DNA of 64,000 nt from a virus, in IMG/VR virus record IMGVR_UViG_3300031957_002648, positions 12,088 through 76,087 of that record; one strand, written 5' to 3'. The notes beneath the pieces are model-generated. The model saw only the letters and a list, made by a program, of their open reading frames with translations. It did not search any database and was not told the origin of the DNA. The position numbers and the translations under genes are program-made. Each line of letters starts with the position of its first letter. Within the stretch, counting starts at the first letter, position 1. Of the stretch, positions 1 to 64,000 are shown piece after piece.

Positions 1-3000
1 CATTGTTGACGGTCAATGGGCCATCAAATTGTGATAGTAGTGTCTTGGATGCGCCACCTTCGACAACTAGTCTCTCTTTGATGATTACTTCATCAAAGAT
101 AACACTTAAAACTGAAGGATCTTCACCACGAACTGTGGGGATAGGAGCATTGAATGTAGATTCTTCACCAGTGGAAGGATTGATAATCTTGTTACCAATG
201 AAGAAGTCACCATCGTTGTTCATTGCAGTATAAACTACAATACCACCACCTCTTTGTTGGGATTGTGTTAGGAACTCCTCTTTAGGTGTAAGTGTGATAT
301 TCTGAACTTGAGGCAATCCAGTTGAGTAGTTACCAGGACCATAACCTAGATATTCAAATGTATGGCCAGATGCACGAAGAATAGATGGTCTACGAAGTTC
401 TGTGCCATAGATATTGATCTTACGAATCTGAGTTCCATTTTTGTGTGGTTTAGTATCAGATCCAAGATAACCACGAATTACACCAATTTCATCATTTGCA
501 GGACCAAGTAGAGTCTTGGTCGTGATTCTCATAATCTCACCATCTACATCAATATAATCTCCTAAAGAGAATCTCTCAGCAGTTCCAATGCCAGAATTGG
601 GTAGACTAATCTTAAATTGATTATCTGCCTCACCATCACCAATGTCCTCAACTAGGAGTGCAGATTCATTTGCAAAGAAGTTAAATCCGCGAGATCCTAG
701 ATTCTCACCCTCAACAGTAATTGTTCCACCTTTTGCATCATATGCTGTAGGTACAACATAGTTTGGATTTGTTTGTAGATCAATAGTTGTACGAGCTGTA
801 AGAGTTAGAATACCAACCCTTTCCAACACGTTGAATTGTCCAACATTATTATTATTTGTATCCAAAATCTGGAAACTATTTCCAGAAATTAAACCATGAG
901 CATCATTTGTAGTAATAGTAGCCACACCAGTGAGATTTCCACTATCTGATGTGAAGACAATCGTATTGATTCCGATTGATCTACCAACATTTACCATGTA
1001 TTGGCCTAATACAGGCAATGGATCTCCACCAGTGTATGCAAATGACACCTCAGTAGTAGAGGGAATTGCAGAAATTCTATATGAACCGTCAGATGTAGAT
1101 CCAATACCAGTAAGTTGAATAGAGTTACCGATAGCGGTAGAAATACCAGATGTGTTGATGGTGATTTCTGCACCAGTAAATCCAGATAGATCTAGAATCT
1201 CTCCATTAGTGTATGCACTACCAGGAGCTTGAACTTCAACACTTTCTACAGCACCGCCAGAACCAACAATAACTTTGGCTGTTGCGCCATCATGAGTTGA
1301 TGTTCCATCATTTAGAAGTTTGACATTATAGTATTCACCTTCAGTAAATCCACTTCCCGCAGTTAAAGAAGTATAAGTTGAAATACCAGAAAGATTGTGT
1401 GGTCTATCAAGAGTTATTGTAGCAATACCAACTACACTATTAGTTTCAATTTGAATGATTGTTCGGCCAATACCAATAGTTCTATAGACGGTATCAATGC
1501 TTTCTCTTGTAATGCTATTTTCAGGATCATCAACTACTACATCTCCAATAGGATCTCTCTTAGCATATGATTTTGCTGCATTTGGATTGGTGTTTGGATT
1601 ATCTCTATCCAATTGAGGATAGAAATTCTCAATTCTAGGTAGATATCCAAGTTGAGTAAACTCTTCTTCAATGTAATTATCAGCGGTTAAGATATTGAAG
1701 TGATAGACACCATCAGAGATGTTTGGGATGTGTTCTTGAATAACCTCAGAACGATAGATGGTAGCATTGATCTGGTTGTTTACTCTCTGATAGCGAGCAT
1801 TGAGAGAATCTCTAGTATCGACATCAGTATTAAAATCGCCAGGCAATCTAGAATCACCATCAATATCTGTAGTGTTATATTGAAACTCTAGTTCATTGTT
1901 TACTGTAGTTACAACAAAATCTCCATTATATCCACTTTTTGCTATTCCAGCTAAGTTTGTTGTACTCTTGGCATCAACAATTTTTACAGTATCACCAACT
2001 CTAATGTTGTGAGGAAGTTCAGTCTGTACAGTTACTACACTACCAGCAGCTGTACAGGTTGCAATGTATCTGGGATTGCGTTGGAAATCGTAATCATCTA
2101 GATCAATGGTTGTGATTGTAAAGTCTTGATCATTTCTAAGATTAGTTGTATTACTATCCTGCAAAACAAAGTTTTCTACAGGGTTTCTTCCAAGAGTTGC
2201 CTCTTTAGGAACAAAATATCTAAGTTTATAAATTTTATCACCAAGACTTCTATTGTCTGGATTTCTACGAATATAAGATTCATTAGTTTGATCACCAAGA
2301 CCAGCAACACCCTGACCAGCTGCTAATAAACCATTGTAGATAGCATTGTTTGCTTCAACGTGAATAAACCAGTTGTTGTGATTTGGATCATATAAAATTG
2401 GACAACCAATCTCGTTCTGATCATGATCAGATACTCTACTCTCTACTCGTAAGTCTGTACCACCATATACCGTAATAGAAACACCCTTCAAAGCATCAGA
2501 TAGAGTAGATGCTACCTTAAATTCACTATTACTTACTTTAATACAATAATAAATTGTTTCTGGCTCTAGATTTTCAGGAAGATCGCCATCTGCGGATATA
2601 ATACGAATCTTTTCACCGGTAACTAAATTGTGATTAAATCCGGTGTTAAACTCACTAGCAGCACTGAGACTCGTAATCTTTGTAATTCTTTCCTTAGACC
2701 CTGTTCCCGTAGCAACTGTGCTGGATGTAGATACTAAAGCATCACTAATTAAAATACTTGCTTGATATGTTGTGGTATTGGATCTATCACCGACATTGCT
2801 AAGATCAACAAATAATTGGTCATTTTGTTTAGCACCAATTCTATAACCCTGAACAATATTTTGTGGTGGATTATCAGCATCTTTGAACCCAAAGAGATAT
2901 AGATGACTAGAAACACCAACGGCCGTTGTCAAGCCAACATCAAGAGTTACAAGGTCAATCTTTCTACTAACAGATCTATCGATCTCTTGTGGAGCAATAA

Positions 3001-4627
3001 TAGAAGTTACATATCCTTGATCATCTTTTGCAAATGCCTCAGCTTTAAATCCACTAGAGATAAGTGCAATCTGACCAAAGTTTGAGTTGGAGTTGGTAAT
3101 AGATGCGTCACCACCAGTCTCACATAAGAAGTGAGCATTGAAACCAATAGCGAACACAGACACCACCTGAATGATGGAATCATTACTCATTTTAATATGA
3201 GCAGTTTCCCATCCAGTTCTATAAATTGCTGTGCTATCTAAGTGATAAACCGTATTCGTATTTGTAGAACTTGATCCAGAAGAAAGTTCAGCACCTGTTA
3301 CTTTGGCAATGGGAATACCATCATAAGTTCTAGATACAGGGTTATATTTAACAAATGCACGGTCATCCTTTTGTAGAGATACAGCAGTGTACTGTGCAAC
3401 AACCATTGAACGGAAACCGGTGGATTTTTTACCATCGGCAAGCATACCATTCATTCCATATACGCTTCTCAGAGAGCAGTTGAAAACGTATGGAGATGCA
3501 CCAGTAACTGTATCAGTCTCGATAGTTACATTTGCGCCAGAGACGATTGCAGTGGCAACTAGGGTTGGGCTTACAAATGGTAACAGATATGTAAACTGAT
3601 CAGTCGCAGGTACTGATCTTACAAATGTGGAGATGTTGTAATCGCTGGGAGATGCTCCGCGAATCTTTACAGGAGTACCTACAGTAAGCCCGTGTGGACC
3701 TTGTGTTCTGACAGTAACTAACTGAGTTGCTACAGCACCATCACCAGAAATAATGCTTTCAATTTTAACTGGGTCAGAAGCAAATGCACCTACAATTTCA
3801 TATTCAATTCTAGATTTAGAGAATCCTTGTGATTGTCCAGGGAATTTCTGGTCAATATTTCTACCCGAAGATTCATTAAAAGCATTAGATAGTTTACTAT
3901 AGTACATGTCAAGGTCAGATAGACCTGTTTCTTGTACTACAGTTATTCCATCAGCAAACTCAAATCCAGTAAGTTTATGGTGAGAGAATGTAGGAACTGA
4001 TTGATTTGTTGCAGAGAAGTCTTGGTTGTCAGTATATACTCTTCTTTCTTGTGGACCGTCAAAGAGAGTAAAGTCTCTAAAGTAACAAGTACCAGTTAAA
4101 CGAATCAGAGCTGACTTGGGTACATCAGGGTCAGTTGGGTTGGGAACATATAGCGGCCGAATCTTTGTCTTTCTTAAATCTAGACCAACAATTGATGTGC
4201 CTCTTGGAAGAATACATCCACCATTTACGCTGTTAAACTTGTACAGCATATTGTCTTCGACATCCAAATCGAAGACAGATTCTAAAGATAGAGTGAGAGT
4301 AGATTGTGCTAAAGTCTCTACACCCGAAGGAGAAATGGCTCTTGCAATTCCCAAACTATCCTTAATTTTGAAACCAGGACGGTTATCAATTAAGTGTTCT
4401 CCAGGAAACAACAGAATAGTAGTTCTATCAAATAGATCATTATCGTTTCCCCTTACATAAGAGAAACGAGCTGATTCTATTAAAGCCCTCTGAATAGTCT
4501 TAAAGGGTTGAGATAATGAATTACCCTGGTTATCAATGCTATCGGTTGCGCCAATATCGTTAGGGTTAACGTAAAGAATCTTACCCTCAGTGTTCTTGAT
4601 AAAATTCTGTAGCTTACTAAGAGGCAT
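1..4627 (-). CDS. Large virion structural / tail-fibre-associated protein (>1500 aa, 3' end outside window)
   Basis: Absent from the ORF track because no stop lies in the window. Starts MPLSKLQNFIKNTEGKILYVNPNDIGATDSIDNQGNSLSQPFKTIQRAL, a typical cyanomyovirus structural N-terminus. The same frame reads ASGHTFEYLGYGPGNYSTGLP...GGIVVYTAMNNDGDFFIGN and ...LSQFDGPLTVNN near the edge. Not every internal codon was checked. Confidence 0.85.
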   Translation of the reverse strand, partial: MPLSKLQNFIKNTEGKILYVNPNDIGATDSIDNQGNSLSQPFKTIQRALIESARFSYVRGNDNDLFDRTTILLFPGEHLIDNRPGFKIKDSLGIARAISPSGVETLAQSTLTLSLESVFDLDVEDNMLYKFNSVNGGCILPRGTSIVGLDLRKTKIRPLYVPNPTDPDVPKSALIRLTGTCYFRDFTLFDGPQERRVYTDNQDFSATNQSVPTFSHHKLTGFEFADGITVVQETGLSDLDMYYSKLSNAFNESSGRNIDQKFPGQSQGFSKSRIEYEIVGAFASDPVKIESIISGDGAVATQLVTVRTQGPHGLTVGTPVKIRGASPSDYNISTFVRSVPATDQFTYLLPFVSPTLVATAIVSGANVTIETDTVTGASPYVFNCSLRSVYGMNGMLADGKKSTGFRSMVVAQYTAVSLQKDDRAFVKYNPVSRTYDGIPIAKVTGAELSSGSSSTNTNTVYHLDSTAIYRTGWETAHIKMSNDSIIQVVSVFAIGFNAHFLCETGGDASITNSNSNFGQIALISSGFKAEAFAKDDQGYVTSIIAPQEIDRSVSRKIDLVTLDVGLTTAVGVSSHLYLFGFKDADNPPQNIVQGYRIGAKQNDQLFVDLSNVGDRSNTTTYQASILISDALVSTSSTVATGTGSKERITKITSLSAASEFNTGFNHNLVTGEKIRIISADGDLPENLEPETIYYCIKVSNSEFKVASTLSDALKGVSITVYGGTDLRVESRVSDHDQNEIGCPILYDPNHNNWFIHVEANNAIYNGLLAAGQGVAGLGDQTNESYIRRNPDNRSLGDKIYKLRYFVPKEATLGRNPVENFVLQDSNTTNLRNDQDFTITTIDLDDYDFQRNPRYIATCTAAGSVVTVQTELPHNIRVGDTVKIVDAKSTTNLAGIAKSGYNGDFVVTTVNNELEFQYNTTDIDGDSRLPGDFNTDVDTRDSLNARYQRVNNQINATIYRSEVIQEHIPNISDGVYHFNILTADNYIEEEFTQLGYLPRIENFYPQLDRDNPNTNPNAAKSYAKRDPIGDVVVDDPENSITRESIDTVYRTIGIGRTIIQIETNSVVGIATITLDRPHNLSGISTYTSLTAGSGFTEGEYYNVKLLNDGTSTHDGATAKVIVGSGGAVESVEVQAPGSAYTNGEILDLSGFTGAEITINTSGISTAIGNSIQLTGIGSTSDGSYRISAIPSTTEVSFAYTGGDPLPVLGQYMVNVGRSIGINTIVFTSDSGNLTGVATITTNDAHGLISGNSFQILDTNNNNVGQFNVLERVGILTLTARTTIDLQTNPNYVVPTAYDAKGGTITVEGENLGSRGFNFFANESALLVEDIGDGEADNQFKISLPNSGIGTAERFSLGDYIDVDGEIMRITTKTLLGPANDEIGVIRGYLGSDTKPHKNGTQIRKINIYGTELRRPSILRASGHTFEYLGYGPGNYSTGLPQVQNITLTPKEEFLTQSQQRGGGIVVYTAMNNDGDFFIGNKIINPSTGEESTFNAPIPTVRGEDPSVLSVIFDEVIIKERLVVEGGASKTLLSQFDGPLTVNN

Positions 4628-4658
4628 GGATATAAGATGGCAGACTTGCTTTATGTTG

Positions 4659-4665
4659 TATTTAG
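4659..4665 (-). promoter_or_regulatory. T4-type late promoter (CTAAATA)
   Basis: CTAAATA about 30 nt upstream of the ATG at 4627, inside an inverted repeat. Confidence 0.7.
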
Positions 4666-4695
4666 CAAGTCTTATCTATAAAGCCACTCATTGGA

Positions 4696-4780
4696 TGCGA
4701 GTAGGGAGACTTGAACTCCCACGACCGTAATGGTCAACAGATTTTAAGTCTGGTGCGTCTACCGATTCCGCCATACTCGC
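4696..4780 (-). tRNA. tRNA-Leu (UAA)
   Basis: GCGAGTATGGCGGAATCGGTAGACGCACCAGACTTAAAATCTGTTGACCATTACGGTCGTGGGAGTTCAAGTCTCCCTACTCGCA; long variable arm, anticodon TAA. Confidence 0.95.
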
Positions 4781-4960
4781 AAGGCATTACACTTATCCGA
4801 ATGCTTGCTATGGGGCAATTAAACCCAACATTCTGATAGTTTGTAATGGAGTAGGACAGGGGTCCACCCTGAACATCCAAAGGGGGCTGATTCCCAACTA
4901 CAGGGTTTCGGTATATCCGAACCGCTGGGCACCTTTGGTTGGAACGTCTCAAGTTCCTTA
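4781..4960 (-). ncRNA. Structured RNA between tRNAs (manA-motif-like candidate)
   Basis: Stems GGAAC/GTTCC; CCAAAGG/CCTTTGG enclosing CCCAGC/GTTGGG and TCGG/CCGA; CAGGG/CCCTG; CATTAC/GTAATG enclosing GAATG/CATTC. GC-richer than surrounding DNA. Family assignment is from recollection only. Confidence 0.55.
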
Positions 4961-5033
4961 TGCTTCCTGAGAGGATCGAACTCTCCTTAGGCGAATTATG
5001 AGTTCGCTGCATTCACCAGATTGCTAAGGAAGC
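4961..5033 (-). tRNA. tRNA with CAU anticodon (elongator Met or Ile2)
   Basis: GCTTCCTTAGCAATCTGGTGAATGCAGCGAACTCATAATTCGCCTAAGGAGAGTTCGATCCTCTCAGGAAGCA; G1-C72 paired and no GGG/CCC anticodon stem, so not an initiator. Confidence 0.9.
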
Positions 5034-5036
5034 AAA

Positions 5037-5108
5037 TGGTTCTGCCGAGAATTGAACTCGGTTCACACGCTTATAAGGCATGGGCTTTAACCAATAAGCA
5101 ACAGAACC
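5037..5108 (-). tRNA. tRNA-Ile (UAU)
   Basis: GGTTCTGTTGCTTATTGGTTAAAGCCCATGCCTTATAAGCGTGTGAACCGAGTTCAATTCTCGGCAGAACCA; loop CTTATAA gives anticodon TAT. Confidence 0.9.
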
Positions 5109-5115
5109 ATCAAAC

Positions 5116-5310
5116 TCACCAATCAGTTGTGAGAGCAATCTCCGCCCATTCAACATCTGCACCGCAGGCATAACAATAATTTAGAACTCGTTGAAATTGT
5201 TCTCCGTTTTCACACTCTAGAGCCCTTTCGGATCCTTCTTCACCGACCAAAAGAAAACTGAGAGTACAAATGTCTGCCACAACGCCCAGAAGAGTTTCGT
5301 TGGTGTTCAT
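5116..5310 (-). CDS. Hypothetical protein (64 aa)
   Basis: ORF between a sigma70-type promoter and the tRNA cluster. Confidence 0.7.
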   Translation of the reverse strand: MNTNETLLGVVADICTLSFLLVGEEGSERALECENGEQFQRVLNYCYACGADVEWAEIALTTDW

Positions 5311-5332
5311 AGTCTTGGTTGATTACAGGCCT

Positions 5333-5361
5333 AGTATAGCACCACCGGGCCCCCGTGTCAA
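5333..5361 (-). promoter_or_regulatory. Sigma70-type early promoter driving the small ORF and tRNA cluster
   Basis: TTGACA-N17-TATACT with extended -10 TG. Confidence 0.8.
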
Positions 5362-6140
5362 GCCCCTTGCTGGAACGTTCTTACTTGTGCCAAACGAGTC
5401 TCTGTTTCCTTCTTTCCAAAGGTGAGAGTCCATCTCTCCTTCAACAACTCTTCTCTTTCTGCTTTAATTGCATCGGATCTCGATTTAGCAGAAGATCTTA
5501 TTGGATTACTTCCTTCAGTAGCTAAATCTGCAAGAGCTTGTGTCTGTTGATTGTACAGATTGATACAGTTTCCACAAGAAATTAGTGGTTCTACATTTTG
5601 TAAACGATAGTATTCAACTTGATCTCCATCTGCAATAAATGTATCCTGTCCGTCTCCTAGATTTCCAGACTGAATGGTTGTGGGACTTGCTGCACTTACA
5701 ATGTTTATACTCCCAACGTCTTTTAATGGTTCAGTTCCACCATATGTTCCACTGTTTAAATTCTTTTTATCGGCTTGACAGACATCATAGTTCACAAATT
5801 GTGTTGTTCCAATGCTAACAGTCGTAACACCAACAAAACTACATCCACAAGAAATACCATCATCTGATGCGGACTTAATTATATTAATGTATTGATTGTA
5901 TGCAACTACAGACTCTGCCATTTGTCTGTCTGTCGGAGCTGCTCTAACTACTAATTCTTTTTGTATAGGATCAATATTTTTGATCTGATCTTGAAGAAAT
6001 TCAATATCTCTTTCATAACCCTCAGATTTTCCAATATAATAGTCTTTTAGGCTTGCATTCTTCTGATAACTTCCACCAACTGGTGAGATAATGTCCTCGA
6101 TATTATCTACAAAATCAATAGGAAATGTTGAAATTGGCAT
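5358..6140 (-). CDS. Hypothetical protein, probably baseplate-associated (260 aa)
   Basis: Last gene of the tightly coupled gp5 cluster; coiled-coil ends, CGC and CxxC motifs. Confidence 0.7.
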   Translation of the reverse strand: MPISTFPIDFVDNIEDIISPVGGSYQKNASLKDYYIGKSEGYERDIEFLQDQIKNIDPIQKELVVRAAPTDRQMAESVVAYNQYINIIKSASDDGISCGCSFVGVTTVSIGTTQFVNYDVCQADKKNLNSGTYGGTEPLKDVGSINIVSAASPTTIQSGNLGDGQDTFIADGDQVEYYRLQNVEPLISCGNCINLYNQQTQALADLATEGSNPIRSSAKSRSDAIKAEREELLKERWTLTFGKKETETRLAQVRTFQQGA

Positions 6141-6141
6141 G

Positions 6142-7044
6142 TCAAGGCAGTGGATCTGGTCTTCTTACATATTTATCGTTAGCATAGTCACCATTTGCAA
6201 GAATTTTTGTAGATGACTTTCTATAATCTTCTACACTAGTTCCTTCATACTCAACCACCAGTGGTTTAGTATCTTTTCTTTCTGCATGAATAATGTAATA
6301 ATACTCTAAAGTTGTTGCCTGATGGCCAACATATACTTTATTGTCCTCAATTTTTTTGACATGTAATGTACTACATGCCTTTCCAATCGGAGTTAACTGT
6401 ACTGTAATCGATTCTTCATGAACTAATCCTGTCCAATAATATGGCAATTCAATTACTTTTTCCGTAGTTTTTCCACGAAAATATACGCCCATTTCTGGAC
6501 CTTCTAAGGCAGCATATACTAATCTGTAATTTTCTTTAAGTGGATGTGCAATATTAAATGTTTTGAATGGTGCGGCAACTGAAGCAAAAACTCCTAAACC
6601 TGCAACAGTGGTTGAAGCTGTGGTTGTTCCGGCAGTTGCTTGTGCAGAAGCATTTGCCTTAGGCCCTGCTTCTGCTTGAGCGCCAGCAACTGCTGTTACA
6701 CCGGCAGAAGCATCTGCTCCAATAGTTAATGACACTCCAGTAATAGTTGTGGCACCATTTAGAAAGTTGATACCATTTGAAATCAGAGCACAAGGAGCTG
6801 CCGTAATCTCTAATCCGCAAACTCCGGGTAAAGGAATTGGTGCGATCGGGCCAGTAACTTTGGTTCCGATACTTACAGTGGCGCGATCAATTCCAAGACC
6901 AGGGCATAGTCCGAAGTATGCTGGTCCAGAAGTTGTAAATAGTCCAGGGAGAACCTTCCCCAAAGTAATTCCAGAGAGAATATCTCCAGATACATTACCT
7001 ACATTTAATTTTTTTGTGTTAATTGCTTCGTTTGATAATGACAT
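6142..7044 (-). CDS. Baseplate spike / tail-tip-associated protein (300 aa)
   Basis: Ala/Thr/Gly-rich middle; C-terminal FNIAHPLK...LEGPEMGVYFRG domain common in phage tail proteins; coupled to upstream gene. Confidence 0.65.
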   Translation of the reverse strand: MSLSNEAINTKKLNVGNVSGDILSGITLGKVLPGLFTTSGPAYFGLCPGLGIDRATVSIGTKVTGPIAPIPLPGVCGLEITAAPCALISNGINFLNGATTITGVSLTIGADASAGVTAVAGAQAEAGPKANASAQATAGTTTASTTVAGLGVFASVAAPFKTFNIAHPLKENYRLVYAALEGPEMGVYFRGKTTEKVIELPYYWTGLVHEESITVQLTPIGKACSTLHVKKIEDNKVYVGHQATTLEYYYIIHAERKDTKPLVVEYEGTSVEDYRKSSTKILANGDYANDKYVRRPDPLP

Positions 7045-7643
7045 TAGAGTAAACTACCTGAACCTGTTCTAATAGCAGTGGCAACGTCAGTGAGTGTTTG
7101 CATCCAATTTCCACTAACGAGATTTTTAATTGAACCAATAACTGATGGGTGGCCAGAATTTTTTACATCTCCAATGAGATATAAGAAACCATTACCATCA
7201 AGAACTAATTTATTTTCTCCTGCGATAATAGTGTTGCCACCGTGAATTCTAATCTCCTCATCAGTTTTAATTGTGACAAATCCATTACCAATAATATCAA
7301 CATTACCTCCAGGCGAAATGTCACTGGCTTCAAGTAAAATATTCTTCGCCTTTACCTTAAAATTTCCTTCCGCAATTAAAACAATATCACCATTTGCAGC
7401 ATGGATCAATTTGCCAACCATTTCCTCCTTAACACTTTCTGGATCCGTATGAACTTTTTCAATTGATGCTCCAGAAATTTTTTGAGTATATGCTCCGTTA
7501 CTCCAGTGAGTCATAAAGTTTCTAACTTTATTCACCCATATCGTAAACGATCTTCCAGTATCTAAATCTTGGCGACCAGAACCACCGAACATAGTAACAT
7601 GTTCAGTATCAGCAATTCTACGAGTTCTTGATTGATTTGCCAT
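7044..7643 (-). CDS. gp5-C-like beta-helical spike protein (199 aa)
   Basis: Repeated short beta-strand pattern (IHAANGDIVLIAEGNFKVKAKNILLEA); directly follows the gp5 N-terminal gene. Confidence 0.6.
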   Translation of the reverse strand: MANQSRTRRIADTEHVTMFGGSGRQDLDTGRSFTIWVNKVRNFMTHWSNGAYTQKISGASIEKVHTDPESVKEEMVGKLIHAANGDIVLIAEGNFKVKAKNILLEASDISPGGNVDIIGNGFVTIKTDEEIRIHGGNTIIAGENKLVLDGNGFLYLIGDVKNSGHPSVIGSIKNLVSGNWMQTLTDVATAIRTGSGSLL

Positions 7644-9992
7644 TTATATAACGCATTTAATAATTTCGAGTGGGCCACCTAGAACTTTATTATCATTCTG
7701 ATCAAGGATCACATCACTCGATTCATTTAAATAATCATCCAAGATAATGAAAGTGAGTTGAGCGCGAAGTTGTGCTCCAGCACCAGTCTCACTATTTATT
7801 CTAATCTCTGGAATACCAATAAATCCACAAACCCTACCAGTTATCTCGACGCCAACTATTTGACCAAACTCTGTAAACAATCCTTTAAGTTCTAGTCCAG
7901 GAATTTCTGGAATGGTTACAAGTTCATCATCCGAAGAATATCCAAATCCAGTATCCAAAACTGTAATAGACTCTAAACAACCAACAACTGATGTTGTAAT
8001 AAATCCAGGATTGTCAGAGCCAGGAGATGGTGCTGGATATACTACATCAACTGGATTATCAGGATCAAAAGGCCAATCACCGCCTGGTTCCACACCAACA
8101 TTTCCTCCAGGAGGAACATATTCATAACCTCCAGTTGGAGGACTATCAGGATCAAATGATTGTTCTGGATTTGGACCAACAATTGGAGAGCTTGGATAAG
8201 TGATTACCTCTCCATCATTACCAATATAAATTGCAGTGGTGATTCCGGGATCTCCAATCGGATTTCCAGGATCTGTTATTACTGGGCTGAAAGAGTTTGA
8301 TCCATCTGGTACTGGTAGATAACCATAACCAGGATGAGTTATTACAATCCTATCAATTCCACCATCATCAGGATTAACAACGCAATAACCAGCAGCTCCA
8401 TAACCACGTCCACACCTATCATCAAAAGTTACAAATGGGGTACTTTTATATCCTTTGCCACGATCCAATCCAACAGCACCAACAACTTGTCCGTATTGAT
8501 TAACTACAGCACTGTATCGTGCCTCAACCACTGGAATACCAGCAAAAATATTAACTTCTGGCGGACCACATTGTTCTGGTTCCTTATTACATCCAAGATC
8601 AGCTCCTTTCTTGAATCCTACCTTATCTAACCAATTAGATGCAGTAGTTCTAAGATTTGGAGGCAAATCAAAATCGTTCAAAAAATCCTTATAATCATCT
8701 CTCAGAGCTTTGGTCGGACCAGCCCAAGGACTAGCATTAAATTGTACGATCTCGATACACTTTTTCTCTAGACATAAGAATCCAAGTAATCCCAATATCG
8801 CATCAACAGCACCAAAAATCTCTCCACTAATTTTTGCAATTTCTCCAAATGCAGTGCCGAGAGCATCTAATGCTCCCTTAAGTAATTCATCAAGTTTTGA
8901 TGCGATATTGTTTAGTAATGCATTTAAAAATTGTTCCGCAGCGCAGACCGGAGCACTTGCAAGTTCTCCAATAATTCCAGCAATAAAATCTCCAATTAAA
9001 GATGGAAGATCTTCAATTACTTGCTGGAAAATACAAAATATTTGATCCAGAATTACCGCAAGAATTCCATCTTTTAAATCTTTTAATTCATCTCCAAAAA
9101 AGATTTCAAAAATATCCTTAATACCTGCCTTAATTTTTCTAAGAATATAATTTCTAGCTCTCTGAACTAAAGTTCTTGCAACAGCAGCTATATCCCTAAT
9201 AGCATTACGAATCTGACCAATTACATCAGTAATTTTATTCAGAGTTCCAACAACATAAAACTGATAGTATTTCTTTACTCCTTTAATAATAGAGACAATT
9301 TTTGCTAGAGCTATTCTAACCCTAGCTACGTCACTTTTTCCACAATTGTTCGGTCCAATAATAGGTTCATCTAGTTTATCTCTTTCTTCTGAATCTGAAT
9401 TACTAGGAACTGGTGCTCCACCATCATCTCCTCTTTCATTGGATGAATTATCTTTGCCAGAGCTTTCAGTCACCCTTCCCTGATTATTACCATCACCACC
9501 ACCGGCAACTGTTTGGAGTGTCTCAGATACTGGTTCTGGATCTGGATTTTTCTGTGCCGCAGAAACTCTCCATGCTGGAATATTGTTTTGTGAATAATAA
9601 TTTGTAGAGAAAAATCCAGTAGATTTTCTGTTATTTGCATCTGTTGATGATATCTCTGATCGAGATACACTTTTGTCGATAACTCCAGTAATTATAGGTT
9701 GCTGCCCATCATCACCGTCAAGAAAGAAACCAATTACAAATTCTCCACCCTCAATGGCACTACTAGCTCTATTTCCAGCTCCAGCAGTTGTTGGTTTTGA
9801 AATCAATGCAAGTGGTAATTGATCATCAGGCAATATGGATCCATCTTCGGGATGATAGCCAAGTATCCTTACAGGAACTCTTTCTCCCCAAGTATCTTGC
9901 GATGGAGTTGAATTTGGAGGAACTTGTCCTAACCACCACCTATATCCATCTCTACCAATGAAGCTACTCTTTAATATTGCTTGATCAATCAT
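7644..9992 (-). CDS. gp5: Baseplate hub subunit gp5 homolog (OB-fold N-terminus; no recognisable T4 lysozyme domain)
   Basis: FIGRDGYRWWLGQV...RVPVRILGYH...VIGFFLDGDDGQQPIITG, the gp5 OB-fold signature. Confidence 0.85.
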   Translation of the reverse strand: MIDQAILKSSFIGRDGYRWWLGQVPPNSTPSQDTWGERVPVRILGYHPEDGSILPDDQLPLALISKPTTAGAGNRASSAIEGGEFVIGFFLDGDDGQQPIITGVIDKSVSRSEISSTDANNRKSTGFFSTNYYSQNNIPAWRVSAAQKNPDPEPVSETLQTVAGGGDGNNQGRVTESSGKDNSSNERGDDGGAPVPSNSDSEERDKLDEPIIGPNNCGKSDVARVRIALAKIVSIIKGVKKYYQFYVVGTLNKITDVIGQIRNAIRDIAAVARTLVQRARNYILRKIKAGIKDIFEIFFGDELKDLKDGILAVILDQIFCIFQQVIEDLPSLIGDFIAGIIGELASAPVCAAEQFLNALLNNIASKLDELLKGALDALGTAFGEIAKISGEIFGAVDAILGLLGFLCLEKKCIEIVQFNASPWAGPTKALRDDYKDFLNDFDLPPNLRTTASNWLDKVGFKKGADLGCNKEPEQCGPPEVNIFAGIPVVEARYSAVVNQYGQVVGAVGLDRGKGYKSTPFVTFDDRCGRGYGAAGYCVVNPDDGGIDRIVITHPGYGYLPVPDGSNSFSPVITDPGNPIGDPGITTAIYIGNDGEVITYPSSPIVGPNPEQSFDPDSPPTGGYEYVPPGGNVGVEPGGDWPFDPDNPVDVVYPAPSPGSDNPGFITTSVVGCLESITVLDTGFGYSSDDELVTIPEIPGLELKGLFTEFGQIVGVEITGRVCGFIGIPEIRINSETGAGAQLRAQLTFIILDDYLNESSDVILDQNDNKVLGGPLEIIKCVI

Positions 9993-10219
9993 TAGTCTTC
10001 ATAAATCCTACATTCATCTGCTTCTGGATTTGCGTCACAATATAACTCAAGTGGTGTAGGATCATGATGATCTCCTGCTTCAATATCTGCTTTATGATTC
10101 TCTGCGTATTCTTCTAGTTCATGCAATTCTCCCTCAATATGCCGACGTTGTTGAGGAGAAATAGTGGGATCGTGAAGAATCTCTCTATCCTTCTCAATGT
10201 GCTTTTCGATGCTTTCCAT
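9992..10219 (-). CDS. cp12: CP12 Calvin-cycle inhibitor
   Basis: C-terminal HDPTPLELYCDANPEADECRIYED; only the C-terminal Cys pair is present. Confidence 0.92.
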   Translation of the reverse strand: MESIEKHIEKDREILHDPTISPQQRRHIEGELHELEEYAENHKADIEAGDHHDPTPLELYCDANPEADECRIYED

Positions 10220-10220
10220 T

Positions 10221-11477
10221 TTACTTTTCGTTGTAGGTGTCTCTTACGAGTTTTAAATAAGTAAGCGATTGATTCATTGGACTAATGAAATGACACAATT
10301 CCTTAATCAAATACTTACCACTTAATTTATCGTCCTTTTTGTTTTTGTCAAGTTCTGGAAAATTGCAAATAATACATTTTCCAGCAGTTAGATTGAAGTT
10401 GCTAGATACTACAATATTTATAACGTGTCTTAGCAAAATATTATATCGAAGAGGAGATATTGCCATATAATCATCTGGTTCAATATTAACTTCTTTTAAC
10501 TCCGTTCGATTTAAAGCTCCAATATCCCTAACACCAACAAATATACGAGAGGGACTTGTAGCTAAAGTGCCTTCAGGAGATATTGAATCTTTTCCCAATT
10601 TAGCGATCTTTTTATCCAAGTTTCCAGAAGTGATGACATTATTAGATCGTGTAATTGTAGTTCTCAGTGGATCAAACACATATGAAATCGAAGAATACAC
10701 TCCAAGTTGAAGTGCCTCAAAGGTATCATATATTTTTTCCATATTAAAGGCGTGAATCTTAGTCGCATTCACTTGATTTAATTGATCCGAATCATTTACA
10801 TTAGTGTATATGTATTCTTGGACTGGTTCCTGAGCCGATAAAGAATCAATCGATCTGTAATTAAAACCCTCGGAAGTTTCATAGAATAGAAATCCAGAAG
10901 ATTGTCCTTCGGATGCTACTGTTCTAGCGGCAAGACTCATAATCACAGTAAAAGGTTTTTTCTGATTACCCTGCCATGCCATTTGTGTGGGCGTAGTATC
11001 TGTAATTACTCTTTTATCACTCTGCAGTTCTTGCCTCACTATACTTTCCACATTGATATGTGTTCCTACTGGAGGTAATCTTCTCCCCACTCTAGAAAAT
11101 TCATTTGTAAATGCTTCTCCAGAAATCATGTTTAGAGTAATAACTTGTTTCTGCTGATCTCTTTGTGAGCTGGAGATACGACTCACAAACATATTACCAG
11201 GATTTAATTTCAGGGTTTGTTTTGCTGGATTTATAATTTCAATTTCACAAGTCTCGTTTGTTCTGAGTGGTAGTCCTGTAGCTACGTTAGTTCTTTTTCC
11301 ATCAAGAAATACGTTACCGGTGTCTAAAAAAGTAACACTTGCAGTAACTGTTGGTGAAAATATATCCTCATAATAATAAAACCCAGATACACCTTCAATA
11401 ATATTTACTTGCCTTCCAGATGTATCGGCAGCAAATAATGTAAATGTTTTTAAATTTGACTTCTCAGATGCAGACAT
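10221..11477 (-). CDS. Baseplate hub protein (gp27-like)
   Basis: YYEDIFSPTVTA...FLFYETSEGFNYRSID...SGKYLIKELCH hub-fold motifs; lies between tape-measure-like genes and gp5. Confidence 0.7.
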   Translation of the reverse strand: MSASEKSNLKTFTLFAADTSGRQVNIIEGVSGFYYYEDIFSPTVTASVTFLDTGNVFLDGKRTNVATGLPLRTNETCEIEIINPAKQTLKLNPGNMFVSRISSSQRDQQKQVITLNMISGEAFTNEFSRVGRRLPPVGTHINVESIVRQELQSDKRVITDTTPTQMAWQGNQKKPFTVIMSLAARTVASEGQSSGFLFYETSEGFNYRSIDSLSAQEPVQEYIYTNVNDSDQLNQVNATKIHAFNMEKIYDTFEALQLGVYSSISYVFDPLRTTITRSNNVITSGNLDKKIAKLGKDSISPEGTLATSPSRIFVGVRDIGALNRTELKEVNIEPDDYMAISPLRYNILLRHVINIVVSSNFNLTAGKCIICNFPELDKNKKDDKLSGKYLIKELCHFISPMNQSLTYLKLVRDTYNEK

Positions 11478-13463
11478 CTATGTATAAGCTAGGATAACCC
11501 TTGATATACTATTTAACACACTTGCAGTATCATCTCTTTGTACCCTATACATGGTACTTCCCGGTGCTGGTGCTGGAGATTCCATTCTCGGAGTTCCAAT
11601 GACAACTGCGTTTCTTCCTCGTCTATCTTGAACTGTTCTTCTTATCTGAGGTCTTTGTCTTGATCTAGCTGCAACACTATCTTGAGATACCAAACTAGCT
11701 TGAGATCCTGGAGCTCCATGAGATACAGTTATATTATTTGTACCAATAATAACTGCTTCTCGACCATATCCAGATCTCCAACGCCACTGCCTTACGGCAA
11801 ATGGGAATGTTGTTTTTGATCCAACCTGAGATGGGAAAGTTTGAGGAGCTGTTGGGTGATGTTCTTGAATATCAACAGCAGCACTACTTCTTCTTCCATG
11901 AGCTTGCTGCTCTGCTGCAATTAAAGATTTGAGATCTTGATCTGATATACCTCTCCTAGCATCTCTTCCAATACTTCCAAAATGTACCCATGATCCTCTG
12001 GCAAACATTGCCTTAACTGCACGGAAAGCAACGTCCCTAATTTCTGCCAGTTGTGACGCAGACGGATTTCTTGGGCCATCAATATGAAAATGTGTCCCAT
12101 ATTCTGTTTCAGACGAATCACTAGATCCACCTTGAATAAATCCAGGTTCTCCCATTCTTACTGGTATTAAACCTGTTCCAGCAATTGGAGTTCTTCTCCG
12201 TACAGGTCTCTGTGTAGTTTGCCTCCGTGTAGTTTGCCTCTGTGTGGTTTCTGATGTGCCAGTATTGAATCGTCTAAGTTGTTCTTCACCACCTGTAAGT
12301 TTTATAAAGTTTATATACTCTTCCAATGAGATACTTCCATCTTTATTGCCATAGATCAAATCAATATTTTTATTTTCCACATATGCGGCGCTGGGTGATG
12401 AATATAATGCTGAATTCATATTCAGTTTACCAAGATCTGCTGGTCGTATGTTAGCCAGTGCAAGATTTCCCATCCCACCTGCAGTTCTAAAGAATCCAGC
12501 GTCTTGTAAATATTTTTCATGAATCGCTACTTGATCTGCCCTAGACAATCTTCTAAATTGTTCTTGAGTATATCCATATCTAACATCCCCAAATGATCCA
12601 CCAAACATTAGTTGGAATAATCCAGTTGCAGCATCATTCTCTGGATTGACTATGCTGGGGTCTAATCTAGACTCTGCATTATATAAAGACATCAATTCGG
12701 ATGGATTTACTTTTGCTCTCGCTGCTAGTTTCCTCACTGCCTCCTGAAACTCAACATCTTGTTCTATATCTTCAACTGGAGCAGATCCAGTTACATTTAA
12801 CAAAGAACCACCTGCTGTTGGATCATCAGGATCCTCAGATGCAAGATCCTCAGCAAGTTTCTTTACCTCAGCCGTCATCTCATCCCATTGCTTATTCAAA
12901 TCATCAAAACTTTTATTCATTTCATCAATTTTTTCTTGTATCTTTCCTTCACTATCCCAAAAATCAAGTCTTTTCCAGTTCTCTATAGTTTGAGTCACAA
13001 CAGCTGTCATACTATTAAATACTGTTCCCATTTGCATAACAAGTCTTTTGATAGATGCAAAGATCTTCTGTATTCCAGAGAAGAAAATCTTTACCTTTTT
13101 GATAAAAGAAGGGATAAATTTAATCAACCATCCAATACCAATCATCACCAAGGCATCAAGAATATTGCCCATAACACCTGCTTTGCCACTCACACCTTTC
13201 GGGTTCTTCTTAAATAATTCTGTTTTTGATTCTAATTTTGTCTCTCGATCAAATTTTCTTTGCTTATCTCTAGCAATTATTTTATCTCTTTTTTGTTTTT
13301 TTACTAACTGTTCTTCTCGCTTTTTTTTATCAAAATAAAATTTATATAATTTTGCTGTAGATTGCTTTACTAAAACTGTAGACTCAATGACATTGGCCAA
13401 GCTATTGCTAATCGAATCACTCGGTTTGGATCTTGGTAAAAACTTCTGAGTATTAAGAGTCAT
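11478..13463 (-). CDS. Tail/baseplate protein with lytic transglycosylase domain and M23-like peptidase region
   Basis: Coiled-coil N-terminus; AESRLDPS...ATGLFQ (SLT motifs); C-terminal THFHID...H-x-AVD...GYG...SH. Confidence 0.75.
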   Translation of the reverse strand: MTLNTQKFLPRSKPSDSISNSLANVIESTVLVKQSTAKLYKFYFDKKKREEQLVKKQKRDKIIARDKQRKFDRETKLESKTELFKKNPKGVSGKAGVMGNILDALVMIGIGWLIKFIPSFIKKVKIFFSGIQKIFASIKRLVMQMGTVFNSMTAVVTQTIENWKRLDFWDSEGKIQEKIDEMNKSFDDLNKQWDEMTAEVKKLAEDLASEDPDDPTAGGSLLNVTGSAPVEDIEQDVEFQEAVRKLAARAKVNPSELMSLYNAESRLDPSIVNPENDAATGLFQLMFGGSFGDVRYGYTQEQFRRLSRADQVAIHEKYLQDAGFFRTAGGMGNLALANIRPADLGKLNMNSALYSSPSAAYVENKNIDLIYGNKDGSISLEEYINFIKLTGGEEQLRRFNTGTSETTQRQTTRRQTTQRPVRRRTPIAGTGLIPVRMGEPGFIQGGSSDSSETEYGTHFHIDGPRNPSASQLAEIRDVAFRAVKAMFARGSWVHFGSIGRDARRGISDQDLKSLIAAEQQAHGRRSSAAVDIQEHHPTAPQTFPSQVGSKTTFPFAVRQWRWRSGYGREAVIIGTNNITVSHGAPGSQASLVSQDSVAARSRQRPQIRRTVQDRRGRNAVVIGTPRMESPAPAPGSTMYRVQRDDTASVLNSISRVILAYT

Positions 13464-13465
13464 TT

Positions 13466-15649
13466 TTAGAACAGAACATTATAGATCGATCTCGAAAGCA
13501 TTCTATAAGGATTTGAAGTATCATAAGTTTTCAAATTAGGAACCGTACTTCCACCACTAGGAGTGGGTGGTTGTATTGGTTGTGGTATCTGCATTGTACT
13601 TACATCAACCGTTACCTGTTGCCCCTCATATTCTGCATTTAATGCAACATTCCTTGTATTGGATGTTTCTCTTCCGTCCAACGAACCATCAAGGCCTGCA
13701 TAGGCTGAGTCAGGAAATACACTAGGAGTCATAGCGTCAAGTTGATCCTGAGTATACATATCAAGATTTTCCTGATCATAAGGAATTGTAGGAGTATCAC
13801 CATGAGCAGGCATCACTGGAGTCGTGGGAGTAACTGGTACTTGTTGCCGCCGAGCAATATCTGCAGGAGAACTTGTGTTATCATCTGCATCTCCTCCTCC
13901 TCTGGGAGGAGAAATTGGAGTTGTAGGTTCAACTGGTTGCTGAGTCTGCTCTTGATTTCTCTTCTCTTCTTCCGCTTCTTTCTGGAGGCGACGCCGACGG
14001 GATCTATAGATCCCGTGGAAGTCATTTTTAGTTATTGGATTTCCAGAAACATCGAAATATTTATCCTCAGGAAATCCAAACATGTTTCTTCCAGCTACTA
14101 CGGTTCCCACACCTGGGAATCTTACATTCTTCCCAGCACCAGAAGGGGTACTTCGTACCTCTTTGTGGGCTTCTGAAAGTTCAAGAAGTTGCTGCTGAGC
14201 ACTTTTTGGTGCTGGAGTTTCAACATTCCCTCCTTTTTCCGTAAGTTGAAATGTATCCTCATTGTTTACTGTTACTTTTTTGAGCAATCCTTTCGTCTGA
14301 CCAACTTGAAATAATGCATTTAAATTTGTAAGTCGATTCTTAGTTTTAAGTTCTTCATCGTCGGGTAAAAATGCACCAAACAGTCCTTTCGTCAGGTATT
14401 CTCCATAATTTTTATAATATCGTTTATTTACAGGATCGTAATAACCTCCGGCCGCTTTTAATTCAGCCTGTCGTTTTTCGTCTTCTTTTGCAGTTCTATC
14501 AAGTTGGATAGTAAGATTTTCTATTTTTTGCAATACTTCAAGGTCACTCAAATTAGAGAACTTTGCAATTGCAATTTGATCAAGAACAACTGGTTCTAAA
14601 AGTTCCGCCGTCATCAAGGCCAACATGGCGTAGCCTGCGCCACCACCCATACCCGGTCCACCTGATCGACCCACCCCAGGTGTTCCTGTCGAAACTCCTC
14701 TCCCAGTCCTAGTAAATCCTTGTCCAAATCTTTGAAATCTTTGCCGGAAAGTATTTCCACCTCTACCTTGGGTAACATTCGGTTTCGTTCTAAGAGGATT
14801 ACGGAACTGACCACTTTGAGTTACTCCTCTATTAAGGCCTCTAGGATTTCTACTTGCAGGTAGATTTCCCCCTGGGCCGGGTGGAGTTACTGGGCGTCGT
14901 AAGACACCAAATCTTTGTAGTATACGCCTACCAATAGCTTGAAGTGGTTTTAACACTAACCATTTAAAAGGTTTCCAAACTAACCACTTTGCAAGTTTTT
15001 TGCCAAATACTCCCAAACCAAAAATAATTGCGCCGAGACCTCCAGATGCCAGAGCAAGGGATGATCCCATAACTGCAAGACCTGCCGTTATTTCTCCCTT
15101 TAATTCTTCTAGTTTATCAAAATCACCTTCTCGTTCTGCTTTGAAATACTTGACAAACTTGTCAGTTAACCATCCAATTCCTAGCAAAAATAGAGCATTT
15201 TTGATTTTCTCGAAGGGATTTCCCAAGGCATTATTCACAGCCTGGAATGGTGCTTTCAGTGCTTTCTTTAATAAACCACCACCTTCTAAAAGTTTCTCTG
15301 ATGCCGAAGATTTTTTCTTCTCTTGTAATATACGAGCATCTTTTTGTTGTTTTTTATATTGTTTGCTCTTATTCTTTTGATCTTTTATTAATACAGTATA
15401 AATTTTGGTGATATTCGCAGAAACATCACGAAGATTATTATTGACTTCTTTTAATTGATCATTTACAATCTCATTATTAGCAGTCGGAACACTTTGAGTT
15501 ATCTTCCTGAAAGAGTCTGCAAAGCTTCCCTTTGGTTTAACAGGAATAGTTGTGGAATTAATTGGAGACGCAAAGCCAGCCGACCGTTTTTTCTCTTGGA
15601 AAAAACTACCAAAATTAAAACTGGGTCGTGCTGGACTTTTAGATACCAT
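13466..15649 (-). CDS. Tape-measure-like (gp29-like) protein
   Basis: Coiled coils, hydrophobic/Gly-rich helices and a low-complexity tail; directly downstream of gp26/gp51. Confidence 0.6.
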   Translation of the reverse strand: MVSKSPARPSFNFGSFFQEKKRSAGFASPINSTTIPVKPKGSFADSFRKITQSVPTANNEIVNDQLKEVNNNLRDVSANITKIYTVLIKDQKNKSKQYKKQQKDARILQEKKKSSASEKLLEGGGLLKKALKAPFQAVNNALGNPFEKIKNALFLLGIGWLTDKFVKYFKAEREGDFDKLEELKGEITAGLAVMGSSLALASGGLGAIIFGLGVFGKKLAKWLVWKPFKWLVLKPLQAIGRRILQRFGVLRRPVTPPGPGGNLPASRNPRGLNRGVTQSGQFRNPLRTKPNVTQGRGGNTFRQRFQRFGQGFTRTGRGVSTGTPGVGRSGGPGMGGGAGYAMLALMTAELLEPVVLDQIAIAKFSNLSDLEVLQKIENLTIQLDRTAKEDEKRQAELKAAGGYYDPVNKRYYKNYGEYLTKGLFGAFLPDDEELKTKNRLTNLNALFQVGQTKGLLKKVTVNNEDTFQLTEKGGNVETPAPKSAQQQLLELSEAHKEVRSTPSGAGKNVRFPGVGTVVAGRNMFGFPEDKYFDVSGNPITKNDFHGIYRSRRRRLQKEAEEEKRNQEQTQQPVEPTTPISPPRGGGDADDNTSSPADIARRQQVPVTPTTPVMPAHGDTPTIPYDQENLDMYTQDQLDAMTPSVFPDSAYAGLDGSLDGRETSNTRNVALNAEYEGQQVTVDVSTMQIPQPIQPPTPSGGSTVPNLKTYDTSNPYRMLSRSIYNVLF

Positions 15650-15833
15650 GTTTCTGCTTATACTTGAGTTCTTCCTGTTCTAAGAAATTAACTAAAAGAG
15701 AAACATAAACTTCTCTTTCCCACGGCATCATTTCTTCTAACTCTGTCAAGCTATATTTATGGTGCTGCATTAAAGCGAAATTAGTTTGATAATAGCTCCC
15801 CAACGACTCATGCGCTAGGGCTATGCGAAAAAA
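15639..15833 (-). CDS. gp51: gp51-like baseplate hub assembly protein (probably reached by -1 frameshift from gp26; alternative starts TTG 15803, ATG 15770)
   Basis: Missed by the track; frame reads FFRIALAHESLGSYYQTNFALMQHHKYSLTELEEMMPWEREVYVSLLVNFLEQEELKYKQKHGI*. Confidence 0.85.
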   Translation of the reverse strand, partial: FFRIALAHESLGSYYQTNFALMQHHKYSLTELEEMMPWEREVYVSLLVNFLEQEELKYKQKHGI

Positions 15834-16537
15834 CTTGCTAGACCTTCCAGAACATGCTCACTTTTCTTCTTTGTTTTAGGATTAGTTACCTTAATTGTAT
15901 GAGATAACTTTGGCATCGTTGAGAAAAACTTCTCGACCAATTGAAACTGTGATGATGTTAGATCACCAACGAATTCTTCTAGTTCTTCTTTCGTACAATC
16001 AGAGGCTGCCCATGATTCTTCTTCATTATAAACTTGCTCAATACACTGACCAATCATAGAAAATCCTTCATCAATTCCCAGATCTTCTCCTGTGAAATTA
16101 CTCTCAACAAACTGCTTGAGAGAGGGATATTTCATTCTAAGTTTTAGACCTCCTCCTAGATCAATGTCTCTACTATGATCTTCGGATTCTTTCACTTTAA
16201 TATCATCAATATTAATCTTGAGATCAACCTTAGTTTCTCCATCATCAGGACAAGTGACAGTTACTTCAATAACTTCACCCACAGACTTTCCACGAACATT
16301 CAAAAATAGATACTCGATATCAAAAGTAGATAAACTTTCGATATTAAAATCTTTGCTTATAATACATGCGGTTAAAACGTTCTTTAGAGCTTCCGTGATT
16401 TGTTTAATATCGTTGCTTTCAAGAGCTAAAATAAGAACCTTCTCTTCTTTTACTAAAAATGGACGATATTTAATTTTCTTTTTACTTGAGGGCAATTCCA
16501 ATTCATAGACTGGAGTCGTGGACTTTGGTAAAGGCAT
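15821..16537 (-). CDS. gp26: Baseplate hub assembly chaperone gp26
   Basis: MPLPK...YRPFLVKEEKVL...FDIEYLFLNVRGKSVGE...EGLASFF. Confidence 0.92.
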   Translation of the reverse strand: MPLPKSTTPVYELELPSSKKKIKYRPFLVKEEKVLILALESNDIKQITEALKNVLTACIISKDFNIESLSTFDIEYLFLNVRGKSVGEVIEVTVTCPDDGETKVDLKINIDDIKVKESEDHSRDIDLGGGLKLRMKYPSLKQFVESNFTGEDLGIDEGFSMIGQCIEQVYNEEESWAASDCTKEELEEFVGDLTSSQFQLVEKFFSTMPKLSHTIKVTNPKTKKKSEHVLEGLASFFA

Positions 16538-16566
16538 AATAACCCAATAAATTCAGATGCAAATAT

Positions 16567-17541
16567 TTAGAAGAGCCGTTCCGGCCGGATATTATCAGTG
16601 CCAGTGGCTGGACGGTCGGCCGTAGTTCCGCTCTGCGCTTGATTGCCCTGTGTCTCAGGCGTTCCACCATTACTTACATCTCCTTTGACACCCCTACCTA
16701 ACCCTATAGAAGCATCAAAATTGACATTATACGCTGATTGATTGAAAATATTTTTGTCCCATGGAATTCCGTTTGTAAAAACTTCTTTTAAGTCTTCAGG
16801 ATAACCTATATTATCAAGTGTGAATGATTGGTCAAAATTGGTAAGTTTTAGAAGACGTTTTCGTGTTTCTTCATCTAGACTCCCAAAGTAGTCTGGACTA
16901 GAACCGTTATTACTAGAAGATGAAGTTTTATACGCACTTAGACCCGTTGTCGATGTTGCAAAGTATCTTTCATAGTTAAAAGATACATTTACACGCAGCA
17001 ATTGGGACTGTTCATATGATACTGGAGTTGCAGATACTTGTTTTGGAAATAGTCTTACAAAATTATATTGAATTCCGTTCGTATAATTTCTATCGAATTT
17101 TGCAATAGTTGGATAAATTTTATACCCATTATCTCCTTCTGGATATCTCATTCTGTAAAAATATCCAGGATTATTGGGAGCCTGTGTAGATCCTCCTCCA
17201 GATATATACTCCATCCAAGTCTCAAAAAACATGAGAACTTTATATTCACTATCACAATAAAATCCCATATCAATATTGGGAAACTGTCTAGTGTGAGCAT
17301 ATTGTTGCTGAACACCAGTAAAATTGCCCTCAATATTTGTTGTTGCTAAAGCAGAACCAGGTAGAGATGCATCATAGCACAACAGTCCAATTTTTGCAAT
17401 ATCTTCGGATGAAATTCCCCTAGAATTCAATGCAGTTTCTAATCCTCCCCTGAAACCAGTGAAATTAACCAAGTAATGAGAGGACAAGGCAACATCCATT
17501 AGTGTGCCTTTAAGATCAGATATGGTTGTTAGCTTTGTCAC
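16567..17541 (-). CDS. Tail-tube-initiator-like protein (gp54/gp19 family)
   Basis: LLCYDASLPG...FFETWMEYI...LFPKQVSATPVSY...VNVSFNYE tube-fold motifs. Confidence 0.7.
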   Translation of the reverse strand: MTKLTTISDLKGTLMDVALSSHYLVNFTGFRGGLETALNSRGISSEDIAKIGLLCYDASLPGSALATTNIEGNFTGVQQQYAHTRQFPNIDMGFYCDSEYKVLMFFETWMEYISGGGSTQAPNNPGYFYRMRYPEGDNGYKIYPTIAKFDRNYTNGIQYNFVRLFPKQVSATPVSYEQSQLLRVNVSFNYERYFATSTTGLSAYKTSSSSNNGSSPDYFGSLDEETRKRLLKLTNFDQSFTLDNIGYPEDLKEVFTNGIPWDKNIFNQSAYNVNFDASIGLGRGVKGDVSNGGTPETQGNQAQSGTTADRPATGTDNIRPERLF

Positions 17542-17571
17542 TCTAAATACCTGTAGTGAAAATTTTTGTAA

Positions 17572-18006
17572 ATGTCATATAAAGGAAAATATAGTCCCAC
17601 AAACTGTAAAAAATACAGAGGAGACCCAACTAACATTATTTATCGTTCACTTTGGGAAAGAAAGTTTATGGTCTATTGTGACACCAGTGAACATATTCTA
17701 GAGTGGGGAAGTGAAGAGTTTTGGATTCCATATCGTTCACCAGTTGATAATAAACCACATAGATATTTTCCAGACTTTTACATTAAAAGACTCGATAAAG
17801 ATGGAAAGATTAGAAAATATGTAATTGAAATTAAACCAAAAAGACAGTGTAAAGAACCTAAAATTCAACAGAAAAAAACAAAATCATATATTCGTGAAGT
17901 TACAGAATATGTAAAGAATCAGGCAAAATGGAAAGCAGCCCAAGACTTTTGTGAAGATCGAAAATGGACATTCAAAATTCTAACAGAAGATGACCTCGGA
18001 GTATGA
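17572..18006 (+). CDS. gp4: Head completion nuclease gp4
   Basis: KYRGDPTNIIYRSLWERKFM...HRYFPDF...IEIKP; late promoter CTAAATA at 17543-17549. Confidence 0.95.
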   Translation: MSYKGKYSPTNCKKYRGDPTNIIYRSLWERKFMVYCDTSEHILEWGSEEFWIPYRSPVDNKPHRYFPDFYIKRLDKDGKIRKYVIEIKPKRQCKEPKIQQKKTKSYIREVTEYVKNQAKWKAAQDFCEDRKWTFKILTEDDLGV

Positions 18007-18353
18007 GCAGAATTCAACCAATTATTGACGATCTCATTGGCACTGAGACTCCAGATGATTTGATGTTAAAAATCATGGAGGTACTTCCTCAGGCAGAACC
18101 AAATGAGTTGGAGGTTGGAAACTTTTGCACATTCATATATCAACCAAAGACTTTCTTCGTACAATACGATGAGCATCCTCTAGTTGCAGTCACTTTGGTA
18201 GATGAGTGGGGAATTAGAGGAATCAACTATCACTGGAATGAATTTCGTAATTATAGTTGGGATGAATTTATTGGAGAAGTCTATTTGTTTGATAGAAGTG
18301 AACTATCAGATCTTAGAACATTACAGTATCAAAAGTATCGCCTAAATATATAA
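18003..18353 (+). CDS. DNA end protector gp2-like protein (short)
   Basis: FIYQPKT...YDEHPLV...GINYHW resembles the gp2 core; follows gp4. Confidence 0.65.
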   Translation: MSRIQPIIDDLIGTETPDDLMLKIMEVLPQAEPNELEVGNFCTFIYQPKTFFVQYDEHPLVAVTLVDEWGIRGINYHWNEFRNYSWDEFIGEVYLFDRSELSDLRTLQYQKYRLNI

Positions 18354-18371
18354 AAGGTTTGCTGTATAAGT

Positions 18372-19256
18372 GTGGCTGAAAACATCCCAATTGCCAATTT
18401 AAGATATCCTCTTGCTAATATCGATAATGAAAGCGATTTCCTTTTCATGGAAATTTATCGATATAACAGAAGTGAAGGTGATTTTTTAGTAAATCAGCAA
18501 GTTCAAAGAAAAATTAAACGTACAGGAACAAAAGCAAATGATTTTGTCACAAGTATATTACTTCCAATCCCCAGTAATCTAATAGACTCTAACGGAGTAT
18601 CTTGGGGAGATTCTTCTTTAAATGTATTGCAGGCCGAAGGAATCCAAGGTCTTGAAGGAATTATGGGTTCTGATTTTGGAAATGCTCTAGACAAAGTTGG
18701 CGAAGCTATTCAAGGTTTAGGGAACGCGGCGGTTGATCTTCAATCAGAAGGAGGTGCTTTGACCAGTGCAATTGCAGCATCAATTGTGAGTAGTTTTGGT
18801 CCACAGGTTACTTTAGAAGATGTTATTGGAAGAAGAACCGGAAAAGTTTTAAATCCAAATATGGAATCACTTTTCCGTGGTCCTAACTTAAGAAAGTTTT
18901 CATTTAATTTTCAATTTAGTCCAAGGACTGATAAAGAAAGTGGAGTGATAAAACAAATTATCAGGCAACTAAAGCAAAGTATGGCTCCAAGAAGAGGAGA
19001 TAGTGGTGCATTCCTACAAACTCCAGATATATTTCAACTGTCTTTCAAAGGAAAAGGTGGAACAGATCATGAGTATCTGTTTAACATGAAACCAATGGCA
19101 CTTGTAAATATGTCAGCGAACTACACTGGTTCTGGAACATATGCAACATACTGGGATGGATCTCCAGTTTTAACTAACGTTCAACTCACATTCCAAGAGA
19201 TTGCACCAATTTATCAGGATGATTATACAACAGATATTAAAGGAGTTGGATACTGA
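18372..19256 (+). CDS. gp48: Baseplate tail-tube cap gp48
   Basis: LLPIPSNLIDSNGVSW...NPNMESLFRGPNLRKFSFNFQFSPR...LTFQE; CTAAATA at 18342-18348. Confidence 0.88.
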   Translation: MAENIPIANLRYPLANIDNESDFLFMEIYRYNRSEGDFLVNQQVQRKIKRTGTKANDFVTSILLPIPSNLIDSNGVSWGDSSLNVLQAEGIQGLEGIMGSDFGNALDKVGEAIQGLGNAAVDLQSEGGALTSAIAASIVSSFGPQVTLEDVIGRRTGKVLNPNMESLFRGPNLRKFSFNFQFSPRTDKESGVIKQIIRQLKQSMAPRRGDSGAFLQTPDIFQLSFKGKGGTDHEYLFNMKPMALVNMSANYTGSGTYATYWDGSPVLTNVQLTFQEIAPIYQDDYTTDIKGVGY

Positions 19257-19900
19257 TGTCTTATTTTGAACTATTGCCAAATGTAGAATATCCTAATCCT
19301 TTACCAGATAGGGTATCTAATAATTCATATCTGAAAGTAAAAAATATTTTTAGAAGAGTCAAACTTAGAGATGATCTAATACAAAATCTCGCTCTGTTTA
19401 ACTCTTATGAAATTCAAAATGACGATAGGCCCGATATAGTTGCAGAGAAAGTCTATGGGGATCCTAATCTAGATTGGTTAGTTCTTATTTGTGCTGGTGT
19501 GGTCAGTATTAGGGATCAATGGCCAATGACTGACCAAGAACTCTATGATTTTTGCGTAGAAAAATACGGACTCGAAAACATAACAGCGCCAGCTCGTTAT
19601 GAAACTATCGAAGTCCGTGACAGTCAGAAACGTTTAATATATCCTGCTGGAGTTGTAGTTGATAGTGACTTTACAATTACAGATCCAGAGAATCTTACTA
19701 CTTTGAATCCAGTAAGATCAGTCACAAACTACGAGTTAGAAAGAATAAAGAATGATGATAGGAGATTAATTCAAATGTTGAGACCTATTTACGTTGAAGA
19801 GGCTGTGAACGATATAAGAGAACAACTATTTTATGATAAGTCGTCTCAGTTTATCGATCGCAGCCTCATTAGGTCAGATAACGTTAGAATTCTAGATTAG
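19256..19900 (+). CDS. gp53: Baseplate wedge subunit gp53
   Basis: MSYFELLPN...RPDIVAEKVYGDPNLDWLVL...QWP. Confidence 0.9.
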   Translation: MSYFELLPNVEYPNPLPDRVSNNSYLKVKNIFRRVKLRDDLIQNLALFNSYEIQNDDRPDIVAEKVYGDPNLDWLVLICAGVVSIRDQWPMTDQELYDFCVEKYGLENITAPARYETIEVRDSQKRLIYPAGVVVDSDFTITDPENLTTLNPVRSVTNYELERIKNDDRRLIQMLRPIYVEEAVNDIREQLFYDKSSQFIDRSLIRSDNVRILD

Positions 19901-20808
19901 AAATCACCAAGCATTTCTTGGAACTTCTGCAGATCTGGATGAATGTCATCGTCATCAAATGTGGTTGACGCAGGCCCTGCGGCAGCTACTGAAGCAACCT
20001 CTTTCTGCCAGTTGTCCTCTTCATCCTCAACCTCGGGATCCATCTTAGGAGCAGGAGGTGCGGTGTTGAGTACAGTATTCATGCGCTGAGTTAGTTCTTC
20101 GTAAGACTTGAACTTATCAGCAGCAATGATTTCTGCAAGAGAATGGCATTGGTTCCAGATTCCTTCCATTGCATCATCGTCATCTAGAAGAGATGCAGGA
20201 TTGGCAAAGGAAGAGTCATCGTAGTTCCAGTATCCACCAACTTTCTTGATCTTGATCTTGAAGTTGGCACCAGTCCAGAGATCAAAGGCATTGATGGGAG
20301 TCTCATCCTCATACTTGGGTTGCATGGCAGCCATGATCTTCTCATGGATCTTCTCGCCATACTTGTAGAGGAAGACCTTACCTTCATTCTCAGGATTAGC
20401 AGAATCCTTAACAACATAGATGTTGCTGTAGTAAGACTTCTTACGCTTACGATCACTCACAACGTCTTTGACGTGCTGAGGAACAGAGCGATAGTCTCCG
20501 CCATGCTGATTCACTAGAGCACGGTTTGCATCGGCAACTGGATCTTTCTGACCGATGGTGGTGAGACAGTTCTCAAAGTAAGTGCCACCGTCACCCTTGA
20601 AATAGTGAGTGAACAGTTTTACAAAAGGCATGTCCTCTCCATCAGGAGCGGGGAGGAAACGAATGACTGCATAACCATTACCTGCTTTGTCTACTACAGG
20701 TTTCCAGAATCGCTCATCTTTGTTTGATTCTGATTTCTCTACTGCCTGAATCAGTTTTTCAGTCAGATTGCCGAGACTAGATTGCTTTTTAAGATCTTTG
20801 AAAGACAT
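19897..20808 (-). CDS. gp32: Single-stranded DNA-binding protein gp32
   Basis: DERFWKP...GNGYAVIRFLP...ENCLTTIG...YWNYDDSSF; acidic tail. Confidence 0.95.
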   Translation of the reverse strand: MSFKDLKKQSSLGNLTEKLIQAVEKSESNKDERFWKPVVDKAGNGYAVIRFLPAPDGEDMPFVKLFTHYFKGDGGTYFENCLTTIGQKDPVADANRALVNQHGGDYRSVPQHVKDVVSDRKRKKSYYSNIYVVKDSANPENEGKVFLYKYGEKIHEKIMAAMQPKYEDETPINAFDLWTGANFKIKIKKVGGYWNYDDSSFANPASLLDDDDAMEGIWNQCHSLAEIIAADKFKSYEELTQRMNTVLNTAPPAPKMDPEVEDEEDNWQKEVASVAAAGPASTTFDDDDIHPDLQKFQEMLGDF

Positions 20809-20847
20809 TGTGTTTGGCCTGTGGGTTTACTTGTGTGTTGCTTGACT

Positions 20848-20876
20848 ATTATAAGGGATTTGGGATCACTCGTCAA
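20848..20876 (-). promoter_or_regulatory. Sigma70-type promoter of gp32
   Basis: TTGACG-N17-TATAAT followed by an unstructured A/C-rich leader. Confidence 0.8.
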
Positions 20877-21198
20877 GCATCTGATCCCTGATGTTTTGAA
20901 GTTCTTCTCGCATCTCACTGAAAACAGAGTTTACATCCATACCATCCCAACCCATCATGGAGATGAATTCTTGGATGGCCTCTTTTCTTTCCTCCGCATC
21001 TGGATCATCGCTCAGACTCATGCGAATATACATGGACTGTTGCAATTCTAGAAGTTCTTCTAGTTTTTCCAAATGTTCTACTTTTTGCTCCGGCGTAGGA
21101 TAAAGATTGCCGGAAATTTCAGAAAAAATTTCTCGTTGGAGCGAATCTATTTTATCCAATTGTTCTCGCACAATTGGCGAGTCCATAAATTTTCCCAT
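20866..21198 (-). CDS. Conserved cyanophage protein (DUF1825-like)
   Basis: FMDSPIVRE...QQSMYIRMSLSDDPDA motif. Confidence 0.75.
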   Translation of the reverse strand: MGKFMDSPIVREQLDKIDSLQREIFSEISGNLYPTPEQKVEHLEKLEELLELQQSMYIRMSLSDDPDAEERKEAIQEFISMMGWDGMDVNSVFSEMREELQNIRDQMLDE

Positions 21199-21221
21199 AC
21201 TGATACAAAATCCCGTAATAT

Positions 21222-21476
21222 TTAGATAGGTAGCCGAGCCTTGGATGTTTTCTTAATATAATTAAGACGAATTGCATCCCATTTCAGTTTTTCTTTCAAT
21301 GGTTTTGTCACCAGTTTTGAAACAGACTCTACCTCAATATTATTATTATCGCAAAACAATACGATAGCATCAATGTAATTGATTTTTTCCTTTAGAACAA
21401 TAGATTCAATTTCTTGAGCAAACTTTTCTGCTGTTAAAAATTTTCTACTAAGTTCTTCTCTTAGTTCATTGTTCAT
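21222..21476 (-). CDS. gp33: Late promoter transcription coactivator gp33
   Basis: KFAQEIESIV...NYIDAIV...KPLKEKLKWDA...RLPI; start moved to MNNELREE. Confidence 0.88.
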   Translation of the reverse strand: MNNELREELSRKFLTAEKFAQEIESIVLKEKINYIDAIVLFCDNNNIEVESVSKLVTKPLKEKLKWDAIRLNYIKKTSKARLPI

Positions 21477-22143
21477 GATGTTCCCGATACCGTCTGAGAT
21501 AGTTGACCAGTAGGTTAGCGTATTTTTTCTTGTCGTATTCTTCATAGACTACACAATCTCCATTCTCGCATGACATGATAATCACAAATTTCTTTACCAT
21601 TATACCAGTAAGTTCGTATAACATGCAAGCATATGCTGCACATTGTACAAAGTAATGGTCAATCCATTCTCTAGGTTTCTCTTTTTTGCTGGTTTTGAAG
21701 TCAATAATGGCAAGTTCACCATTATATTCTGCAATACAGTCTACTGTTCCAGCAACACCAAGCCCAAGACTATACAGGGGTTGTTCTAGACAATGAATGT
21801 TGTCTATCTTCTTAAGTTCATCCTTTGCAATGAGATATAGAAACTCAGACAAAGGTTGAACTGATCCAGTTGGAAGTTCATCATTCTTGAGCAGATGTTC
21901 AATTAGAGTATGAGTATCAGTACCACGACTCGCTGCTCTAGTTGTGATCTTGTTTGCCTCTTCTTCACCTACACGTTTTCTCCAAGAAGAAAACTTGTCT
22001 CTGTTAATCCAGCTTATAACTGAAGTAACAGAGACAAGATGTTTTAGTGTATTATTTTCAGGCACAACGTAGTGCCTGACTCCATTAATTTCTTTCCTCT
22101 TCGGTTTAGGAGGAAAATCAACATTCACATGATTAAAACTCAC
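21466..22143 (-). CDS. PD-(D/E)XK exonuclease
   Basis: SVTSVI...RGTDTH...AGTVDCIAEY...IIDFKTS...YFVQCAAYA. Confidence 0.88.
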   Translation of the reverse strand: MSFNHVNVDFPPKPKRKEINGVRHYVVPENNTLKHLVSVTSVISWINRDKFSSWRKRVGEEEANKITTRAASRGTDTHTLIEHLLKNDELPTGSVQPLSEFLYLIAKDELKKIDNIHCLEQPLYSLGLGVAGTVDCIAEYNGELAIIDFKTSKKEKPREWIDHYFVQCAAYACMLYELTGIMVKKFVIIMSCENGDCVVYEEYDKKKYANLLVNYLRRYREHHEQ

Positions 22144-22895
22144 AAATCAAGTTCCTCCTTTGCAACTAAGTATTCTTTAACAAGACCAGACCGAACAATA
22201 TCATCAGTATTGAATTCCACCAATTCAAACGAAGACATTCTTCGTAAAATATTCATGAAACTGTCAATACCATTTCGTTCATTCTGTTTGACTAAATCCG
22301 ATTGTTTTGCGTCACCACAGAAAATAATTCTAGTATTTTCACCGACACGGGTAATAATAGAATCTAGCTCATGGAAATTGAGGTTTTGAAACTCATCAAT
22401 AATGAGAATAGCATTATCAAACGTTGTTCCACGAATAAATGATGTGCTCCAGAAACTGATTGTCTCTTGTTCTTTTAGTTTACCATAAAGCATGTCATAG
22501 TCAACATCTGTATCTAGATCAAACATACTTTGAACCATGTTCTTATATGGAATTTGATACAAAGATGACTTATCCTCATGATCTCCAGGAAGAAAACCAA
22601 TTTCTCTCGTAGCTACAAGAGACCTTACAAGATAGATTTTTTCTGCGGGAGTAATTTCATTAAAAACATCCCTCAACGCATTGTAAAGTGCAATAAAAGT
22701 TTTTCCAGTTCCTGCAGATCCATAAGCTACAAGGTGTTTTCCCTCGTCAAATGCTTCAAAGAATTTTTTTTGATTATCTGTCAGAGGAACGATTCTATCT
22801 AATTTATCAGAATCGATTGGTTTTTTGCGGCGCATTTGTTTAGCCGAAAGACCAACTCCGACATTGGAACTAGACCTCTTTTTTCTTGCTGGCAT
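22140..22895 (-). CDS. phoH: PhoH-family ATPase
   Basis: GSAGTGKT, IGFLPG, FIRGTTF, IIDEFQN, GDAKQSD, DIVRSGLV. Confidence 0.95.
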   Translation of the reverse strand: MPARKKRSSSNVGVGLSAKQMRRKKPIDSDKLDRIVPLTDNQKKFFEAFDEGKHLVAYGSAGTGKTFIALYNALRDVFNEITPAEKIYLVRSLVATREIGFLPGDHEDKSSLYQIPYKNMVQSMFDLDTDVDYDMLYGKLKEQETISFWSTSFIRGTTFDNAILIIDEFQNLNFHELDSIITRVGENTRIIFCGDAKQSDLVKQNERNGIDSFMNILRRMSSFELVEFNTDDIVRSGLVKEYLVAKEELDL

Positions 22896-22905
22896 AGGAA
22901 ATTTA

Positions 22906-23154
22906 CTAGATTTTTTTTACTCTGGAACCGGGAGATTTTGCTGCTCGGCCGAGCACTTCATTCCATCCGGGATTTTTGCTGACAAGTTTATCTCTCCACT
23001 CACCCACCTCACAGGCAGATGGTGCAGTAGAGGGATCCGACCAATCCCTTTGCCAATCTGGGTTCTCATCACACCACTTTGTCCATGCATGTACGCTGAG
23101 ACGAACCTCTTTCTGTTCACCAGTTTTGGTGTTCACTACGGGGTATGTTGCCAT
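22906..23154 (-). CDS. Conserved cyanophage hypothetical protein (82 aa)
   Basis: MATYPVVNTKTGEQKE...GWNEVL type small protein between thyX and phoH. Confidence 0.75.
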   Translation of the reverse strand: MATYPVVNTKTGEQKEVRLSVHAWTKWCDENPDWQRDWSDPSTAPSACEVGEWRDKLVSKNPGWNEVLGRAAKSPGSRVKKI

Positions 23155-23173
23155 AAGTTAGAATCTCCACATA

Positions 23174-23824
23174 TTATTTAGTGTGCTCAGTCCACCCCAT
23201 TGCTTCCGCGATTGTAGGAAACTCACCAGCAAAAGTACACTTACATTGATTGGCAATATCCATATGCTCTTTCTGTGTGCCATTGGCCGAGCGTAAATCA
23301 ATGTAATGCATCCAAGACCTAAGTGTTCCAGTCATGTAGATCCTAGTGGGCGTGGCTAGGGGCAAAACGAACCTTGCACACTCCTTTGCAATTCCCAGAT
23401 CAAGCATCTGCTTGTAGATACTCATAGCAGAATCAAAGTGTCGCTTGATAACGATCTCCAGTTCCTGCTTGGTGAAAGGATCAACATCATCAATAGAATT
23501 TTGACGATTCTTTGTGTCTTGACGACGTAGTTCAAACATAGGAATCTTATCGGCAAGCAGAGAGGAATCTGCATACCGTTGAGAAAACTCCTGAAATGTA
23601 AAGGACCTATGTCGAAGAATTTGGGCTGCGATTCCTCTAGTAGTGTTGATCTCTAGAGTCATAGAAGCCTGCTCAAAGATACTCCAGTGCTTGTGTTTAA
23701 TACAATACCGGAGCAATCCTGCGCTATTCTCGTTGTCTTGATTTGCTGGGTTGCTTACTCTTGCACAGTATGCAATAAGTGCCTCAGCATCGGGAGTCTT
23801 TGAGATCAGTTTGACATTTTCCAT
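23174..23824 (-). CDS. thyX: FAD-dependent thymidylate synthase
   Basis: HWSIFEQ, QILRHRSFTFQEFSQRY, ECARFVLP. Confidence 0.95.
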   Translation of the reverse strand: MENVKLISKTPDAEALIAYCARVSNPANQDNENSAGLLRYCIKHKHWSIFEQASMTLEINTTRGIAAQILRHRSFTFQEFSQRYADSSLLADKIPMFELRRQDTKNRQNSIDDVDPFTKQELEIVIKRHFDSAMSIYKQMLDLGIAKECARFVLPLATPTRIYMTGTLRSWMHYIDLRSANGTQKEHMDIANQCKCTFAGEFPTIAEAMGWTEHTK

Positions 23825-23936
23825 TCTGTTTTTTCAAGTCACGTTGTTTCTTAATTAGTCTAGCATACTGTAGATCACCATCAGTAAATAATTCAGGATG
23901 TTTGATTATGTATTTGATGGCTTTTTTGGTTTTCAT
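23784..23936 (-). CDS. Small hypothetical protein (50 aa)
   Basis: MKTKKAIKYIIKHPELFTDGDLQYARLIKK...; fills the gap and has an ATGA overlap with the upstream gene. Confidence 0.6.
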   Translation of the reverse strand: MKTKKAIKYIIKHPELFTDGDLQYARLIKKQRDLKKQNGKCQTDLKDSRC

Positions 23937-24247
23937 CGTTTACCTTTTTTCTTGGAGTCTGGTGGTTGATAACCGTATAGTTTCGGTTTCACAGTGCCCT
24001 TTGTCCACTCAAAAGAAATTAAGTTAGTTTTGAACTTGTCATAATACATATCAAATAATTTGACTTGTTTTCCGCATCGGGCAATATCATAGAATATCTC
24101 TTCATCTACTGAGTATTTAACCAAGTAAGCATCAGTAGGTAAAGACCGGTCTTCAGCGTCAGCTGGACGGCAGTTATGCTTCAGAACTGTACATCCGTAA
24201 ATTTTCTTACAAGTTTGAAGCTCTTCTTCCGTCCACAACTCAACCAT
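23933..24247 (-). CDS. Conserved hypothetical protein
   Basis: DRSLPTDAYLVKY...LFDMYYD...PKLYGY; start moved to MVELW. Confidence 0.75.
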   Translation of the reverse strand: MVELWTEEELQTCKKIYGCTVLKHNCRPADAEDRSLPTDAYLVKYSVDEEIFYDIARCGKQVKLFDMYYDKFKTNLISFEWTKGTVKPKLYGYQPPDSKKKGKR

Positions 24248-24251
24248 TTGG

Positions 24252-24707
24252 TCAATCTCGATTTCTTTCCCAAACGATGTCCTCGTAGGCTTCGGTGACA
24301 ACGTTTTTAGTGATTCTGTATTTCTTTCCAATTTGTTTGTCCTTTACTAAACAAAGAAGTTCTGCTTCATCCTTATGAAGGGATTCCAACAATTCAATAT
24401 AGAGAGATTCTCTACGATTGCGACTAATGTCACGATTTCCGCTCTCAATGAAATTATAGAAAGTCCTATAAGTGCTAGAGAGACGAGAAAGACCGTCTGG
24501 TACGGTGTTATCGTTTGGTGTGTAAGGAACTTCTCCTTCTGGTAAAGCAGATTTGACAGTGGTGTCAAAGTTCCAAATCAAAAGTGAAACTAGCGCAGGA
24601 TTTCTAAATTGCCTTAGAATATCTACTTTTTCCTTTTTAGTCTTTGCGCTAGATACTGCTTGCAGAATTTCGCTCTGCATTGGGTTGGGTGGTAATCGTT
24701 TAGCCAT
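24252..24707 (-). CDS. Conserved T4-like hypothetical protein
   Basis: LIWNFD...LPEGEVPY...RRESLYIELLESLHKDEA. Confidence 0.8.
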   Translation of the reverse strand: MAKRLPPNPMQSEILQAVSSAKTKKEKVDILRQFRNPALVSLLIWNFDTTVKSALPEGEVPYTPNDNTVPDGLSRLSSTYRTFYNFIESGNRDISRNRRESLYIELLESLHKDEAELLCLVKDKQIGKKYRITKNVVTEAYEDIVWERNRD

Positions 24708-24721
24708 GGGTAAATACAAAG

Positions 24722-24943
24722 TTAATCTTCATAATAGTCTTCATCTTCAAATGAATTTTCAAACCTAAATGCAATCAATTGGTCTGGAAGTATACCTCCA
24801 GTCTCATCATACATTTCTGGATGCAGATCTTGGGGAACGTTGAAGGCGATTACATTTTCCCGTATAATCCATCCAAAAATTGATCCTGTCAGAAAGGCAC
24901 CAATCATAAGGAAAGTTCCTAATACGAGAGATACTGCTAACAT
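24722..24943 (-). CDS. Small membrane protein
   Basis: N-terminal TM helix, HPEMYDE motif, acidic tail. Confidence 0.7.
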   Translation of the reverse strand: MLAVSLVLGTFLMIGAFLTGSIFGWIIRENVIAFNVPQDLHPEMYDETGGILPDQLIAFRFENSFEDEDYYED

Positions 24944-24954
24944 GGTTACGCCTC

Positions 24955-25137
24955 CTATATCTTTTTTGAATCAAAAGAAAAACTTATTGTGTATTTTCTT
25001 TTGAAAAGTCTAAATCCTAGCTGTAAGTCGATTGTTTTTTTAGGTTTTTGTACTCCATTAAGAATTAGATCTACACCTCTATTTATAGGTATATCAGAGG
25101 ATATTTTCCTCTCTGAAAAATTTTGCGAGGTCAACAC
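24955..25137 (-). CDS. Hypothetical protein (60 aa)
   Basis: INRGVDLIL motif; fits the operon packing. Confidence 0.55.
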   Translation of the reverse strand: MLTSQNFSERKISSDIPINRGVDLILNGVQKPKKTIDLQLGFRLFKRKYTISFSFDSKKI

Positions 25138-25330
25138 ATCCTCCGATTACTTGTCCATCTTTGATAATTTTTGGAAATGTAGATCCTTCACCAAATAAAG
25201 TATAAAACTCATCTTTAGTAAAATCTACATCTAGAGTATACACGATATATTTCTGTTCTGTCAAGTCTAGAAGAGTTTTAGCTTTTATACAGTAAGGACA
25301 ATTTGATTTTGAATAAACTGTAAATGTCAT
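25094..25330 (-). CDS. nrdC: Glutaredoxin
   Basis: YSKSNCPYC...STFPKI...IGGCVD. Confidence 0.92.
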   Translation of the reverse strand: MTFTVYSKSNCPYCIKAKTLLDLTEQKYIVYTLDVDFTKDEFYTLFGEGSTFPKIIKDGQVIGGCVDLAKFFREENIL

Positions 25331-25563
25331 GCATTCACCTCCTTTCTCTTTTTTACGAATTTCAATTCTTTCCAATACTGAGAATAGCAAAGAACGAGAA
25401 CGTGAGTCTTCTTATGAAAAACTACAAGATCATCAGGTTTTTCTTTTACAGCTACCTCAATGGTTATGTAGTCTTTACAAACAAAATAAATCCATCCTTC
25501 AGTTCTGCAACCTAATTCATCTATCCAAATTACATAATCATTAATTTTAGGAATATAGGTCAT
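25327..25563 (-). CDS. Hypothetical protein (78 aa)
   Basis: YIPKINDYVIW...EGWIYF...YITIE; overlaps both neighbours. Confidence 0.7.
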   Translation of the reverse strand: MTYIPKINDYVIWIDELGCRTEGWIYFVCKDYITIEVAVKEKPDDLVVFHKKTHVLVLCYSQYWKELKFVKKRKEVNA

Positions 25564-25753
25564 CTTCCAAATCCAAACGAATTGGTTCTAGATGTTCAAG
25601 AAATGTCCATTTTTCTGGTTCTTTTCCATCGACGACAAATTCAAGAAAAACCGATGTGGCATCATCATGTCGGCCTTCCTCAAAAAGGTGATCTAGTGTT
25701 GTCATGTAGTAGTCTTCGATGACTTCAATGCACTTTTCTTTAGACATTTTCAA
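25547..25753 (-). CDS. Hypothetical protein
   Basis: Coupled ORF in a small-gene run. Confidence 0.6.
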   Translation of the reverse strand: MKMSKEKCIEVIEDYYMTTLDHLFEEGRHDDATSVFLEFVVDGKEPEKWTFLEHLEPIRLDLEDDLYS

Positions 25754-25886
25754 TTTCAGAGAGTAGTTGTTTCAAGTTAGCAATTTCTTCCGAATTTTCT
25801 TTAATTTTATTTTCAAGGTAGGACACCCGTTCCATCATGCTACATTTTAAATTAGCATAAATGTCGGTCTTTTCTTCAGACATCAT
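25740..25886 (-). CDS. Small coiled-coil hypothetical protein
   Basis: MMSEEKTDIYANLK...; coupled. Confidence 0.55.
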   Translation of the reverse strand: MMSEEKTDIYANLKCSMMERVSYLENKIKENSEEIANLKQLLSEIENV

Positions 25887-26052
25887 GATCTTCCCCTTTC
25901 TCAAAACTTTTCCAAAAATCCTCCCAATCAGCTTTACTTGCTTCCTCAATGTCTGCTGAAGGAATCAGCAGATACGGATGAATTTTCTTCACCCAGCGAT
26001 GAAGAGCAAAATATCGCTCTCTCCAAATTGCCGCCTCGTCCATGTGGTCCAT
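25876..26052 (-). CDS. Hypothetical protein
   Basis: MDHMDEAAIWRERYF...; follows an extended -10 TGnTATACT at 26074-26082. Confidence 0.6.
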   Translation of the reverse strand: MDHMDEAAIWRERYFALHRWVKKIHPYLLIPSADIEEASKADWEDFWKSFEKGEDHDV

Positions 26053-26083
26053 ATGCCTTGGATTGCTTCGCCTAGTATAGCAC

Positions 26084-26110
26084 AAAAAAAGAGGGTCGCA
26101 AGACCCTCTT
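26084..26110 (-). terminator. Rho-independent terminator overlapping a promoter
   Basis: AAGAGGGTC-TTGC-GACCCTC followed by T7. Confidence 0.85.
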
Positions 26111-26114
26111 GAAT

Positions 26115-26207
26115 TTATTTATAGAGAAATTTTATTTCTCTATAGATCAGAAACATGATAGCAATACAACCTAGGGATATGATCCCACTAATTTGTAATG
26201 CTTGCAT
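26115..26207 (-). CDS. Small membrane peptide (30 aa)
   Basis: MQALQISGIISLGCIAIMFLIYREIKFLYK*; starts 1 nt after the stop of the DUF4278-like gene. Confidence 0.6.
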   Translation of the reverse strand: MQALQISGIISLGCIAIMFLIYREIKFLYK

Positions 26208-26208
26208 G

Positions 26209-26373
26209 TCACTTAGCGTAAGTGTGACCGCGATAGCAGAATGTGCCGTGAACTTCTTCACCGCTCTGCTTGCACTCATACTCAACACCACGATAGGCTG
26301 TCATAGCAATCTGTGCATCGTGAAGAGCAGAAGCCTTTTGAATCTGCTTTCTGATCATATTGAGTGTGTTCAT
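26209..26373 (-). CDS. DUF4278-like small protein (54 aa)
   Basis: MNTLNMIRKQ...TAYRGVEY...CYRGHTY; AGGAG RBS; downstream of glutamine-aptamer-like RNA. Confidence 0.8.
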   Translation of the reverse strand: MNTLNMIRKQIQKASALHDAQIAMTAYRGVEYECKQSGEEVHGTFCYRGHTYAK

Positions 26374-26433
26374 TGGTAGTCTCCTAAAAGAATGGAAAGT
26401 TAACCTTCTCTGCCGTAGCAGGATCCGTTTTCC

Positions 26434-26721
26434 CGTTCCTTCAGTCGTGTGCGTCCTTGGTATCAAAACAACTGGGTTCAGTATGTTCGATCCATCTTGT
26501 GATGATATCAAACTTCTGAGAAGGAGTAAACAGAGTAGAACTCTGAATTCCTTCTTTTAACCATTCATAGTCTTCACACCGAAGATAATCTTCAGGTGGG
26601 ACATGCATGAATAACACAGTCAGCAGTGATAACATAGGATGAACGCTCCGTTCCGCGACTTACTTGCGTCCTGTGGCGTCTTTCTAGACTATCTGCCTAG
26701 CGACTACCACCCGGATGAACG
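26434..26721 (-). ncRNA. Double glnA-motif (glutamine riboswitch)-like RNA enclosing an ORF
   Basis: CGTTCATCC...GGACGCAAGTAAGTCGCGGAACG-GAG-CGTTCATCC...[ORF]...GGACGCACACGACTGAAGGAACG, matching P1 CGTTC/GAACG and the AGTA/GAAG junction of glutamine aptamers. Confidence 0.75.
26441..26635 (-). CDS. Hypothetical protein nested in the riboswitch-like RNA (64 aa)
   Basis: ATG lies 1 nt after CGTTCATCC; the last codons GAC GCA CAC GAC TGA are aptamer nucleotides. Confidence 0.7.
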   Translation of the reverse strand: MLSLLTVLFMHVPPEDYLRCEDYEWLKEGIQSSTLFTPSQKFDIITRWIEHTEPSCFDTKDAHD

Positions 26722-26728
26722 TATGGCC

Positions 26729-26780
26729 ATTATATGACCTTTCGATTATTTAGTCAAGTATTTTTGTAACATATGATACA
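26729..26780 (-). promoter_or_regulatory. NtcA box plus sigma70 promoter and late promoter
   Basis: TGTA-N8-TACA at 26765-26780; TTGACT-N17-TATAAT (26757-26729); CTAAATA overlaps the -35. Confidence 0.75.
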
Positions 26781-26781
26781 A

Positions 26782-26970
26782 TCACAATTCATAGTCTTTT
26801 GACTCTTCAATCAATTCATCAATAATCGTCTTTTCTCCACCAGCCCTCTTAATTTGTAAAAAGTTGGATTTTGAGAATTTCTTCAATTTTTTATATTTCT
26901 TCAAAAGAGCACTCATACTTTCTTTAGAAATTTCAACGTCAACTTTCTCTACATCAAATCCTTTACTCAT
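26782..26970 (-). CDS. Hypothetical protein (62 aa)
   Basis: MSKGF start, LKKYKKLKK motif. Confidence 0.65.
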   Translation of the reverse strand: MSKGFDVEKVDVEISKESMSALLKKYKKLKKFSKSNFLQIKRAGGEKTIIDELIEESKDYEL

Positions 26971-27041
26971 TTTTGAAAATCCTGTGGCTTGAAAAAATGG
27001 CGGAATAATTTTTCCGAAATATATGGAAGCTAAAGTCGATT

Positions 27042-27206
27042 TTAGCCAGAGAACTCATTTAACATATCTAGTATCTTATTGTATGCATCATGAGCACCAT
27101 CATGCCAATCACCACTTTTGTTTCCATGCACTCCATTATATAATTCATTCTTCATTTTGTAAACTCTTCCTAGTACAGTAGGCTTGTCAATTTGACCTCT
27201 CGCCAT
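27042..27206 (-). CDS. Hypothetical protein (54 aa)
   Basis: MARGQIDKPTVLGRVYKMKNELYNG...WHDGAHDAYNKILDMLNEFSG*; below the track size cut-off. Confidence 0.7.
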   Translation of the reverse strand: MARGQIDKPTVLGRVYKMKNELYNGVHGNKSGDWHDGAHDAYNKILDMLNEFSG

Positions 27207-27417
27207 TGATTCGTTCTGCATTTAGTTTATCTAGGTATTTTCTCTCTTCAATATACAAATGATTGTGATTTTTGTCAATATATATCAGTATTCCCTGATG
27301 TAACTCAGGAATCAGCCATTGATCAATACGATAACAATATTTCCAATTGACTGGTCGAATACAATTCATCACCACGACAGACCAGAATGCCGTTAGATGG
27401 TTGATAATAGTCAGCAT
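27187..27417 (-). CDS. Hypothetical protein (76 aa)
   Basis: FWSVVVMNCIRPVNWKYC motif. Confidence 0.65.
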   Translation of the reverse strand: MLTIINHLTAFWSVVVMNCIRPVNWKYCYRIDQWLIPELHQGILIYIDKNHNHLYIEERKYLDKLNAERINGERSN

Positions 27418-27424
27418 TGATCAG

Positions 27425-27613
27425 TCATGAGAGTGAAGGTAGATTTAGAGTAAGAATAACAAAGATAAAAGCAGAAAATAGAATTGATAATACCACAACA
27501 CCAGCCGTATCAGGGTGTTCAACTGCCCAATCAACAAACCGCGCAACACCGAATGCAAGACAGATTCCAAGAAATACGGAGGAGAGTGCAAGAGATAACA
27601 GTGAAACAGTCAT
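27425..27613 (-). CDS. Two-TM membrane protein
   Basis: Two hydrophobic helices; downstream of a sigma70 promoter. Confidence 0.6.
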   Translation of the reverse strand: MTVSLLSLALSSVFLGICLAFGVARFVDWAVEHPDTAGVVVLSILFSAFIFVILTLNLPSLS

Positions 27614-27635
27614 GAGTTTGATTGATTACGAAGTC

Positions 27636-27672
27636 ATTATACAATAAAAAACCACCCCTGTCAAGGAGTGGT
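27636..27672 (-). terminator. psbD terminator with embedded sigma70 promoter
   Basis: Hairpin ACCAC..AGG/CCT..GTGGT plus T-run; TTGACA (27659-27664) in the loop, N17, TATAAT (27636-27641). Confidence 0.75.
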
Positions 27673-27691
27673 GGACGGTTTGGGAAGTGGT

Positions 27692-28747
27692 TTAGAGTGC
27701 GTTGCCTCTCGGGAGAACTTCCTCTGGAAATACAAACTGCTCGTGTGGCTGATCTACTGGTGCCATCCATGCACGGAGCCCTTCGTTGAGCAAGATGTTC
27801 TTCGTGTAGAAGGTCTCAAATTCAGGATCTTCTGCTGCTCTAATTTCTTGAGAGACGAAATCGTAGGCACGAAGATTAAGAGCCAAGCCAATAATGCCAA
27901 TGGAAGAAGTCCAGAGACCCATAACAGGAACAAAAAGCATAAAGAAATGCAACCAACGCTTATTGGAGAAGGCGATTCCAAAAATCTGGGACCAGAAACG
28001 ATTGGCAGTAACCATCGAATAGGTCTCTTCTTCTTGAGTAGGCTCGAATGCCTTGAAAGTATTTGATTGTTCACCGTCTTCATAAAGTGTGTTTTCTACA
28101 GTAGCACCGTGAATAGCACAGAGCAGTGCTCCACCCAGTATACCAGCAACTCCCATCATGTGGAAGGGGTTGAGCGTCCAGTTGTGGAACCCTTGTAGGA
28201 ACAACAGGAACCTGAAGATTGCTGCCACACCGAAGGAGGGAGCAAAGAACCAGGACGATTGTCCCAGAGGATAGATAAGAAAGACGCTGACAAAGACAGC
28301 GATGGGACCCGAAAAAGCAATCGCATTATAAGGACGGATTCCAACTAATCGAGCAATCTCAAACTGCCTGAGCATGAAACCTATGAGAGCAAAGGCTCCG
28401 TGGAGCGCCACAAAATTCCAGAGTCCGCCAAGTTGGAGCCAGCGGACGAAATCTCCCTGAGACTCAGGACCCCAAAGTAGAAGAAGAGAATGACCCATAG
28501 CGTCAGCAGGAGTTGACACAGCTGCCGTGAGGAAATTAGCGCCCTCAAGATAACTAGACGCCAATCCGTGGGTATACCAGCTTGTAACAAACGTCGTGCC
28601 AGTAAGCCAGCCACCAATTGCCAGATAAGCAGTGGGAAAAAGTAATAGTCCAGACCAGCCCACAAATACAAAGCGGTCTCGTTTAAGCCAGTCATCGAGG
28701 ACATCGAACCACCCCCTTTGCGGTATATTTAGTGTACTTGTTGTCAT
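27692..28747 (-). CDS. psbD: Photosystem II D2 protein
   Basis: [21 protein letters not shown]...[10 protein letters not shown]. Confidence 0.99.
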
Positions 28748-28893
28748 TTTTTGTCTTCCAAAGTTTTGTTTGTAATGATGATCCTCTGACCATCGTGAGT
28801 AAATTGCAATTCGTCATCAGGATGCCACAGTAACTCTTCATACATATCATCGAGTTTCTGGATGTCCTTCCATAGTGCATCTGGATCAGGCAT
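28744..28893 (-). CDS. Hypothetical protein (49 aa)
   Basis: [35 protein letters not shown]...; ATGA overlap with the psbD start. Confidence 0.7.
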
Positions 28894-29206
28894 GATGACC
28901 TCTAAGCTCAGGGTTTGGTTGTGACTTAGTTAGGTCCCTACGGGATTGGTTTTTAATAATAATGAAAGCATCTTTATTATACTTACGAGTGCCAATCGGT
29001 GACTGCCACTTCTTATTGTACTCTTCGCCAACATCAATACCAGATACAGATGTACCACCAATCTCTACATCAATCTCGTCAGTTGATTCCCAACCTAGAG
29101 TCTTGATTGTTGCTTGTACTGTGTCCATGATACCGCCTTCTTTCCAGGCAAAGTATTGTGGATCATCTTCCATAACGTGTTCTTCAGGATCGAGTTTACC
29201 AATCAT
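28886..29206 (-). CDS. Conserved hypothetical protein between psbA and psbD
   Basis: IGGTSVSGI...NKKWQSPIGTRKYNKDAFIIIKN. Confidence 0.75.
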   Translation of the reverse strand: MIGKLDPEEHVMEDDPQYFAWKEGGIMDTVQATIKTLGWESTDEIDVEIGGTSVSGIDVGEEYNKKWQSPIGTRKYNKDAFIIIKNQSRRDLTKSQPNPELRGHHA

Positions 29207-29253
29207 AATAATACCACACAAAGTAAAGGAAGTGCAATAGATGAAATACCTAT

Positions 29254-29282
29254 AAAAAACCCCGCCACATGAGTGACGGGGT
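29254..29282 (-). terminator. psbA terminator
   Basis: ACCCCGTCAC-TCAT-GTGGCGGGG followed by T6. Confidence 0.8.
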
Positions 29283-29302
29283 GAAAACTACCGTCAGGCA
29301 TA

Positions 29303-30382
29303 TCAGCCGATAGTAGGTGCAGTTAGAGCAACAGGAGTGGACTCAACAGCAGCAAGGTCGAGAGGGAAGTTGTGAGCATTACGCTCATGCATGACTTCCA
29401 TACCAAGACCAGCACGGTTGAGGACATCAGCCCAAGTGTTGAGGACTTTACCCTGACCGTCCATAATGGACTGGTTGAAGTTGAAACCGTTCAGGTTGAA
29501 GGCCATGGTGCTAACACCAAGTGCAGTGAACCAGATACCAACGACAGGCCATGCTGCGAGGAAGAAGTGCAGTGAACGGGAGTTGTTGAAGGATGCGTAT
29601 TGGAAGATTAGGCGACCGAAGTAACCGTGAGCGGCTACAATGTTGTAGGTCTCTTCTTCTTGTCCGAACTTATATCCGTAGTTCTGGGATTCGTTCTCAG
29701 TCGTCTCTCGAACGAGAGAAGACGTAACCAGACTTCCGTGCATAGCACTAAACAGAGAGCCACCAAATACCCCAGCAACACCGAGCATATGGAAGGGATG
29801 CATGAGAATATTGTGTTCAGCCTGGAAGACGAGCATGTAGTTGAACGTTCCAGAGATTCCCAAAGGCATTGCGTCAGAGAAGGAACCTTGACCGAAAGGA
29901 TAAACAAGGAAGACCGCAGAAGCAGCAGCAACAGGAGCGGAGTAAGCAACACAGATCCAAGGACGCATCCCCAGACGATAAGAGAGTTCCCATTCGCGAC
30001 CCATGTAAGCATAGATACCGATAAGGAAGTGGAAGACAACTAGTTGGAAAGGACCACCGTTGTAGAGCCATTCGTCAAGCGAAGCGGCTTCCCAGATGGG
30101 ATAGAAATGAAGTCCAATAGCATTGGACGAAGGGACAACAGCACCAGAGATGATGTTGTTACCGTACATCAGAGAACCAGCGACGGGTTCACGGATGCCG
30201 TCGATGTCCACTGGGGGAGCACCGATGAAGGCGATGATGAAACAGGTTGTAGCAGCAAGTAGGCAAGGAATCATCAGGACTCCGAACCAGCCTACATAGA
30301 GGCGATTGTTGGTTGAAGTTACCCAGTTGCAGAACTGTTCCCAAGTATTCGATTGTTGTTGACGTGAAAGAGTAGCAGACAT
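29303..30382 (-). CDS. psbA: Photosystem II D1 protein (no intron)
   Basis: [21 protein letters not shown]...[13 protein letters not shown]; start at MSATL. Confidence 0.99.
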
Positions 30383-30397
30383 TAGTTTGAACAAAAA

Positions 30398-30503
30398 AGT
30401 AAGACCATCAGGGAAATGGTGGAGTTACTATTTCCTGTCACCCTTAGACAGGATATGAGAGACGTGCTTTATACACCCTATAGGTCTCGGTTTACGGGGT
30501 GTT
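30398..30503 (-). ncRNA. PhotoRC-II-like psbA leader RNA
   Basis: ACACCCC/GGGTGT stem with loop GAGAC complementary to downstream GTCTC; TCCTGTC/GACAGGA stem; AGTAA..ACCAT/ATGGT..TTACT stem just before psbA. Confidence 0.75.
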
Positions 30504-30544
30504 ACAATGGATTAAAAACCGTTACGTTTCTTAACCCGTTGACC

Positions 30545-30578
30545 TATTTAGTATAGTACGGTTTTCTACCCTCGTCAA
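30545..30578 (-). promoter_or_regulatory. Dual psbA promoter (sigma70 and late)
   Basis: TTGACG-N17-TATACT running directly into TAAATA. Confidence 0.85.
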
Positions 30579-30583
30579 GGCCC

Positions 30584-31126
30584 CTAGACCCAAACTACGT
30601 TTGATTCTGATAGGAAACCAGGAGGTGTGTCGTATTGCAACTGTACATCGACCTCATCAATGTTAAATCCACGTCTTCGCGCTGGGTTTCCACCAGAGCC
30701 GCCGGTCTGTTCAAGAAAGACTTCTAACTCCGATCCATTTTGAAGTGCTAAGATACTTGCATCAAAGTTAAATGTAATATCATTAAAAGCTGTTCCTGCT
30801 GGTAAGGTAGTAATTGTAGAACTTGCCCGAACTGTTTTATTTCCTAAACCATCATCCTCTTGTATTCCAATTGAATAAGTAGGATTATTTGGAGCTAAGT
30901 CTGTTCTTTGAAATCTAACTCTAGCTGTTTGTAGTCCTACTCCAGTCCGAAGATCTCCAGGTGGTGTAGGAAACGAAACTGCGAGTCTGATATCACCAGA
31001 TCCAGACCAATTAACTGTGGCTCCATCTGGAGTATCAACACCACTATCAATATCAGTTACTACACCCGTTAAATTTGTGAGTTCAGTAATAGCATCTGGA
31101 ACTAAAGTAATAAAAGCAAGTGCCAT
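30584..31126 (-). CDS. Beta-rich hypothetical protein, probably fibre-tip associated
   Basis: Last gene of the fibre operon; jelly-roll-like strand pattern. Confidence 0.65.
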   Translation of the reverse strand: MALAFITLVPDAITELTNLTGVVTDIDSGVDTPDGATVNWSGSGDIRLAVSFPTPPGDLRTGVGLQTARVRFQRTDLAPNNPTYSIGIQEDDGLGNKTVRASSTITTLPAGTAFNDITFNFDASILALQNGSELEVFLEQTGGSGGNPARRRGFNIDEVDVQLQYDTPPGFLSESNVVWV

Positions 31127-31128
31127 AA

Positions 31129-32424
31129 TTAACGATGAACTAAACGAAGAGCTACGGTTACTAGTGAAACCCCAGATGCAGAATCAACTTCAAACTCTAG
31201 AATGTCTCTTGCACTCAAGGTTGTTGTCCATGTTGTGAGTGTAAGGTCTTCTGCTTTTTGCGCCGCAGAAAGAGTTGGAAGTTCTGTTCCTGCAATAGAG
31301 GCTGTTGTTGGGAAGTTAGTAAACGTAGCTCTATTTACATCAACAACAATACTACCACTTGCATTTGCAATCACAGTCCATCCAGTGACGGTATAATCAG
31401 CATCAATTACAACGTGTCCTTTGATTCCTGTCGTAATGTCAGCACCATCACCATCAATAATAAAGTTTAAAGTTTTTGTGTTCGATACGAATGACGCTGC
31501 ACCCGTTCCATCAAACTGAAGAACTTCGTTAGCAGCTCCGACTGTCGCTGGAAGTGTTATTGTGTAGTCTGCGGAAGGATTATCAAACTTAATTGCACCA
31601 TAGTTTGTGCCAGTGGCATTATAAAAACGAAGAGACGTATTGTTTAAGATATCAATAAAGGTTGCATCAAGATTAATCTCAGTCGATGCAGTATTGGAAA
31701 TTGTATTTCCATCAAGTCTAAGACTATCAACATCTAATAGTCCAGTGGTGATAATACCAGTAGAATTAATTTGTTCCACAGAAAGGGTATTACTTACCTG
31801 ATCATATGCAAATGCTGCCTCACCTGTGAAGGTTCCTCCAACATTATATTGAACCTCTCCATTACCTGCACCGCCAGGGTTTTGTGTGGTTCCTGAAGGA
31901 GGAATACCCCATGCAGTATCAGCCTCTGTAGCAGAAACTGGTGGTTGTAAGATAAGAGCATCACCTGCATTACCAATGCTGGATGGTAGATTAATCTTAA
32001 TGTTTTGAGCTAAATTAGTAGATGCTCCAAGAGCAACATACTCCCCACCATTACCATCTTCAAATCTAATCTCATTGCCATCAGAGATGTAAAGATGAGT
32101 GCCATCTGTCGTGGCAGCCATACCAGCAAGAGTTGCTCCACCATCATTATATTGTATCTGTGTATCAGAACCACCTGGAGCTGCCGATACAGTCGTGAAT
32201 GTAGTAACACCACTTGCTTCAATTGAAAGCACTTGGCCCACTGTTCCAAGTTCCTCTGGGAGAGTTAATGTATATCCTGTCCCTATTCTAATATCATCTG
32301 GTGCTTTTAAATTGATAGATTTATTACCAGAACCATCGTCAAGTTGAACCGTTCCACCAGCACCGGCAACACCACCAACAACTTCAGGATACTTTAATAT
32401 CTGACCTCTACTTAATTCAGCCAT
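31129..32424 (-). CDS. Tail-fibre-like protein (431 aa)
   Basis: YTLTLP...G..GQVL and PGGSDTQIQYNDGG fibre repeats. Confidence 0.75.
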   Translation of the reverse strand: MAELSRGQILKYPEVVGGVAGAGGTVQLDDGSGNKSINLKAPDDIRIGTGYTLTLPEELGTVGQVLSIEASGVTTFTTVSAAPGGSDTQIQYNDGGATLAGMAATTDGTHLYISDGNEIRFEDGNGGEYVALGASTNLAQNIKINLPSSIGNAGDALILQPPVSATEADTAWGIPPSGTTQNPGGAGNGEVQYNVGGTFTGEAAFAYDQVSNTLSVEQINSTGIITTGLLDVDSLRLDGNTISNTASTEINLDATFIDILNNTSLRFYNATGTNYGAIKFDNPSADYTITLPATVGAANEVLQFDGTGAASFVSNTKTLNFIIDGDGADITTGIKGHVVIDADYTVTGWTVIANASGSIVVDVNRATFTNFPTTASIAGTELPTLSAAQKAEDLTLTTWTTTLSARDILEFEVDSASGVSLVTVALRLVHR

Positions 32425-35342
32425 TACGCTTGTGCCTCCGTCCAGGATAGAATAATGTCAATGTCTGCTGTCTGACCACTATTATTCCTAATGACCAGAG
32501 CTAGAGTCTCTGGACCATCAGGATAAACATAATTTCCTCCAAGAATAGAATTCTGAAGTTCTTTCACTTCTTGATTAACTTTAAAGTCAACTGTTCCTGA
32601 AGAGTTTAAGAATCTAAACAGAACTTGACCATCTGTAGGAAGAGTTGTAGTAGTGTTCTCATACTGTGCAAATGATGGTTGAGATGCAACAAGACCACCG
32701 GCAATAGTAACCTCATTGCAATTTAACCAAGTAATGTCTGCTAAATTCCTTGGATTTAATATTGCAGCAATTTCTAAATTCCTTCCTTGTGGGTTGCCAA
32801 TCTGAACAGACCGTATCTTAGTGATAGATCTATTGGTAACTTCCCTTTGGCCATATTCTCCAGGAAGACTATCACTCACAGATGGAGCTGGTCTGAATAA
32901 AAGAACTGTCTGAGTTGAGGAAGATGGGAAGTTGGCAATAGTTTTTGAAAGTGTGAACACATATCCGTCGTCCTCGTCAAACGTACCATCCATAATTACG
33001 GATGATCCCCAGTGTGAAATGTTTGGAGAAAACCTACTCATAAGTATAACACCAGTTCCAACTGGATGATCATATGAATTGTTTCCGCTACCATCACCAA
33101 AACGTTCTCCAGCAGAGAAAGATCTATTTTGACCTGCCATCCATGCGGTATATGATGTAGCTGTCGTCACTCCAGTTAGTTGATTTCCAGTTTTACCGGT
33201 GTAACTCATAATTTCATTACGAATAGTACCGCTTTGGTTGCTAGTCAAATAAACATACTCTGGATAAGTTGCTGATGGTGTGGGGAATCTAGATGCATCC
33301 TTAAGATTAAGAACAGATGTTGTCAATCCAGTTGCAACGGTAAGAGGAGACCCATGATCTCCATTAGAAATTTCATATTTAGTTGGAAGATTTCCACTTC
33401 TCATATAAGCTTCAATATTTCTATTGTTATTGGCAATTCTATGTGCAATAATCCAGTCTCCCAAAGGACCACGAATCATATAGTCAACATGTCCGGCACC
33501 ATACCAAGAGTATTGAATACCAACCATCTGCATTAGAATTGTTGACCCATACAAAGGCATTTTGTATCCTGATGGGCCGGTTCCATCCAACTTATCAAAG
33601 TTGAAAAGCCTCTGTGGAATTCTTTCTTCTTTTACTTTTGTTGCTTGAACATTTGATACTGTTACCCCTCTGAATGAAGGAGAGATGTGCAGTTCTGTAT
33701 CACTAGTGATAGATGTCACAAAGTAAGCTCCACCTCTAATCTGAATACAGTCACCAACGGTCAACTGCTCAGTAAATTTTGTTGGGGTTCCTCCTTGAGT
33801 AACTGTGGTGATTCCAGTAGTGACATCAATAGTTCCGGCTAGTTGGTAAGTAGAAGATCTCTTAACAACATTTATCTCTTGACCATCATACTCCCAATAT
33901 ACTCCATTGAGATCATCAAACATTCCAGTCTTAATTGTACTTCCTGTCCAAGTATTGATTCCAACAGTAGTAAAATCGCTAAAAATAGCAGGAGTTGCTG
34001 CTGGTGTCGCAATGGCATCTACAACAAATGTATATGCGTCTTCAATTCTTTTTACTAGATACGTTCCATCATATCCAGATGTTTCAATACCATCAATCTC
34101 AATGCCAATGCCCGTTTGAAGACCATGTTCAATCTGTGTTTTAAATTCAATTTCTCCTAGTCCAGAATCATAATCAGCCTGTCTTAAATCATAAACTGGA
34201 TTAAATAAGACGCCCGTACTATAGTTAATTGCCTTTCCAGACTGATATCTGAAGTAACGCTTAGTCTGTCTCTTTGCAGTTTGTCCTGCTACTGGTAGTC
34301 CAACACCTACCTCTACACCACCATCAAATGGTCTATGCGTAAAGATTGAATCATTTAATGCAAATAATGAAGTTGTCTCTAAACTAATACCACCAGTTGC
34401 ATCAGCTTGAATATCAAAATCAAACTCTGTTCCAGATGTAACTGTACTGATAAAGAACCTACCATCATAAGGTTGAGCCCCAGTGTTGCTATCTACAAAT
34501 ACAATTGGACTGCCCGGAAATAATCCATGTTCTTGTGTAGTAGTAAGTGAAATTGTTCCAGCTGCATTTCCAGTGGCAGTTTGAATTGCAATTGCTGATT
34601 CGGAATATGCAGCACCAACTTTAACTTGTGTATAAGGAGTGTTTATAGTTCCTGCTGCGACAACACCCTTGGCTTTGTAAACAGATGTTGTTCCTGTATC
34701 ATTAAACGGAATAAAAATTCCTTCAGCATCCCTCTCATTATCCAATCCACTAACTTCAATTGCAGTGATAGTAAGTCCAATTCCAGGACTAGCGACTGCA
34801 TAGGTGACGGTAATGTTGGAGAAAGGTGAAGCTCCATCACTGGAAATTGAGGTTATATCTTCCTGAGGACCTTCATAGGTATAGAATGAGGGTTTTCCTC
34901 TATTAACTCCAAGATTCTGCCATTTAGTATCTTGAAGTCCATATTCAAAGTCGGCATCAATCAAAGACTGTGGATTAGATACTTTAATTCTTTCTACCGC
35001 ATCGACTGCAGCATCAAACGGCCTAATTGTTAAACCTCTTAACTCATCCTCATAGTAAACTAACAGACGATCATTGTCTGCCATTCCGGCACCGGCAGTA
35101 TCAAAATCAAATGTAAAAGTACAAGTGCCATCAAGTGAATATGGGAAGTCAGCATCCTGACCTAGAGGCAAATGCTCATGCTGTCTAGTGGCACCTTTTC
35201 CAAGAGTTCCCGTTGCAAAAATAATAGTCTCACGAGTAACATTGATAACTGCGAGAAGAGCTTCAAGTTCAATGTGACCAGGGACTTTTAAAGTCCCTGC
35301 CGAAGCATCAAATACATATCTTTCTTCTTGTCTTTTTGCCAT
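32424..35342 (-). CDS. Virion structural protein (972 aa)
   Basis: KVSNPQSLIDADFEYGLQ, RQTKRYFRYQSGK, YSWYGAG and ISHWGSSVIMDG motifs of cyanophage structural proteins. Confidence 0.8.
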   Translation of the reverse strand: MAKRQEERYVFDASAGTLKVPGHIELEALLAVINVTRETIIFATGTLGKGATRQHEHLPLGQDADFPYSLDGTCTFTFDFDTAGAGMADNDRLLVYYEDELRGLTIRPFDAAVDAVERIKVSNPQSLIDADFEYGLQDTKWQNLGVNRGKPSFYTYEGPQEDITSISSDGASPFSNITVTYAVASPGIGLTITAIEVSGLDNERDAEGIFIPFNDTGTTSVYKAKGVVAAGTINTPYTQVKVGAAYSESAIAIQTATGNAAGTISLTTTQEHGLFPGSPIVFVDSNTGAQPYDGRFFISTVTSGTEFDFDIQADATGGISLETTSLFALNDSIFTHRPFDGGVEVGVGLPVAGQTAKRQTKRYFRYQSGKAINYSTGVLFNPVYDLRQADYDSGLGEIEFKTQIEHGLQTGIGIEIDGIETSGYDGTYLVKRIEDAYTFVVDAIATPAATPAIFSDFTTVGINTWTGSTIKTGMFDDLNGVYWEYDGQEINVVKRSSTYQLAGTIDVTTGITTVTQGGTPTKFTEQLTVGDCIQIRGGAYFVTSITSDTELHISPSFRGVTVSNVQATKVKEERIPQRLFNFDKLDGTGPSGYKMPLYGSTILMQMVGIQYSWYGAGHVDYMIRGPLGDWIIAHRIANNNRNIEAYMRSGNLPTKYEISNGDHGSPLTVATGLTTSVLNLKDASRFPTPSATYPEYVYLTSNQSGTIRNEIMSYTGKTGNQLTGVTTATSYTAWMAGQNRSFSAGERFGDGSGNNSYDHPVGTGVILMSRFSPNISHWGSSVIMDGTFDEDDGYVFTLSKTIANFPSSSTQTVLLFRPAPSVSDSLPGEYGQREVTNRSITKIRSVQIGNPQGRNLEIAAILNPRNLADITWLNCNEVTIAGGLVASQPSFAQYENTTTTLPTDGQVLFRFLNSSGTVDFKVNQEVKELQNSILGGNYVYPDGPETLALVIRNNSGQTADIDIILSWTEAQA

Positions 35343-35351
35343 TGTACTTTT

Positions 35352-38300
35352 TTATCCGAAAATAATAGCGTTAATGATGGATGTCTCTTGGGTAACATAT
35401 GCAACAGATGGTGCAATCGTCAATCCGTAGATGATTCCGAAGAATGCTGCCCCAGCTCTTGGTGCCTCAGCAAAATTCAGTGTAATTGGATCCGTTGTTC
35501 GATCAGTACCACCACTTATATAGTATCCAACTTGTTGGAGAACATCAGGTTGTTGAACGATACCGCCAACGGAGATTAGTAATCTGGCAGAGGTTGTTAT
35601 TTCACTATTTAGGTAGTTAGTGCCATCCGTTGAAAGAGTAAATTGCGTTGTAATACCATTGAATCCACTAGAAATATCATCTGCAAATTTAAACTCAGTA
35701 ACATTTTGAGCAGTGAGAATTCCAACTACATTTAGATTTCCACCAATTCTAGCGTCACCACCTACATCTAGAAGCTCTTGGGGATTGGCACTACCAATAC
35801 CAACAGAAGCAATGCCTGCGTTTCCGGGTAAGAAATTATAGAATGCGGTTAGAATTGTTCCACCGACACCAACATTGAACTGGTCAAATACTGTGGCAGA
35901 AGTTCCAACAAAGTTGGTAACAACACCCGTGACTGCATAGAGTTCTTGAGTATCGACAACGGTAGAGAATAAGTTTGTGGTTCTCAGATCAGTAACTACA
36001 CCAGTGACGGCCTGTAGAGTTTGTAGATCTCCAACACTGTAGTAAGCGTTGGTTCCACTCAGGTCGGTAACAACACCAGCAACAGCTTGAAGTGTTTGTA
36101 GATCTCCAACACTGTAGTAAGCGTTGGTTCCACTCAGGTCGGTGATGACGCCAGCAACACCTTGGAGAGTTTGGAAGTCACCAGTTGTGTAGTATGCATT
36201 AGATCCACTGAGATCCGTTACAACACCAGCCACACCTTGCAGAGTTTGGAAGTCGCCAACACTGTAGTATGCATTAGTACCTGACAGATCAGTAACAACA
36301 CCAGCAACTCCTTGAAGTGTCTGAGCATCTACGACACTATAGAAAGCATTGGTTCCACTTAGATCAGTAACGACACCAGATACAGCTTGGAGTGTTTGTA
36401 GATCTCCAACACTGTAGTATGCATTGGTTCCACTTAGATCAGTAACGACACCTGTAAGTCCCTGAAGCGTCTGAGCGTCAACTACATCATAGAATGCATT
36501 AGTACCGGAGAGATCCGTTACGACACCTACAACTCCCTGAAGTGTTTGAGCATCAACAACATTATAGAATGCGTTAGTACCGGAGAGATCCGTTACAACA
36601 CCAGTGACGGCTTGAAGTGTTTGGAAGTCACCAACACTGTAGTATGCATTAGTACCGGAGAGATCCGTTACGACACCAGCAACACCTTGGAGAGTCTGTG
36701 CATCAACTACGCTGTAGTAAGCGTTAGTACCACTTAGGTCAGTTACGACACCAGCAACTCCTTGAAGTGTCTGAGCATCAACTACATTATAGAATGCGTT
36801 AGTACCGCTAAGATCAGTTACAACACCAGTTACAGCCTGAAGTAGTTGTGCATCCAGAGTATTGACAAACAAAGAATTGTCAATATTCAGATTGGTAATA
36901 ATACCAGAGACTGCATTAAGTGTGGTGATACCTGCATACTGAATATATGCATCAGTTGCAATGAATCCAAAGGTAGTAAGAATACCAGAGATAACTAGAT
37001 CATTAACCTCAAGTTGATTGAGAGTTGTAATTCCAGTGACCTCAAGGTTTCCACCAACAGCTCCATCACCATCAATGACAAGGGATGGTGTCTCAACTGG
37101 TCCTTCAAATGTAGATGGACCAGTGACGAATAGATTATTAGTAGTTACTACACCTGTTGCTTCTAAAGTCTCACCAACAAATCTAAGTGCAGTAACAATT
37201 CCAGTAAAGTCTCCGTTACCATCGCTGCTGATTGTAACAGCAATACCAATGGTAGGATCTCCTACATTCAATCCAACTCTTGCAGTAACAAGGCCAATCG
37301 AGTCTACATTTCTGACATCTTCATAAGTGAGAACTCCACCAACTGCCAAGTCACCTGTGACAGTTAGATCCTGAGTAATTGTTGCGAATCCATTGACCTG
37401 AAGGCCTCCTTGAACTGTTACATCAGTAGAAGTTAATGTCGTTACTACACCAGAAACTCCTTGTAGAGTCTGAGCATCAACAACATTATAGAATGCATTA
37501 GTACCAGACAGATCCGTAATTACTCCAACAACTCCTTGTAGAGTCTGGAAGTCACCAACACTATAGAAAGCATTTGTTCCACTCAGATCTGTAATTACAC
37601 CAGACACACCCTGAAGTAGTTGTGCATCCAGAGTATTAACGAAGAGTGTATTATCAATGTTTAGATCAGTTATAACACCAGAGACTGCATTAAGTGTCTG
37701 AACATCTACAGTGTTGTAGAAAGCATTAGTACCAGACAGGTCAGTAACAACACCGGTAACTGCATATAACTCCTGTGTATCAACTACATTAGAGAATATA
37801 TTGGTGGTGTTTAAATCGGTAATTGTTGCAGCGGTGCCAGTGAAGTTTGTAATTACACCACTAACTGCATATAGCTCCTGAGTATCAACAACTGTGGAGA
37901 ATATATTGGTGGTGTTTAGATCGGTAATTGTTGATGCAGTGCTAGTAAAGTTTGTGATTACACCAGACACACCCTGAAGTAGTTGTGCATCCAGAGTATT
38001 AACGAAAAGTGTATTATCAATATTCAGGTTAGTAATAATACCAGAGACTGCATTTAAAGTCTGGAAGTCACCAATGTTATAGAATGCATTGGTTCCATTT
38101 AGATCTGTGATAGTACCGGTGCCAGCATTGATGTTTCCATTGAATGCGTTGGCAGTAACAACACCAAGAACATTTACATCACCTTCAATAAGAACTTGTC
38201 CGGTGAGAGTGGTGAGTCCTACAACATCTAGAGCCGTGACGGAAGCAATACCACCGATAACACTAGTGGCAACTCCAGATAATTCAGAGAAGTCTGCTGA

Positions 38301-41300
38301 TTGAGCTTCTTGTACTCTAACAATATCTACATCAACGATTGTCCCATCAACAATATTTGGAGTAACAAGTACAGTGAGACCAGTTCCAACAAAGTTAATT
38401 GTTGTGAAAGATGCGCCAACAAAATCGCCTGCAGACTGAATACCAATCGCAGCATTAAAGTTACTGCTAAGACCACTGAATCTATTATCAGCCGTACCAT
38501 CAAATCTGGATGCAGTAACTACGCCAGTAGAGTTAAGTTGATCTACCGAGGCGAGACCACCAGTAAAGTTGGTAATAACACCAGTTACAGCCTGAAGTAG
38601 TTGTGCATCCAGAGTATTAACAAACAAAGAATTGTCAATACTTAGATTAGTAATAATACCAGTGACGGCTTGTAGAGTCTGGAAGTCTCCAACACTATAG
38701 TAAGCGTTAGTACCACTGAGGTCAGTTACGACACCAGTTACAGCATAAAGTTCTTGAGTGTCAGTAACCGTAGAGAATGAATTGGTTGTCCTTAGATCAG
38801 TAATTGTCGCTGCAGTTGCAGTAAGATTTGTAACTACACCACTAACTGCAAAGAGTTCTTGAGTATCGACAACGGTAGAGAATGAGTTTGTAGTTCTCAG
38901 ATCGGTGACAACACCAGCAACAGCCTGTAGAGTCTGGAAATCACCAACGTTATAGAATAGGTTGGTTCCACTGAGATCCGTTACAACACCAGTGACGGCT
39001 TGTAGGGTTTGGAAGTCACCAACGTTATAGTATAGGTTGGTTCCATTTAAATCTGTTATAGTGCCGGTGCCAGCGTTAATGTTTCCATTGAATGCGTTAG
39101 CAGTAACAACACCAAGAACATTTACATCACCTTCGACTAGGACTTGCCCGGTTAGAGTAGTAAGTCCGGTTACATCTAGAGACGTGACAGAAGCAACACC
39201 ACCAATGACATTAATTGCTGTCTCAGCTTCATCAGCACCAGCAACTCTGAGGATGTTGATATTTCCTTGAGTGATGTTGCCTGGTTCTGGATCAACTGTA
39301 ACAACTAGATTTGTACCACTGAAATTGAGATTGGTAAATGCTCCACCAACATATGTTCCCGCAGAAGATAGTCCAACAGCAGCATTAAAATTGCTACTTA
39401 GACCAGTAAATCTATCATCAGCAGCACCAATAAAGTTAGTGGCAGTAATAACACCACCGACACTAATGTCATTCTCAACCAGAACTTGTCCCGTAAGAGT
39501 AGAAATGCCAGAGACATCTAGAGTAGTTACGGAAGCAATACCACCAATGACATTGATTGCTGTCTCAGCATCATCAGCAGCAGCAACTCTAAGGATATTG
39601 ATATTTGCTTGTGTAATGTTTCCGGGTTCTGGATCAACAGTAACTTCAAGGTTTGTGCCGATAAAGTTTAGTTGAGTAAAGGCACCACCAACATATGTTC
39701 CTGCAGATAGAATACCAACAGCAGCATTGAAGTTGCTGCTAAGACCACTGAATCTATTATCAGCGGTTCCGTCAAGTCTAGAAGCAGTAACTACGCCAGT
39801 AGAGTTAAGTTGATCTACTGAAGCAAGGCCACCAGTGAAGTTGGTAATAACACCAGTGACTGCATTTAGAGTTTGTAGATCACCAGTTGTGTAGAATGCA
39901 TTAGTGCCGCTAATATCAGTAACTACACCAGCAACAGCCTGTAAAGTCTGAGCATCAACTACACTGTAGTATGCATTAGTACCACTTAGATCTGTAACAA
40001 TACCAGTAACAGCCTGTAGAGTCTGAGTATCTACAACACTGTAGTATGCATTAGTGCCAGAAAGATTCGTTACGACACCAGTTTGAGCATACAGTTCTGT
40101 AAAGATTCCAACATTAGCCTTAACAGTGCCACTTACATCCAAATCAGCGTTAACATCAACAAAGTCTTGGAAAGTGGATACTCCAGTGACTTGTAGTTGT
40201 GCTAAAGAAGTAATACCTGTGGCATAAAAATCTTTAGTAGTAAGAATGCCACTAAAGTTACCATTGATTGCATTAATATTATCAAGACTTAAATCTTCAG
40301 CAATGTATAGATCGCCACCAACATATAGATCGCCACCGGTTGTGGTGATGCCACCTTGGCCCGCCAAAGTTACAGCAATACCAGTAGGATCTGCTAGTCC
40401 AGCAACAGATAGTGCAGTTCCGACTAGAACATTCGTGAGAGTTGTAAATCCAGCACTGTTAATATTTTCAATAGTAGCAGCAGTGCTAGTGAAGTTAGTG
40501 ATAACGCCACTAGTATAATACAGATTCTCACCACTCATAGTGGTGCCAATACCAACTTCAGTGTTCAGAATATCAAAGTTTCCATAGTCAAAGTCAGCAT
40601 TTTGTCCTGCCAGAGCCGTAATAAATCCAGTCTGTGCAAATACTGATCTGATGCCAGCGTTGTTATTGACAACAAGATCATCAGTTATTAGATTGGTAAT
40701 TGTACCAATACCAGATAGAATTTGACCATTGAAGGTTAGAGCTGTAGCAACTCCAAGAACAATAAGTTCTCTCAGCTCACCAACATCTTCAAGACTTGAC
40801 TCTGTAATAGTTGGACCAAGGACTCCTGCAGAAAGAACAGTATCTACTCCAACCTTATATGCACCAGTTGCAGTGACACCTAATCCAGTATCAGATTGAA
40901 GAACGCCAGCACTATATGAATAAACAAAATTCTTTTGAATGTTCTCGGATCCAATTCCAATACCTGCTCCGTCAAGTAAGAACTCGGTTGCAATACCAGT
41001 AGCGATAGCAACCTTGAAGTCGGCAAGTTCAATGATGGAAGAGTCTACAGTAAACTGACTACCATCAACGAATAGATCTCCTCTGATCCTTACAATACCA
41101 CTATTAATTCCAAGTGGAGATTGTGGATCAATGAAGATAATTTCTGGGCCAAGAATAGTATCTGTACTGATTGTAAAACCAGAAGATCCTGCACCAGTTA
41201 CAAAGAGTGGAGCATTAATTGATGATCCAGCAGAAACCGTTCCGTCAAGTCTAGATTCACCAATAACACTTAATCCACCACCAACTAAGGCGTCACCTTG

Positions 41301-43013
41301 TACATCTAAAGTGTTGTTGATGTCAGTAAATCCACCAATGGTGGTGACACCAGTAATAATAACGCTAGATCCAATAGAAACATTCTCATCAAATGTTGAG
41401 TTCTGTTCAAAGAATGAGATGTTTTGGAATGTAGTTACACCGGTTACTAGGAAATCGGAATCAACAATGACAGAATTTCCAGCAGAGTCAAGTGTTAGAA
41501 TTCCAACATTAGTATCAATAATATTTTCTCCAGTGATTGCTAGATTAATATCATTAATTCTAGCTCCATTGTTTGCATCAAGGAGATCATTGAGTGTAGT
41601 GATTCCAGTAACGAGTAAGTTCTCATCAATCGTTACATCAACCAAGAAGGAAGCATCACTCTGGAATGTAGAAGGTCCAGTGACAGTAGAAGCACCACTG
41701 ACAAGTAGATTTTGATCTACAGTTGCATCTTGTTGGAAGGTAGCATCAGACTGGAAGGTAGAAATACCCTCAACATTTAGAGAACTATTTGCATCAATCG
41801 CACCGGCAAATGTAGAGACACCAGATACGTTAAGATCATCTAGCTCAGTTTGTCCATCGACATCAACATCACCATTGGCATCAAGAGCTCCAGTTAGTGT
41901 AGTAACACCAGCAACAGTCAATCCAGCACCTAAAACATTTAGTGTGCGAGCTGTGGCAATACCAGTTACATTCAATAATATTGTAGTAAAATCTTCTACA
42001 TTAACAAACTTGGCATCAACTGTACCAGTGCTAAGAATGCCACTACGAATAGTTGTACCACCACCAACAAAAACAGTAGTATCTTCACTGAATGTAGCAA
42101 TACCAGCATCTACATCTAAGAAATCTCTGACAGTTAATACACCAATATTAGCCTGGTTTACAGTAATACCAATACCAGTAAAGGTGGCAATGCCCTGACT
42201 TCTAAACTGTACAGTTTCAAAATCAAATACATTTACAAAATTAGCATCAACAGTACGAGTGCTGATGATACCGCTAGTGATGGTAGTTAAACCACCGACT
42301 TGTAATGGGCCTCCAGTAGATGCAATGGAAATGCCATTAAAGAATGTAGATGGTCCTACAAATGTAGAAATGCCATTTACAAATAAATTTTCAGTTTCAA
42401 TATCACCAAAGTCACCAAAAGATCCATCGATACTAAGAGCCGTCAGGACACCAGTAACGTTTAGATTACCATCGATCTGAGCATCACCAACTACATCTAA
42501 GAAGTATTGAGGGATAGTGCTACCAATACCTACCTTACGAGTGGTGTAGATACCAGCAGTTTCTTCATCTGTAGATTCACCAGACCTATCTCTAAGCCAT
42601 CTGGGATCCAATCTAATATCAGCTAAGTTCGGGTTGATTGTGTTTGTACTAATACCCAACAACTGATCTGAAATAATGTTAATTCCTGTGAAGGAAGTAA
42701 CACCTAAAATATCTCCGTCTTCTGCAATAAAAATAGCGTTCGTATCAAAAGGTGGGGCTGCCACCCATCTCAGTCCATCAATATCTCTGGTTAGGAAGTA
42801 TGCAAACTCACCATCAGAACCATCAACGTCAATAATTCTTGTTGCTTTGAGATCTCCTCTTATATCTAAATTATAATCGGCAACAAATTCAGTCGAACCT
42901 ATACCCGCACGACCAACAAGACCGAAGACATCCCTCTCTTCAGAAAATCCAGGTACGCCGATTCTGGAGTCTGGTACTCTGCCATTAGAGTACCTGATTG
43001 GTTGCTTCGCCAT
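35352..43013 (-). CDS. Giant repeat-rich tail-fibre protein (2553 aa)
   Basis: V/T/G-rich beta repeats, 25-aa tandem arrays, C-terminal DDISSGFNG...QQP domain. Confidence 0.85.
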   Translation of the reverse strand: MAKQPIRYSNGRVPDSRIGVPGFSEERDVFGLVGRAGIGSTEFVADYNLDIRGDLKATRIIDVDGSDGEFAYFLTRDIDGLRWVAAPPFDTNAIFIAEDGDILGVTSFTGINIISDQLLGISTNTINPNLADIRLDPRWLRDRSGESTDEETAGIYTTRKVGIGSTIPQYFLDVVGDAQIDGNLNVTGVLTALSIDGSFGDFGDIETENLFVNGISTFVGPSTFFNGISIASTGGPLQVGGLTTITSGIISTRTVDANFVNVFDFETVQFRSQGIATFTGIGITVNQANIGVLTVRDFLDVDAGIATFSEDTTVFVGGGTTIRSGILSTGTVDAKFVNVEDFTTILLNVTGIATARTLNVLGAGLTVAGVTTLTGALDANGDVDVDGQTELDDLNVSGVSTFAGAIDANSSLNVEGISTFQSDATFQQDATVDQNLLVSGASTVTGPSTFQSDASFLVDVTIDENLLVTGITTLNDLLDANNGARINDINLAITGENIIDTNVGILTLDSAGNSVIVDSDFLVTGVTTFQNISFFEQNSTFDENVSIGSSVIITGVTTIGGFTDINNTLDVQGDALVGGGLSVIGESRLDGTVSAGSSINAPLFVTGAGSSGFTISTDTILGPEIIFIDPQSPLGINSGIVRIRGDLFVDGSQFTVDSSIIELADFKVAIATGIATEFLLDGAGIGIGSENIQKNFVYSYSAGVLQSDTGLGVTATGAYKVGVDTVLSAGVLGPTITESSLEDVGELRELIVLGVATALTFNGQILSGIGTITNLITDDLVVNNNAGIRSVFAQTGFITALAGQNADFDYGNFDILNTEVGIGTTMSGENLYYTSGVITNFTSTAATIENINSAGFTTLTNVLVGTALSVAGLADPTGIAVTLAGQGGITTTGGDLYVGGDLYIAEDLSLDNINAINGNFSGILTTKDFYATGITSLAQLQVTGVSTFQDFVDVNADLDVSGTVKANVGIFTELYAQTGVVTNLSGTNAYYSVVDTQTLQAVTGIVTDLSGTNAYYSVVDAQTLQAVAGVVTDISGTNAFYTTGDLQTLNAVTGVITNFTGGLASVDQLNSTGVVTASRLDGTADNRFSGLSSNFNAAVGILSAGTYVGGAFTQLNFIGTNLEVTVDPEPGNITQANINILRVAAADDAETAINVIGGIASVTTLDVSGISTLTGQVLVENDISVGGVITATNFIGAADDRFTGLSSNFNAAVGLSSAGTYVGGAFTNLNFSGTNLVVTVDPEPGNITQGNINILRVAGADEAETAINVIGGVASVTSLDVTGLTTLTGQVLVEGDVNVLGVVTANAFNGNINAGTGTITDLNGTNLYYNVGDFQTLQAVTGVVTDLSGTNLFYNVGDFQTLQAVAGVVTDLRTTNSFSTVVDTQELFAVSGVVTNLTATAATITDLRTTNSFSTVTDTQELYAVTGVVTDLSGTNAYYSVGDFQTLQAVTGIITNLSIDNSLFVNTLDAQLLQAVTGVITNFTGGLASVDQLNSTGVVTASRFDGTADNRFSGLSSNFNAAIGIQSAGDFVGASFTTINFVGTGLTVLVTPNIVDGTIVDVDIVRVQEAQSADFSELSGVATSVIGGIASVTALDVVGLTTLTGQVLIEGDVNVLGVVTANAFNGNINAGTGTITDLNGTNAFYNIGDFQTLNAVSGIITNLNIDNTLFVNTLDAQLLQGVSGVITNFTSTASTITDLNTTNIFSTVVDTQELYAVSGVITNFTGTAATITDLNTTNIFSNVVDTQELYAVTGVVTDLSGTNAFYNTVDVQTLNAVSGVITDLNIDNTLFVNTLDAQLLQGVSGVITDLSGTNAFYSVGDFQTLQGVVGVITDLSGTNAFYNVVDAQTLQGVSGVVTTLTSTDVTVQGGLQVNGFATITQDLTVTGDLAVGGVLTYEDVRNVDSIGLVTARVGLNVGDPTIGIAVTISSDGNGDFTGIVTALRFVGETLEATGVVTTNNLFVTGPSTFEGPVETPSLVIDGDGAVGGNLEVTGITTLNQLEVNDLVISGILTTFGFIATDAYIQYAGITTLNAVSGIITNLNIDNSLFVNTLDAQLLQAVTGVVTDLSGTNAFYNVVDAQTLQGVAGVVTDLSGTNAYYSVVDAQTLQGVAGVVTDLSGTNAYYSVGDFQTLQAVTGVVTDLSGTNAFYNVVDAQTLQGVVGVVTDLSGTNAFYDVVDAQTLQGLTGVVTDLSGTNAYYSVGDLQTLQAVSGVVTDLSGTNAFYSVVDAQTLQGVAGVVTDLSGTNAYYSVGDFQTLQGVAGVVTDLSGSNAYYTTGDFQTLQGVAGVITDLSGTNAYYSVGDLQTLQAVAGVVTDLSGTNAYYSVGDLQTLQAVTGVVTDLRTTNLFSTVVDTQELYAVTGVVTNFVGTSATVFDQFNVGVGGTILTAFYNFLPGNAGIASVGIGSANPQELLDVGGDARIGGNLNVVGILTAQNVTEFKFADDISSGFNGITTQFTLSTDGTNYLNSEITTSARLLISVGGIVQQPDVLQQVGYYISGGTDRTTDPITLNFAEAPRAGAAFFGIIYGLTIAPSVAYVTQETSIINAIIFG
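35955..36854 (-). repeat. 12 x 75-bp coding tandem repeat (D-x-QTLQxVxGVVTDLSGTNAxYxVx)
   Basis: Counted from the translation; further dispersed copies lie between about 37440 and 40090. Confidence 0.92.
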
Positions 43014-43020
43014 TTCAATC

Positions 43021-43365
43021 TTAGATGTTTGTTGTTTCTAGAACGCTTAATAAAAACTTTAGGCCTGGAGTTGTGCTACCAACTGTCACTAACTTATCTC
43101 CTGTTTCCAGAACAAGTTTTCCAGATAGAAGAGCCGCTGTTTCATCTGCAGGAATAGGAATAGATTTTATCAGATCAACATCATCTTGACCTTCTCTTCT
43201 AAAACCTAGAGTAAATGTTTCTGTCTCAGTGCTGATGTTTGTTGTTTGGGCAAGGAGAACAATGCCAACAAATCCAATAGGAGCTTCATATACCTCAGTG
43301 GTATTGATTCCAACAATTTGTGTAACTGTTTTAAACTGATTAACAGCTGCTGCTGCAATTGCCAT
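43021..43365 (-). CDS. Small fibre-associated structural protein (114 aa)
   Basis: NQFKTVT...VYEAP...GKLVLETGD...LSVLET. Confidence 0.75.
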   Translation of the reverse strand: MAIAAAAVNQFKTVTQIVGINTTEVYEAPIGFVGIVLLAQTTNISTETETFTLGFRREGQDDVDLIKSIPIPADETAALLSGKLVLETGDKLVTVGSTTPGLKFLLSVLETTNI

Positions 43366-43368
43366 TGA

Positions 43369-46300
43369 TTACTCTCCTCCTAGTGCCAGAATGAATGGTG
43401 TTACCTGTACAAATAAACTCTTAGAATAATCTCTACCAGATACTGTACCTGTTGTTTGGTTAATCACAACCCCATCACCGATTCTAAAGTTACCTCTTTC
43501 ATCCGTGCTTGTGTAAATAACCTCACCACCATCAACTTTGATGACTTCATCCTCTTGTCTGGAAACTCCACCGCGAGATGGATATGCAAATTCAATAGTG
43601 TTACCTGCTCCAATAAACTCAAATGAATGAGATGATGCAATTTGCAGGCTCTGTCTAGAGAAATATGCAGTGCTTCCTACACCTACGTCATTATTTAGGG
43701 TCTGTACCAAAGTCACTGTGCTGATTCCAGCGTAAGGAGTTGTAGCAGAATCAACACCATAATAAACTGGAGTCATTAATGCTGTAGCAGCTGCTCCAAC
43801 TCCTGTAGTATCTCCTGGTTGATTGGTAAAAGTAATGCTAGGAGCATACTGATACTGTAGACCCTGAGACAATAGATTGACTGTGGTTACTTTACCATCA
43901 GCATCAATGCTAGATGTTGCCTGAGCATTAATTGCGTTACCAGGACCAGTTGGGAATTCTATATTAACTTTTGGTGGTAATGTATATCCAGATCCACCAT
44001 CAGTAACTAAAATGTCCTCAATAGTCGTGTATAATTCATCAAAGTATAATGCCTGACCACCATAAGGTTTGAATGTACCGACACCAGAAACTTGTATTGT
44101 AGAACTTCCTCTAGTAGACGTATTGACAACTCTAGCAGTATATCTATCAGCAGAGCTTGTAGTATTATCACCAACGCCAATAGCAATCAGACCTCTAGTA
44201 CCAAAAGAAGAGTTGGAGTTAGTAAGGTCAAGTTGACCACCCTTGACTGCAGAGATAGCAGTATCACAACAGATAGTAAAGATTGACACCAACTGACAAT
44301 AAGCACCGTTGGATACGGAAACACCAATGCCACCTTGGTTGAACTGAGTGTAAGAGTCCACGTTGAATGAACCCTGAATGCCCAGATCATTTTCCTGATC
44401 TCCCTCATCAGCTGCAAATCCATCGATTCTAGCACCAATACTATTCTTGATAAAGTTGGTGCAGTTAATAATATATGGTCCCTTACGAATGATACCTACA
44501 CCTTGAGAAGGAATTGCATCGGGATCAGTCTGACCAGCTCCAGCGTTACCAGGATATGTGGTCGTAAAACCTGCCCATGGTTCTGGGGCTGTAGTTCCAA
44601 GTCCAACATTATCAAGATAATTTTGTAGAATACCAGTTACAATACCAATACAAGATCTAATAGCAGAGACTACGTTTGCACATCCTTGTAGATCTCTGTT
44701 CCAACCAAAGACAGGATCTCCCTGCATGGATAGGTCTCTTAGTTGAGTAAACTCTTCTTGGAAATTTCCAAATCTTTGGACGGTTCCTCCACTTGTATAA
44801 ATGTGGTTGATTGTCGAAATGCCTACTACGGATTCAAATCTAGTAGAATCAATAACTTTATACACATCATAAATTTGGCCAAGTCTGGCGGATGGGAACA
44901 CAACTTCCGTAACTCCACCATCATATAAACATGTAAATCCTAGACCAACAAGTTCGACTGGATCGTCAATCGATAAGTTATGAGATTCGTTTGTTGTGAT
45001 AGTTACAATACCAATATCATTATCATATTCAGCAGCAATAACATTTACATTCGTTCCGATTGGGAATTGACCGGCACCAACATTATTGATTACAGATCTA
45101 ACAGGTTTGAATACATGATTCAAAGTTGCAATGGTCTGTTCAATTTCTTCATTCCTTCTGAGGAATGTATCAATCAATGATCCATCATCATTGAAGTATG
45201 ACTTTGCAGCACCAATACACTTGGAGTTACCACCCCTAGTGATGTCATGGGCTACTGATAGGAGAATAGTTCCGACATCTAGAGCACACTTGTCAATATC
45301 ATCAATGTCAACACCAAACACTGTTGTAATTCCAGTGAGGTAAGATACTCCTGTTCCAATACTGTTGGTCACAATGCCTGCCAGGTTCTCAATGGTAGCA
45401 CCAACTGCAACACATCCTTCAGATACTCTGAGAACAGATGGGCTAATAGATTGTCCTAATGTTGTATACTTCTTAACTTTCTGAGAACTGCCGGTGTCTG
45501 GAATATAATTGTGAATGATGCTGGAGATACCAACATTTGTGACGTATGTGGTGAGACCAACAACGCTATCAACAACAAAATTGAGACCTCTTGGACTTAG
45601 ATTGAGATCTTCTACTGGGAAAACATTTGTCGTAACACCAGATACTCTAACAATACCTCCACTGACATATGTGTGTGCAAAACCTACAGTCTCAATAGGA
45701 ATAGTAAAATCTGTAGACGTTCCTACAGAGCTAACAGTGTAGTTACCAATATACTTAACACCATATAAGAATCCACCACTGTCATAGACATGATCAATTG
45801 TGGAAATTCCAGCATTGATTGTTAATGTGCTGGAACCAACAGATATAACTTCAAATTCACTACCTTGAGTTCCATCTGGGAATACTGTAGTAGTAATACC
45901 AATCTTAATTTTACCACCCTGATCATAAGTATGAGCGATGGTGCTGATACCAACGTTCGTAACTAAAGTTGTTCCAGCAGAACCAGCTAGAACATTGTAA
46001 ATGAATCCTTGTGTACCATCTGGGAAGAACGTAGTCGTAACTCCAGCGTGCTCTACAGAACAAGTAAATTCAATATCACGAAGTTCTACTAAATCACCAT
46101 CGATTAATCCGTGATTCTCTACAGTAAGAATCGTACTTACTCCAGTCGCAGCATCATACTGGAAATCATAAATTAAAATCTCGTTATTATATGGCAAGCA
46201 TGTAAATGCAACACCAGTCAGATTGACCGTCTCACCAGCAGTAATGTTATGATCTTTCTTCAGAGTGACTGTTGATAGGCCGGTGCTCTTATCATATTCA

Positions 46301-48558
46301 AAATCTTGAATTGCAAATTCAATACCAAGTCTGCTTGGGAATATGTTAGTAGTGATTCCAGTCTGTACTGTTCCGCCACTAACATAAGTATGAGCAAATC
46401 CAACTGCACCAACGTTAGCTTCAAATTGATTTCCAGAATTTACTTTCTGTACTTTATATTGATCTGCGTATTGTACTTCAGATAAGATACCATGAGAAGC
46501 ATAGGTGTGAGCAATAGTAGAAATGCCAGCATTGATTACAAGAGTAGAGGAACCAACAGAGACAACTCTAAACGTATCACCTTGAGTTCCATCTGGGAAG
46601 ATAGTTGTAGTGACACCAGCGTGTTCTACTCCACAAGTAAACTCAATGTCAGCTAGTTTAACGTCAGCACCTGCTAAGATATTATGATTTTTATTTAAGG
46701 TAATTGTAGAAACACCTGTTGACTCAGTGTAAACAAAGTCGGAAATACCATACTCGATACCTTGAGTGCTTGGGAATACATCTGTTGTGATTCCAGTCTC
46801 TACACTACCGCTCCCTTCATAAACGTGAGGAATGGTTGACGTACCAACTTGAGTTGTGAATGTGGTAGAACCAACAGCAGTGATGACTGTGTTAAAGATT
46901 CTCCCATTAGTGCCATCAGGGAAAATGGTTGTAGTGACACCAGCGTGCTCAACTGCACATGAGAACTCAAGGTCAGAAAGCCTTAGAGACATTCCTCTGT
47001 TGAGTAGGTGAGGAGCATCGGTGGTAACTGTTAAGATGCCACTTACATTATCATAAGAAGCTGTAGAGATTCCAAAGATGGTATCAAAACCTTTGGAACA
47101 TTCCATCTTAATGTCATGGAATTTGATTGCCATCCCAGCAGCTAGAAGATGATCTCCACTGGTAGTCACTGTCATGACACCAGAAACGTTATCATAGTCA
47201 GCAGCGGTGATACCTAGAAGACTATCATAAGATTTTGTACAACTAAACTCTATACCATCAAATGAAACTGCTTGTCCGGTTGTAATTCCATGAGCAGTCT
47301 TTGTGATTACTGTAGAAACTCCTGAGACATTATCATATTGGAAATCGTAAATATCAACTGTATTATTATATGGTGAGCATGTAAATGCTAGACCAACTAG
47401 ATTGACAATATCATTTGCAACAAGACTATGTGCAACTCCCGTAGTTACAGTGGCTACACCAGTTGATTCTGTATAGTCAAACGAATTAATATTAAGAGCA
47501 TTGCCAACTAAAAGACCACTACTATATGGACGGTTGTTAATGACATCAGTTGAGATGGCTACGGCACGTTCAATTGCCTCAATAGTTGCATCCGCAATAC
47601 TATATCCATTACTATCAACACCATCAACGTGATCTAGAACTCCACCAGTAAAGTATGACTGTGCTGCACCAATAGATTTTTTATTGCTATTAGACTTGAG
47701 ATCATTAGAGATAGCTCTAATCAAATCTTTAATATCATCACTGCAATTATCAGCACTGAGAGGAGCACCACCACTATCACTAATAACAAAAGGAGGATCT
47801 AGATAATCGGTAGATGTTAGATATCCAACTGCTTCTTCCGCAATAAAATCAATATTTTGATCAAGTAATCTAGCAGCATCCTGTGCTCTGTTTCCACCAG
47901 CAAATCCACTGAGTCCACTGGTCAAAAAACCAACTGCTTCAGTTCTAAGGTACTTTAGATTCTGTCTAATGAGTCTTGCAGCATCAAAGAATCTATCAGA
48001 GGAAACTCCTAAGAGTGGTCTAAAAGCAATTACAGCTGCATCATTACTGACTGTACCAACAAAAGAAAGATCCTGAACTGTTCCACCACCACCCAACCAA
48101 ATTAAATCTTCTGTGGTATTCTGTGGTTGAAGTAAAGTGTTTCTAAGATCGGCACCCGCAAGGGTGACGAAATCTTGCATTACAATTGGATTGTCTTCGA
48201 TGTAAGTTCCGCCATCGATTTTAATGACATCTCCAGGAGTCGCAATGCCAGCGGCTTTCTTGATGGTAAGGAAGGGGAAGTCGGGGGAGTCGCCTTGGTT
48301 AAGATCATCACCATTTGTTGCTACAAACCATGTATTTCCAGGAGGAACATTGTTGATATTGATTATTCTTGTACCAACACCAACACCTGCAGTATCTTGT
48401 TTTACTGACAGTGTACCATCAAAATAATTATAAGCTAATTCACCTTGAAGAAGATCATCAACGCTAGGTCTTCTACCTTTAACGGATGTCCTTCTAGTTT
48501 GTATTCTCGTAGAGCTATTAACTCCTACATTTATTGAATCGCTATCAGGTGCTGCCAC
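43369..48558 (-). CDS. Large tail-fibre / structural protein (1729 aa) with about 90-aa internal repeats
   Basis: WFVATNGDD...PFLTIKKA N-terminal domain; repeats YDNxSGVxTxTTxxxHxL...FTC...TTIFP; pectin-lyase-like DSYTQFNQGG segment. Confidence 0.85.
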   Translation of the reverse strand: MAAPDSDSINVGVNSSTRIQTRRTSVKGRRPSVDDLLQGELAYNYFDGTLSVKQDTAGVGVGTRIININNVPPGNTWFVATNGDDLNQGDSPDFPFLTIKKAAGIATPGDVIKIDGGTYIEDNPIVMQDFVTLAGADLRNTLLQPQNTTEDLIWLGGGGTVQDLSFVGTVSNDAAVIAFRPLLGVSSDRFFDAARLIRQNLKYLRTEAVGFLTSGLSGFAGGNRAQDAARLLDQNIDFIAEEAVGYLTSTDYLDPPFVISDSGGAPLSADNCSDDIKDLIRAISNDLKSNSNKKSIGAAQSYFTGGVLDHVDGVDSNGYSIADATIEAIERAVAISTDVINNRPYSSGLLVGNALNINSFDYTESTGVATVTTGVAHSLVANDIVNLVGLAFTCSPYNNTVDIYDFQYDNVSGVSTVITKTAHGITTGQAVSFDGIEFSCTKSYDSLLGITAADYDNVSGVMTVTTSGDHLLAAGMAIKFHDIKMECSKGFDTIFGISTASYDNVSGILTVTTDAPHLLNRGMSLRLSDLEFSCAVEHAGVTTTIFPDGTNGRIFNTVITAVGSTTFTTQVGTSTIPHVYEGSGSVETGITTDVFPSTQGIEYGISDFVYTESTGVSTITLNKNHNILAGADVKLADIEFTCGVEHAGVTTTIFPDGTQGDTFRVVSVGSSTLVINAGISTIAHTYASHGILSEVQYADQYKVQKVNSGNQFEANVGAVGFAHTYVSGGTVQTGITTNIFPSRLGIEFAIQDFEYDKSTGLSTVTLKKDHNITAGETVNLTGVAFTCLPYNNEILIYDFQYDAATGVSTILTVENHGLIDGDLVELRDIEFTCSVEHAGVTTTFFPDGTQGFIYNVLAGSAGTTLVTNVGISTIAHTYDQGGKIKIGITTTVFPDGTQGSEFEVISVGSSTLTINAGISTIDHVYDSGGFLYGVKYIGNYTVSSVGTSTDFTIPIETVGFAHTYVSGGIVRVSGVTTNVFPVEDLNLSPRGLNFVVDSVVGLTTYVTNVGISSIIHNYIPDTGSSQKVKKYTTLGQSISPSVLRVSEGCVAVGATIENLAGIVTNSIGTGVSYLTGITTVFGVDIDDIDKCALDVGTILLSVAHDITRGGNSKCIGAAKSYFNDDGSLIDTFLRRNEEIEQTIATLNHVFKPVRSVINNVGAGQFPIGTNVNVIAAEYDNDIGIVTITTNESHNLSIDDPVELVGLGFTCLYDGGVTEVVFPSARLGQIYDVYKVIDSTRFESVVGISTINHIYTSGGTVQRFGNFQEEFTQLRDLSMQGDPVFGWNRDLQGCANVVSAIRSCIGIVTGILQNYLDNVGLGTTAPEPWAGFTTTYPGNAGAGQTDPDAIPSQGVGIIRKGPYIINCTNFIKNSIGARIDGFAADEGDQENDLGIQGSFNVDSYTQFNQGGIGVSVSNGAYCQLVSIFTICCDTAISAVKGGQLDLTNSNSSFGTRGLIAIGVGDNTTSSADRYTARVVNTSTRGSSTIQVSGVGTFKPYGGQALYFDELYTTIEDILVTDGGSGYTLPPKVNIEFPTGPGNAINAQATSSIDADGKVTTVNLLSQGLQYQYAPSITFTNQPGDTTGVGAAATALMTPVYYGVDSATTPYAGISTVTLVQTLNNDVGVGSTAYFSRQSLQIASSHSFEFIGAGNTIEFAYPSRGGVSRQEDEVIKVDGGEVIYTSTDERGNFRIGDGVVINQTTGTVSGRDYSKSLFVQVTPFILALGGE

Positions 48559-48586
48559 AGTTATTACATGTAGGTCCGGTTATGGT

Positions 48587-48625
48587 TATTTAGTAAATCC
48601 AAATAAACTTATTTTTGTCTAAATA
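48587..48625. promoter_or_regulatory. Divergent late promoters
   Basis: CTAAATA on the minus strand (48587-48593) and on the plus strand (48619-48625). Confidence 0.7.
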
Positions 48626-48650
48626 GCATCGAACACCAAATTATCCTTAA

Positions 48651-49142
48651 ATGAAAAAAGCATGGATTGCTTTTGGAATGATTCTGATGACGGCAAGCGC
48701 AGCGCGAGCCGATATTTCGCATAGAATTTCTTCTTCAGTGCAACTCACCGTAGATGCAGCCGCTTCGCAAGCAACTAGACTTGGATCTTCATATTCGGTA
48801 AGTGGTAGCAATATTAGTGTCACTACGGAGGGTGGACTTGGAGCACTTACTCCTGGTAGCGCAGTTGGTTACACAGCAGCCGACTACTCTGCCCCCACCG
48901 ATGGAACCTCATGGTCTTTCAGTGAAGCCTTCACCGAAGGAGACGCAACCCCAACAGGAACGACCATTACTAGCGGTGTGGCTGCATCCATCCCCGCGTT
49001 TGGAAGTGTCACAACAACTGCTGGTGGGGTGGCTGGTAGCCTCGCTGGTAGCATCGATTCTTCTGGCACAATGTCATTAACTGCTGGTGGTGCTGGAACA
49101 AGTGCTACTGGACAATTTGTTTCTGAAATTACCATTAAATAG
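48651..49142 (+). CDS. Exported Ser/Thr/Gly-rich protein (163 aa)
   Basis: Signal peptide MKKAWIAFGMILMTASAARA|DI. Confidence 0.85.
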   Translation: MKKAWIAFGMILMTASAARADISHRISSSVQLTVDAAASQATRLGSSYSVSGSNISVTTEGGLGALTPGSAVGYTAADYSAPTDGTSWSFSEAFTEGDATPTGTTITSGVAASIPAFGSVTTTAGGVAGSLAGSIDSSGTMSLTAGGAGTSATGQFVSEITIK

Positions 49143-49148
49143 TAATGT

Positions 49149-49622
49149 CTAAATATAACGAGCGGTATATCCTTTATGAATTTTTCTGTGACCGCCAGCA
49201 ACAGCAAGGAGATGTGTAGAATTTAATCCCAATTCTCTGGCAATATCAGTAATTACACCAGTATATTTTTCACCAGTTTTGGTATTAATAACTTCTCCTT
49301 GTTTTGCTCTAACTCTATTAGACCAACTATTCTGGCCAGAGTTTTTTACACTAACTCCTTTTTTAGATTTAGAAATTTTCTTTTTAGTTTCTTCTGATAA
49401 AGGACGACCTTTGTTCCACCCAGCAACAAAACTTTCTTCACCTTTCAGCATCTTCCATGCTTTAAAATCCGAAGCAAGTCCCAACCGTTGCCACTCACAA
49501 AAATGGAACATACAATGTTGAGTATAAGATACTTCAACTAAATTAGATGGGTCATCATTTCCACCTCTATGTTTAGGTATAATATGATGTTTATACTTTT
49601 TAACTTCATTAAGACAAGACAT
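49149..49622 (-). mobile_element. Free-standing HNH homing endonuclease with NUMOD3-type DNA-binding region
   Basis: HHIIPKHRGGNDDPSNLV...QHCMFH; WNKGRPLSEETKKKISKSKKG; own TATAAATA late promoter at 49654-49661. Confidence 0.88.
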
Positions 49623-50048
49623 TTGTGGAGGTTCCGAACTTTACTTCCATTATTATTTATACAAATGTCTCCCGCTATGGCGGTTCCAGTCGTGCCTAAT
49701 TTTAGTCAAGGTTCGATGACATCACACACAGAGACAACTCAAAAAATTACAGAGACCATCAATTCTATGGATTACAGTACAGGGTATCAATACTCTGCAA
49801 CTGGATCTGGAATTACAGCAAATGGAAACCTATCTCCCGGAACAGGAGATACAAATGTAACTATCGATGGAGTGACATCATCATGGACAGGCGTGACCAG
49901 CAAACCAACATTCACACAAACAACACCAGGAACTGCGTTTCAATTCACAGAAACGTATCAAGGGCCCGGTTTAAAGAATCAAACAATAATTCAAAGAGTC
50001 ACAGAAATAACAAGCGTAACAGACACTACAAGTATCTTCTCGCAATAA
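49623..50048 (+). CDS. Exported Thr-rich protein (start uncertain)
   Basis: ...RTLLPLLFIQMSPAMA|VPVVPNFSQGSMTSHTET...DTTSIFSQ. Confidence 0.8.
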   Translation: MWRFRTLLPLLFIQMSPAMAVPVVPNFSQGSMTSHTETTQKITETINSMDYSTGYQYSATGSGITANGNLSPGTGDTNVTIDGVTSSWTGVTSKPTFTQTTPGTAFQFTETYQGPGLKNQTIIQRVTEITSVTDTTSIFSQ

Positions 50049-50731
50049 TTTCTCTTGGAATACTATCCCCGACTACGGCAATGGGTGAAACTGTGGGTGG
50101 TGTTAGCGCCACAGCTGCTCCTGTTGCTAACTCTTCAGGTTCTGTTACTAACCAGGCAATACAAGTTCTACAAGGCCCGTACATCACAAACACTTACGGT
50201 GCCGGGATCCAGTGTCAAGGACCCACACTCAACTTCACACCATATGTGACCGGAAGTGCAACTGCTGCCAAACCATACGAGCCATATTATTATGATCCTG
50301 TGTATGATGTGCGGGATCTCGATGAGGATGGTGCCCCTGATAATCCTGGGTCTGTTCTTTATCGCATTCCAGTAAGAACTGGACAAAAGGATAACTATAA
50401 TTTGAGTATAGGATTCTCTGCCACTTGGTCAACACCTCTGGACAAAAAACTCCAGAACCAATGTAAAGAAGCAGCTGCCGCTAACATCGCAATGATGAAA
50501 CAACAAACTGCTAATAAAAGATTGGATTTTGAAATTGCGAGATTAAAAAATTGTGGCGAACTCATGCAAAGAGGCATTCTATTCCGTCCTGGCACAGAGA
50601 TGGCAAAGATTTGTGCTGATGTAATGGTGATGAATAAGAATGCAATTGCTCCACACCGTCATTCTATTCCTACTTCCTCAGGTCCCGCTGCAACTGGCGT
50701 CTCTCTTCAACAGAAAGCACCTCAGCCTTGA
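49883..50731 (+). CDS. Exported or membrane-anchored protein overlapping the upstream gene (start uncertain)
   Basis: KYLLAIISLGILSPTTAMG|ETVGGVSATA...GIQCQGP...DFEIARLKNCG. Confidence 0.8.
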   Translation: MDRRDQQTNIHTNNTRNCVSIHRNVSRARFKESNNNSKSHRNNKRNRHYKYLLAIISLGILSPTTAMGETVGGVSATAAPVANSSGSVTNQAIQVLQGPYITNTYGAGIQCQGPTLNFTPYVTGSATAAKPYEPYYYDPVYDVRDLDEDGAPDNPGSVLYRIPVRTGQKDNYNLSIGFSATWSTPLDKKLQNQCKEAAAANIAMMKQQTANKRLDFEIARLKNCGELMQRGILFRPGTEMAKICADVMVMNKNAIAPHRHSIPTSSGPAATGVSLQQKAPQP

Positions 50732-51335
50732 CACCTATCTTATCTTGTGCTTTTTTAACTATCTTTTTCACTAAAGGTTTGATAAGTTTTAATAGAAGCT
50801 CCGCCAATGGTTTTCCAAAGACTGCTGCTCCTGCTGCTGCTACGGCAATAGTAACTGTTGTTGATACTTCTTCTGCTGACGGCAAGTATTTCTCCACAAA
50901 TGTTGGTTCTTCGATTACCTCTACAGATTCTTCCTTCTTCTCTTCTTTTGTGATAGCAGTGACAGGAGGTGCTGGTGGAGGAGTATCCAATACTGGTGTT
51001 TCTGGTATCTCTGGCGTCTCACCCTCATAAGAAGGTACAGGTTTAGGAGGTCCGGTAAATACCATACCTTCTGGCGTATAATCAATTGGATTAAATGACG
51101 GAACTTGCCCATCACAATATATCATTTTACCACTAGGATCATCTTCAATCAGTCCAGGGCCATCTGGATGAGATTCCACACACCCTGGCACATCTACAAT
51201 AGGAGTTCCTATCGTTACTGTGACAGGAACAGTTCTAGTTATAATTGGTTCAGGAAGGCCCGTAAAGACACTTCTTACCGGTGGAATACCAATTTCTCTA
51301 ATAGGTTCAATTTTCACATCACGAATATCAGGCAT
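50670..51335 (-). CDS. Pro-rich membrane protein, convergent and overlapping
   Basis: IGTPIVDVPGCVE...CDGQVPSFNPIDY; C-terminal hydrophobic helix and basic tail. Confidence 0.8.
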   Translation of the reverse strand: MPDIRDVKIEPIREIGIPPVRSVFTGLPEPIITRTVPVTVTIGTPIVDVPGCVESHPDGPGLIEDDPSGKMIYCDGQVPSFNPIDYTPEGMVFTGPPKPVPSYEGETPEIPETPVLDTPPPAPPVTAITKEEKKEESVEVIEEPTFVEKYLPSAEEVSTTVTIAVAAAGAAVFGKPLAELLLKLIKPLVKKIVKKAQDKIGVKAEVLSVEERRQLQRDLRK

Positions 51336-51445
51336 TAGTCTTTAAAGATATTGGCAAGTGCAGTGAACAGGTGAAAGAAAATCACATACAAGAAAAACTT
51401 GTCTTGATTATCATTCCTCTTTTTCGCTGGTACTGATCTAGCCAT
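51335..51445 (-). CDS. Small membrane peptide (36 aa)
   Basis: MARSVPAKKRNDNQDKFFLYVIFFHLFTALANIFKD*; TAATG coupling to the next gene. Confidence 0.6.
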   Translation of the reverse strand: MARSVPAKKRNDNQDKFFLYVIFFHLFTALANIFKD

Positions 51446-51481
51446 GGTCTAGACATGAAACTTCATTACTATTTAACAATT

Positions 51482-51724
51482 TCATAGTGGAAGAACACCA
51501 CCTGTTGCTTTTGGCAACTCTTTAGGTGCTGGAATCTCTGGCATAGCAGCATCTACCATACCAGGAAGTGCCTCTGTGATTGCTTCTGTGATTGCTTCTG
51601 TTGCTCTCTGACGAGCGTCTTCAATAAGTGCATCCTTATTGACATAAAGATAACCCGCTGCCCCTACAATGGACAGAGAGACCAAACCAGAAAGAAGGGC
51701 AATGGTGTTAACTAACTTTTGCAT
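51482..51724 (-). CDS. N-anchored membrane protein (80 aa)
   Basis: MQKLVNTIALLSGLVSL... TM helix, then helical and Pro-rich tail. Confidence 0.75.
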   Translation of the reverse strand: MQKLVNTIALLSGLVSLSIVGAAGYLYVNKDALIEDARQRATEAITEAITEALPGMVDAAMPEIPAPKELPKATGGVLPL

Positions 51725-51869
51725 TTTCCTCTCCGTGGGCTAGTGAATAAAGACCTGTAAGTAATTCTTTGATACCATCATATTCTTTGTAATTTCCACG
51801 ATGGAGATACTCCACCTGTTTATTTCTCACAATAGCTTCGACTTGTTGCCATTGTCGTTGATCCATCAT
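51708..51869 (-). CDS. Hypothetical protein (53 aa)
   Basis: MMDQRQWQQVEAIVRNKQ...; coupled on both sides. Confidence 0.6.
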   Translation of the reverse strand: MMDQRQWQQVEAIVRNKQVEYLHRGNYKEYDGIKELLTGLYSLAHGEENAKVS

Positions 51870-52327
51870 CCCTCTAAGGTTCCGTGTGCTCTACGAATCT
51901 CACGAAGTTCTTCAAAGTTCTTTTGTTTGGTGCCACCATCATAGGCCCAGGCATACCCCTCAGCAATCATTTGTTCGTTGAGTGAGAGATCTGAGTCCCC
52001 AATATATAACCAACCCAAAAGCCTACCGTACTTGCCGACACCACCGACAAGTTCAGTACGAATAACAAGATCATCATTCCCGCTAATCGCGCTTTCGAGT
52101 TTGTCTGTGAGCCATTTTGTTGCGTCATAACCTAATGCCTTTTCTTCTAGGTCTTTTGTTCTTTTTTCCGGCGTGTCCACACCAGCAACTCTAACTCTTT
52201 CTTTTTTATAAAGATCAAAACCGAGATCAATCGTGACATCGATAGTGTCTCCGTCAAGAACTCTGTTTATCTCAATGACTCGAAAGTTGTAGCAGGACTT
52301 CCTGCTTGGTGGCGTCATGGCTCCCAT
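51866..52327 (-). CDS. Thermonuclease (SNase-like) protein
   Basis: RVLDGDTIDV...RVRVAGVDTPE...GKYGRLLG. Confidence 0.9.
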   Translation of the reverse strand: MGAMTPPSRKSCYNFRVIEINRVLDGDTIDVTIDLGFDLYKKERVRVAGVDTPEKRTKDLEEKALGYDATKWLTDKLESAISGNDDLVIRTELVGGVGKYGRLLGWLYIGDSDLSLNEQMIAEGYAWAYDGGTKQKNFEELREIRRAHGTLEG

Positions 52328-52532
52328 CTGTTACCTCCTGTGCGTTCGCTGCAATGCCTGCAATAACAATCACGGCGGCGATGACCGCACCGGCACCCCA
52401 GACCCATTTTTCGAGAAGTCGAACACGGCCGCGAAGATCATGAAAATCTTTTACAGTATCTTCAATCTTCTGTTTGAGGAGTGCTATCTCCCGGTTCTGG
52501 TCCGCATCTATCTGGTTGATTTGATCCGGCAT
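52272..52532 (-). CDS. Coiled-coil plus TM small protein
   Basis: RVRLLEKWVWGAGAVIAAVIVIAGIA. Confidence 0.65.
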   Translation of the reverse strand: MPDQINQIDADQNREIALLKQKIEDTVKDFHDLRGRVRLLEKWVWGAGAVIAAVIVIAGIAANAQEVTDGSHDATKQEVLLQLSSH

Positions 52533-52668
52533 CGTTCAACTCACTGAATGCTAAATCCATAATAGTATATATGTAATAAGCAACTCCGGCAAGAAGTATT
52601 ATTAAACACCAAATAATACTCCAAGTTACGTCATTGACATCAGCGAGGGGGCGAAGGAACAGTTCCAT
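52462..52668 (-). CDS. Small membrane protein
   Basis: LRPLADVNDVTWSIIWCLIILLAGVAYYI. Confidence 0.65.
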   Translation of the reverse strand: MELFLRPLADVNDVTWSIIWCLIILLAGVAYYIYTIMDLAFSELNDAGSNQPDRCGPEPGDSTPQTED

Positions 52669-52834
52669 CTTTACTATTACGACTAGGGATCATTTGATAA
52701 GCTAATTTATCTCTCAGACGATTGACTCTTTCTTCGGTAAAGTCTGTAAATTTTCCTCTCTTCTCTGACTTTTTATAATAGTGTAATGCATTTTGGATGA
52801 TTGTAAAATCTTCCATGTCCAAATCAAATTTCAT
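52640..52834 (-). CDS. Hypothetical protein
   Basis: MKFDLDMEDFTIIQNALHYYKK. Confidence 0.65.
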   Translation of the reverse strand: MKFDLDMEDFTIIQNALHYYKKSEKRGKFTDFTEERVNRLRDKLAYQMIPSRNSKDGTVPSPPR

Positions 52835-53006
52835 GGAACTTATAATCAAGTATTATTCTATATAACCAATCTTTCATATAGAATAATTTCTCTTGCTCTT
52901 CGGCAGGGCCACCAGCCCATTTTTCTAGATGAAAAGACACAGACTTGTACAAAATTCGTACATCCTCTATGTGCATATCAACAGTATAATCTGGTTCTGG
53001 AGTCAT
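52824..53006 (-). CDS. Hypothetical protein
   Basis: IEDVRILY...WAGGPAEEQE. Confidence 0.65.
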   Translation of the reverse strand: MTPEPDYTVDMHIEDVRILYKSVSFHLEKWAGGPAEEQEKLFYMKDWLYRIILDYKFHEI

Positions 53007-53146
53007 CGGTTGTTCGGATCCATTCCTAGGCTAATTAGGTACTCTATCCACCATGAAAGTTTTTCTTTCTTCCACTGAGGAACAGGACGACCTTGTTCAG
53101 AATACCATTCATACAAAGCATCATCGATAGTCTGTGCGATCTCCAT
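53003..53146 (-). CDS. Hypothetical protein (47 aa)
   Basis: MEIAQTIDDALYEWY...WWIEYL. Confidence 0.6.
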   Translation of the reverse strand: MEIAQTIDDALYEWYSEQGRPVPQWKKEKLSWWIEYLISLGMDPNNR

Positions 53147-53330
53147 ATTCTTCTTCCTCTTCATCAACGTCTTCATATGCATTTGCCACATAGGGTCCAT
53201 GTGGTTTTTTGGATTCTTCTCTGACATAATTCTGTTCAGCGTTGACTGCTGAGACCCAAACACTTAACTTCATCACAATCCAAATTAAAGCTAGTGGCGT
53301 GAAGCAACCTACAAGAATTAAAGGTCTCAT
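53121..53330 (-). CDS. Small membrane protein
   Basis: N-terminal TM helix, acidic tail. Confidence 0.6.
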   Translation of the reverse strand: MRPLILVGCFTPLALIWIVMKLSVWVSAVNAEQNYVREESKKPHGPYVANAYEDVDEEEEEYGDRTDYR

Positions 53331-53485
53331 TTGTGACTCCTATTGAAAGGTTCCCAGTGCTCCCATCCATATTTATGGACAGCCCACATACCTAAAATTG
53401 GTATAAAAACAAGGGCGAAGGACATAAATCCTAGCGCCCATGTATTCTCCATCGTATGCCTAACAAACAGTTGAACGTGTGTCAT
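53327..53485 (-). CDS. Small membrane protein (52 aa)
   Basis: MTHVQLFVRH...PILGMWAVHKYGWEHWEPF; ATGA overlaps on both sides. Confidence 0.65.
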   Translation of the reverse strand: MTHVQLFVRHTMENTWALGFMSFALVFIPILGMWAVHKYGWEHWEPFNRSHK

Positions 53486-53679
53486 TGTTTATTATAAGAT
53501 TGCCACAATTTTCTAAAGTACCTATCAACGTGGTGCAAATCATCAAGTGGTGCTAACTCATCACCACGAGCCCATTCTTCACAAAAATCATACATTTCCG
53601 GCAAGATATATGAGGGACCATACATTCTTGCAAAAGAAGAGGCTGCGAAACTAAACCGCTGCTTAATGGGCGGTTCCAT
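53482..53679 (-). CDS. Hypothetical protein (65 aa)
   Basis: MEPPIKQRFSFAASSF...MYDFCEEW; start moved to clear the ndhP-like gene. Confidence 0.65.
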   Translation of the reverse strand: MEPPIKQRFSFAASSFARMYGPSYILPEMYDFCEEWARGDELAPLDDLHHVDRYFRKLWQSYNKQ

Positions 53680-53791
53680 TTCCGGTGTAGTCATCGCTTT
53701 CATAGTAGTCATTCTCACCTTTTCGTACCCCGAAATATATCGTGGATAGTACAAAGGGTATTGCGATCCATTTGAGAAACTCACCGAACAT
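53663..53791 (-). CDS. ndhP: NdhP-like subunit of cyanobacterial NDH-1L (42 aa)
   Basis: MFGEFLKWIAIPFVLSTIYFGVRKGENDYYESDDYTGNGTAH*; single TM helix plus FG...YxSDxYxGNGxAH C-terminus. Confidence 0.8.
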   Translation of the reverse strand: MFGEFLKWIAIPFVLSTIYFGVRKGENDYYESDDYTGNGTAH

Positions 53792-54821
53792 CGTGACCCC
53801 CAAACATATATCTCATTCCATTTAGAACCTTGGACGCGAAAGCGCCAAGACGGCGCGAGCTAAATCTTTGATACAAAGCACTGCTGAGTACAGGAGCGGG
53901 TACGCCAAGATCCACAGCAGCATGGACAGTCCAACGACCCTCCCCAGAATCACTGACCCCCCCATCGAACTGATCAAGGGGGTGCTCGTTTCGTAAAACA
54001 TCAGCGGTAAGATCGAGTAACCAACTACCAACAACAGAACCACGACGCCATAACTCAGCCACTTCAGCAACATCAATGTCATAGCAATAATCTTCTGGAT
54101 TTGCCATTGGAGCAACTTCAGCATCATTTTTCTTTGCATATCTGGAGCCAAGATCCGCATTTTCAAGGATGTTAAGTCCTTCAGCAAGTGCTTCCATCAT
54201 ACCATACTCAATACCATTGTGAACCATCTTCACAAAATGGCCTGCTCCAGGCCCACCACAGTGCAACCATCCATACTCTGCACTAGTAGAATAACTTAAA
54301 GGATCTGTTCGGGGAGCAGCGCCGATACCTGGGGCGAGAGCCCTGAAGATAGGAGCGCAGACGGATACTGCAGTATTTGAACCACCAACCATAAGACAGT
54401 ATCCACGCCCCAGACCATGAACACCACCACTAGTACCGCAGTCAAGATACGCGATGCCAAGTTTAGATAGCCTTTCTGCCCTGCGTCGAGAGTCCTTAAA
54501 ATTGGAATTGCCATGATCAATAATAATGTCACCCTCCAAACAAAATTGTAGTAACTCATCAAGGGTGTCCTCTACTGTCTCCGCTGGTACAACCATCATA
54601 AAAATTGCGGGTTTTCTTTCAGAAACACCTTTATGATCATGCAAGACATAAGCCAAATTTTCAATGCTTGTGGTAACGCCTGAGACATATCCTGCCTCAT
54701 ATGCTTCCTCTGCTTTTTTGTAGTTACGTCTGTAGGCCCAAACTTCTATACCTGCCTTTAGCATACGGCGAGACATTCCCTCGCCCATACGACCTAAACC
54801 AATGATTCCGACTTTCATCAT
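53781..54821 (-). CDS. gnd: 6-phosphogluconate dehydrogenase
   Basis: GIIGLGRMG, DCGTSGG, GAGHFVKMVHNGIEYG, DSGEGRW, MRYMFGGH. Confidence 0.97.
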   Translation of the reverse strand: MMKVGIIGLGRMGEGMSRRMLKAGIEVWAYRRNYKKAEEAYEAGYVSGVTTSIENLAYVLHDHKGVSERKPAIFMMVVPAETVEDTLDELLQFCLEGDIIIDHGNSNFKDSRRRAERLSKLGIAYLDCGTSGGVHGLGRGYCLMVGGSNTAVSVCAPIFRALAPGIGAAPRTDPLSYSTSAEYGWLHCGGPGAGHFVKMVHNGIEYGMMEALAEGLNILENADLGSRYAKKNDAEVAPMANPEDYCYDIDVAEVAELWRRGSVVGSWLLDLTADVLRNEHPLDQFDGGVSDSGEGRWTVHAAVDLGVPAPVLSSALYQRFSSRRLGAFASKVLNGMRYMFGGHDVR

Positions 54822-55141
54822 TCAACGTGTACAGTTCCAATCATGCCAGCACCCTTGTGGGGAGCACACCAGTAAGTATAGTCACCTGCTTCAGGAAAGG
54901 CAACCTCAAAGTCTTCACCTGGTAACATTGCCAGGGCTTCATGGCTTAGTTCTGGATGATCCTCTACAACAACATTATGAGGAGGAAGCATGTTGTTAAC
55001 AAAATGAACTGACTCGCCAGCAGCAATAGTGACTTCAGCAGGATCAAAAACGAGACTACCATTGGCACCCATTTGAACGTCAACAGCCCAAGCAGGGAGT
55101 GCCAAAAATAGTGTAGCTAAAAATGCAAAAAAGAACTTCAT
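54818..55141 (-). CDS. petE: Plastocyanin
   Basis: Signal peptide; PHNV; YWCAPHKGAGM copper ligands. Confidence 0.96.
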   Translation of the reverse strand: MKFFFAFLATLFLALPAWAVDVQMGANGSLVFDPAEVTIAAGESVHFVNNMLPPHNVVVEDHPELSHEALAMLPGEDFEVAFPEAGDYTYWCAPHKGAGMIGTVHVE

Positions 55142-55174
55142 TATTCTTTACACAACTACACTATGTAGGTATTT

Positions 55175-55374
55175 TTACCAAAGTTTTACATTATTGTAAC
55201 GAGGATTTGTTTTGACTTCCTGACTTACCATCTCACCCAATTCATCACAACATTTGCACCAAGCCTGCCTAGCTGACGAAGCGCCTAAGGCTTTTTTTGC
55301 CATAGACGCTCCCACTCATACCACAATGCTGAACATTCGGCACTCTTATCATTCAGATGGGATTCTCGATACAC
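55175..55374 (-). CDS. Small Cys/Trp-rich protein in two frames, probably joined by -1 frameshift
   Basis: GTG start with AGGGAG RBS gives MYRESHLNDKSAECSALWYEWERLWQKK(P*); the -1 frame continues ALGASSARQAWCKCCDELGEMVSQEVKTNPRYNNVKLW*. Confidence 0.7.
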
Positions 55375-55645
55375 TATCTCCCTCTTCCTTTTTCTTTTTA
55401 GATGAACCGTTACCATTACCATTAGACTTAGCAGCACTTACACCGAAAGTCGTTAAAGTTCCAGTAAAAACACTGGCAATAAAAGTTGGATCAATTTTAT
55501 TTTGTTCCCAACCAGGGATTGTCACATAGTTTAAAGTTAAAATGCCTCCAGCCCAAATCAAAATAATAACACGAACTACTGCGGACAAACCTTCATCCCA
55601 CCACTGATATCCCTCATAATGATCATCATGCTTTTCCTTGTTCAT
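55349..55645 (-). CDS. Two-TM membrane protein
   Basis: VRVIILIWAGGILTLNY...IDPTFIASVFTGTLTTFGV. Confidence 0.75.
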   Translation of the reverse strand: MNKEKHDDHYEGYQWWDEGLSAVVRVIILIWAGGILTLNYVTIPGWEQNKIDPTFIASVFTGTLTTFGVSAAKSNGNGNGSSKKKKEEGDSVSRIPSE

Positions 55646-55670
55646 GATGGTCTTTATAAATTTTACCAAT

Positions 55671-56375
55671 TTATTTATCCAGATACCCACTGTCAACAAG
55701 ATATTTACGGGTCAAAGGTGTAGGTTTATAAACTTCCCACATAGGAGTTTCAGAAGCACATGCTTCAAGAGCTTCTACAGTCATGTTTTCAGTCCTACCT
55801 GCCCATGTAGCTTCCTTTTCCCAAGGCCAAGTTTGTTTATTAGGATAAGTTCTTTCTACCAAAACTTGATATAAAACAGGCACATCTTCTTCTGGTTTGA
55901 TAATAGCAATCAAACTATTTTTAATAGTTCCTGCCATACAATCCTGTGCAACGTGCCAACCTTCATGACGCATGACTGACATTAGCATTCCAGGACTATT
56001 CATCCACTTTTTATTCAGAAAAAAGTTATTGGATACTGTGTGATAACTTCCACGGGTATTATGTGGAAAATATTTATCTGGTGCTAAAAACACCTTAACT
56101 CCGATTTGATTGAGGGAAACGAGCATTCTGTGGAATTCGTCAGCAATGATATGATAATCATCAGTATTGGAATACTCAGTAGAAATATCCAAAAGGCTAA
56201 AGACTTCTTTGACTCCATCAGTACACTCTCTTAGAATCATACATCCCATAGCATCCATGGTATGATAACCCTTAGTAATCTTAGAGTCGTCAGCACCAAC
56301 TTTAGGTGTCAGGAAAGTTATAGAACTTAGAAGGGTCGCCGTCAAAGCACCTTTCCAGAAAGACATATTTTTCAT
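55671..56375 (-). CDS. Exported zincin-like metalloprotein
   Basis: Signal-like N-terminus; HEGWH (HExxH) and a downstream EKEA. Confidence 0.75.
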   Translation of the reverse strand: MKNMSFWKGALTATLLSSITFLTPKVGADDSKITKGYHTMDAMGCMILRECTDGVKEVFSLLDISTEYSNTDDYHIIADEFHRMLVSLNQIGVKVFLAPDKYFPHNTRGSYHTVSNNFFLNKKWMNSPGMLMSVMRHEGWHVAQDCMAGTIKNSLIAIIKPEEDVPVLYQVLVERTYPNKQTWPWEKEATWAGRTENMTVEALEACASETPMWEVYKPTPLTRKYLVDSGYLDK

Positions 56376-56577
56376 ATTTGTTTTGCTCCAAATATTCATT
56401 AAATTTTTCATCAATGTTTGTCACGTCTTTGTTGCCTTGACTTACCCAATCGTGACAAAACTCATAGACTTCTCTACAATGATCTTCAAGATAGTGCTGC
56501 AGAGCTCTAAAGACTGCTGCTCTCAGTTGCAACCTATCATCACTAAAACGCCAATCTCCTGGCAGACCGTTTGACAT
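56302..56577 (-). CDS. Hypothetical protein
   Basis: DWRFSDDRLQLR...VYEFCHDWV. Confidence 0.65.
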   Translation of the reverse strand: MSNGLPGDWRFSDDRLQLRAAVFRALQHYLEDHCREVYEFCHDWVSQGNKDVTNIDEKFNEYLEQNKYEKYVFLERCFDGDPSKFYNFPDT

Positions 56578-56622
56578 AAATTGATAGTGTCTACTGTATA
56601 TAGTATAGAGTCAATAATCGTT

Positions 56623-56805
56623 TCAGTCAATATATTCTTTGCATTTTTCTACATTCCTTTTACAGAACTGTCTAACATAAGAATCAACATCAATTTCAAT
56701 AGTGTGGTGAGCGTGATTATGAATTATACCGATCAAAATTAAGGTAAGTATGAGTAACCCATTGATTTGTGTTACTGGGTGAGCCAATGCCTTTAAGTAT
56801 TTCAT
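56623..56805 (-). CDS. Small membrane protein (60 aa)
   Basis: TM helix, HNHAHH, DSYVRQFC. Confidence 0.65.
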   Translation of the reverse strand: MKYLKALAHPVTQINGLLILTLILIGIIHNHAHHTIEIDVDSYVRQFCKRNVEKCKEYID

Positions 56806-56831
56806 AAAAAAAAGGGGTCCTTAGGGACCCC
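56806..56831 (-). terminator. Rho-independent terminator
   Basis: GGGGTCC-CTAA-GGACCCC followed by T8. Confidence 0.88.
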
Positions 56832-56856
56832 CGTATTATAGCACTTATTCTGTGAT

Positions 56857-57219
56857 TCAGAATGCGTACTTAACGCCAAGCTTACCGCCAACGTTGGTGT
56901 CGTCGTCACCGGTCAGGAAGGAAATCTCACCATATGCACTCAGTTCATCGGTGATGCCAACGGAAGCACCTGCCTTACCAGAGAACTCAGTCTCAGTGTC
57001 GGCACCGTCAACGGCAACGATTGCAGGACCACCCTGAACATACCAGGCAGCATTATCGCCTAGAGGACCTTCGTAGCCTACATGAAGGTCAGTGACTGCT
57101 CCAGAGTAATCATCGCCAACCCAACCAGCGTTGGTTTCGACATTGACATAAGGGCCTGCGACAGCAGCACCAGCGGACATGGAGAGAGCAGCAGTTGCTG
57201 CGAATACAGACTTGAACAT
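56857..57219 (-). CDS. Small outer-membrane beta-barrel-like protein
   Basis: Signal peptide, amphipathic strands, terminal KLGVKYAF motif. Confidence 0.8.
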   Translation of the reverse strand: MFKSVFAATAALSMSAGAAVAGPYVNVETNAGWVGDDYSGAVTDLHVGYEGPLGDNAAWYVQGGPAIVAVDGADTETEFSGKAGASVGITDELSAYGEISFLTGDDDTNVGGKLGVKYAF

Positions 57220-57296
57220 TTGAAATACCTCGTTAATTTGCTTGCGGAATGTTTACCCGCAGATGATGGATCGGTTCGACTCCCGATCGCTTGAAG

Positions 57297-57326
57297 ATTA
57301 TACTACCGATTGGTAGTCTTTGTCAA
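57297..57326 (-). promoter_or_regulatory. Sigma70-type promoter with palindromic spacer
   Basis: TTGACA-N18-TATAAT; ACTACC-N4-GGTAGT in the spacer. Confidence 0.7.
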
Positions 57327-57425
57327 CAGTCCTTCAGGTGAGTAATTGAGACCTGTTCCAGACTGTTACAATTCATGAAGCGCCTCATGAATACCTATTT
57401 ATCATAACAGGATTTTGAGAGTTGG

Positions 57426-57551
57426 TCAAGGGCTTGGGACATATGCGGGGATCATCATACCTCCCTGGTGATCGTCGTCGTCATCAACATTGTCATTGAA
57501 AGCGGCTCCAAAAATGAATGCTCCCAATAGAATAGTTGCTAACAATAACAT
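57426..57551 (-). CDS. Small membrane protein (41 aa)
   Basis: MLLLATILLGAFIFGAAF...DDDDDHQGGMMIP. Confidence 0.65.
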   Translation of the reverse strand: MLLLATILLGAFIFGAAFNDNVDDDDDHQGGMMIPAYVPSP

Positions 57552-57658
57552 CACCATACTCCAGGAATGATTTGGCCGGTTACAGCGTATGATCCCATAG
57601 CGGCAATAACCCCGATCATTGCTGCCCAACCATTAATGCGTTCTGCTTTTTCGTTCAT
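57551..57658 (-). CDS. hli: High-light-inducible protein (35 aa)
   Basis: MNEKAERINGWAAMIG...TGQIIPGVW; missed by the track. Confidence 0.93.
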   Translation of the reverse strand: MNEKAERINGWAAMIGVIAAMGSYAVTGQIIPGVW

Positions 57659-57663
57659 TGTTT

Positions 57664-57957
57664 TTAGTACAGATTTTCTTCTTGTTCAGTTAGAATTGTA
57701 ACATCGGAAGTAGGATATGCAACACAAGTTAGAACAAATCCTTCTTCCATTTGATCATCATCAAGGAAAGATTGATCAGATTGATCTACCGTCCCGCTAA
57801 TGATCTTACCAGCACAGGATGAACATGCACCTGCACGGCAAGAGTAATTAAGGTCCAGACCTGATGCCTCACCGGCATCAAGAATGTATTGATCACTTTC
57901 ACAAGGAACGGTAGTCTCAGAGCCGTCGGGAGTACGGAACGTAATGTTGAAAGTCAT
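57664..57957 (-). CDS. petF: 2Fe-2S ferredoxin
   Basis: [13 protein letters not shown]...VLTCVAYP. Confidence 0.97.
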
Positions 57958-58044
57958 TTAATAAGTTTCGGAAAGTTGTTGTACAGAGTAACCTAGTAAG
58001 ACAAAAAATGCAATACTAGTTAGGGTGAAAATTGCTTCAGTCAT
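57958..58044 (-). CDS. Small membrane peptide (28 aa)
   Basis: MTEAIFTLTSIAFFVLLGYSVQQLSETY*; exactly fills the hli-petF gap. Confidence 0.6.
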   Translation of the reverse strand: MTEAIFTLTSIAFFVLLGYSVQQLSETY

Positions 58045-58262
58045 CAGAATCCGAAAAGACCAAAGAAAAATACACTACCAGTAGTAGCATAAGAAATAAC
58101 AGCAGCAGCGAATCCAACCATAGCAGTACGTCCATTGAGTTTCTCTGCCTTTTCAGCATACGTCTCAATGCCGTAACGATCTAGATCTTCTTTAGTCATA
58201 TACATTGTGGGTTCGGTTGCCCACATGTTTTGCTGGCCACGGTCATTAGTAGTTACGGTCAT
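58044..58262 (-). CDS. hli: High-light-inducible protein (long form)
   Basis: GQQNMWATEP...AEKLNGRTAMVG. Confidence 0.92.
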   Translation of the reverse strand: MTVTTNDRGQQNMWATEPTMYMTKEDLDRYGIETYAEKAEKLNGRTAMVGFAAAVISYATTGSVFFFGLFGF

Positions 58263-58286
58263 TGACTTGTGTAAAGAACTGTTACT

Positions 58287-58315
58287 ATTATATAGCATTT
58301 CTTTACATTCGTCAA
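58287..58315 (-). promoter_or_regulatory. Sigma70 promoter of the hli-petF-hli operon
   Basis: TTGACG-N17-TATAAT. Confidence 0.82.
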
Positions 58316-59100
58316 GAAGATTGTGGGGGGAGGCGGCCTAAGAATGGATCGTACTCAAACAATTCGTTCCAGTTATCGATAGTGGCCGCAGTCTGTTTCC
58401 AGAAACCCCACAATGCATTATACGATGAACGATGAAAAACTTCAATGTGTATGTCATGAATGTCTGACCCAAGGTCAATCTTATACATGAAAAGAGGCAT
58501 AGCAAAAGTGTTTCCAGCGTTGTACACCAAATCATCTGCTACAGCTCTGGGTTTAATCCCTTGATCTAATTTGAATTTATCATCTCTACAATGCATCCTA
58601 ACTAATTTCTCTGCATGGTGGCGAGTTATCATATAACAAGCCGTAGAGAAATCATTTACAAACCTCTTATGCATTCTTAAAGTGATTGCCTGAGGATTAA
58701 TGATTGCAAGTTGAATAACATCAAAATCATATGGAACTTGCCTGTAAAAGTCTTTCCAGGAAAACGGCCAATATTTTACCGTATCCAAATCACAATCATC
58801 TTCCATGACAAGAAGAACTTGCTCATCACTATTTTCCAACCAATGTTTTAATAACTTTAGGTGTGAAGTAACACATCCTATTTCACCAGAAATAACATTC
58901 TCTGGATAACGACCCTTGATAATACTGCTCAAGTCATCTTCTCTACCATCACAAGCAGAGATTCTTGTGTACTTTTCAATGCCCCAGTATTCAAACTGGT
59001 TTTCCATGTACTCCTTACGATCTACTTTATCATCTAAATTGATATAGTAAATTTCTGGAATTCCTTCCAGTTTATACATTGATTTATTTTTGTCCATCAT
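58312..59100 (-). CDS. Glycosyltransferase family 25
   Basis: YYINLD...RISACDG...GEIGCVTSH...VMEDD. Confidence 0.9.
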   Translation of the reverse strand: MMDKNKSMYKLEGIPEIYYINLDDKVDRKEYMENQFEYWGIEKYTRISACDGREDDLSSIIKGRYPENVISGEIGCVTSHLKLLKHWLENSDEQVLLVMEDDCDLDTVKYWPFSWKDFYRQVPYDFDVIQLAIINPQAITLRMHKRFVNDFSTACYMITRHHAEKLVRMHCRDDKFKLDQGIKPRAVADDLVYNAGNTFAMPLFMYKIDLGSDIHDIHIEVFHRSSYNALWGFWKQTAATIDNWNELFEYDPFLGRLPPQSS

Positions 59101-59900
59101 TCAGAATCAAGTAATTGCCAGCGTTCAGGAATCAAATCCTCTATTGATTTATCTTGGTTATTCGGGCCAAACCATTTGACTGGAGCCACGACTTCATCAT
59201 AACCAGACAACCAAGCTCCCCACCAAGAGAAAGAGGAGTTGGCAATGATGTGTGATGTACAGAATGTCATCAAACACATATCAGCAGCATTATATCCAGA
59301 CTCGGAAATCATAAATCTATCGCCACTGAATAGTTTTTGTTTTTTACACCACTCAGTATCATCTGAAAATACAAGAACCTTGCGATTAGTATCGAACATA
59401 CCTAAAGCCTTTTCATAATAGTCCAGACCTAGATTGTAATGATTTGCTTTATTGGGAATGTAATCTGTCCTACGGACGTGCAATGAAATACAATTGGGAT
59501 TCTCCATCATAAATTCTGAGCATGGAGATAGAATTTCTGGACGAAATGTAAAGTCTCTTCTGATCTCATGTTCAATATGTTTGAAATATTTTTCTGTTTG
59601 AAAAAATCCCCAGAGACTTACATCATTAGGACACTGATTGAACAAGAGTCTATCAAAAGTAAAATTAACTTCCTTTGCAAGGGGAGCATGGCCACCATCA
59701 AGATATCCAACGTTCCTACGATTCAATCCCACAAGATCAAACACTTGGAACAGTTGATGCTCTGTCCATTCGTTTGATTCATCAGAGTCGGGAATGCCGA
59801 AATCATATCCCCGGTTAGCAGCAATGCCTCGTAGAGAGGCATACTGAAACATTTGATTTCCAAGTCTACCCAAATGGCCTAGGTGATTAAATGCTAGCAT
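59097..59900 (-). CDS. Glycosyltransferase family 11 (alpha-1,2-fucosyltransferase-like)
   Basis: GRLGNQMFQYA, HVRRTDY, IIANSSFSWWGAWL. Confidence 0.92.
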   Translation of the reverse strand: MLAFNHLGHLGRLGNQMFQYASLRGIAANRGYDFGIPDSDESNEWTEHQLFQVFDLVGLNRRNVGYLDGGHAPLAKEVNFTFDRLLFNQCPNDVSLWGFFQTEKYFKHIEHEIRRDFTFRPEILSPCSEFMMENPNCISLHVRRTDYIPNKANHYNLGLDYYEKALGMFDTNRKVLVFSDDTEWCKKQKLFSGDRFMISESGYNAADMCLMTFCTSHIIANSSFSWWGAWLSGYDEVVAPVKWFGPNNQDKSIEDLIPERWQLLDSE

Positions 59901-60696
59901 ATCTCTCCTTTAAATATGGAACTTGTTTGTAGTATTGAGCAACTTGTTCTTTGGAAGAACTGCGAAGTCTTTGCCATAGATTGTGATTATCCATGAACTT
60001 GGGATTGTTGTAGTGAGAGTTGTGTGTTCTACTATGCTCAAAATGCCAGATAGGCCCATCAATTCTACCTACTTTATATCCTAGTATATTAAATCGGAAG
60101 TAGAACTCACAATCTTCTGCACCCCATGAAATAAATTCTTCATTCCACATTCCACCCTTAATGACAGCATCTTTGCTGTAAAATTGAGTCCATCCAATTG
60201 TAGATGATTCTGTGCGCGTATGTGGTTGAATCACACGAACATCATGGCCAGACTCTAGGAACCTCTGGAAGACATCCATACCATAGTTTACTTGGTATTG
60301 CCACACTCCACACCCATAGGGGTATACAACGTCCATCTGGCCACTTCTAATAGAATCATACGCCATCTGATGTGACTTCAGTGGATATACAACGTCAACA
60401 TCATGACTGCAGATGATTTCAGTGTCTGCCATCATGATAAGATCATTTAGGTAACGTGTCTTGTGAAACGTTCTGCCGTCAGACTCTTCAAAAATGTGCT
60501 CCAACTGTTTAGTAGAAACTTGTTTTTTAATTTCTGGAAGAGCTCTAAATTTAAAAGTAGATCTAGTGTCTACCTCTTTAACTAAAACCTTTGCCTCGGG
60601 GAACTTGCTGAGTAGAAAAGTAACCGAGGTGATTACATTTCTGAGACGATCTTCTGACTCAATTTTTGTCGGAAGAATATAAGTTAAATCTTTCAT
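59887..60696 (-). CDS. GT-A glycosyltransferase (GT2/GT7-like)
   Basis: HDVD (DxD), GGMWNEEFISWGAED. Confidence 0.8.
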   Translation of the reverse strand: MKDLTYILPTKIESEDRLRNVITSVTFLLSKFPEAKVLVKEVDTRSTFKFRALPEIKKQVSTKQLEHIFEESDGRTFHKTRYLNDLIMMADTEIICSHDVDVVYPLKSHQMAYDSIRSGQMDVVYPYGCGVWQYQVNYGMDVFQRFLESGHDVRVIQPHTRTESSTIGWTQFYSKDAVIKGGMWNEEFISWGAEDCEFYFRFNILGYKVGRIDGPIWHFEHSRTHNSHYNNPKFMDNHNLWQRLRSSSKEQVAQYYKQVPYLKERYASI

Positions 60697-61547
60697 AGTT
60701 CTATCCAACCCTCTGGAATAAGATCACTCATATCATAGTGAGAAAACTGTGGACCAAACCAATTCTTAGGTGCAATCACTTTCTTGTCTTTATTTTTAAT
60801 CAACCAGGCTCCCCACCAAGAGAAAGAAGAGTTGGCAATAATTGCGTCGGTGCAAAGAGACATTAGACACAAGTCTGTCCAGGGAACTCTTTGCCCATCT
60901 GCTAATTCATCTGTTGTTTCTGAAAAAATAAATCTATCTGATTTGAAAAACTCTTGTTCTTTACACCACTCAATAACGTCAGAAAATACAACGACAGGAA
61001 TATCATCAGGAAATTCCGCAAGTGCTTTTTCATAATAGTCCCATGTTTGAATTGGATGGGCATTTTGTAAATTCACATACGCCCATGGAAGTTTGGGATC
61101 ACCTCTACGAATGTGCAAGAAAATCTTACGTTCCCCAAGATCTTCAATCACTTGTTCACATGGCCCAAGAATCTCATCATGGAAAGTAAAGTCTTTACGA
61201 ATTTCATTTTCAATATTTTTGAAATACTTTTCTGACTGAAAATATCCATCTAGATTTACATCATCAGGACATCCATCAAACAACTGTTTATTGAAATGAA
61301 ATTCTTTCCACACAACCCACTTGGATATTGTAGATAGACCCCAATGGTCTTCCGTAGCAGATTCTAACTTGAATGTTTCAAACATACAGTAGTTATTTTC
61401 TGTACCAAACTCATCAACACCAGAGGTTCCAGGACGTGGGATAGCCCAATCGTATCCATTATTTGCAGCAATACCTCTGAGTGCTGCATATTGAAACATC
61501 TGATTCCCCAGACGACCAGACTTTCCTAACTTATTAAAGGTAAGCAT
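60693..61547 (-). CDS. Glycosyltransferase family 11
   Basis: GRLGNQMFQYA, HIRRGD, NSSFSWWGAWL. Confidence 0.92.
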   Translation of the reverse strand: MLTFNKLGKSGRLGNQMFQYAALRGIAANNGYDWAIPRPGTSGVDEFGTENNYCMFETFKLESATEDHWGLSTISKWVVWKEFHFNKQLFDGCPDDVNLDGYFQSEKYFKNIENEIRKDFTFHDEILGPCEQVIEDLGERKIFLHIRRGDPKLPWAYVNLQNAHPIQTWDYYEKALAEFPDDIPVVVFSDVIEWCKEQEFFKSDRFIFSETTDELADGQRVPWTDLCLMSLCTDAIIANSSFSWWGAWLIKNKDKKVIAPKNWFGPQFSHYDMSDLIPEGWIEL

Positions 61548-62383
61548 TAAATAATCTCCCAGTACGACGGCAGTAAATCATTCATATTGTAGTGAGCGTA
61601 GGCAGATCCAAACCAAGTATTAGGAGCAATAACTTTTTCAGAGCCATCCTGCAACCAAGCTCCCCACCAACTCATACTACTGTTAGCAATTATAGCACCC
61701 TTGCACATTGACATCAAGCATAAGTCATAATATGGAACTAATGATTGTTGAATAGATCCATCACCTAGTTGTATCTTATTTGGATATTTTATATGTCCTT
61801 CTGAGATAAGAAAACGATCTTCCTTGAAGTTTTCTTTACACCAATCAAGAGTATCAGAAAAAACTAATACATTCACATCATGTGGAAAGAAAGTTAGAGC
61901 CTCTTTATAATATTCAATGGGTAAGCATGGATGATGATTTGGAGTTGCAACATAATCTCCACGTCTTACATGAAGAAAAATAGCATCACCAACATCATCC
62001 ATCACTTCTTTACAAGACTCATAGATCTCATCATTAAACTGAAAGTCTTCTCTGATTTGATCTTCTATATCTGTAAAATATTTTTCTGTCTGAAAATATC
62101 CATTCAAATTTATATTATCAGGACAGTTCTTGTATAGGTTTTCGTTGAAATGAAATAATTCATTCTCAACTGTTCTACCAGAGCCAAGACCAATGTTCTT
62201 TTCAGAAACATTAGTCATCTTAAAACATTCAAACAACCCGTAGTTGCAGGTTGATGGGGTATCTTCTGGTGGGATTAAAAAATCAACTTTTCTATTTGCT
62301 GCAATGCCACGCAATCCAGCATACTGAAACATTTGATTGCCTAGTCTACCGTTTGATCCCAAACGATTATACGATATGGCCAT
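61547..62383 (-). CDS. Glycosyltransferase family 11
   Basis: GRLGNQMFQYA, HVRRGDY, NSSMSWWGAWL. Confidence 0.92.
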   Translation of the reverse strand: MAISYNRLGSNGRLGNQMFQYAGLRGIAANRKVDFLIPPEDTPSTCNYGLFECFKMTNVSEKNIGLGSGRTVENELFHFNENLYKNCPDNINLNGYFQTEKYFTDIEDQIREDFQFNDEIYESCKEVMDDVGDAIFLHVRRGDYVATPNHHPCLPIEYYKEALTFFPHDVNVLVFSDTLDWCKENFKEDRFLISEGHIKYPNKIQLGDGSIQQSLVPYYDLCLMSMCKGAIIANSSMSWWGAWLQDGSEKVIAPNTWFGSAYAHYNMNDLLPSYWEII

Positions 62384-63224
62384 AATGTGTTTTCATCTCA
62401 TTGAATACTTTAGCAATACCATCCTGAAGATTAGTTTTTGGCAACCACCAACCAGAGATGTAAGTATTTGCTTCATTTCTTTTATCTAGTTGAACAGAAT
62501 CCTTCGCAATTCCAGGAGAAATTCTGATTGGTTTTCCAATCATGTTAAATTGCCCTTGAATAATTTGAGCGACTTCTTTAATAGAAGTAGAATTGAAAGA
62601 AGTAATGTGCAATGGATCTTCTGGTTTGAAATCTGTATATGATTCCATCACAGTTTCTAGTGCCTCACAACAGTCCTCAGCATAGAGAAACTGACGTTCC
62701 TCTGTGCCATCAGTCATCATTTCAAAATCACCCTCTTCAAATCCTTTACGAATAAAGTCAGTGATCACATGAGCTTTTGCGACATCATTTTCAATGCCAT
62801 ATACATTCCAAAACTTAACCGTCAATCCTTTTAGAGATTTAGTATACAGTTCTCCTATTTTTTTGGCAGCACCATAAGGAGAGTGTGCCATATTACTCAT
62901 CTGAGATGATGCAAAGACAAATCTCTTATTGTATTTTTGTAGCAAACCAAAAACGTTTGCCATCATACGAGTGTTGTTGTCGATAAACCTAAAAGTGTGC
63001 TGATACTTTTTAAGGTATCGAGATCCACCAACATCAAAAGCCAAAAAGAAAACAAAGTCAGAGTCTGCAATTTTTTCCTCCAGTAGTGGGTTTGGAATTA
63101 GTGTCAGGTCTTCATGTGGTGTTTTGTTTTTGTCAAACTCATGCACATAATGTCCTTTTTTACGCAAATAACTCGTCAAGTAAGCACCAATCTGCCCACT
63201 TGATCCGAGAATAGTAATCTTCAT
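62367..63224 (-). CDS. NAD-dependent nucleotide-sugar epimerase/dehydratase
   Basis: LGSSGQIG, YGAAK (YxxxK), NVYG, RQFLYAED. Confidence 0.9.
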   Translation of the reverse strand: MKITILGSSGQIGAYLTSYLRKKGHYVHEFDKNKTPHEDLTLIPNPLLEEKIADSDFVFFLAFDVGGSRYLKKYQHTFRFIDNNTRMMANVFGLLQKYNKRFVFASSQMSNMAHSPYGAAKKIGELYTKSLKGLTVKFWNVYGIENDVAKAHVITDFIRKGFEEGDFEMMTDGTEERQFLYAEDCCEALETVMESYTDFKPEDPLHITSFNSTSIKEVAQIIQGQFNMIGKPIRISPGIAKDSVQLDKRNEANTYISGWWLPKTNLQDGIAKVFNEMKTHYGHIV

Positions 63225-63595
63225 TAGTCTCCTTTCTCAATACGAATACTGTCTTCATCAAAATGTTCAGTAGAAAACTCATACATCACAGTATCTTCCA
63301 GTGCTTTCATCCTATGTCTCATACCAGGAGGAACATGAAACTTTTCACCAGGATTTAGTTCTGTGACGAGGGCCTTGCTCAAGGCATCTGAGTAACCGTA
63401 GTATACTATAAGTTTTCCACTTTGTACATAAAAAACTTCATCTTTTATTTCGTGGTAATGCCAAGAACATTGCTTATCCTTACAGAACCATAGAATTTTA
63501 CCACAATAATGTGGACCGTTTGTGATCCACTTTTCGTAACCCCATCCTTTAGGGACGAACTTGATAGGGTCGTTTTGTGAAGAAGTCATTGTCAC
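63224..63595 (-). CDS. Cupin (sugar isomerase-like)
   Basis: KGWGYE, SWHYHEIKDE, PGMRHR. Confidence 0.85.
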   Translation of the reverse strand: MTMTSSQNDPIKFVPKGWGYEKWITNGPHYCGKILWFCKDKQCSWHYHEIKDEVFYVQSGKLIVYYGYSDALSKALVTELNPGEKFHVPPGMRHRMKALEDTVMYEFSTEHFDEDSIRIEKGD

Positions 63596-63899
63596 TCATT
63601 CCTTTATCGTCAATGTAATAATCACCAGAAGGTTTACCAAGATGAAGTTCATGGTACTTACAACCCCAAGACTTTAACTGAGCCTCGGTGAAGGTGTAGA
63701 ATTCCTTTTCCGCTAACTCGCGGGAGTTATCAAATCTACCCATACCTCTAGCAGTCAAATAGACAACGTAGTCACCGTTATCATATAATTTATTTATTTC
63801 CTGAATTCTATCCCATCTTGGAGTTGCATGTGTGTATCGATTTTCACCTGCACCAGGATAACAAATAGTGCCATCAATATCAATCACATATCGAATCAT
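63549..63899 (-). CDS. HAD-family phosphatase (capsule-biosynthesis type)
   Basis: DIDGTIC, LTARG, GKPSGDYYIDDK. Confidence 0.88.
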   Translation of the reverse strand: MIRYVIDIDGTICYPGAGENRYTHATPRWDRIQEINKLYDNGDYVVYLTARGMGRFDNSRELAEKEFYTFTEAQLKSWGCKYHELHLGKPSGDYYIDDKGMSDNDFFTKRPYQVRP

Positions 63900-64000
63900 T
63901 TGAAACACCTCCTATAAGCTTCCCAGAACCTAAGGGTTTCTTCAGGAACATATGACTTCCAACTTTGAATGTTGCTCACAAAATTCTGAGTATGAGTATA
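63896..64000 (-). CDS. 3' end of an upstream gene (partial)
   Basis: ...VPEETLRFWEAYRRCFK* with an ATGA overlap onto the HAD gene. Confidence 0.6.
   Translation of the reverse strand, partial: YTHTQNFVSNIQSWKSYVPEETLRFWEAYRRCFK

What the first reader, a model, noticed from the sequence alone, without database searches (positions are those of the whole stretch)
15639..15840. Probable programmed -1 frameshift fusing gp26 to gp51 (lambda G/GT-like) in a T4-like phage
Seen: gp26 ends AGT TTT TTC GCA TAG, giving a T_TTT_TTC heptamer at 15833-15827. Six nt later is a hairpin CCCTAGCG-CATGAGT-CGTTGGGG, extendable by ATAG/CTAT. The -1 frame is open from the heptamer through the whole gp51 domain. 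gp51-like sequence (HESLGSYYQTNFALMQ) begins upstream of the first ATG, and no good RBS is visible. The tape-measure-like gene follows directly. Established: long-tailed phages make tail chaperones G and GT by a -1 shift just upstream of the tape-measure gene. Inference: cyanophage gp26 and gp51 are one frameshifted chaperone gene, usually annotated as two.
Basis: partly seen in the sequence, partly recalled or inferred. Interest (0 to 1): 0.8.

Follow-up and report, generated by a model that had tools for sequence, protein, structure and literature searches.

The report
Frameshift joins cyanophage gp26 and gp51
This uncultured T4-like cyanophage very probably makes a short (238 aa) and a long (299 aa) form of one tail-assembly chaperone because some ribosomes slip back one base on a strictly conserved TTTTTTC; the signal is real, but it appears to have been published for T4-like phages in 2022.

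Summary
gp26 (PF12322, 15821-16537, minus strand) ends AGT TTT TTC GCA TAG, and the gp51-like ORF lies in the -1 frame with no ATG before its conserved start.

Evidence for a programmed -1 frameshift:
- In 66 unique relatives the two Phe codons are always TTT then TTC, and the codon before always ends in T. Ten other invariant Phe columns mix TTT and TTC.
- All 72 unique junctions carry TTTTTT[C/T/G] with the extension in the -1 frame. Nineteen of them, including this window and isolate S-T4, have no nearby ATG.
- T4-type gp51 (250 aa) is a gp26-like body plus this extension. A profile of the fused products aligns with it without a gap across the slip site.
- T4-type gp26, which sits beside a separate gene 51, ends TTC TTT with no heptamer.
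- The first 95 residues of gp26 fold like the HK97 tail assembly chaperone (Z 7.4).

The window's hairpin is weak evidence: z is -1.4 and its nearest relatives lack it.

Novelty is low. Two papers cite Vladimirov, Gautam and Davidson (Virology 2022) for gp26/gp51 as the short and long chaperones of T4-like phages, with poly-T slip sites. This scan has also noted the same thing on other DNA (431 notes). The database records I inspected still list two genes.

The parts
15821..16537 (-). gp26 ORF, 238 aa. This is the short chaperone form (TAC-N) made by standard decoding, ending ...EGLASFFA*.
   Evidence: PF12322 T4_baseplate E 1.7e-75. phrog_150 'baseplate hub' E 2.9e-80. AlphaFold2 model with pLDDT 86.5.
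15827..15833 (-). Slippery heptamer T_TTT_TTC in the 0 frame of gp26, one codon before the stop.
   Evidence: Read directly. Invariant in 66 of 66 unique relatives, whereas ten other invariant Phe columns mix TTT and TTC. Also present in Aeh1, S-CRM01, Yut2 and S-T4.
15821..15823 (-). 0-frame stop codon TAG of gp26.
   Evidence: The 0-frame stop follows the heptamer by one codon in 69 of 72 unique junctions and directly in 3.
15639..15827 (-). -1 frame extension, CGC...TAA, 62 codons plus stop. It is the gp51-like C-terminal domain. Joined to gp26 residues 1-237 it gives a 299-aa long form (TAC-NC) with junction ...EGLASFF-RIALAHESL...
   Evidence: Translation. phrog_634 'baseplate hub assembly catalyst' E 6.1e-29 and phrog_150 profile positions 231-276. 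BLASTP to RB68 gp51 residues 200-244, E 2e-05. Gap-free profile alignment across the junction.
15792..15824 (-). Hairpin downstream of the heptamer. The core is CCCTAGCG/CGTTGGGG, extended by ATAG/CTAT. It is a possible but unproven stimulator.
   Evidence: MFE -12.6 kcal/mol, z -1.42. Not conserved in the nearest relatives. Other cyanophages have a different 11-bp hairpin at the same place.
15843..15848 (-). GGAAGG, an imperfect Shine-Dalgarno-like element 9-10 nt upstream of the heptamer. It is a possible dnaX-type 5' stimulator.
   Evidence: 37 of 66 relatives have GGAGG exactly 10 nt upstream. The Glu codon there is GAG in 80%, against 31% pooled in the other Glu columns, though two of those columns are also high.
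15801..15803 (-). First TTG in the -1 frame. It is the only conventional alternative start, and using it would drop the conserved RIALAHESL.
13466..15649 (-). 727-aa ORF directly downstream, a tape-measure candidate. Its ATG overlaps the end of the extension by 11 nt.
   Evidence: No Pfam or NCBIfam family. phrog_3405 and phrog_10925 are of unknown function. Atlas neighbours are viral hypothetical proteins and its model has pLDDT 0.51. No significant similarity to T4-type gp29.
16567..17541 (-). 324-aa tail-tube-like gene directly upstream.
   Evidence: PF23849 Phage_TTP_2 E 2.8e-16. phrog_45 'tail tube' E 2.1e-34.

Best explanation
gp26 and the short 'gp51' ORF are one tail/baseplate-hub assembly chaperone gene that is decoded in two ways. 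Most ribosomes read AGT TTT TTC GCA TAG and release the 238-aa gp26 (TAC-N). A minority slip back one base while the tRNA-Phe pair sits on UUU-UUC of U_UUU_UUC. They then read CGC AUA GCC... and make a 299-aa gp26-gp51 fusion (TAC-NC) that matches full-length T4 gp51.

Shown here: the signal, its conservation under synonymous change, the lack of a start codon for the extension, collinearity of the fusion with T4 gp51, and the chaperone-like fold of the N-terminal domain.

Inferred: that slipping really occurs, how often it occurs, and the lambda G/GT-type role in which the shared part holds the tape-measure or hub protein and the extra domain recruits a tube or hub partner.
For: 1. The heptamer is in the correct phase, one codon before the stop.
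2. Codon control on 66 unique relatives of 61-73% amino-acid identity: the heptamer Phe codons are TTT 66/66 and TTC 66/66. The preceding codon ends in T 66/66 even though the residue varies (TCT 26, AGT 24, others). Ten other invariant Phe columns show the minor codon in 6-29 of 66.
3. The extension is in the -1 frame in 81 of 81 loci. The same holds at 28-41% identity in S-CRM01, Stenotrophomonas phage Yut2, Aeromonas phage Aeh1, RSP15, C48C1, RL38J1 and IMG/VR loci L087-L101.
4. Nineteen of 72 unique junctions have no ATG within 6 codons of the slip site, yet keep the peptide FFR(I/L/V)AL.H..L..YY..NF. In isolate S-T4 the first ATG is 34 codons in.
5. T4-type gp51 hits the gp26 family profile phrog_150 over its whole length (5e-87) and phrog_634 at its C-terminus. 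T4-type gp26 stops at profile position 235 of 282.
6. An HMM of the fused products aligns to RB68 gp51 residues 61-246 with no gap at the junction, and to RB68 gp26 up to its FFEL end.
7. Natural control: RB68 has two PF12322 genes, and its gp26 ends GAA TTC TTT GAG CTA TTG TAA with no heptamer. The complete genomes of S-T4, S-CRM01, Aeh1 and C48C1 have one PF12322 gene each, and each has the T-run.
8. gp26 residues 1-95 match the HK97 tail assembly chaperone 2ob9 (Z 7.4, 85 aligned residues), YqbN 3klu (Z 7.2) and 3fgx (Z 7.7). The next hit scores 4.9.
9. Citing papers state that poly-T slip signals in the TAC-N genes of T4-like phages are known, and that some T4-like phages instead carry a short and a long gene.
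Against: - There is no expression data: no RNA run holds this DNA, and I have no proteomic or reporter evidence.
- The window's hairpin is not significant and is not conserved in its clade, so no clear 3' stimulator is established here.
- The 5' SD-like element is imperfect in the window (GGAAGG).
- 53 of 72 unique relatives do have an ATG just after the stop, so in those phages a free C-domain could also, or instead, be made.
- Two relatives, Vibrio phage K413 and Dickeya phage PP35, lack a canonical heptamer.
- Conservation counts are not corrected for shared ancestry.
- The own record is only 38% complete, so a second, full-length gp51 gene elsewhere in this genome is not formally excluded.
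Confidence: 0.86

Rival explanations
1. The two ORFs are separate genes. The small ORF is translated on its own, by re-initiation or coupling after the gp26 stop, from TTG 15803, ATG 15770 or a non-standard codon such as ATA or CTA. No fusion protein is made. The T-run is conserved for the Phe-Phe residues or as a U-rich translation enhancer.
For: 53 of 72 unique relatives have an ATG 2 nt after the gp26 stop. Database records list two genes, or only gp26, in all eleven records inspected. Vibrio phage K413 and Dickeya phage PP35 have an ATG and no canonical heptamer.
Against: In the window and 18 other unique junctions the conserved RIALAHESL...NF segment lies before any ATG. In S-T4 an ATG start would yield only a 44-aa fragment. 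Amino-acid conservation cannot explain TTT-TTC in 66 of 66 sequences, nor the invariant T in the preceding codon across four different codons. T4-type gp26 keeps Phe-Phe as TTC TTT where no extension follows. The segment is an internal part of T4 gp51, contiguous with the gp26-like body.
Confidence: 0.06
2. The same fusion protein is made, but by transcriptional slippage. RNA polymerase adds one extra U on the T6 run, so a fraction of mRNAs carry the two ORFs in one frame.
For: A one-base insertion in the run gives exactly the same product...SFFRIAL. A few relatives have T7 runs (5 of 72). Rare single-ORF proteins of about 300 aa with junction FFRIALSH occur in metagenome gene catalogues, although these may be homopolymer sequencing errors.
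Against: From my own knowledge, efficient bacterial slippage usually needs runs of about 8-9 or more; six T is short. The strict C at position 7 and the fixed X_XXY_YYZ phase fit ribosomal tandem slippage better than a run-length rule. DNA contigs show no length variants, but DNA cannot show RNA-level slippage.
Confidence: 0.06
3. The -1 ORF is a decaying remnant of a once separate gp51 gene and is no longer expressed.
For: It has no start codon and no annotation in some records, namely Aeh1 and DSL-LC03.
Against: The frame stays open and the peptide is conserved from cyanophages to Aeromonas and Stenotrophomonas phages at 28-41% gp26 identity. It has strong profile matches.
Confidence: 0.01

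Closest known systems
TAC-N / TAC-NC genes of T4-like phages (Vladimirov, Gautam and Davidson, Virology 2022, 566:9-15, PMID 34826709)
   Same: [quoted passage not shown] It describes a short and a long form, poly-T -1 slip signals in the TAC-N genes of some phages, and separate short and long genes in others. That is the arrangement found here.
   Different: I could not read the paper itself, so I do not know which phages, slip sites or controls it covers. I cannot say whether it reports the start-less lineages, the link between ATG and hairpin, or the GGAGG element seen here.
Phage T4 gp26 (208 aa) and gp51 (249-250 aa), hub assembly chaperones (Leiman et al. 2010, PMC3004832)
   Same: They belong to the same family, PF12322. 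T4-type gp26 corresponds to the window's gp26, and T4-type gp51 corresponds to gp26 plus the -1 extension, collinear across the junction. Neither is part of the finished particle, per the review.
   Different: In T4-type phages the two forms are separate genes transcribed divergently, and gp26 has no heptamer (TTC TTT). Here one gene makes both forms.
Lambda gpG / gpGT and the conserved -1 frameshift of tail assembly chaperone genes (Xu, Hendrix and Duda 2004; review PMC5009743)
   Same: [quoted passage not shown] The N-terminal domain resembles the HK97 chaperone fold. The review states that this frameshift is conserved in long-tailed phages 'except T4'.
   Different: There is no sequence-level match to any Pfam chaperone family. 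gp26 is larger, at 238 aa with extra domains beyond the roughly 95-residue chaperone-like part. This is a contractile-tail phage, and binding partners have not been shown.
E. coli dnaX -1 frameshift signal (upstream Shine-Dalgarno-like element, A_AAA_AAG heptamer, downstream hairpin; from my own knowledge)
   Same: Many relatives combine GGAGG exactly 10 nt upstream, the heptamer, and a hairpin 5-8 nt downstream.
   Different: In the window the SD-like element is imperfect and the hairpin is not significant. In dnaX the shift shortens the product, whereas here it lengthens it.

Membership tests
T4 gp26/gp51 family (Pfam PF12322 T4_baseplate; TAC-N/TAC-NC of T4-like phages) | The N-terminal body matches PF12322 above the gathering score. 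| tested here: met
   253.9 bits against a cut-off of 24.5, E 1.7e-75, covering residues 9-238.
T4 gp26/gp51 family (Pfam PF12322 T4_baseplate; TAC-N/TAC-NC of T4-like phages) | The extension is homologous to the C-terminal roughly 50 residues that T4 gp51 has and T4 gp26 lacks. | tested here: met
   phrog_634 E 6.1e-29 and phrog_150 profile positions 231-276 of 282. RB68 gp51 hits the same two profiles. BLASTP to gp51 residues 200-244, E 2e-05.
T4 gp26/gp51 family (Pfam PF12322 T4_baseplate; TAC-N/TAC-NC of T4-like phages) | The long form is collinear with full-length T4 gp51 across the junction. | tested here: met
   An HMM of 81 fused products aligns to RB68 gp51 residues 61-246 with no gap at FF|R.
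T4 gp26/gp51 family (Pfam PF12322 T4_baseplate; TAC-N/TAC-NC of T4-like phages) | The genome has only one PF12322 gene, so the long form must come from this locus. | tested here: inconclusive
   There is one copy in the own record, but that record is 76 kb and 38% complete. Complete relatives S-T4, S-CRM01, Aeh1 and C48C1 have one copy each, and RB68 has two.
Tail assembly chaperone genes with conserved -1 frameshift (lambda G/GT type) | [quoted passage not shown] | tested here: met
   T_TTT_TTC at 15833-15827, with the -1 frame open from 15857 to 15639.
Tail assembly chaperone genes with conserved -1 frameshift (lambda G/GT type) | The heptamer and the frame relation are conserved among diverged homologues beyond what the protein sequence requires. 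| tested here: met
   66 of 66 for the heptamer against mixed codons at ten control Phe columns. 72 of 72 unique junctions carry TTTTTT[C/T/G].
Tail assembly chaperone genes with conserved -1 frameshift (lambda G/GT type) | The gene lies between a tail tube gene and the tape measure gene. | tested here: inconclusive
   The upstream gene is tube-like (PF23849). The downstream 727-aa ORF has no family and no similarity to T4 gp29.
Tail assembly chaperone genes with conserved -1 frameshift (lambda G/GT type) | The shared part has the chaperone fold. | tested here: met
   Residues 1-95 score Z 7.4 to HK97 TAC 2ob9 (85 of 104 residues, rmsd 3.9), Z 7.2 to YqbN 3klu and Z 7.7 to 3fgx, with the next hit at 4.9. 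Caveat: the tool warns that Z under 8 can be a common arrangement, and Foldseek against the PDB found nothing.
Tail assembly chaperone genes with conserved -1 frameshift (lambda G/GT type) | The sequence belongs to a curated chaperone family (the Pfam Phage_TAC families). | tested here: not met
   Residues 1-95 hit only PF12322, even at E up to 10. I therefore file it as working like G/GT, not as a sequence member of the lambda G family.
Tail assembly chaperone genes with conserved -1 frameshift (lambda G/GT type) | Two products are made at a fixed low ratio, and both are absent from virions. | not testable with these tools
   This needs protein-level data. No RNA run is listed for this DNA.

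The most novel reading that the evidence does not exclude
The signal may be more elaborate than a bare heptamer, and it may come in two states.

Most cyanomyoviruses keep an ATG for the C-domain inside a conserved 11-bp hairpin 5-8 nt after the heptamer. Many of them also have GGAGG exactly 10 nt upstream, giving a dnaX-like three-part signal. Lineages that lost the ATG, including this window, S-T4 and Aeh1, also lack the strong hairpin.

This would mean that the hairpin mainly hides the ATG, or balances three products (gp26, the fusion and a free C-domain). The start-less lineages would then rely on the frameshift alone.
Probability: 0.3. Interest if true: 0.4.

Novelty: already known. Interest (0 to 1): 0.25.

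Why it matters
The result corrects how these genomes are read. The 'gp51' of cyanophages is not a stand-alone 54-65-residue protein but the frameshift-encoded tail of gp26. That explains two puzzles in Sullivan et al. 2010 (PMC3037559): why cyanophage gp51 is only about 20% of the T4 length, and why Aeh1 seemed to lack gp51. It also removes T4-like phages as the stated exception to the tail-chaperone frameshift (PMC5009743).

Because a 2022 paper appears to have made this point, the remaining value is practical. None of the eleven database records I inspected lists the join, and several list a truncated or missing gp51.

Tried and rejected
Tools or sources that were unavailable:
I could not see the DNA behind the rare single-ORF proteins of about 300 aa, so I cannot tell real fusions from homopolymer errors.
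- No RNA holder is listed for this DNA, so expression and transcriptional slippage could not be examined.
- The 2022 Virology paper is not held. I know its content only through citing papers.
- PF28602, a family listed on the fused proteins, is not in the local Pfam copy.

Searches that returned nothing useful:
- Foldseek of the gp26 model against the PDB gave nothing. BFVD returned only gp26-family models.
- NCBIfam gave nothing for gp26, the extension or the 727-aa ORF.
- The search with the 727-aa ORF found no relatives in viral contigs, so I could not build an alignment for it.
- BLASTP of the 727-aa ORF against T4-type gp29, and of the 324-aa ORF against T4-type gp54, gave no significant match.
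- The tail tube family PF06841 (gp19) is not found in this 76-kb fragment.
- The IMG/VR search with Yut2 gp26 gave only two near-identical loci.

Not run:
- I did not run complex prediction. There was no alignment for the tape-measure candidate and no gp19 in the record, so a pass was unlikely and a failure would say nothing.

Considered and dropped:
- The window's hairpin as independent support (z -1.42).
- The 'no RBS' argument, because neighbouring genes also lack an SD sequence.
Full report
**Setting.** The window comes from a 76-kb fragment of an uncultured T4-like cyanomyovirus from seawater, estimated 38% complete. Five genes lie in a row on the minus strand:
- a 324-aa tail-tube-like gene (16567-17541; PF23849, phrog_45);
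- gp26 (15821-16537; PF12322, E 1.7e-75);
- a short gp51-like ORF;
- a 727-aa ORF without any family (13466-15649);
- a 661-aa ORF with an SLT domain.

**The observation.**
- gp26 ends AGT TTT TTC GCA TAG, which places T_TTT_TTC (15833-15827) in the X_XXY_YYZ phase.
- The -1 frame is open from 15857 to the stop at 15641-15639. From the heptamer it reads FFRIALAHESLGSYYQTNFALMQHHKYSLTELEEMMPWEREVYVSLL...
- The first TTG (15803) and first ATG (15770) of that frame lie inside the conserved domain.
- The heptamer as a bare string is no more frequent than chance (23 found, 24 expected).
- The hairpin at 15824-15792 folds at -12.6 kcal/mol, but 18 of 200 shuffles do as well.
- The frame break is not an assembly error. 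Contigs from three sequencing runs carry the same T6 run without indels, and every relative has it.

**Conservation of the slip site.** A search of IMG/VR with gp26 gave 80 loci of 61-73% amino-acid identity. In all 81 sequences, window included, the gp51-like ORF is in the -1 frame, and xxT TTT TTC lies one codon before the stop.

I then built a codon alignment of the 66 unique gp26 genes as an internal control.
- Ten other invariant Phe columns use both codons, with the minor codon in 6 to 29 of 66 sequences.
- The two heptamer columns are TTT in 66 of 66 and TTC in 66 of 66.
- The preceding codon ends in T in 66 of 66, although its residue varies (TCT 26, AGT 24, and others).
- Neighbouring synonymous sites are thoroughly mixed.

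These counts are not corrected for shared ancestry, but the contrast is clear.

**Distant relatives.** The pattern extends well beyond the cyanophage set.
- At 28-41% gp26 identity, T_TTT_TTC with a -1 extension is found in S-CRM01, Stenotrophomonas phage Yut2 and Aeromonas phage Aeh1.
- It is also found in the closer relatives S-T4 and DSL-LC03.
- T_TTT_TTT occurs in RSP15, C48C1 and three IMG/VR loci.
- T_TTT_TTG occurs in Rhizobium phage RL38J1.
- Over 72 unique junctions the heptamer is TTTTTTC in 66, TTTTTTT in 5 and TTTTTTG in 1.
- Two relatives are exceptions. Vibrio phage K413 and Dickeya phage PP35 lack a canonical heptamer and have an ATG for the small ORF.

**The extension has no start codon of its own in many lineages.**
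- In 53 of the 72 unique junctions an ATG sits 2 nt after the gp26 stop.
- In 19, from at least five separate lineages, that codon is CTA, CTG, CTC, CTT or similar. These include the window, its nearest relatives, S-T4, DSL-LC03, Aeh1 and C48C1.
- In those 19 the first ATG lies 11 to 35 codons after the slip site, yet the peptide FFR(I/L/V)AL.H..L..YY..NF is kept.
- In the cultured isolate S-T4 the annotated 'baseplate hub assembly catalyst' is a 44-aa fragment starting at that late ATG.
- In Aeh1 the extension is not annotated at all. This matches the remark in Sullivan et al. 2010 that gp51 is 'missing only in Aeh1' and that cyanophage gp51 is only about 20% of the usual length.

**What the fusion corresponds to.**
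- T4-type gp51 (RB68, 250 aa) matches the gp26 family profile phrog_150 over its whole length (E 5.1e-87). Its last 100 residues match the gp51 profile phrog_634.
- T4-type gp26 (208 aa) matches phrog_150 only up to position 235 of 282.
- The window's extension matches phrog_634 (6.1e-29) and positions 231-276 of phrog_150.
- By BLASTP the extension aligns from its second residue with gp51 residues 200-244.
- An HMM built from the conceptual fusion products aligns to RB68 gp51 residues 61-246 without a gap at the junction, and to RB68 gp26 right up to its ...GLKEFFEL end.

So T4 gp26 is the short form and T4 gp51 is the long form.

**A natural control.** In the T4-type genome the two genes are separate and divergently transcribed, and gp26 ends GAA TTC TTT GAG CTA TTG TAA with no heptamer. 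The complete genomes of S-T4, S-CRM01, Aeh1 and C48C1 each have a single PF12322 gene, whereas RB68 has two.

**Fold.**
- An AlphaFold2 model of gp26 (pLDDT 86.5) had no Foldseek match in the PDB.
- The exhaustive aligner placed three small phage chaperone-type proteins on top for residues 1-95: 3fgx (Z 7.7), the HK97 tail assembly chaperone 2ob9 (Z 7.4, 85 aligned residues) and YqbN 3klu (Z 7.2). The next hit scored 4.9.
- Z below 8 calls for caution, but the three hits agree and cover nearly the whole target chains.
- No Pfam chaperone family is matched by sequence.

**Stimulators.**
- In the relatives with an ATG, a conserved 11-bp hairpin starts 5-8 nt after the heptamer and encloses the ATG. 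It is 87% paired, and one pair covaries (U-A in 32 sequences, G-C in 15).
- Junctions with the ATG have a median fold energy of -14.8 kcal/mol, against -5.0 for those without. The Mann-Whitney p is 1e-8, not corrected for phylogeny.
- The window has its own, different hairpin, which is not significant.
- GGAGG lies exactly 10 nt upstream of the heptamer in 37 of 66 relatives. The Glu codon inside it is GAG in 80%, against 31% pooled in the other Glu columns, although two other columns are also high.
- The window has GGAAGG at that place.
- These are suggestive leads, not established parts of the signal.

**Mechanism.** The best reading is a programmed -1 ribosomal frameshift at U_UUU_UUC. It yields gp26 (238 aa) and a gp26-gp51 fusion (299 aa), with a G/GT-type division of labour in hub and tail assembly. 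The division of labour is inferred by analogy and from T4 genetics as reviewed. The rivals are independent initiation, transcriptional slippage on the T-run, and a dead remnant; each is weighed in its own section of this report.

**Novelty.**
- My first literature searches found no report.
- The 2016 recoding review says the G-T frameshift is conserved in long-tailed phages 'except T4'.
- A later search led to the PRFect paper. It cites Vladimirov, Gautam and Davidson (Virology 2022) for T4-like phages that carry a short and a long chaperone gene instead of frameshifting.
- A 2025 paper cites the same work for poly-T -1 slip signals in the TAC-N genes of T4-like phages.
- I could not read the 2022 paper itself.
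- This scan has noted the same thing on other DNA many times: 431 notes in at least 380 genomes. Of these, 54 also name the 2022 paper. Some earlier notes said that no publication exists, and the citing papers contradict that.

I therefore rate this as a sound, well-supported instance of something already described. It still has value for annotation, because none of the eleven database records I inspected lists a joined gene.

Noticed in passing
L006-L080 junctions (for example L009:2199-2262); window 15792-15824: A strong conserved hairpin after the heptamer goes together with an ATG for the small ORF. The median fold energy is -14.8 kcal/mol in 53 junctions with the ATG and -5.0 in 19 without. 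The hairpin encloses the ATG, so it may hide that start codon rather than, or as well as, stimulate slipping.
   Followed up: partly
window 15843-15848; the same position in L001-L080: GGAGG lies exactly 10 nt upstream of the heptamer in 37 of 66 relatives, and the Glu codon inside it is GAG in 80% against 31% pooled elsewhere. This is dnaX-like spacing. The window has the weaker GGAAGG.
   Followed up: partly
L102:2190-2400 (Aeromonas phage Aeh1, NC_005260.1): Aeh1 has an unannotated, start-less gp51-like extension in the -1 frame after GAT TTT TTC GAC TGA. The literature lists gp51 as missing in this phage.
   Followed up: yes
L108:6717-6899 (Synechococcus phage S-T4, NC_048049.1): The RefSeq 'baseplate hub assembly catalyst' of S-T4 is a 44-aa fragment starting at an internal ATG. 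The conserved domain begins at the slip site 34 codons earlier.
   Followed up: yes
P0003, P0004, P0008, P0010, P0012 (metagenome proteins): There are rare single-ORF proteins of 295-300 aa that carry PF12322 plus PF28602, several with the junction FFRIALSH predicted for the shifted product. Each is a singleton or near-singleton. They could be real in-frame fusions or homopolymer sequencing errors. PF28602 is not in the local Pfam copy.
   Followed up: partly
L103:2040-2300 (Vibrio phage K413); L106:2200-2450 (Dickeya phage PP35): These two relatives have the C-domain ORF in the -1 frame with an ATG overlapping the stop but no canonical heptamer (A CTT TTC and A ATT TTC). The PP35 ORF is unannotated. 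They may use coupling, or a different slip site.
   Followed up: no
window 11478-15649: Two long ORFs (727 and 661 aa) follow the chaperone gene. Both are rich in Gly and Arg, have low-complexity stretches and contain hydrophobic glycine-zipper-like segments. The second has an SLT lytic transglycosylase domain and a weak tape-measure profile hit (phrog_991, E 0.005). Which of them is the length ruler is not settled.
   Followed up: partly
window 15639-15649: The ATG of the 727-aa ORF lies 11 nt inside the end of the -1 extension, so ribosomes finishing the long form terminate just past the next gene's start.
   Followed up: no

Follow-up and report, generated by a model that had tools for sequence, protein, structure and literature searches.

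The locus considered here raises the question of how one RNA may serve both as a glutamine sensor and as the message for a protein encoded within that sensor. In the window, i.e. the whole 64,000-nt stretch of DNA that was analysed, which derives from the genome of a T4-like cyanomyovirus and also encodes three tRNAs according to an Rfam scan, the minus strand carries two glutamine-aptamer cores with one P3, one E-loop and a 64-codon open reading frame, ORF1, followed by a second small gene, ORF2 (Table 1). Every element listed in the original prediction lies at its proposed place on the minus strand, exact to the base. The explanation favoured here, at a probability of roughly 60%, is that one short transcript folds into a nested two-core glutamine sensor in which sensing would compete with translation of ORF1. 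Comparison with relatives establishes the anatomy of the unit together with its covariation and conservation, that ORF1 is coding, and that start and stop codons are tightly placed; these points are taken up before the proposed mechanism.

Layout of the unit and identity of its cores

The unit is self-contained, extending for ~640 nt from promoter to terminator. The promoter matches the consensus at 11 of 12 positions, its 3' end lies 8 nt upstream of A1, and a comparable TTGAC.../TATAAT pair is found upstream of the aptamer in relatives; transcription is predicted to start at ~26722-26724, 1-3 nt upstream of the aptamer. The start of ORF1 adjoins the P2' stem, and its last five codons and stop, GAC GCA CAC GAC UGA, are themselves aptamer letters (GGA-CGCACA-CGACU-GA), as had been predicted and as can be read directly from the sequence.

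Table 1. Features of the double-core unit and its surroundings, numbered from the first nucleotide of the window
Feature	Position	Strand	Description
PhotoRC-II RNA	30420-30514		Rfam scan of the window
psbD	27692-28747	minus	
Sigma-70-type promoter	26729-26757	minus	TTGACT 26757-26752, 17-nt spacer, TATAAT 26734-26729
Whole double-core unit	26721-26434	minus	Two glutamine-aptamer cores, one P3, one E-loop, 64-codon ORF
A1, outer P1 5' strand	26717-26721	minus	CGUUC; partner C2
Outer-core P2	26669-26715	minus	UCC...GGA stem, long variable hairpin
J23	26661-26668	minus	CGCAAGUA; CGC ligand-site strand and AAGUA E-loop half (26661-26665)
P3 5' strand	26656-26660	minus	AGUCG; partner 26443-26447
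Inner P1' hairpin	26641-26653	minus	C1 GAACG 26653-26649, GAG loop 26648-26646, A2 CGUUC 26645-26641
P2' 5' strand	26636-26639	minus	UCCU; adjoins ORF1 AUG
Second P2' segment, 5 bp	26627-26631 with 26461-26465	minus	UAUCA with UGAUA
ORF1	26441-26635	minus	AUG at 26635, 64 aa and stop UGA 26443-26441; occupies P2' loop
P2' 3' strand	26454-26457	minus	AGGA; within ORF1 codons 60-61
J23'	26448-26453	minus	CGCACA; inner-core CGC ligand-site strand, just past ORF1 codon 61
P3 3' strand	26443-26447	minus	CGACU; final U is first base of ORF1 UGA
J31	26439-26442	minus	GAAG; other E-loop half
C2, outer P1 3' strand	26434-26438	minus	GAACG; partner A1
G26433	26433	minus	Directly 3' of C2; partner in the long-range C:G pair seen in glutamine-II
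ORF2 pyrimidine tract and Shine-Dalgarno	26381-26392	minus	UUCUUUU and AGGAG
ORF2	26209-26373	minus	54 aa, two YRG motifs, phrog_545, DUF4278-like (IF17-like)
Terminator-like hairpin	26080-26110	minus	9 bp, then run of U

At the Rfam gathering thresholds, which are 35 bits for RF01739 (Glutamine-I, the glnA motif) and 33 bits for RF01704 (Glutamine-II, Downstream-peptide), the window has no glutamine-family match, and in lax E-value mode it gave only weak alignments from A1 to C1 (Glutamine-II 15.6 bits, Glutamine 14.3 bits). The model search proposed with the original prediction thus falls short on the native window, whereas natural ORF-free relatives, which stand in for the proposed deletion, reach the RF01739 threshold over the whole nested unit at 35.1-43.6 bits. 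In one such relative (L058) RF01739 aligns from A1 to C2 at 43.6 bits against the threshold of 35 and treats the inner core as an insertion of 38 nt within P3, and four others (L141, L135, L094 and L105) align in the same manner. J23 aligns to CGGAAGUA of RF01739 and the J31/C2 stretch to GAAGGAACG. Because RF01739 aligns A1 to C2 in the ORF-free relatives, the outer core is, by its sequence, a type-1 (glnA-type) aptamer. Like the glutamine-I RNAs, of which the Synechocystis gifB/IF17 leader is an example (PMC6212724), it has a P1 of CGUUC/GAACG (A1:C2) at a three-way junction, a P2 of UCC/GGA followed by the CGN strand (here CGC), and an AAGUA/GAAG E-loop flanking P3, and it lies upstream of a DUF4278/IF17-like gene. 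It differs from them in that P3 opens into a second, permuted core instead of a loop, in that a translated gene occupies one P2 loop, in being phage-encoded, and in its junction, which reads CGCA...GAACGG as in type 2 and not CGGA...GAACGC.

The inner core runs in permuted order, from the 3'-type strand of P1' through a short loop to CGUUCA, P2' and CGC; it uses the P3 that it has in common with the outer core and is without an E-loop of its own. The unit resembles glutamine-II (6QN3, PMC6698751) in CGUUCA, GGxCGCA, GGAACGG and the long-range C:G pair, in the YRG peptide gene that follows, and in that the P1-equivalent helix of glutamine-II can assemble from separate strands upon glutamine binding. 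Unlike in glutamine-II, no pseudoknot hairpin flanks either GGAACG in the window, P1' of the inner core is capped by a loop of 3 nt, and P3 takes the place of the type-2 linker. In the solved glutamine riboswitches, the ligand is contacted by the C:G and G:C pairs that start CGUUC/GAACG, by the G of the CGC strand and by a hydrated metal ion, and a long-range C:G pair closes the site (PMC6698751). Across an alignment of 60 sequences (alignment A2), which was used for core invariance and pair counts, the core letters are invariant, including J23 and the CGC of both cores; so are the contact letters of both cores, including the G after each GAACG, and the stretch from J31 through C2 to G26433 is invariant or nearly so. 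Since all contact nucleotides are kept in both, each core probably binds one glutamine.

Pairing topology and the coding status of ORF1

Two cores in a row might be two ordinary riboswitches side by side, A1:C1 sensing for ORF1 and A2:C2 for ORF2 through separate platforms, which is the "pseudo-cooperative doublet" reading of PMC9481103. The four P1 strands are mostly CGUUC or GAACG, so that most sequences are compatible with both this pairing and the nested one; moreover, the best local Rfam alignments in the window join A1 with C1, and A1:C1, being transcribed first, could form transiently. However, the covariation among relatives favours a nested unit with one common P3. C1 and A2 change together: 79 distinct junctions have CAACG/CGUUG, 4 have UAACG/CGUUA and 3 have AAACG/CGUUU, the closing G-C pair of P1' becoming C-G, U-A and A-U, respectively, and just 3 junctions are mismatched. 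Among complete units, 46 distinct ones read CGUUC, CAACG, CGUUG and GAACG from A1 to C2, and 5 read CGUUU, CAACG, CGUUG and AAACG, so that CGUUU goes with AAACG at A1/C2 in five distinct relatives. In all 51 of these changed units the nested pairs A1:C2 and C1:A2 are preserved while the tandem pairs A1:C1 and A2:C2 are lost, and the reverse is seen in none, the P1-end variants probably representing a handful of events (perhaps 4-5 independent ones) rather than 51. Over the 60 aligned sequences the P1 and P1' helices of the nested model are 100% paired with 5 cells compensated, as against 8 broken cells and 0 compensated in the tandem model. The outer P1 pair A1:C2 at columns 8-378 is CG in 59 and UA in 1, and the closing pair of P1' at columns 97-111 is GC in 56 and CG in 4, with none broken at either; all three base pairs of the outer P2 are changed on both sides and remain 100% paired. 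The pairs of P2' covary across its ~190-nt loop, from U-A to C-G (columns 113-359, UA 58 and CG 2) and from C-G to U-A (columns 115-357, CG 53, UG 3 and UA 2).

The strands of P3 lie 210 nt apart and form 20 distinct combinations among relatives, including AGUCG/CGACU, AGCCGACU/AGCCGACU, GGACGACG/CGCCGCCC and AGUCA/UGACU; true partners outpair shuffled partners in 5000 of 5000 trials, so the AGUCG/CGACU covariation that had been proposed as a check is present. Two of the three P3 types retain mismatches, A.C or C.A, at positions 3 and 6. When 13 ORF-free relatives were supplied to RNAalifold without guidance as to the fold, it returned the nested P1, P2, P1' and P2', in agreement with the compensatory changes and with the original picture of two P1/P2 cores, a single P3 and a nested or interlocked arrangement. 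Side-by-side riboswitches would have to accommodate a covarying P3 that links the two halves, a type-1 model that spans A1 to C2 in ORF-free relatives, and two cores with just one E-loop and one P3 between them; such an arrangement is highly improbable. The 357-nt RNA folds with a z of -4.6, and its minimum-free-energy structure comprises P1' and parts of P2' only; single-sequence folding of this RNA did not reproduce the full nested fold and was left out of the topology evidence. Three-way covariation was also sought among position 1 of P3, the 3' end of P3 and the base preceding GGAG; the result was suggestive and register-dependent, and was not relied upon.

ORF1 is, to judge from its sequence relatives, a real protein-coding gene under purifying selection. 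It matches phrog_13397 (E 3.7e-32) with residues 1-64 on profile positions 1-64, 32 unique relatives have no stops within 59 codons, median dN/dS among relatives is 0.20, and entropy is 36 at the first, 23 at the second and 63 at the third codon position, the third varying most. A 49%-identical homolog (L040) stands free, without the surrounding aptamer parts. The original prediction of a riboswitch/leader-ORF hybrid thus stands as to an ORF within the aptamer, and the conservation expected of the inner ORF is found; a mere leader ORF, however, is at odds with the phrog_13397 family, the dN/dS of ~0.2 and the free-standing homolog. The predicted protein (AlphaFold, pLDDT 82) is a helical hairpin with a low-confidence disordered tail, and has two conserved Cys 36 residues apart in sequence. 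The tail KDAHD is set by the RNA sequence and is missing from 59-residue variants that stop at UAG. ORF1 has no Pfam family, a Foldseek search against the PDB gave nothing at E <= 0.001, the ESM Atlas gave just viral hypothetical clusters with scores below 0.9, and none of the homologs found carries a functional name.

Genes in aptamer loops across cyanophages

The 40-nt junction occurs in 427 of 50,697 phage records, every one a cyanophage, and the sequence that begins at GGACGCAAGUA and includes ORF1 and the following gene matched 411 phage records at ~75% identity. By these sequence matches the layout is common to >400 cyanophage genomes, far beyond chance. Phages S-SCSM1, S-RSM4 and S-RIM8, of three genera, have an identical order of parts with different P2 hairpins, and searching IMG/VR for the ORF1 protein and the junction pattern yielded >200 distinct junctions. 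In cellular genomes the junction scan gave mostly chance matches, as expected from the information content of the pattern, and three real units, which lie on short or phage-sized contigs; the junction was not found in 300 other genomes of a picocyanobacterial family. As for RNA data, 23 runs contained only small shares of the window, and four metatranscriptomes led to contigs of relatives, with depth highest on the conserved cores; joints skipping ORF1 proved to be variants with a hairpin or another ORF in its place. No transcript or processing of this phage's own RNA was evident in the four.

The layout in the window exemplifies a broader cyanophage design, with a gene in either P2 loop or in both. 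From the relatives, 104 complete, distinct units were parsed, of which 60 have a hairpin in P2 and an ORF in P2' as in the window, 21 an ORF in both, 13 a hairpin in both, and 10 an ORF in P2 and a hairpin in P2'. The embedded proteins form several groups of little mutual similarity that have in common a hydrophobic N-terminus and two Cys 35-37 apart. Their reading frames start 4-7 nt past CGUUC-A in 111 of 112 cases, the exception (L107) having its own AGGAGG, and in nearly all the stop lies no more than 16 nt from the next CGCA. Stop codons occur as UAG or UAA in the 3' strand of P2, within the AAGUAA of J23, or within CGAC-UGA-AG. The stem reaches into the ORF; the start and end of the same ORF pair at 7.93 of 12 positions, versus 6.88 for starts and ends of different ORFs, a value that 0 of 2000 shuffles matched. 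Within the ORF1 family, the choice between the synonymous Leu codons UUA and CUU is matched at the far end by ...GAUAAC and ...GAAGCA, respectively.

Proposed control of the two genes and relation to known systems

The downstream gene had been predicted to be DUF4278-like, and the evidence points the same way. ORF2 matches phrog_545 (E 9e-34), and two YRG motifs are present in each of the 97 distinct proteins encoded downstream in relatives. The sole Pfam match is DUF4278 (PF14105), with most scores slightly under the cutoff of 25.3 bits (19.2 bits, E 0.0016, for ORF2) and one relative above it at 25.9 bits. C2 is followed, in this order, by a short hairpin of GG(G)...CC(C), by a tract of pyrimidines, by AGGAG and by the AUG. 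When the aptamer is open, 26384-26392 is predicted to be able to pair with CUGAAGGAA (26436-26444). When the 3' halves of 94 distinct relatives were folded alone with RNAfold, CUGAAGGAA paired with the tract at a probability of 0.65 and with the first Shine-Dalgarno bases at 0.62, and in the predicted 9-nt masking duplex a mean of 7.7 of 9 positions was paired. These models suggest that the helix between the tract/Shine-Dalgarno and CUGAAGGAA is the expression platform. The strand used by the masking helix also forms P3, the E-loop and P1, so that folding of the outer core should free the ribosome site of ORF2, which fits the behaviour of both glutamine riboswitch types as ON switches (PMC6212724).

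Ligand binding is proposed here, as are competition with the ribosome and the direction of control, which derive from the size of ribosome footprints and from how known switches behave. The transcript would span from the promoter (26757-26729) to the terminator near 26090, with the far end of P3 opening into the permuted inner core so that P3 couples both cores. Loading of a 30S subunit at the AUG (26635) would require P1' and P2' to be open; because the AUG lies 5 nt past P1' and adjoins P2', 30S binding and folding of the inner core should be mutually exclusive. A ribosome finishing ORF1 would cover the inner CGC, the P3 3' strand, GAAG and C2, and may thereby open P3 and the outer core, since the last codons and stop are those very strands. 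At high glutamine both cores would be locked and initiation on ORF1 shut; CUGAAGGAACG would be kept in the aptamer, the U-rich tract and AGGAG would be free, and the IF17-like YRG peptide would be made. At low glutamine, ribosomes would load on ORF1 and the 3' strand would mask the ribosome site of ORF2. That glutamine turns ORF1 off and ORF2 on is held at somewhat less than even odds, and the two genes could also be co-expressed rather than alternating, as a ribosome at the UGA would melt the helix that masks ORF2. More tentative again is a full toggle, in which the nitrogen state of the host would decide between the embedded Cys-Cys protein and the IF17-like peptide and the P3-stacked cores would bind glutamine cooperatively. 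In the window, P2' comprises 4 bp and a further 5 bp that close the ~190-nt loop, and is weak without tertiary contacts. The low Rfam scores of the window, the incomplete single-sequence fold, the inner core without an E-loop and the weak P2' run against the nested-sensor explanation.

Two other accounts leave the nested fold in place and differ as to what ORF1 does there. The double aptamer might control the YRG gene only, ORF1 being a cassette in the P2' loop with no regulatory link, possibly brought in by recombination at the invariant core sequences, which are present twice per unit. Such traffic would agree with the finding of one ORF family in P2 in two relatives (L033 and L062) and in P2' in other contigs, with units that hold 0, 1 and 2 ORFs (13, 70 and 21 of 104), with RNA-library contigs of relatives in which a short hairpin replaces ORF1 at the same boundaries, and with the ORF1 homolog of L040 outside any aptamer. 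However, a passenger could start anywhere with its own ribosome site, and yet 111 of 112 embedded ORFs begin at the fixed 4-7 nt past the core, only L107 has an AGGAGG of its own, and the ORFs extend to no more than 16 nt from the end of the loop. In addition, ORF ends pair specifically with their own starts, the Leu codons UUA/CUU covary with the last codons, and a gene translated inside a working aptamer must disturb it, which makes neutrality unlikely. The passenger account is therefore considered unlikely, as is the recombination route that belongs to it. Alternatively, the coupling could be positive, in that a ribosome ending at the UGA (26441-26443) melts the CUGAAGGAA:UUCUUUUAG helix and turns ORF2 on, so that both genes are made together and glutamine tunes or bypasses this route. 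The predicted masking helix does have the ORF1 stop within its 5' strand, and most P2' ORFs stop at a UGA in the P3/J31 region (offsets +13 and +16). Many relatives, however, stop 15 nt earlier, at a UAG or UAA in the P2' strand (offset -2), from where a ribosome reaches the masking helix poorly; ORF-free units retain the same downstream platform, and known glutamine switches work without a leader ORF (PMC6212724). Positive coupling by this route is judged distinctly improbable, and the same applies to a tuning or bypassing role for glutamine within it. The nested sensor whose folding competes with ORF1 translation is preferred.

Parts of this design have counterparts elsewhere. In attenuation, the position of a ribosome on a short leader ORF decides the fold of the RNA, and in group I introns, with their homing-endonuclease ORFs, and in tmRNA an ORF lies in a loop of a conserved RNA fold. 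In a comparison drawn from general knowledge, the present RNA differs from these in that the competing fold is a metabolite aptamer, and from attenuation also in that ORF1 encodes a conserved protein of its own family and not a sensor peptide. Tandem riboswitches, such as those for glycine, with two aptamers and one platform, and the glutamine doublets, likewise combine two similar aptamers for the same ligand in a single mRNA, and paired aptamers are expected to sharpen the response; in the doublets, however, the second core does not lie within a helix of the first, with a common P3 and a single E-loop, as it does here. A 2022 review of tandem riboswitches describes 157 glutamine doublets as side-by-side and pseudo-cooperative, and mentions neither nesting nor an enclosed ORF (PMC9481103). 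Two designs appear to be unreported: an aptamer built within a helix of another, one stem being common to both, and a protein gene surrounded by a helix of an aptamer and placed such that it both starts and stops within the sensor. The full-text literature searched gave no description of nested or ORF-containing glutamine aptamers, and an earlier description may exist.

A census from 2017 counted two glutamine aptamers, in two cyanophage genomes, and found that phages rarely use riboswitches (PMC5473149); against those two, a single junction now marks 427 cyanophage records, and covariance-model scans miss the units that hold genes. The compact ORF-free versions, of ~90 nt with two predicted sites, are ready constructs for work on cooperativity and structure, and the design as a whole lets the competition between ligand sensing and translation be studied on one RNA. 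If the toggle is true, this RNA would be the first example from nature of an aptamer that is regulated by a translated gene lying within one of its own helices, and riboswitches would be common, not rare, in cyanophages. The unit also offers an opening on how abundant marine viruses may monitor the nitrogen status of the chief primary producers of the ocean.

Other occurrences of the nested unit

The full nested unit, in which two glutamine-aptamer cores share a P3 helix, also occurs in a Synechococcus MAG, on a 194-kb contig that matches a cyanomyovirus genome in size and is probably a phage genome binned together with its host. The junction of the unit was not found among 300 other genomes of the same picocyanobacterial family. 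In L119, a nested glutamine unit without an ORF is followed by its YRG gene, which encodes a DUF4278-like peptide, and immediately afterwards by a manA RNA. The P3 helix comes in three sequence types. In two of them (e.g., in L006, L033 and relatives), positions 3 and 6 of the 8 bp retain non-canonical oppositions (C.A or A.C); the type present in the window has U-A at position 3.

Promoter and other RNAs of the window

A 15-nt palindrome, GGTCATATAATGGCC, encloses the -10 box TATAAT, and a palindrome is kept at the same promoter position in relatives with differing letters (e.g., GGTCTATAATAGACC and ATGGTATAATAACCAT). This element may serve as an operator or form a hairpin in the DNA. Elsewhere in the window, a PhotoRC-II RNA precedes the photosystem gene region; this RNA and the tRNA-gene cluster are both usual in T4-like cyanophages.

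Coordinates of the features discussed
Feature	Location	Details
Nested unit, Synechococcus MAG	G001:C1:190947-190975	L200/L282
manA RNA	L119:586-780	RF01745, 188.7 bits
Palindrome	window 26725-26739 (minus strand)	
PhotoRC-II RNA and three-tRNA-gene cluster, respectively	window 30420-30514 and 4696-5108 (minus strand)	PhotoRC-II, 80.2 bits
ORF1 homolog	L040:701-883	61 residues, 49% identity
Embedded ORF with own AGGAGG	L107:2040-2331	
Aptamer halves joined in RNA contigs	window 26453-26647	runs X1, X2, X6, X7

ORF1 and the contents of the P2' loop

ORF1, the 64-codon gene filling the P2' loop, has a homolog on a 63.9-kb viral contig around which the CGUUC, GGACGCA and GGAACG parts are absent; members of this gene family thus also occur away from the riboswitch. 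Among embedded ORFs, a single one (1/112) has its own AGGAGG within the loop; its AUG lies 16 nt past CGUUC, and it is a natural "uncoupled" control. In contigs of four RNA libraries, the two aptamer halves are joined without ORF1, with a few other letters or unknown sequence between them. These contigs derive from relatives whose P2' holds a hairpin or a different ORF, and they illustrate the interchangeability of the loop content within natural populations.
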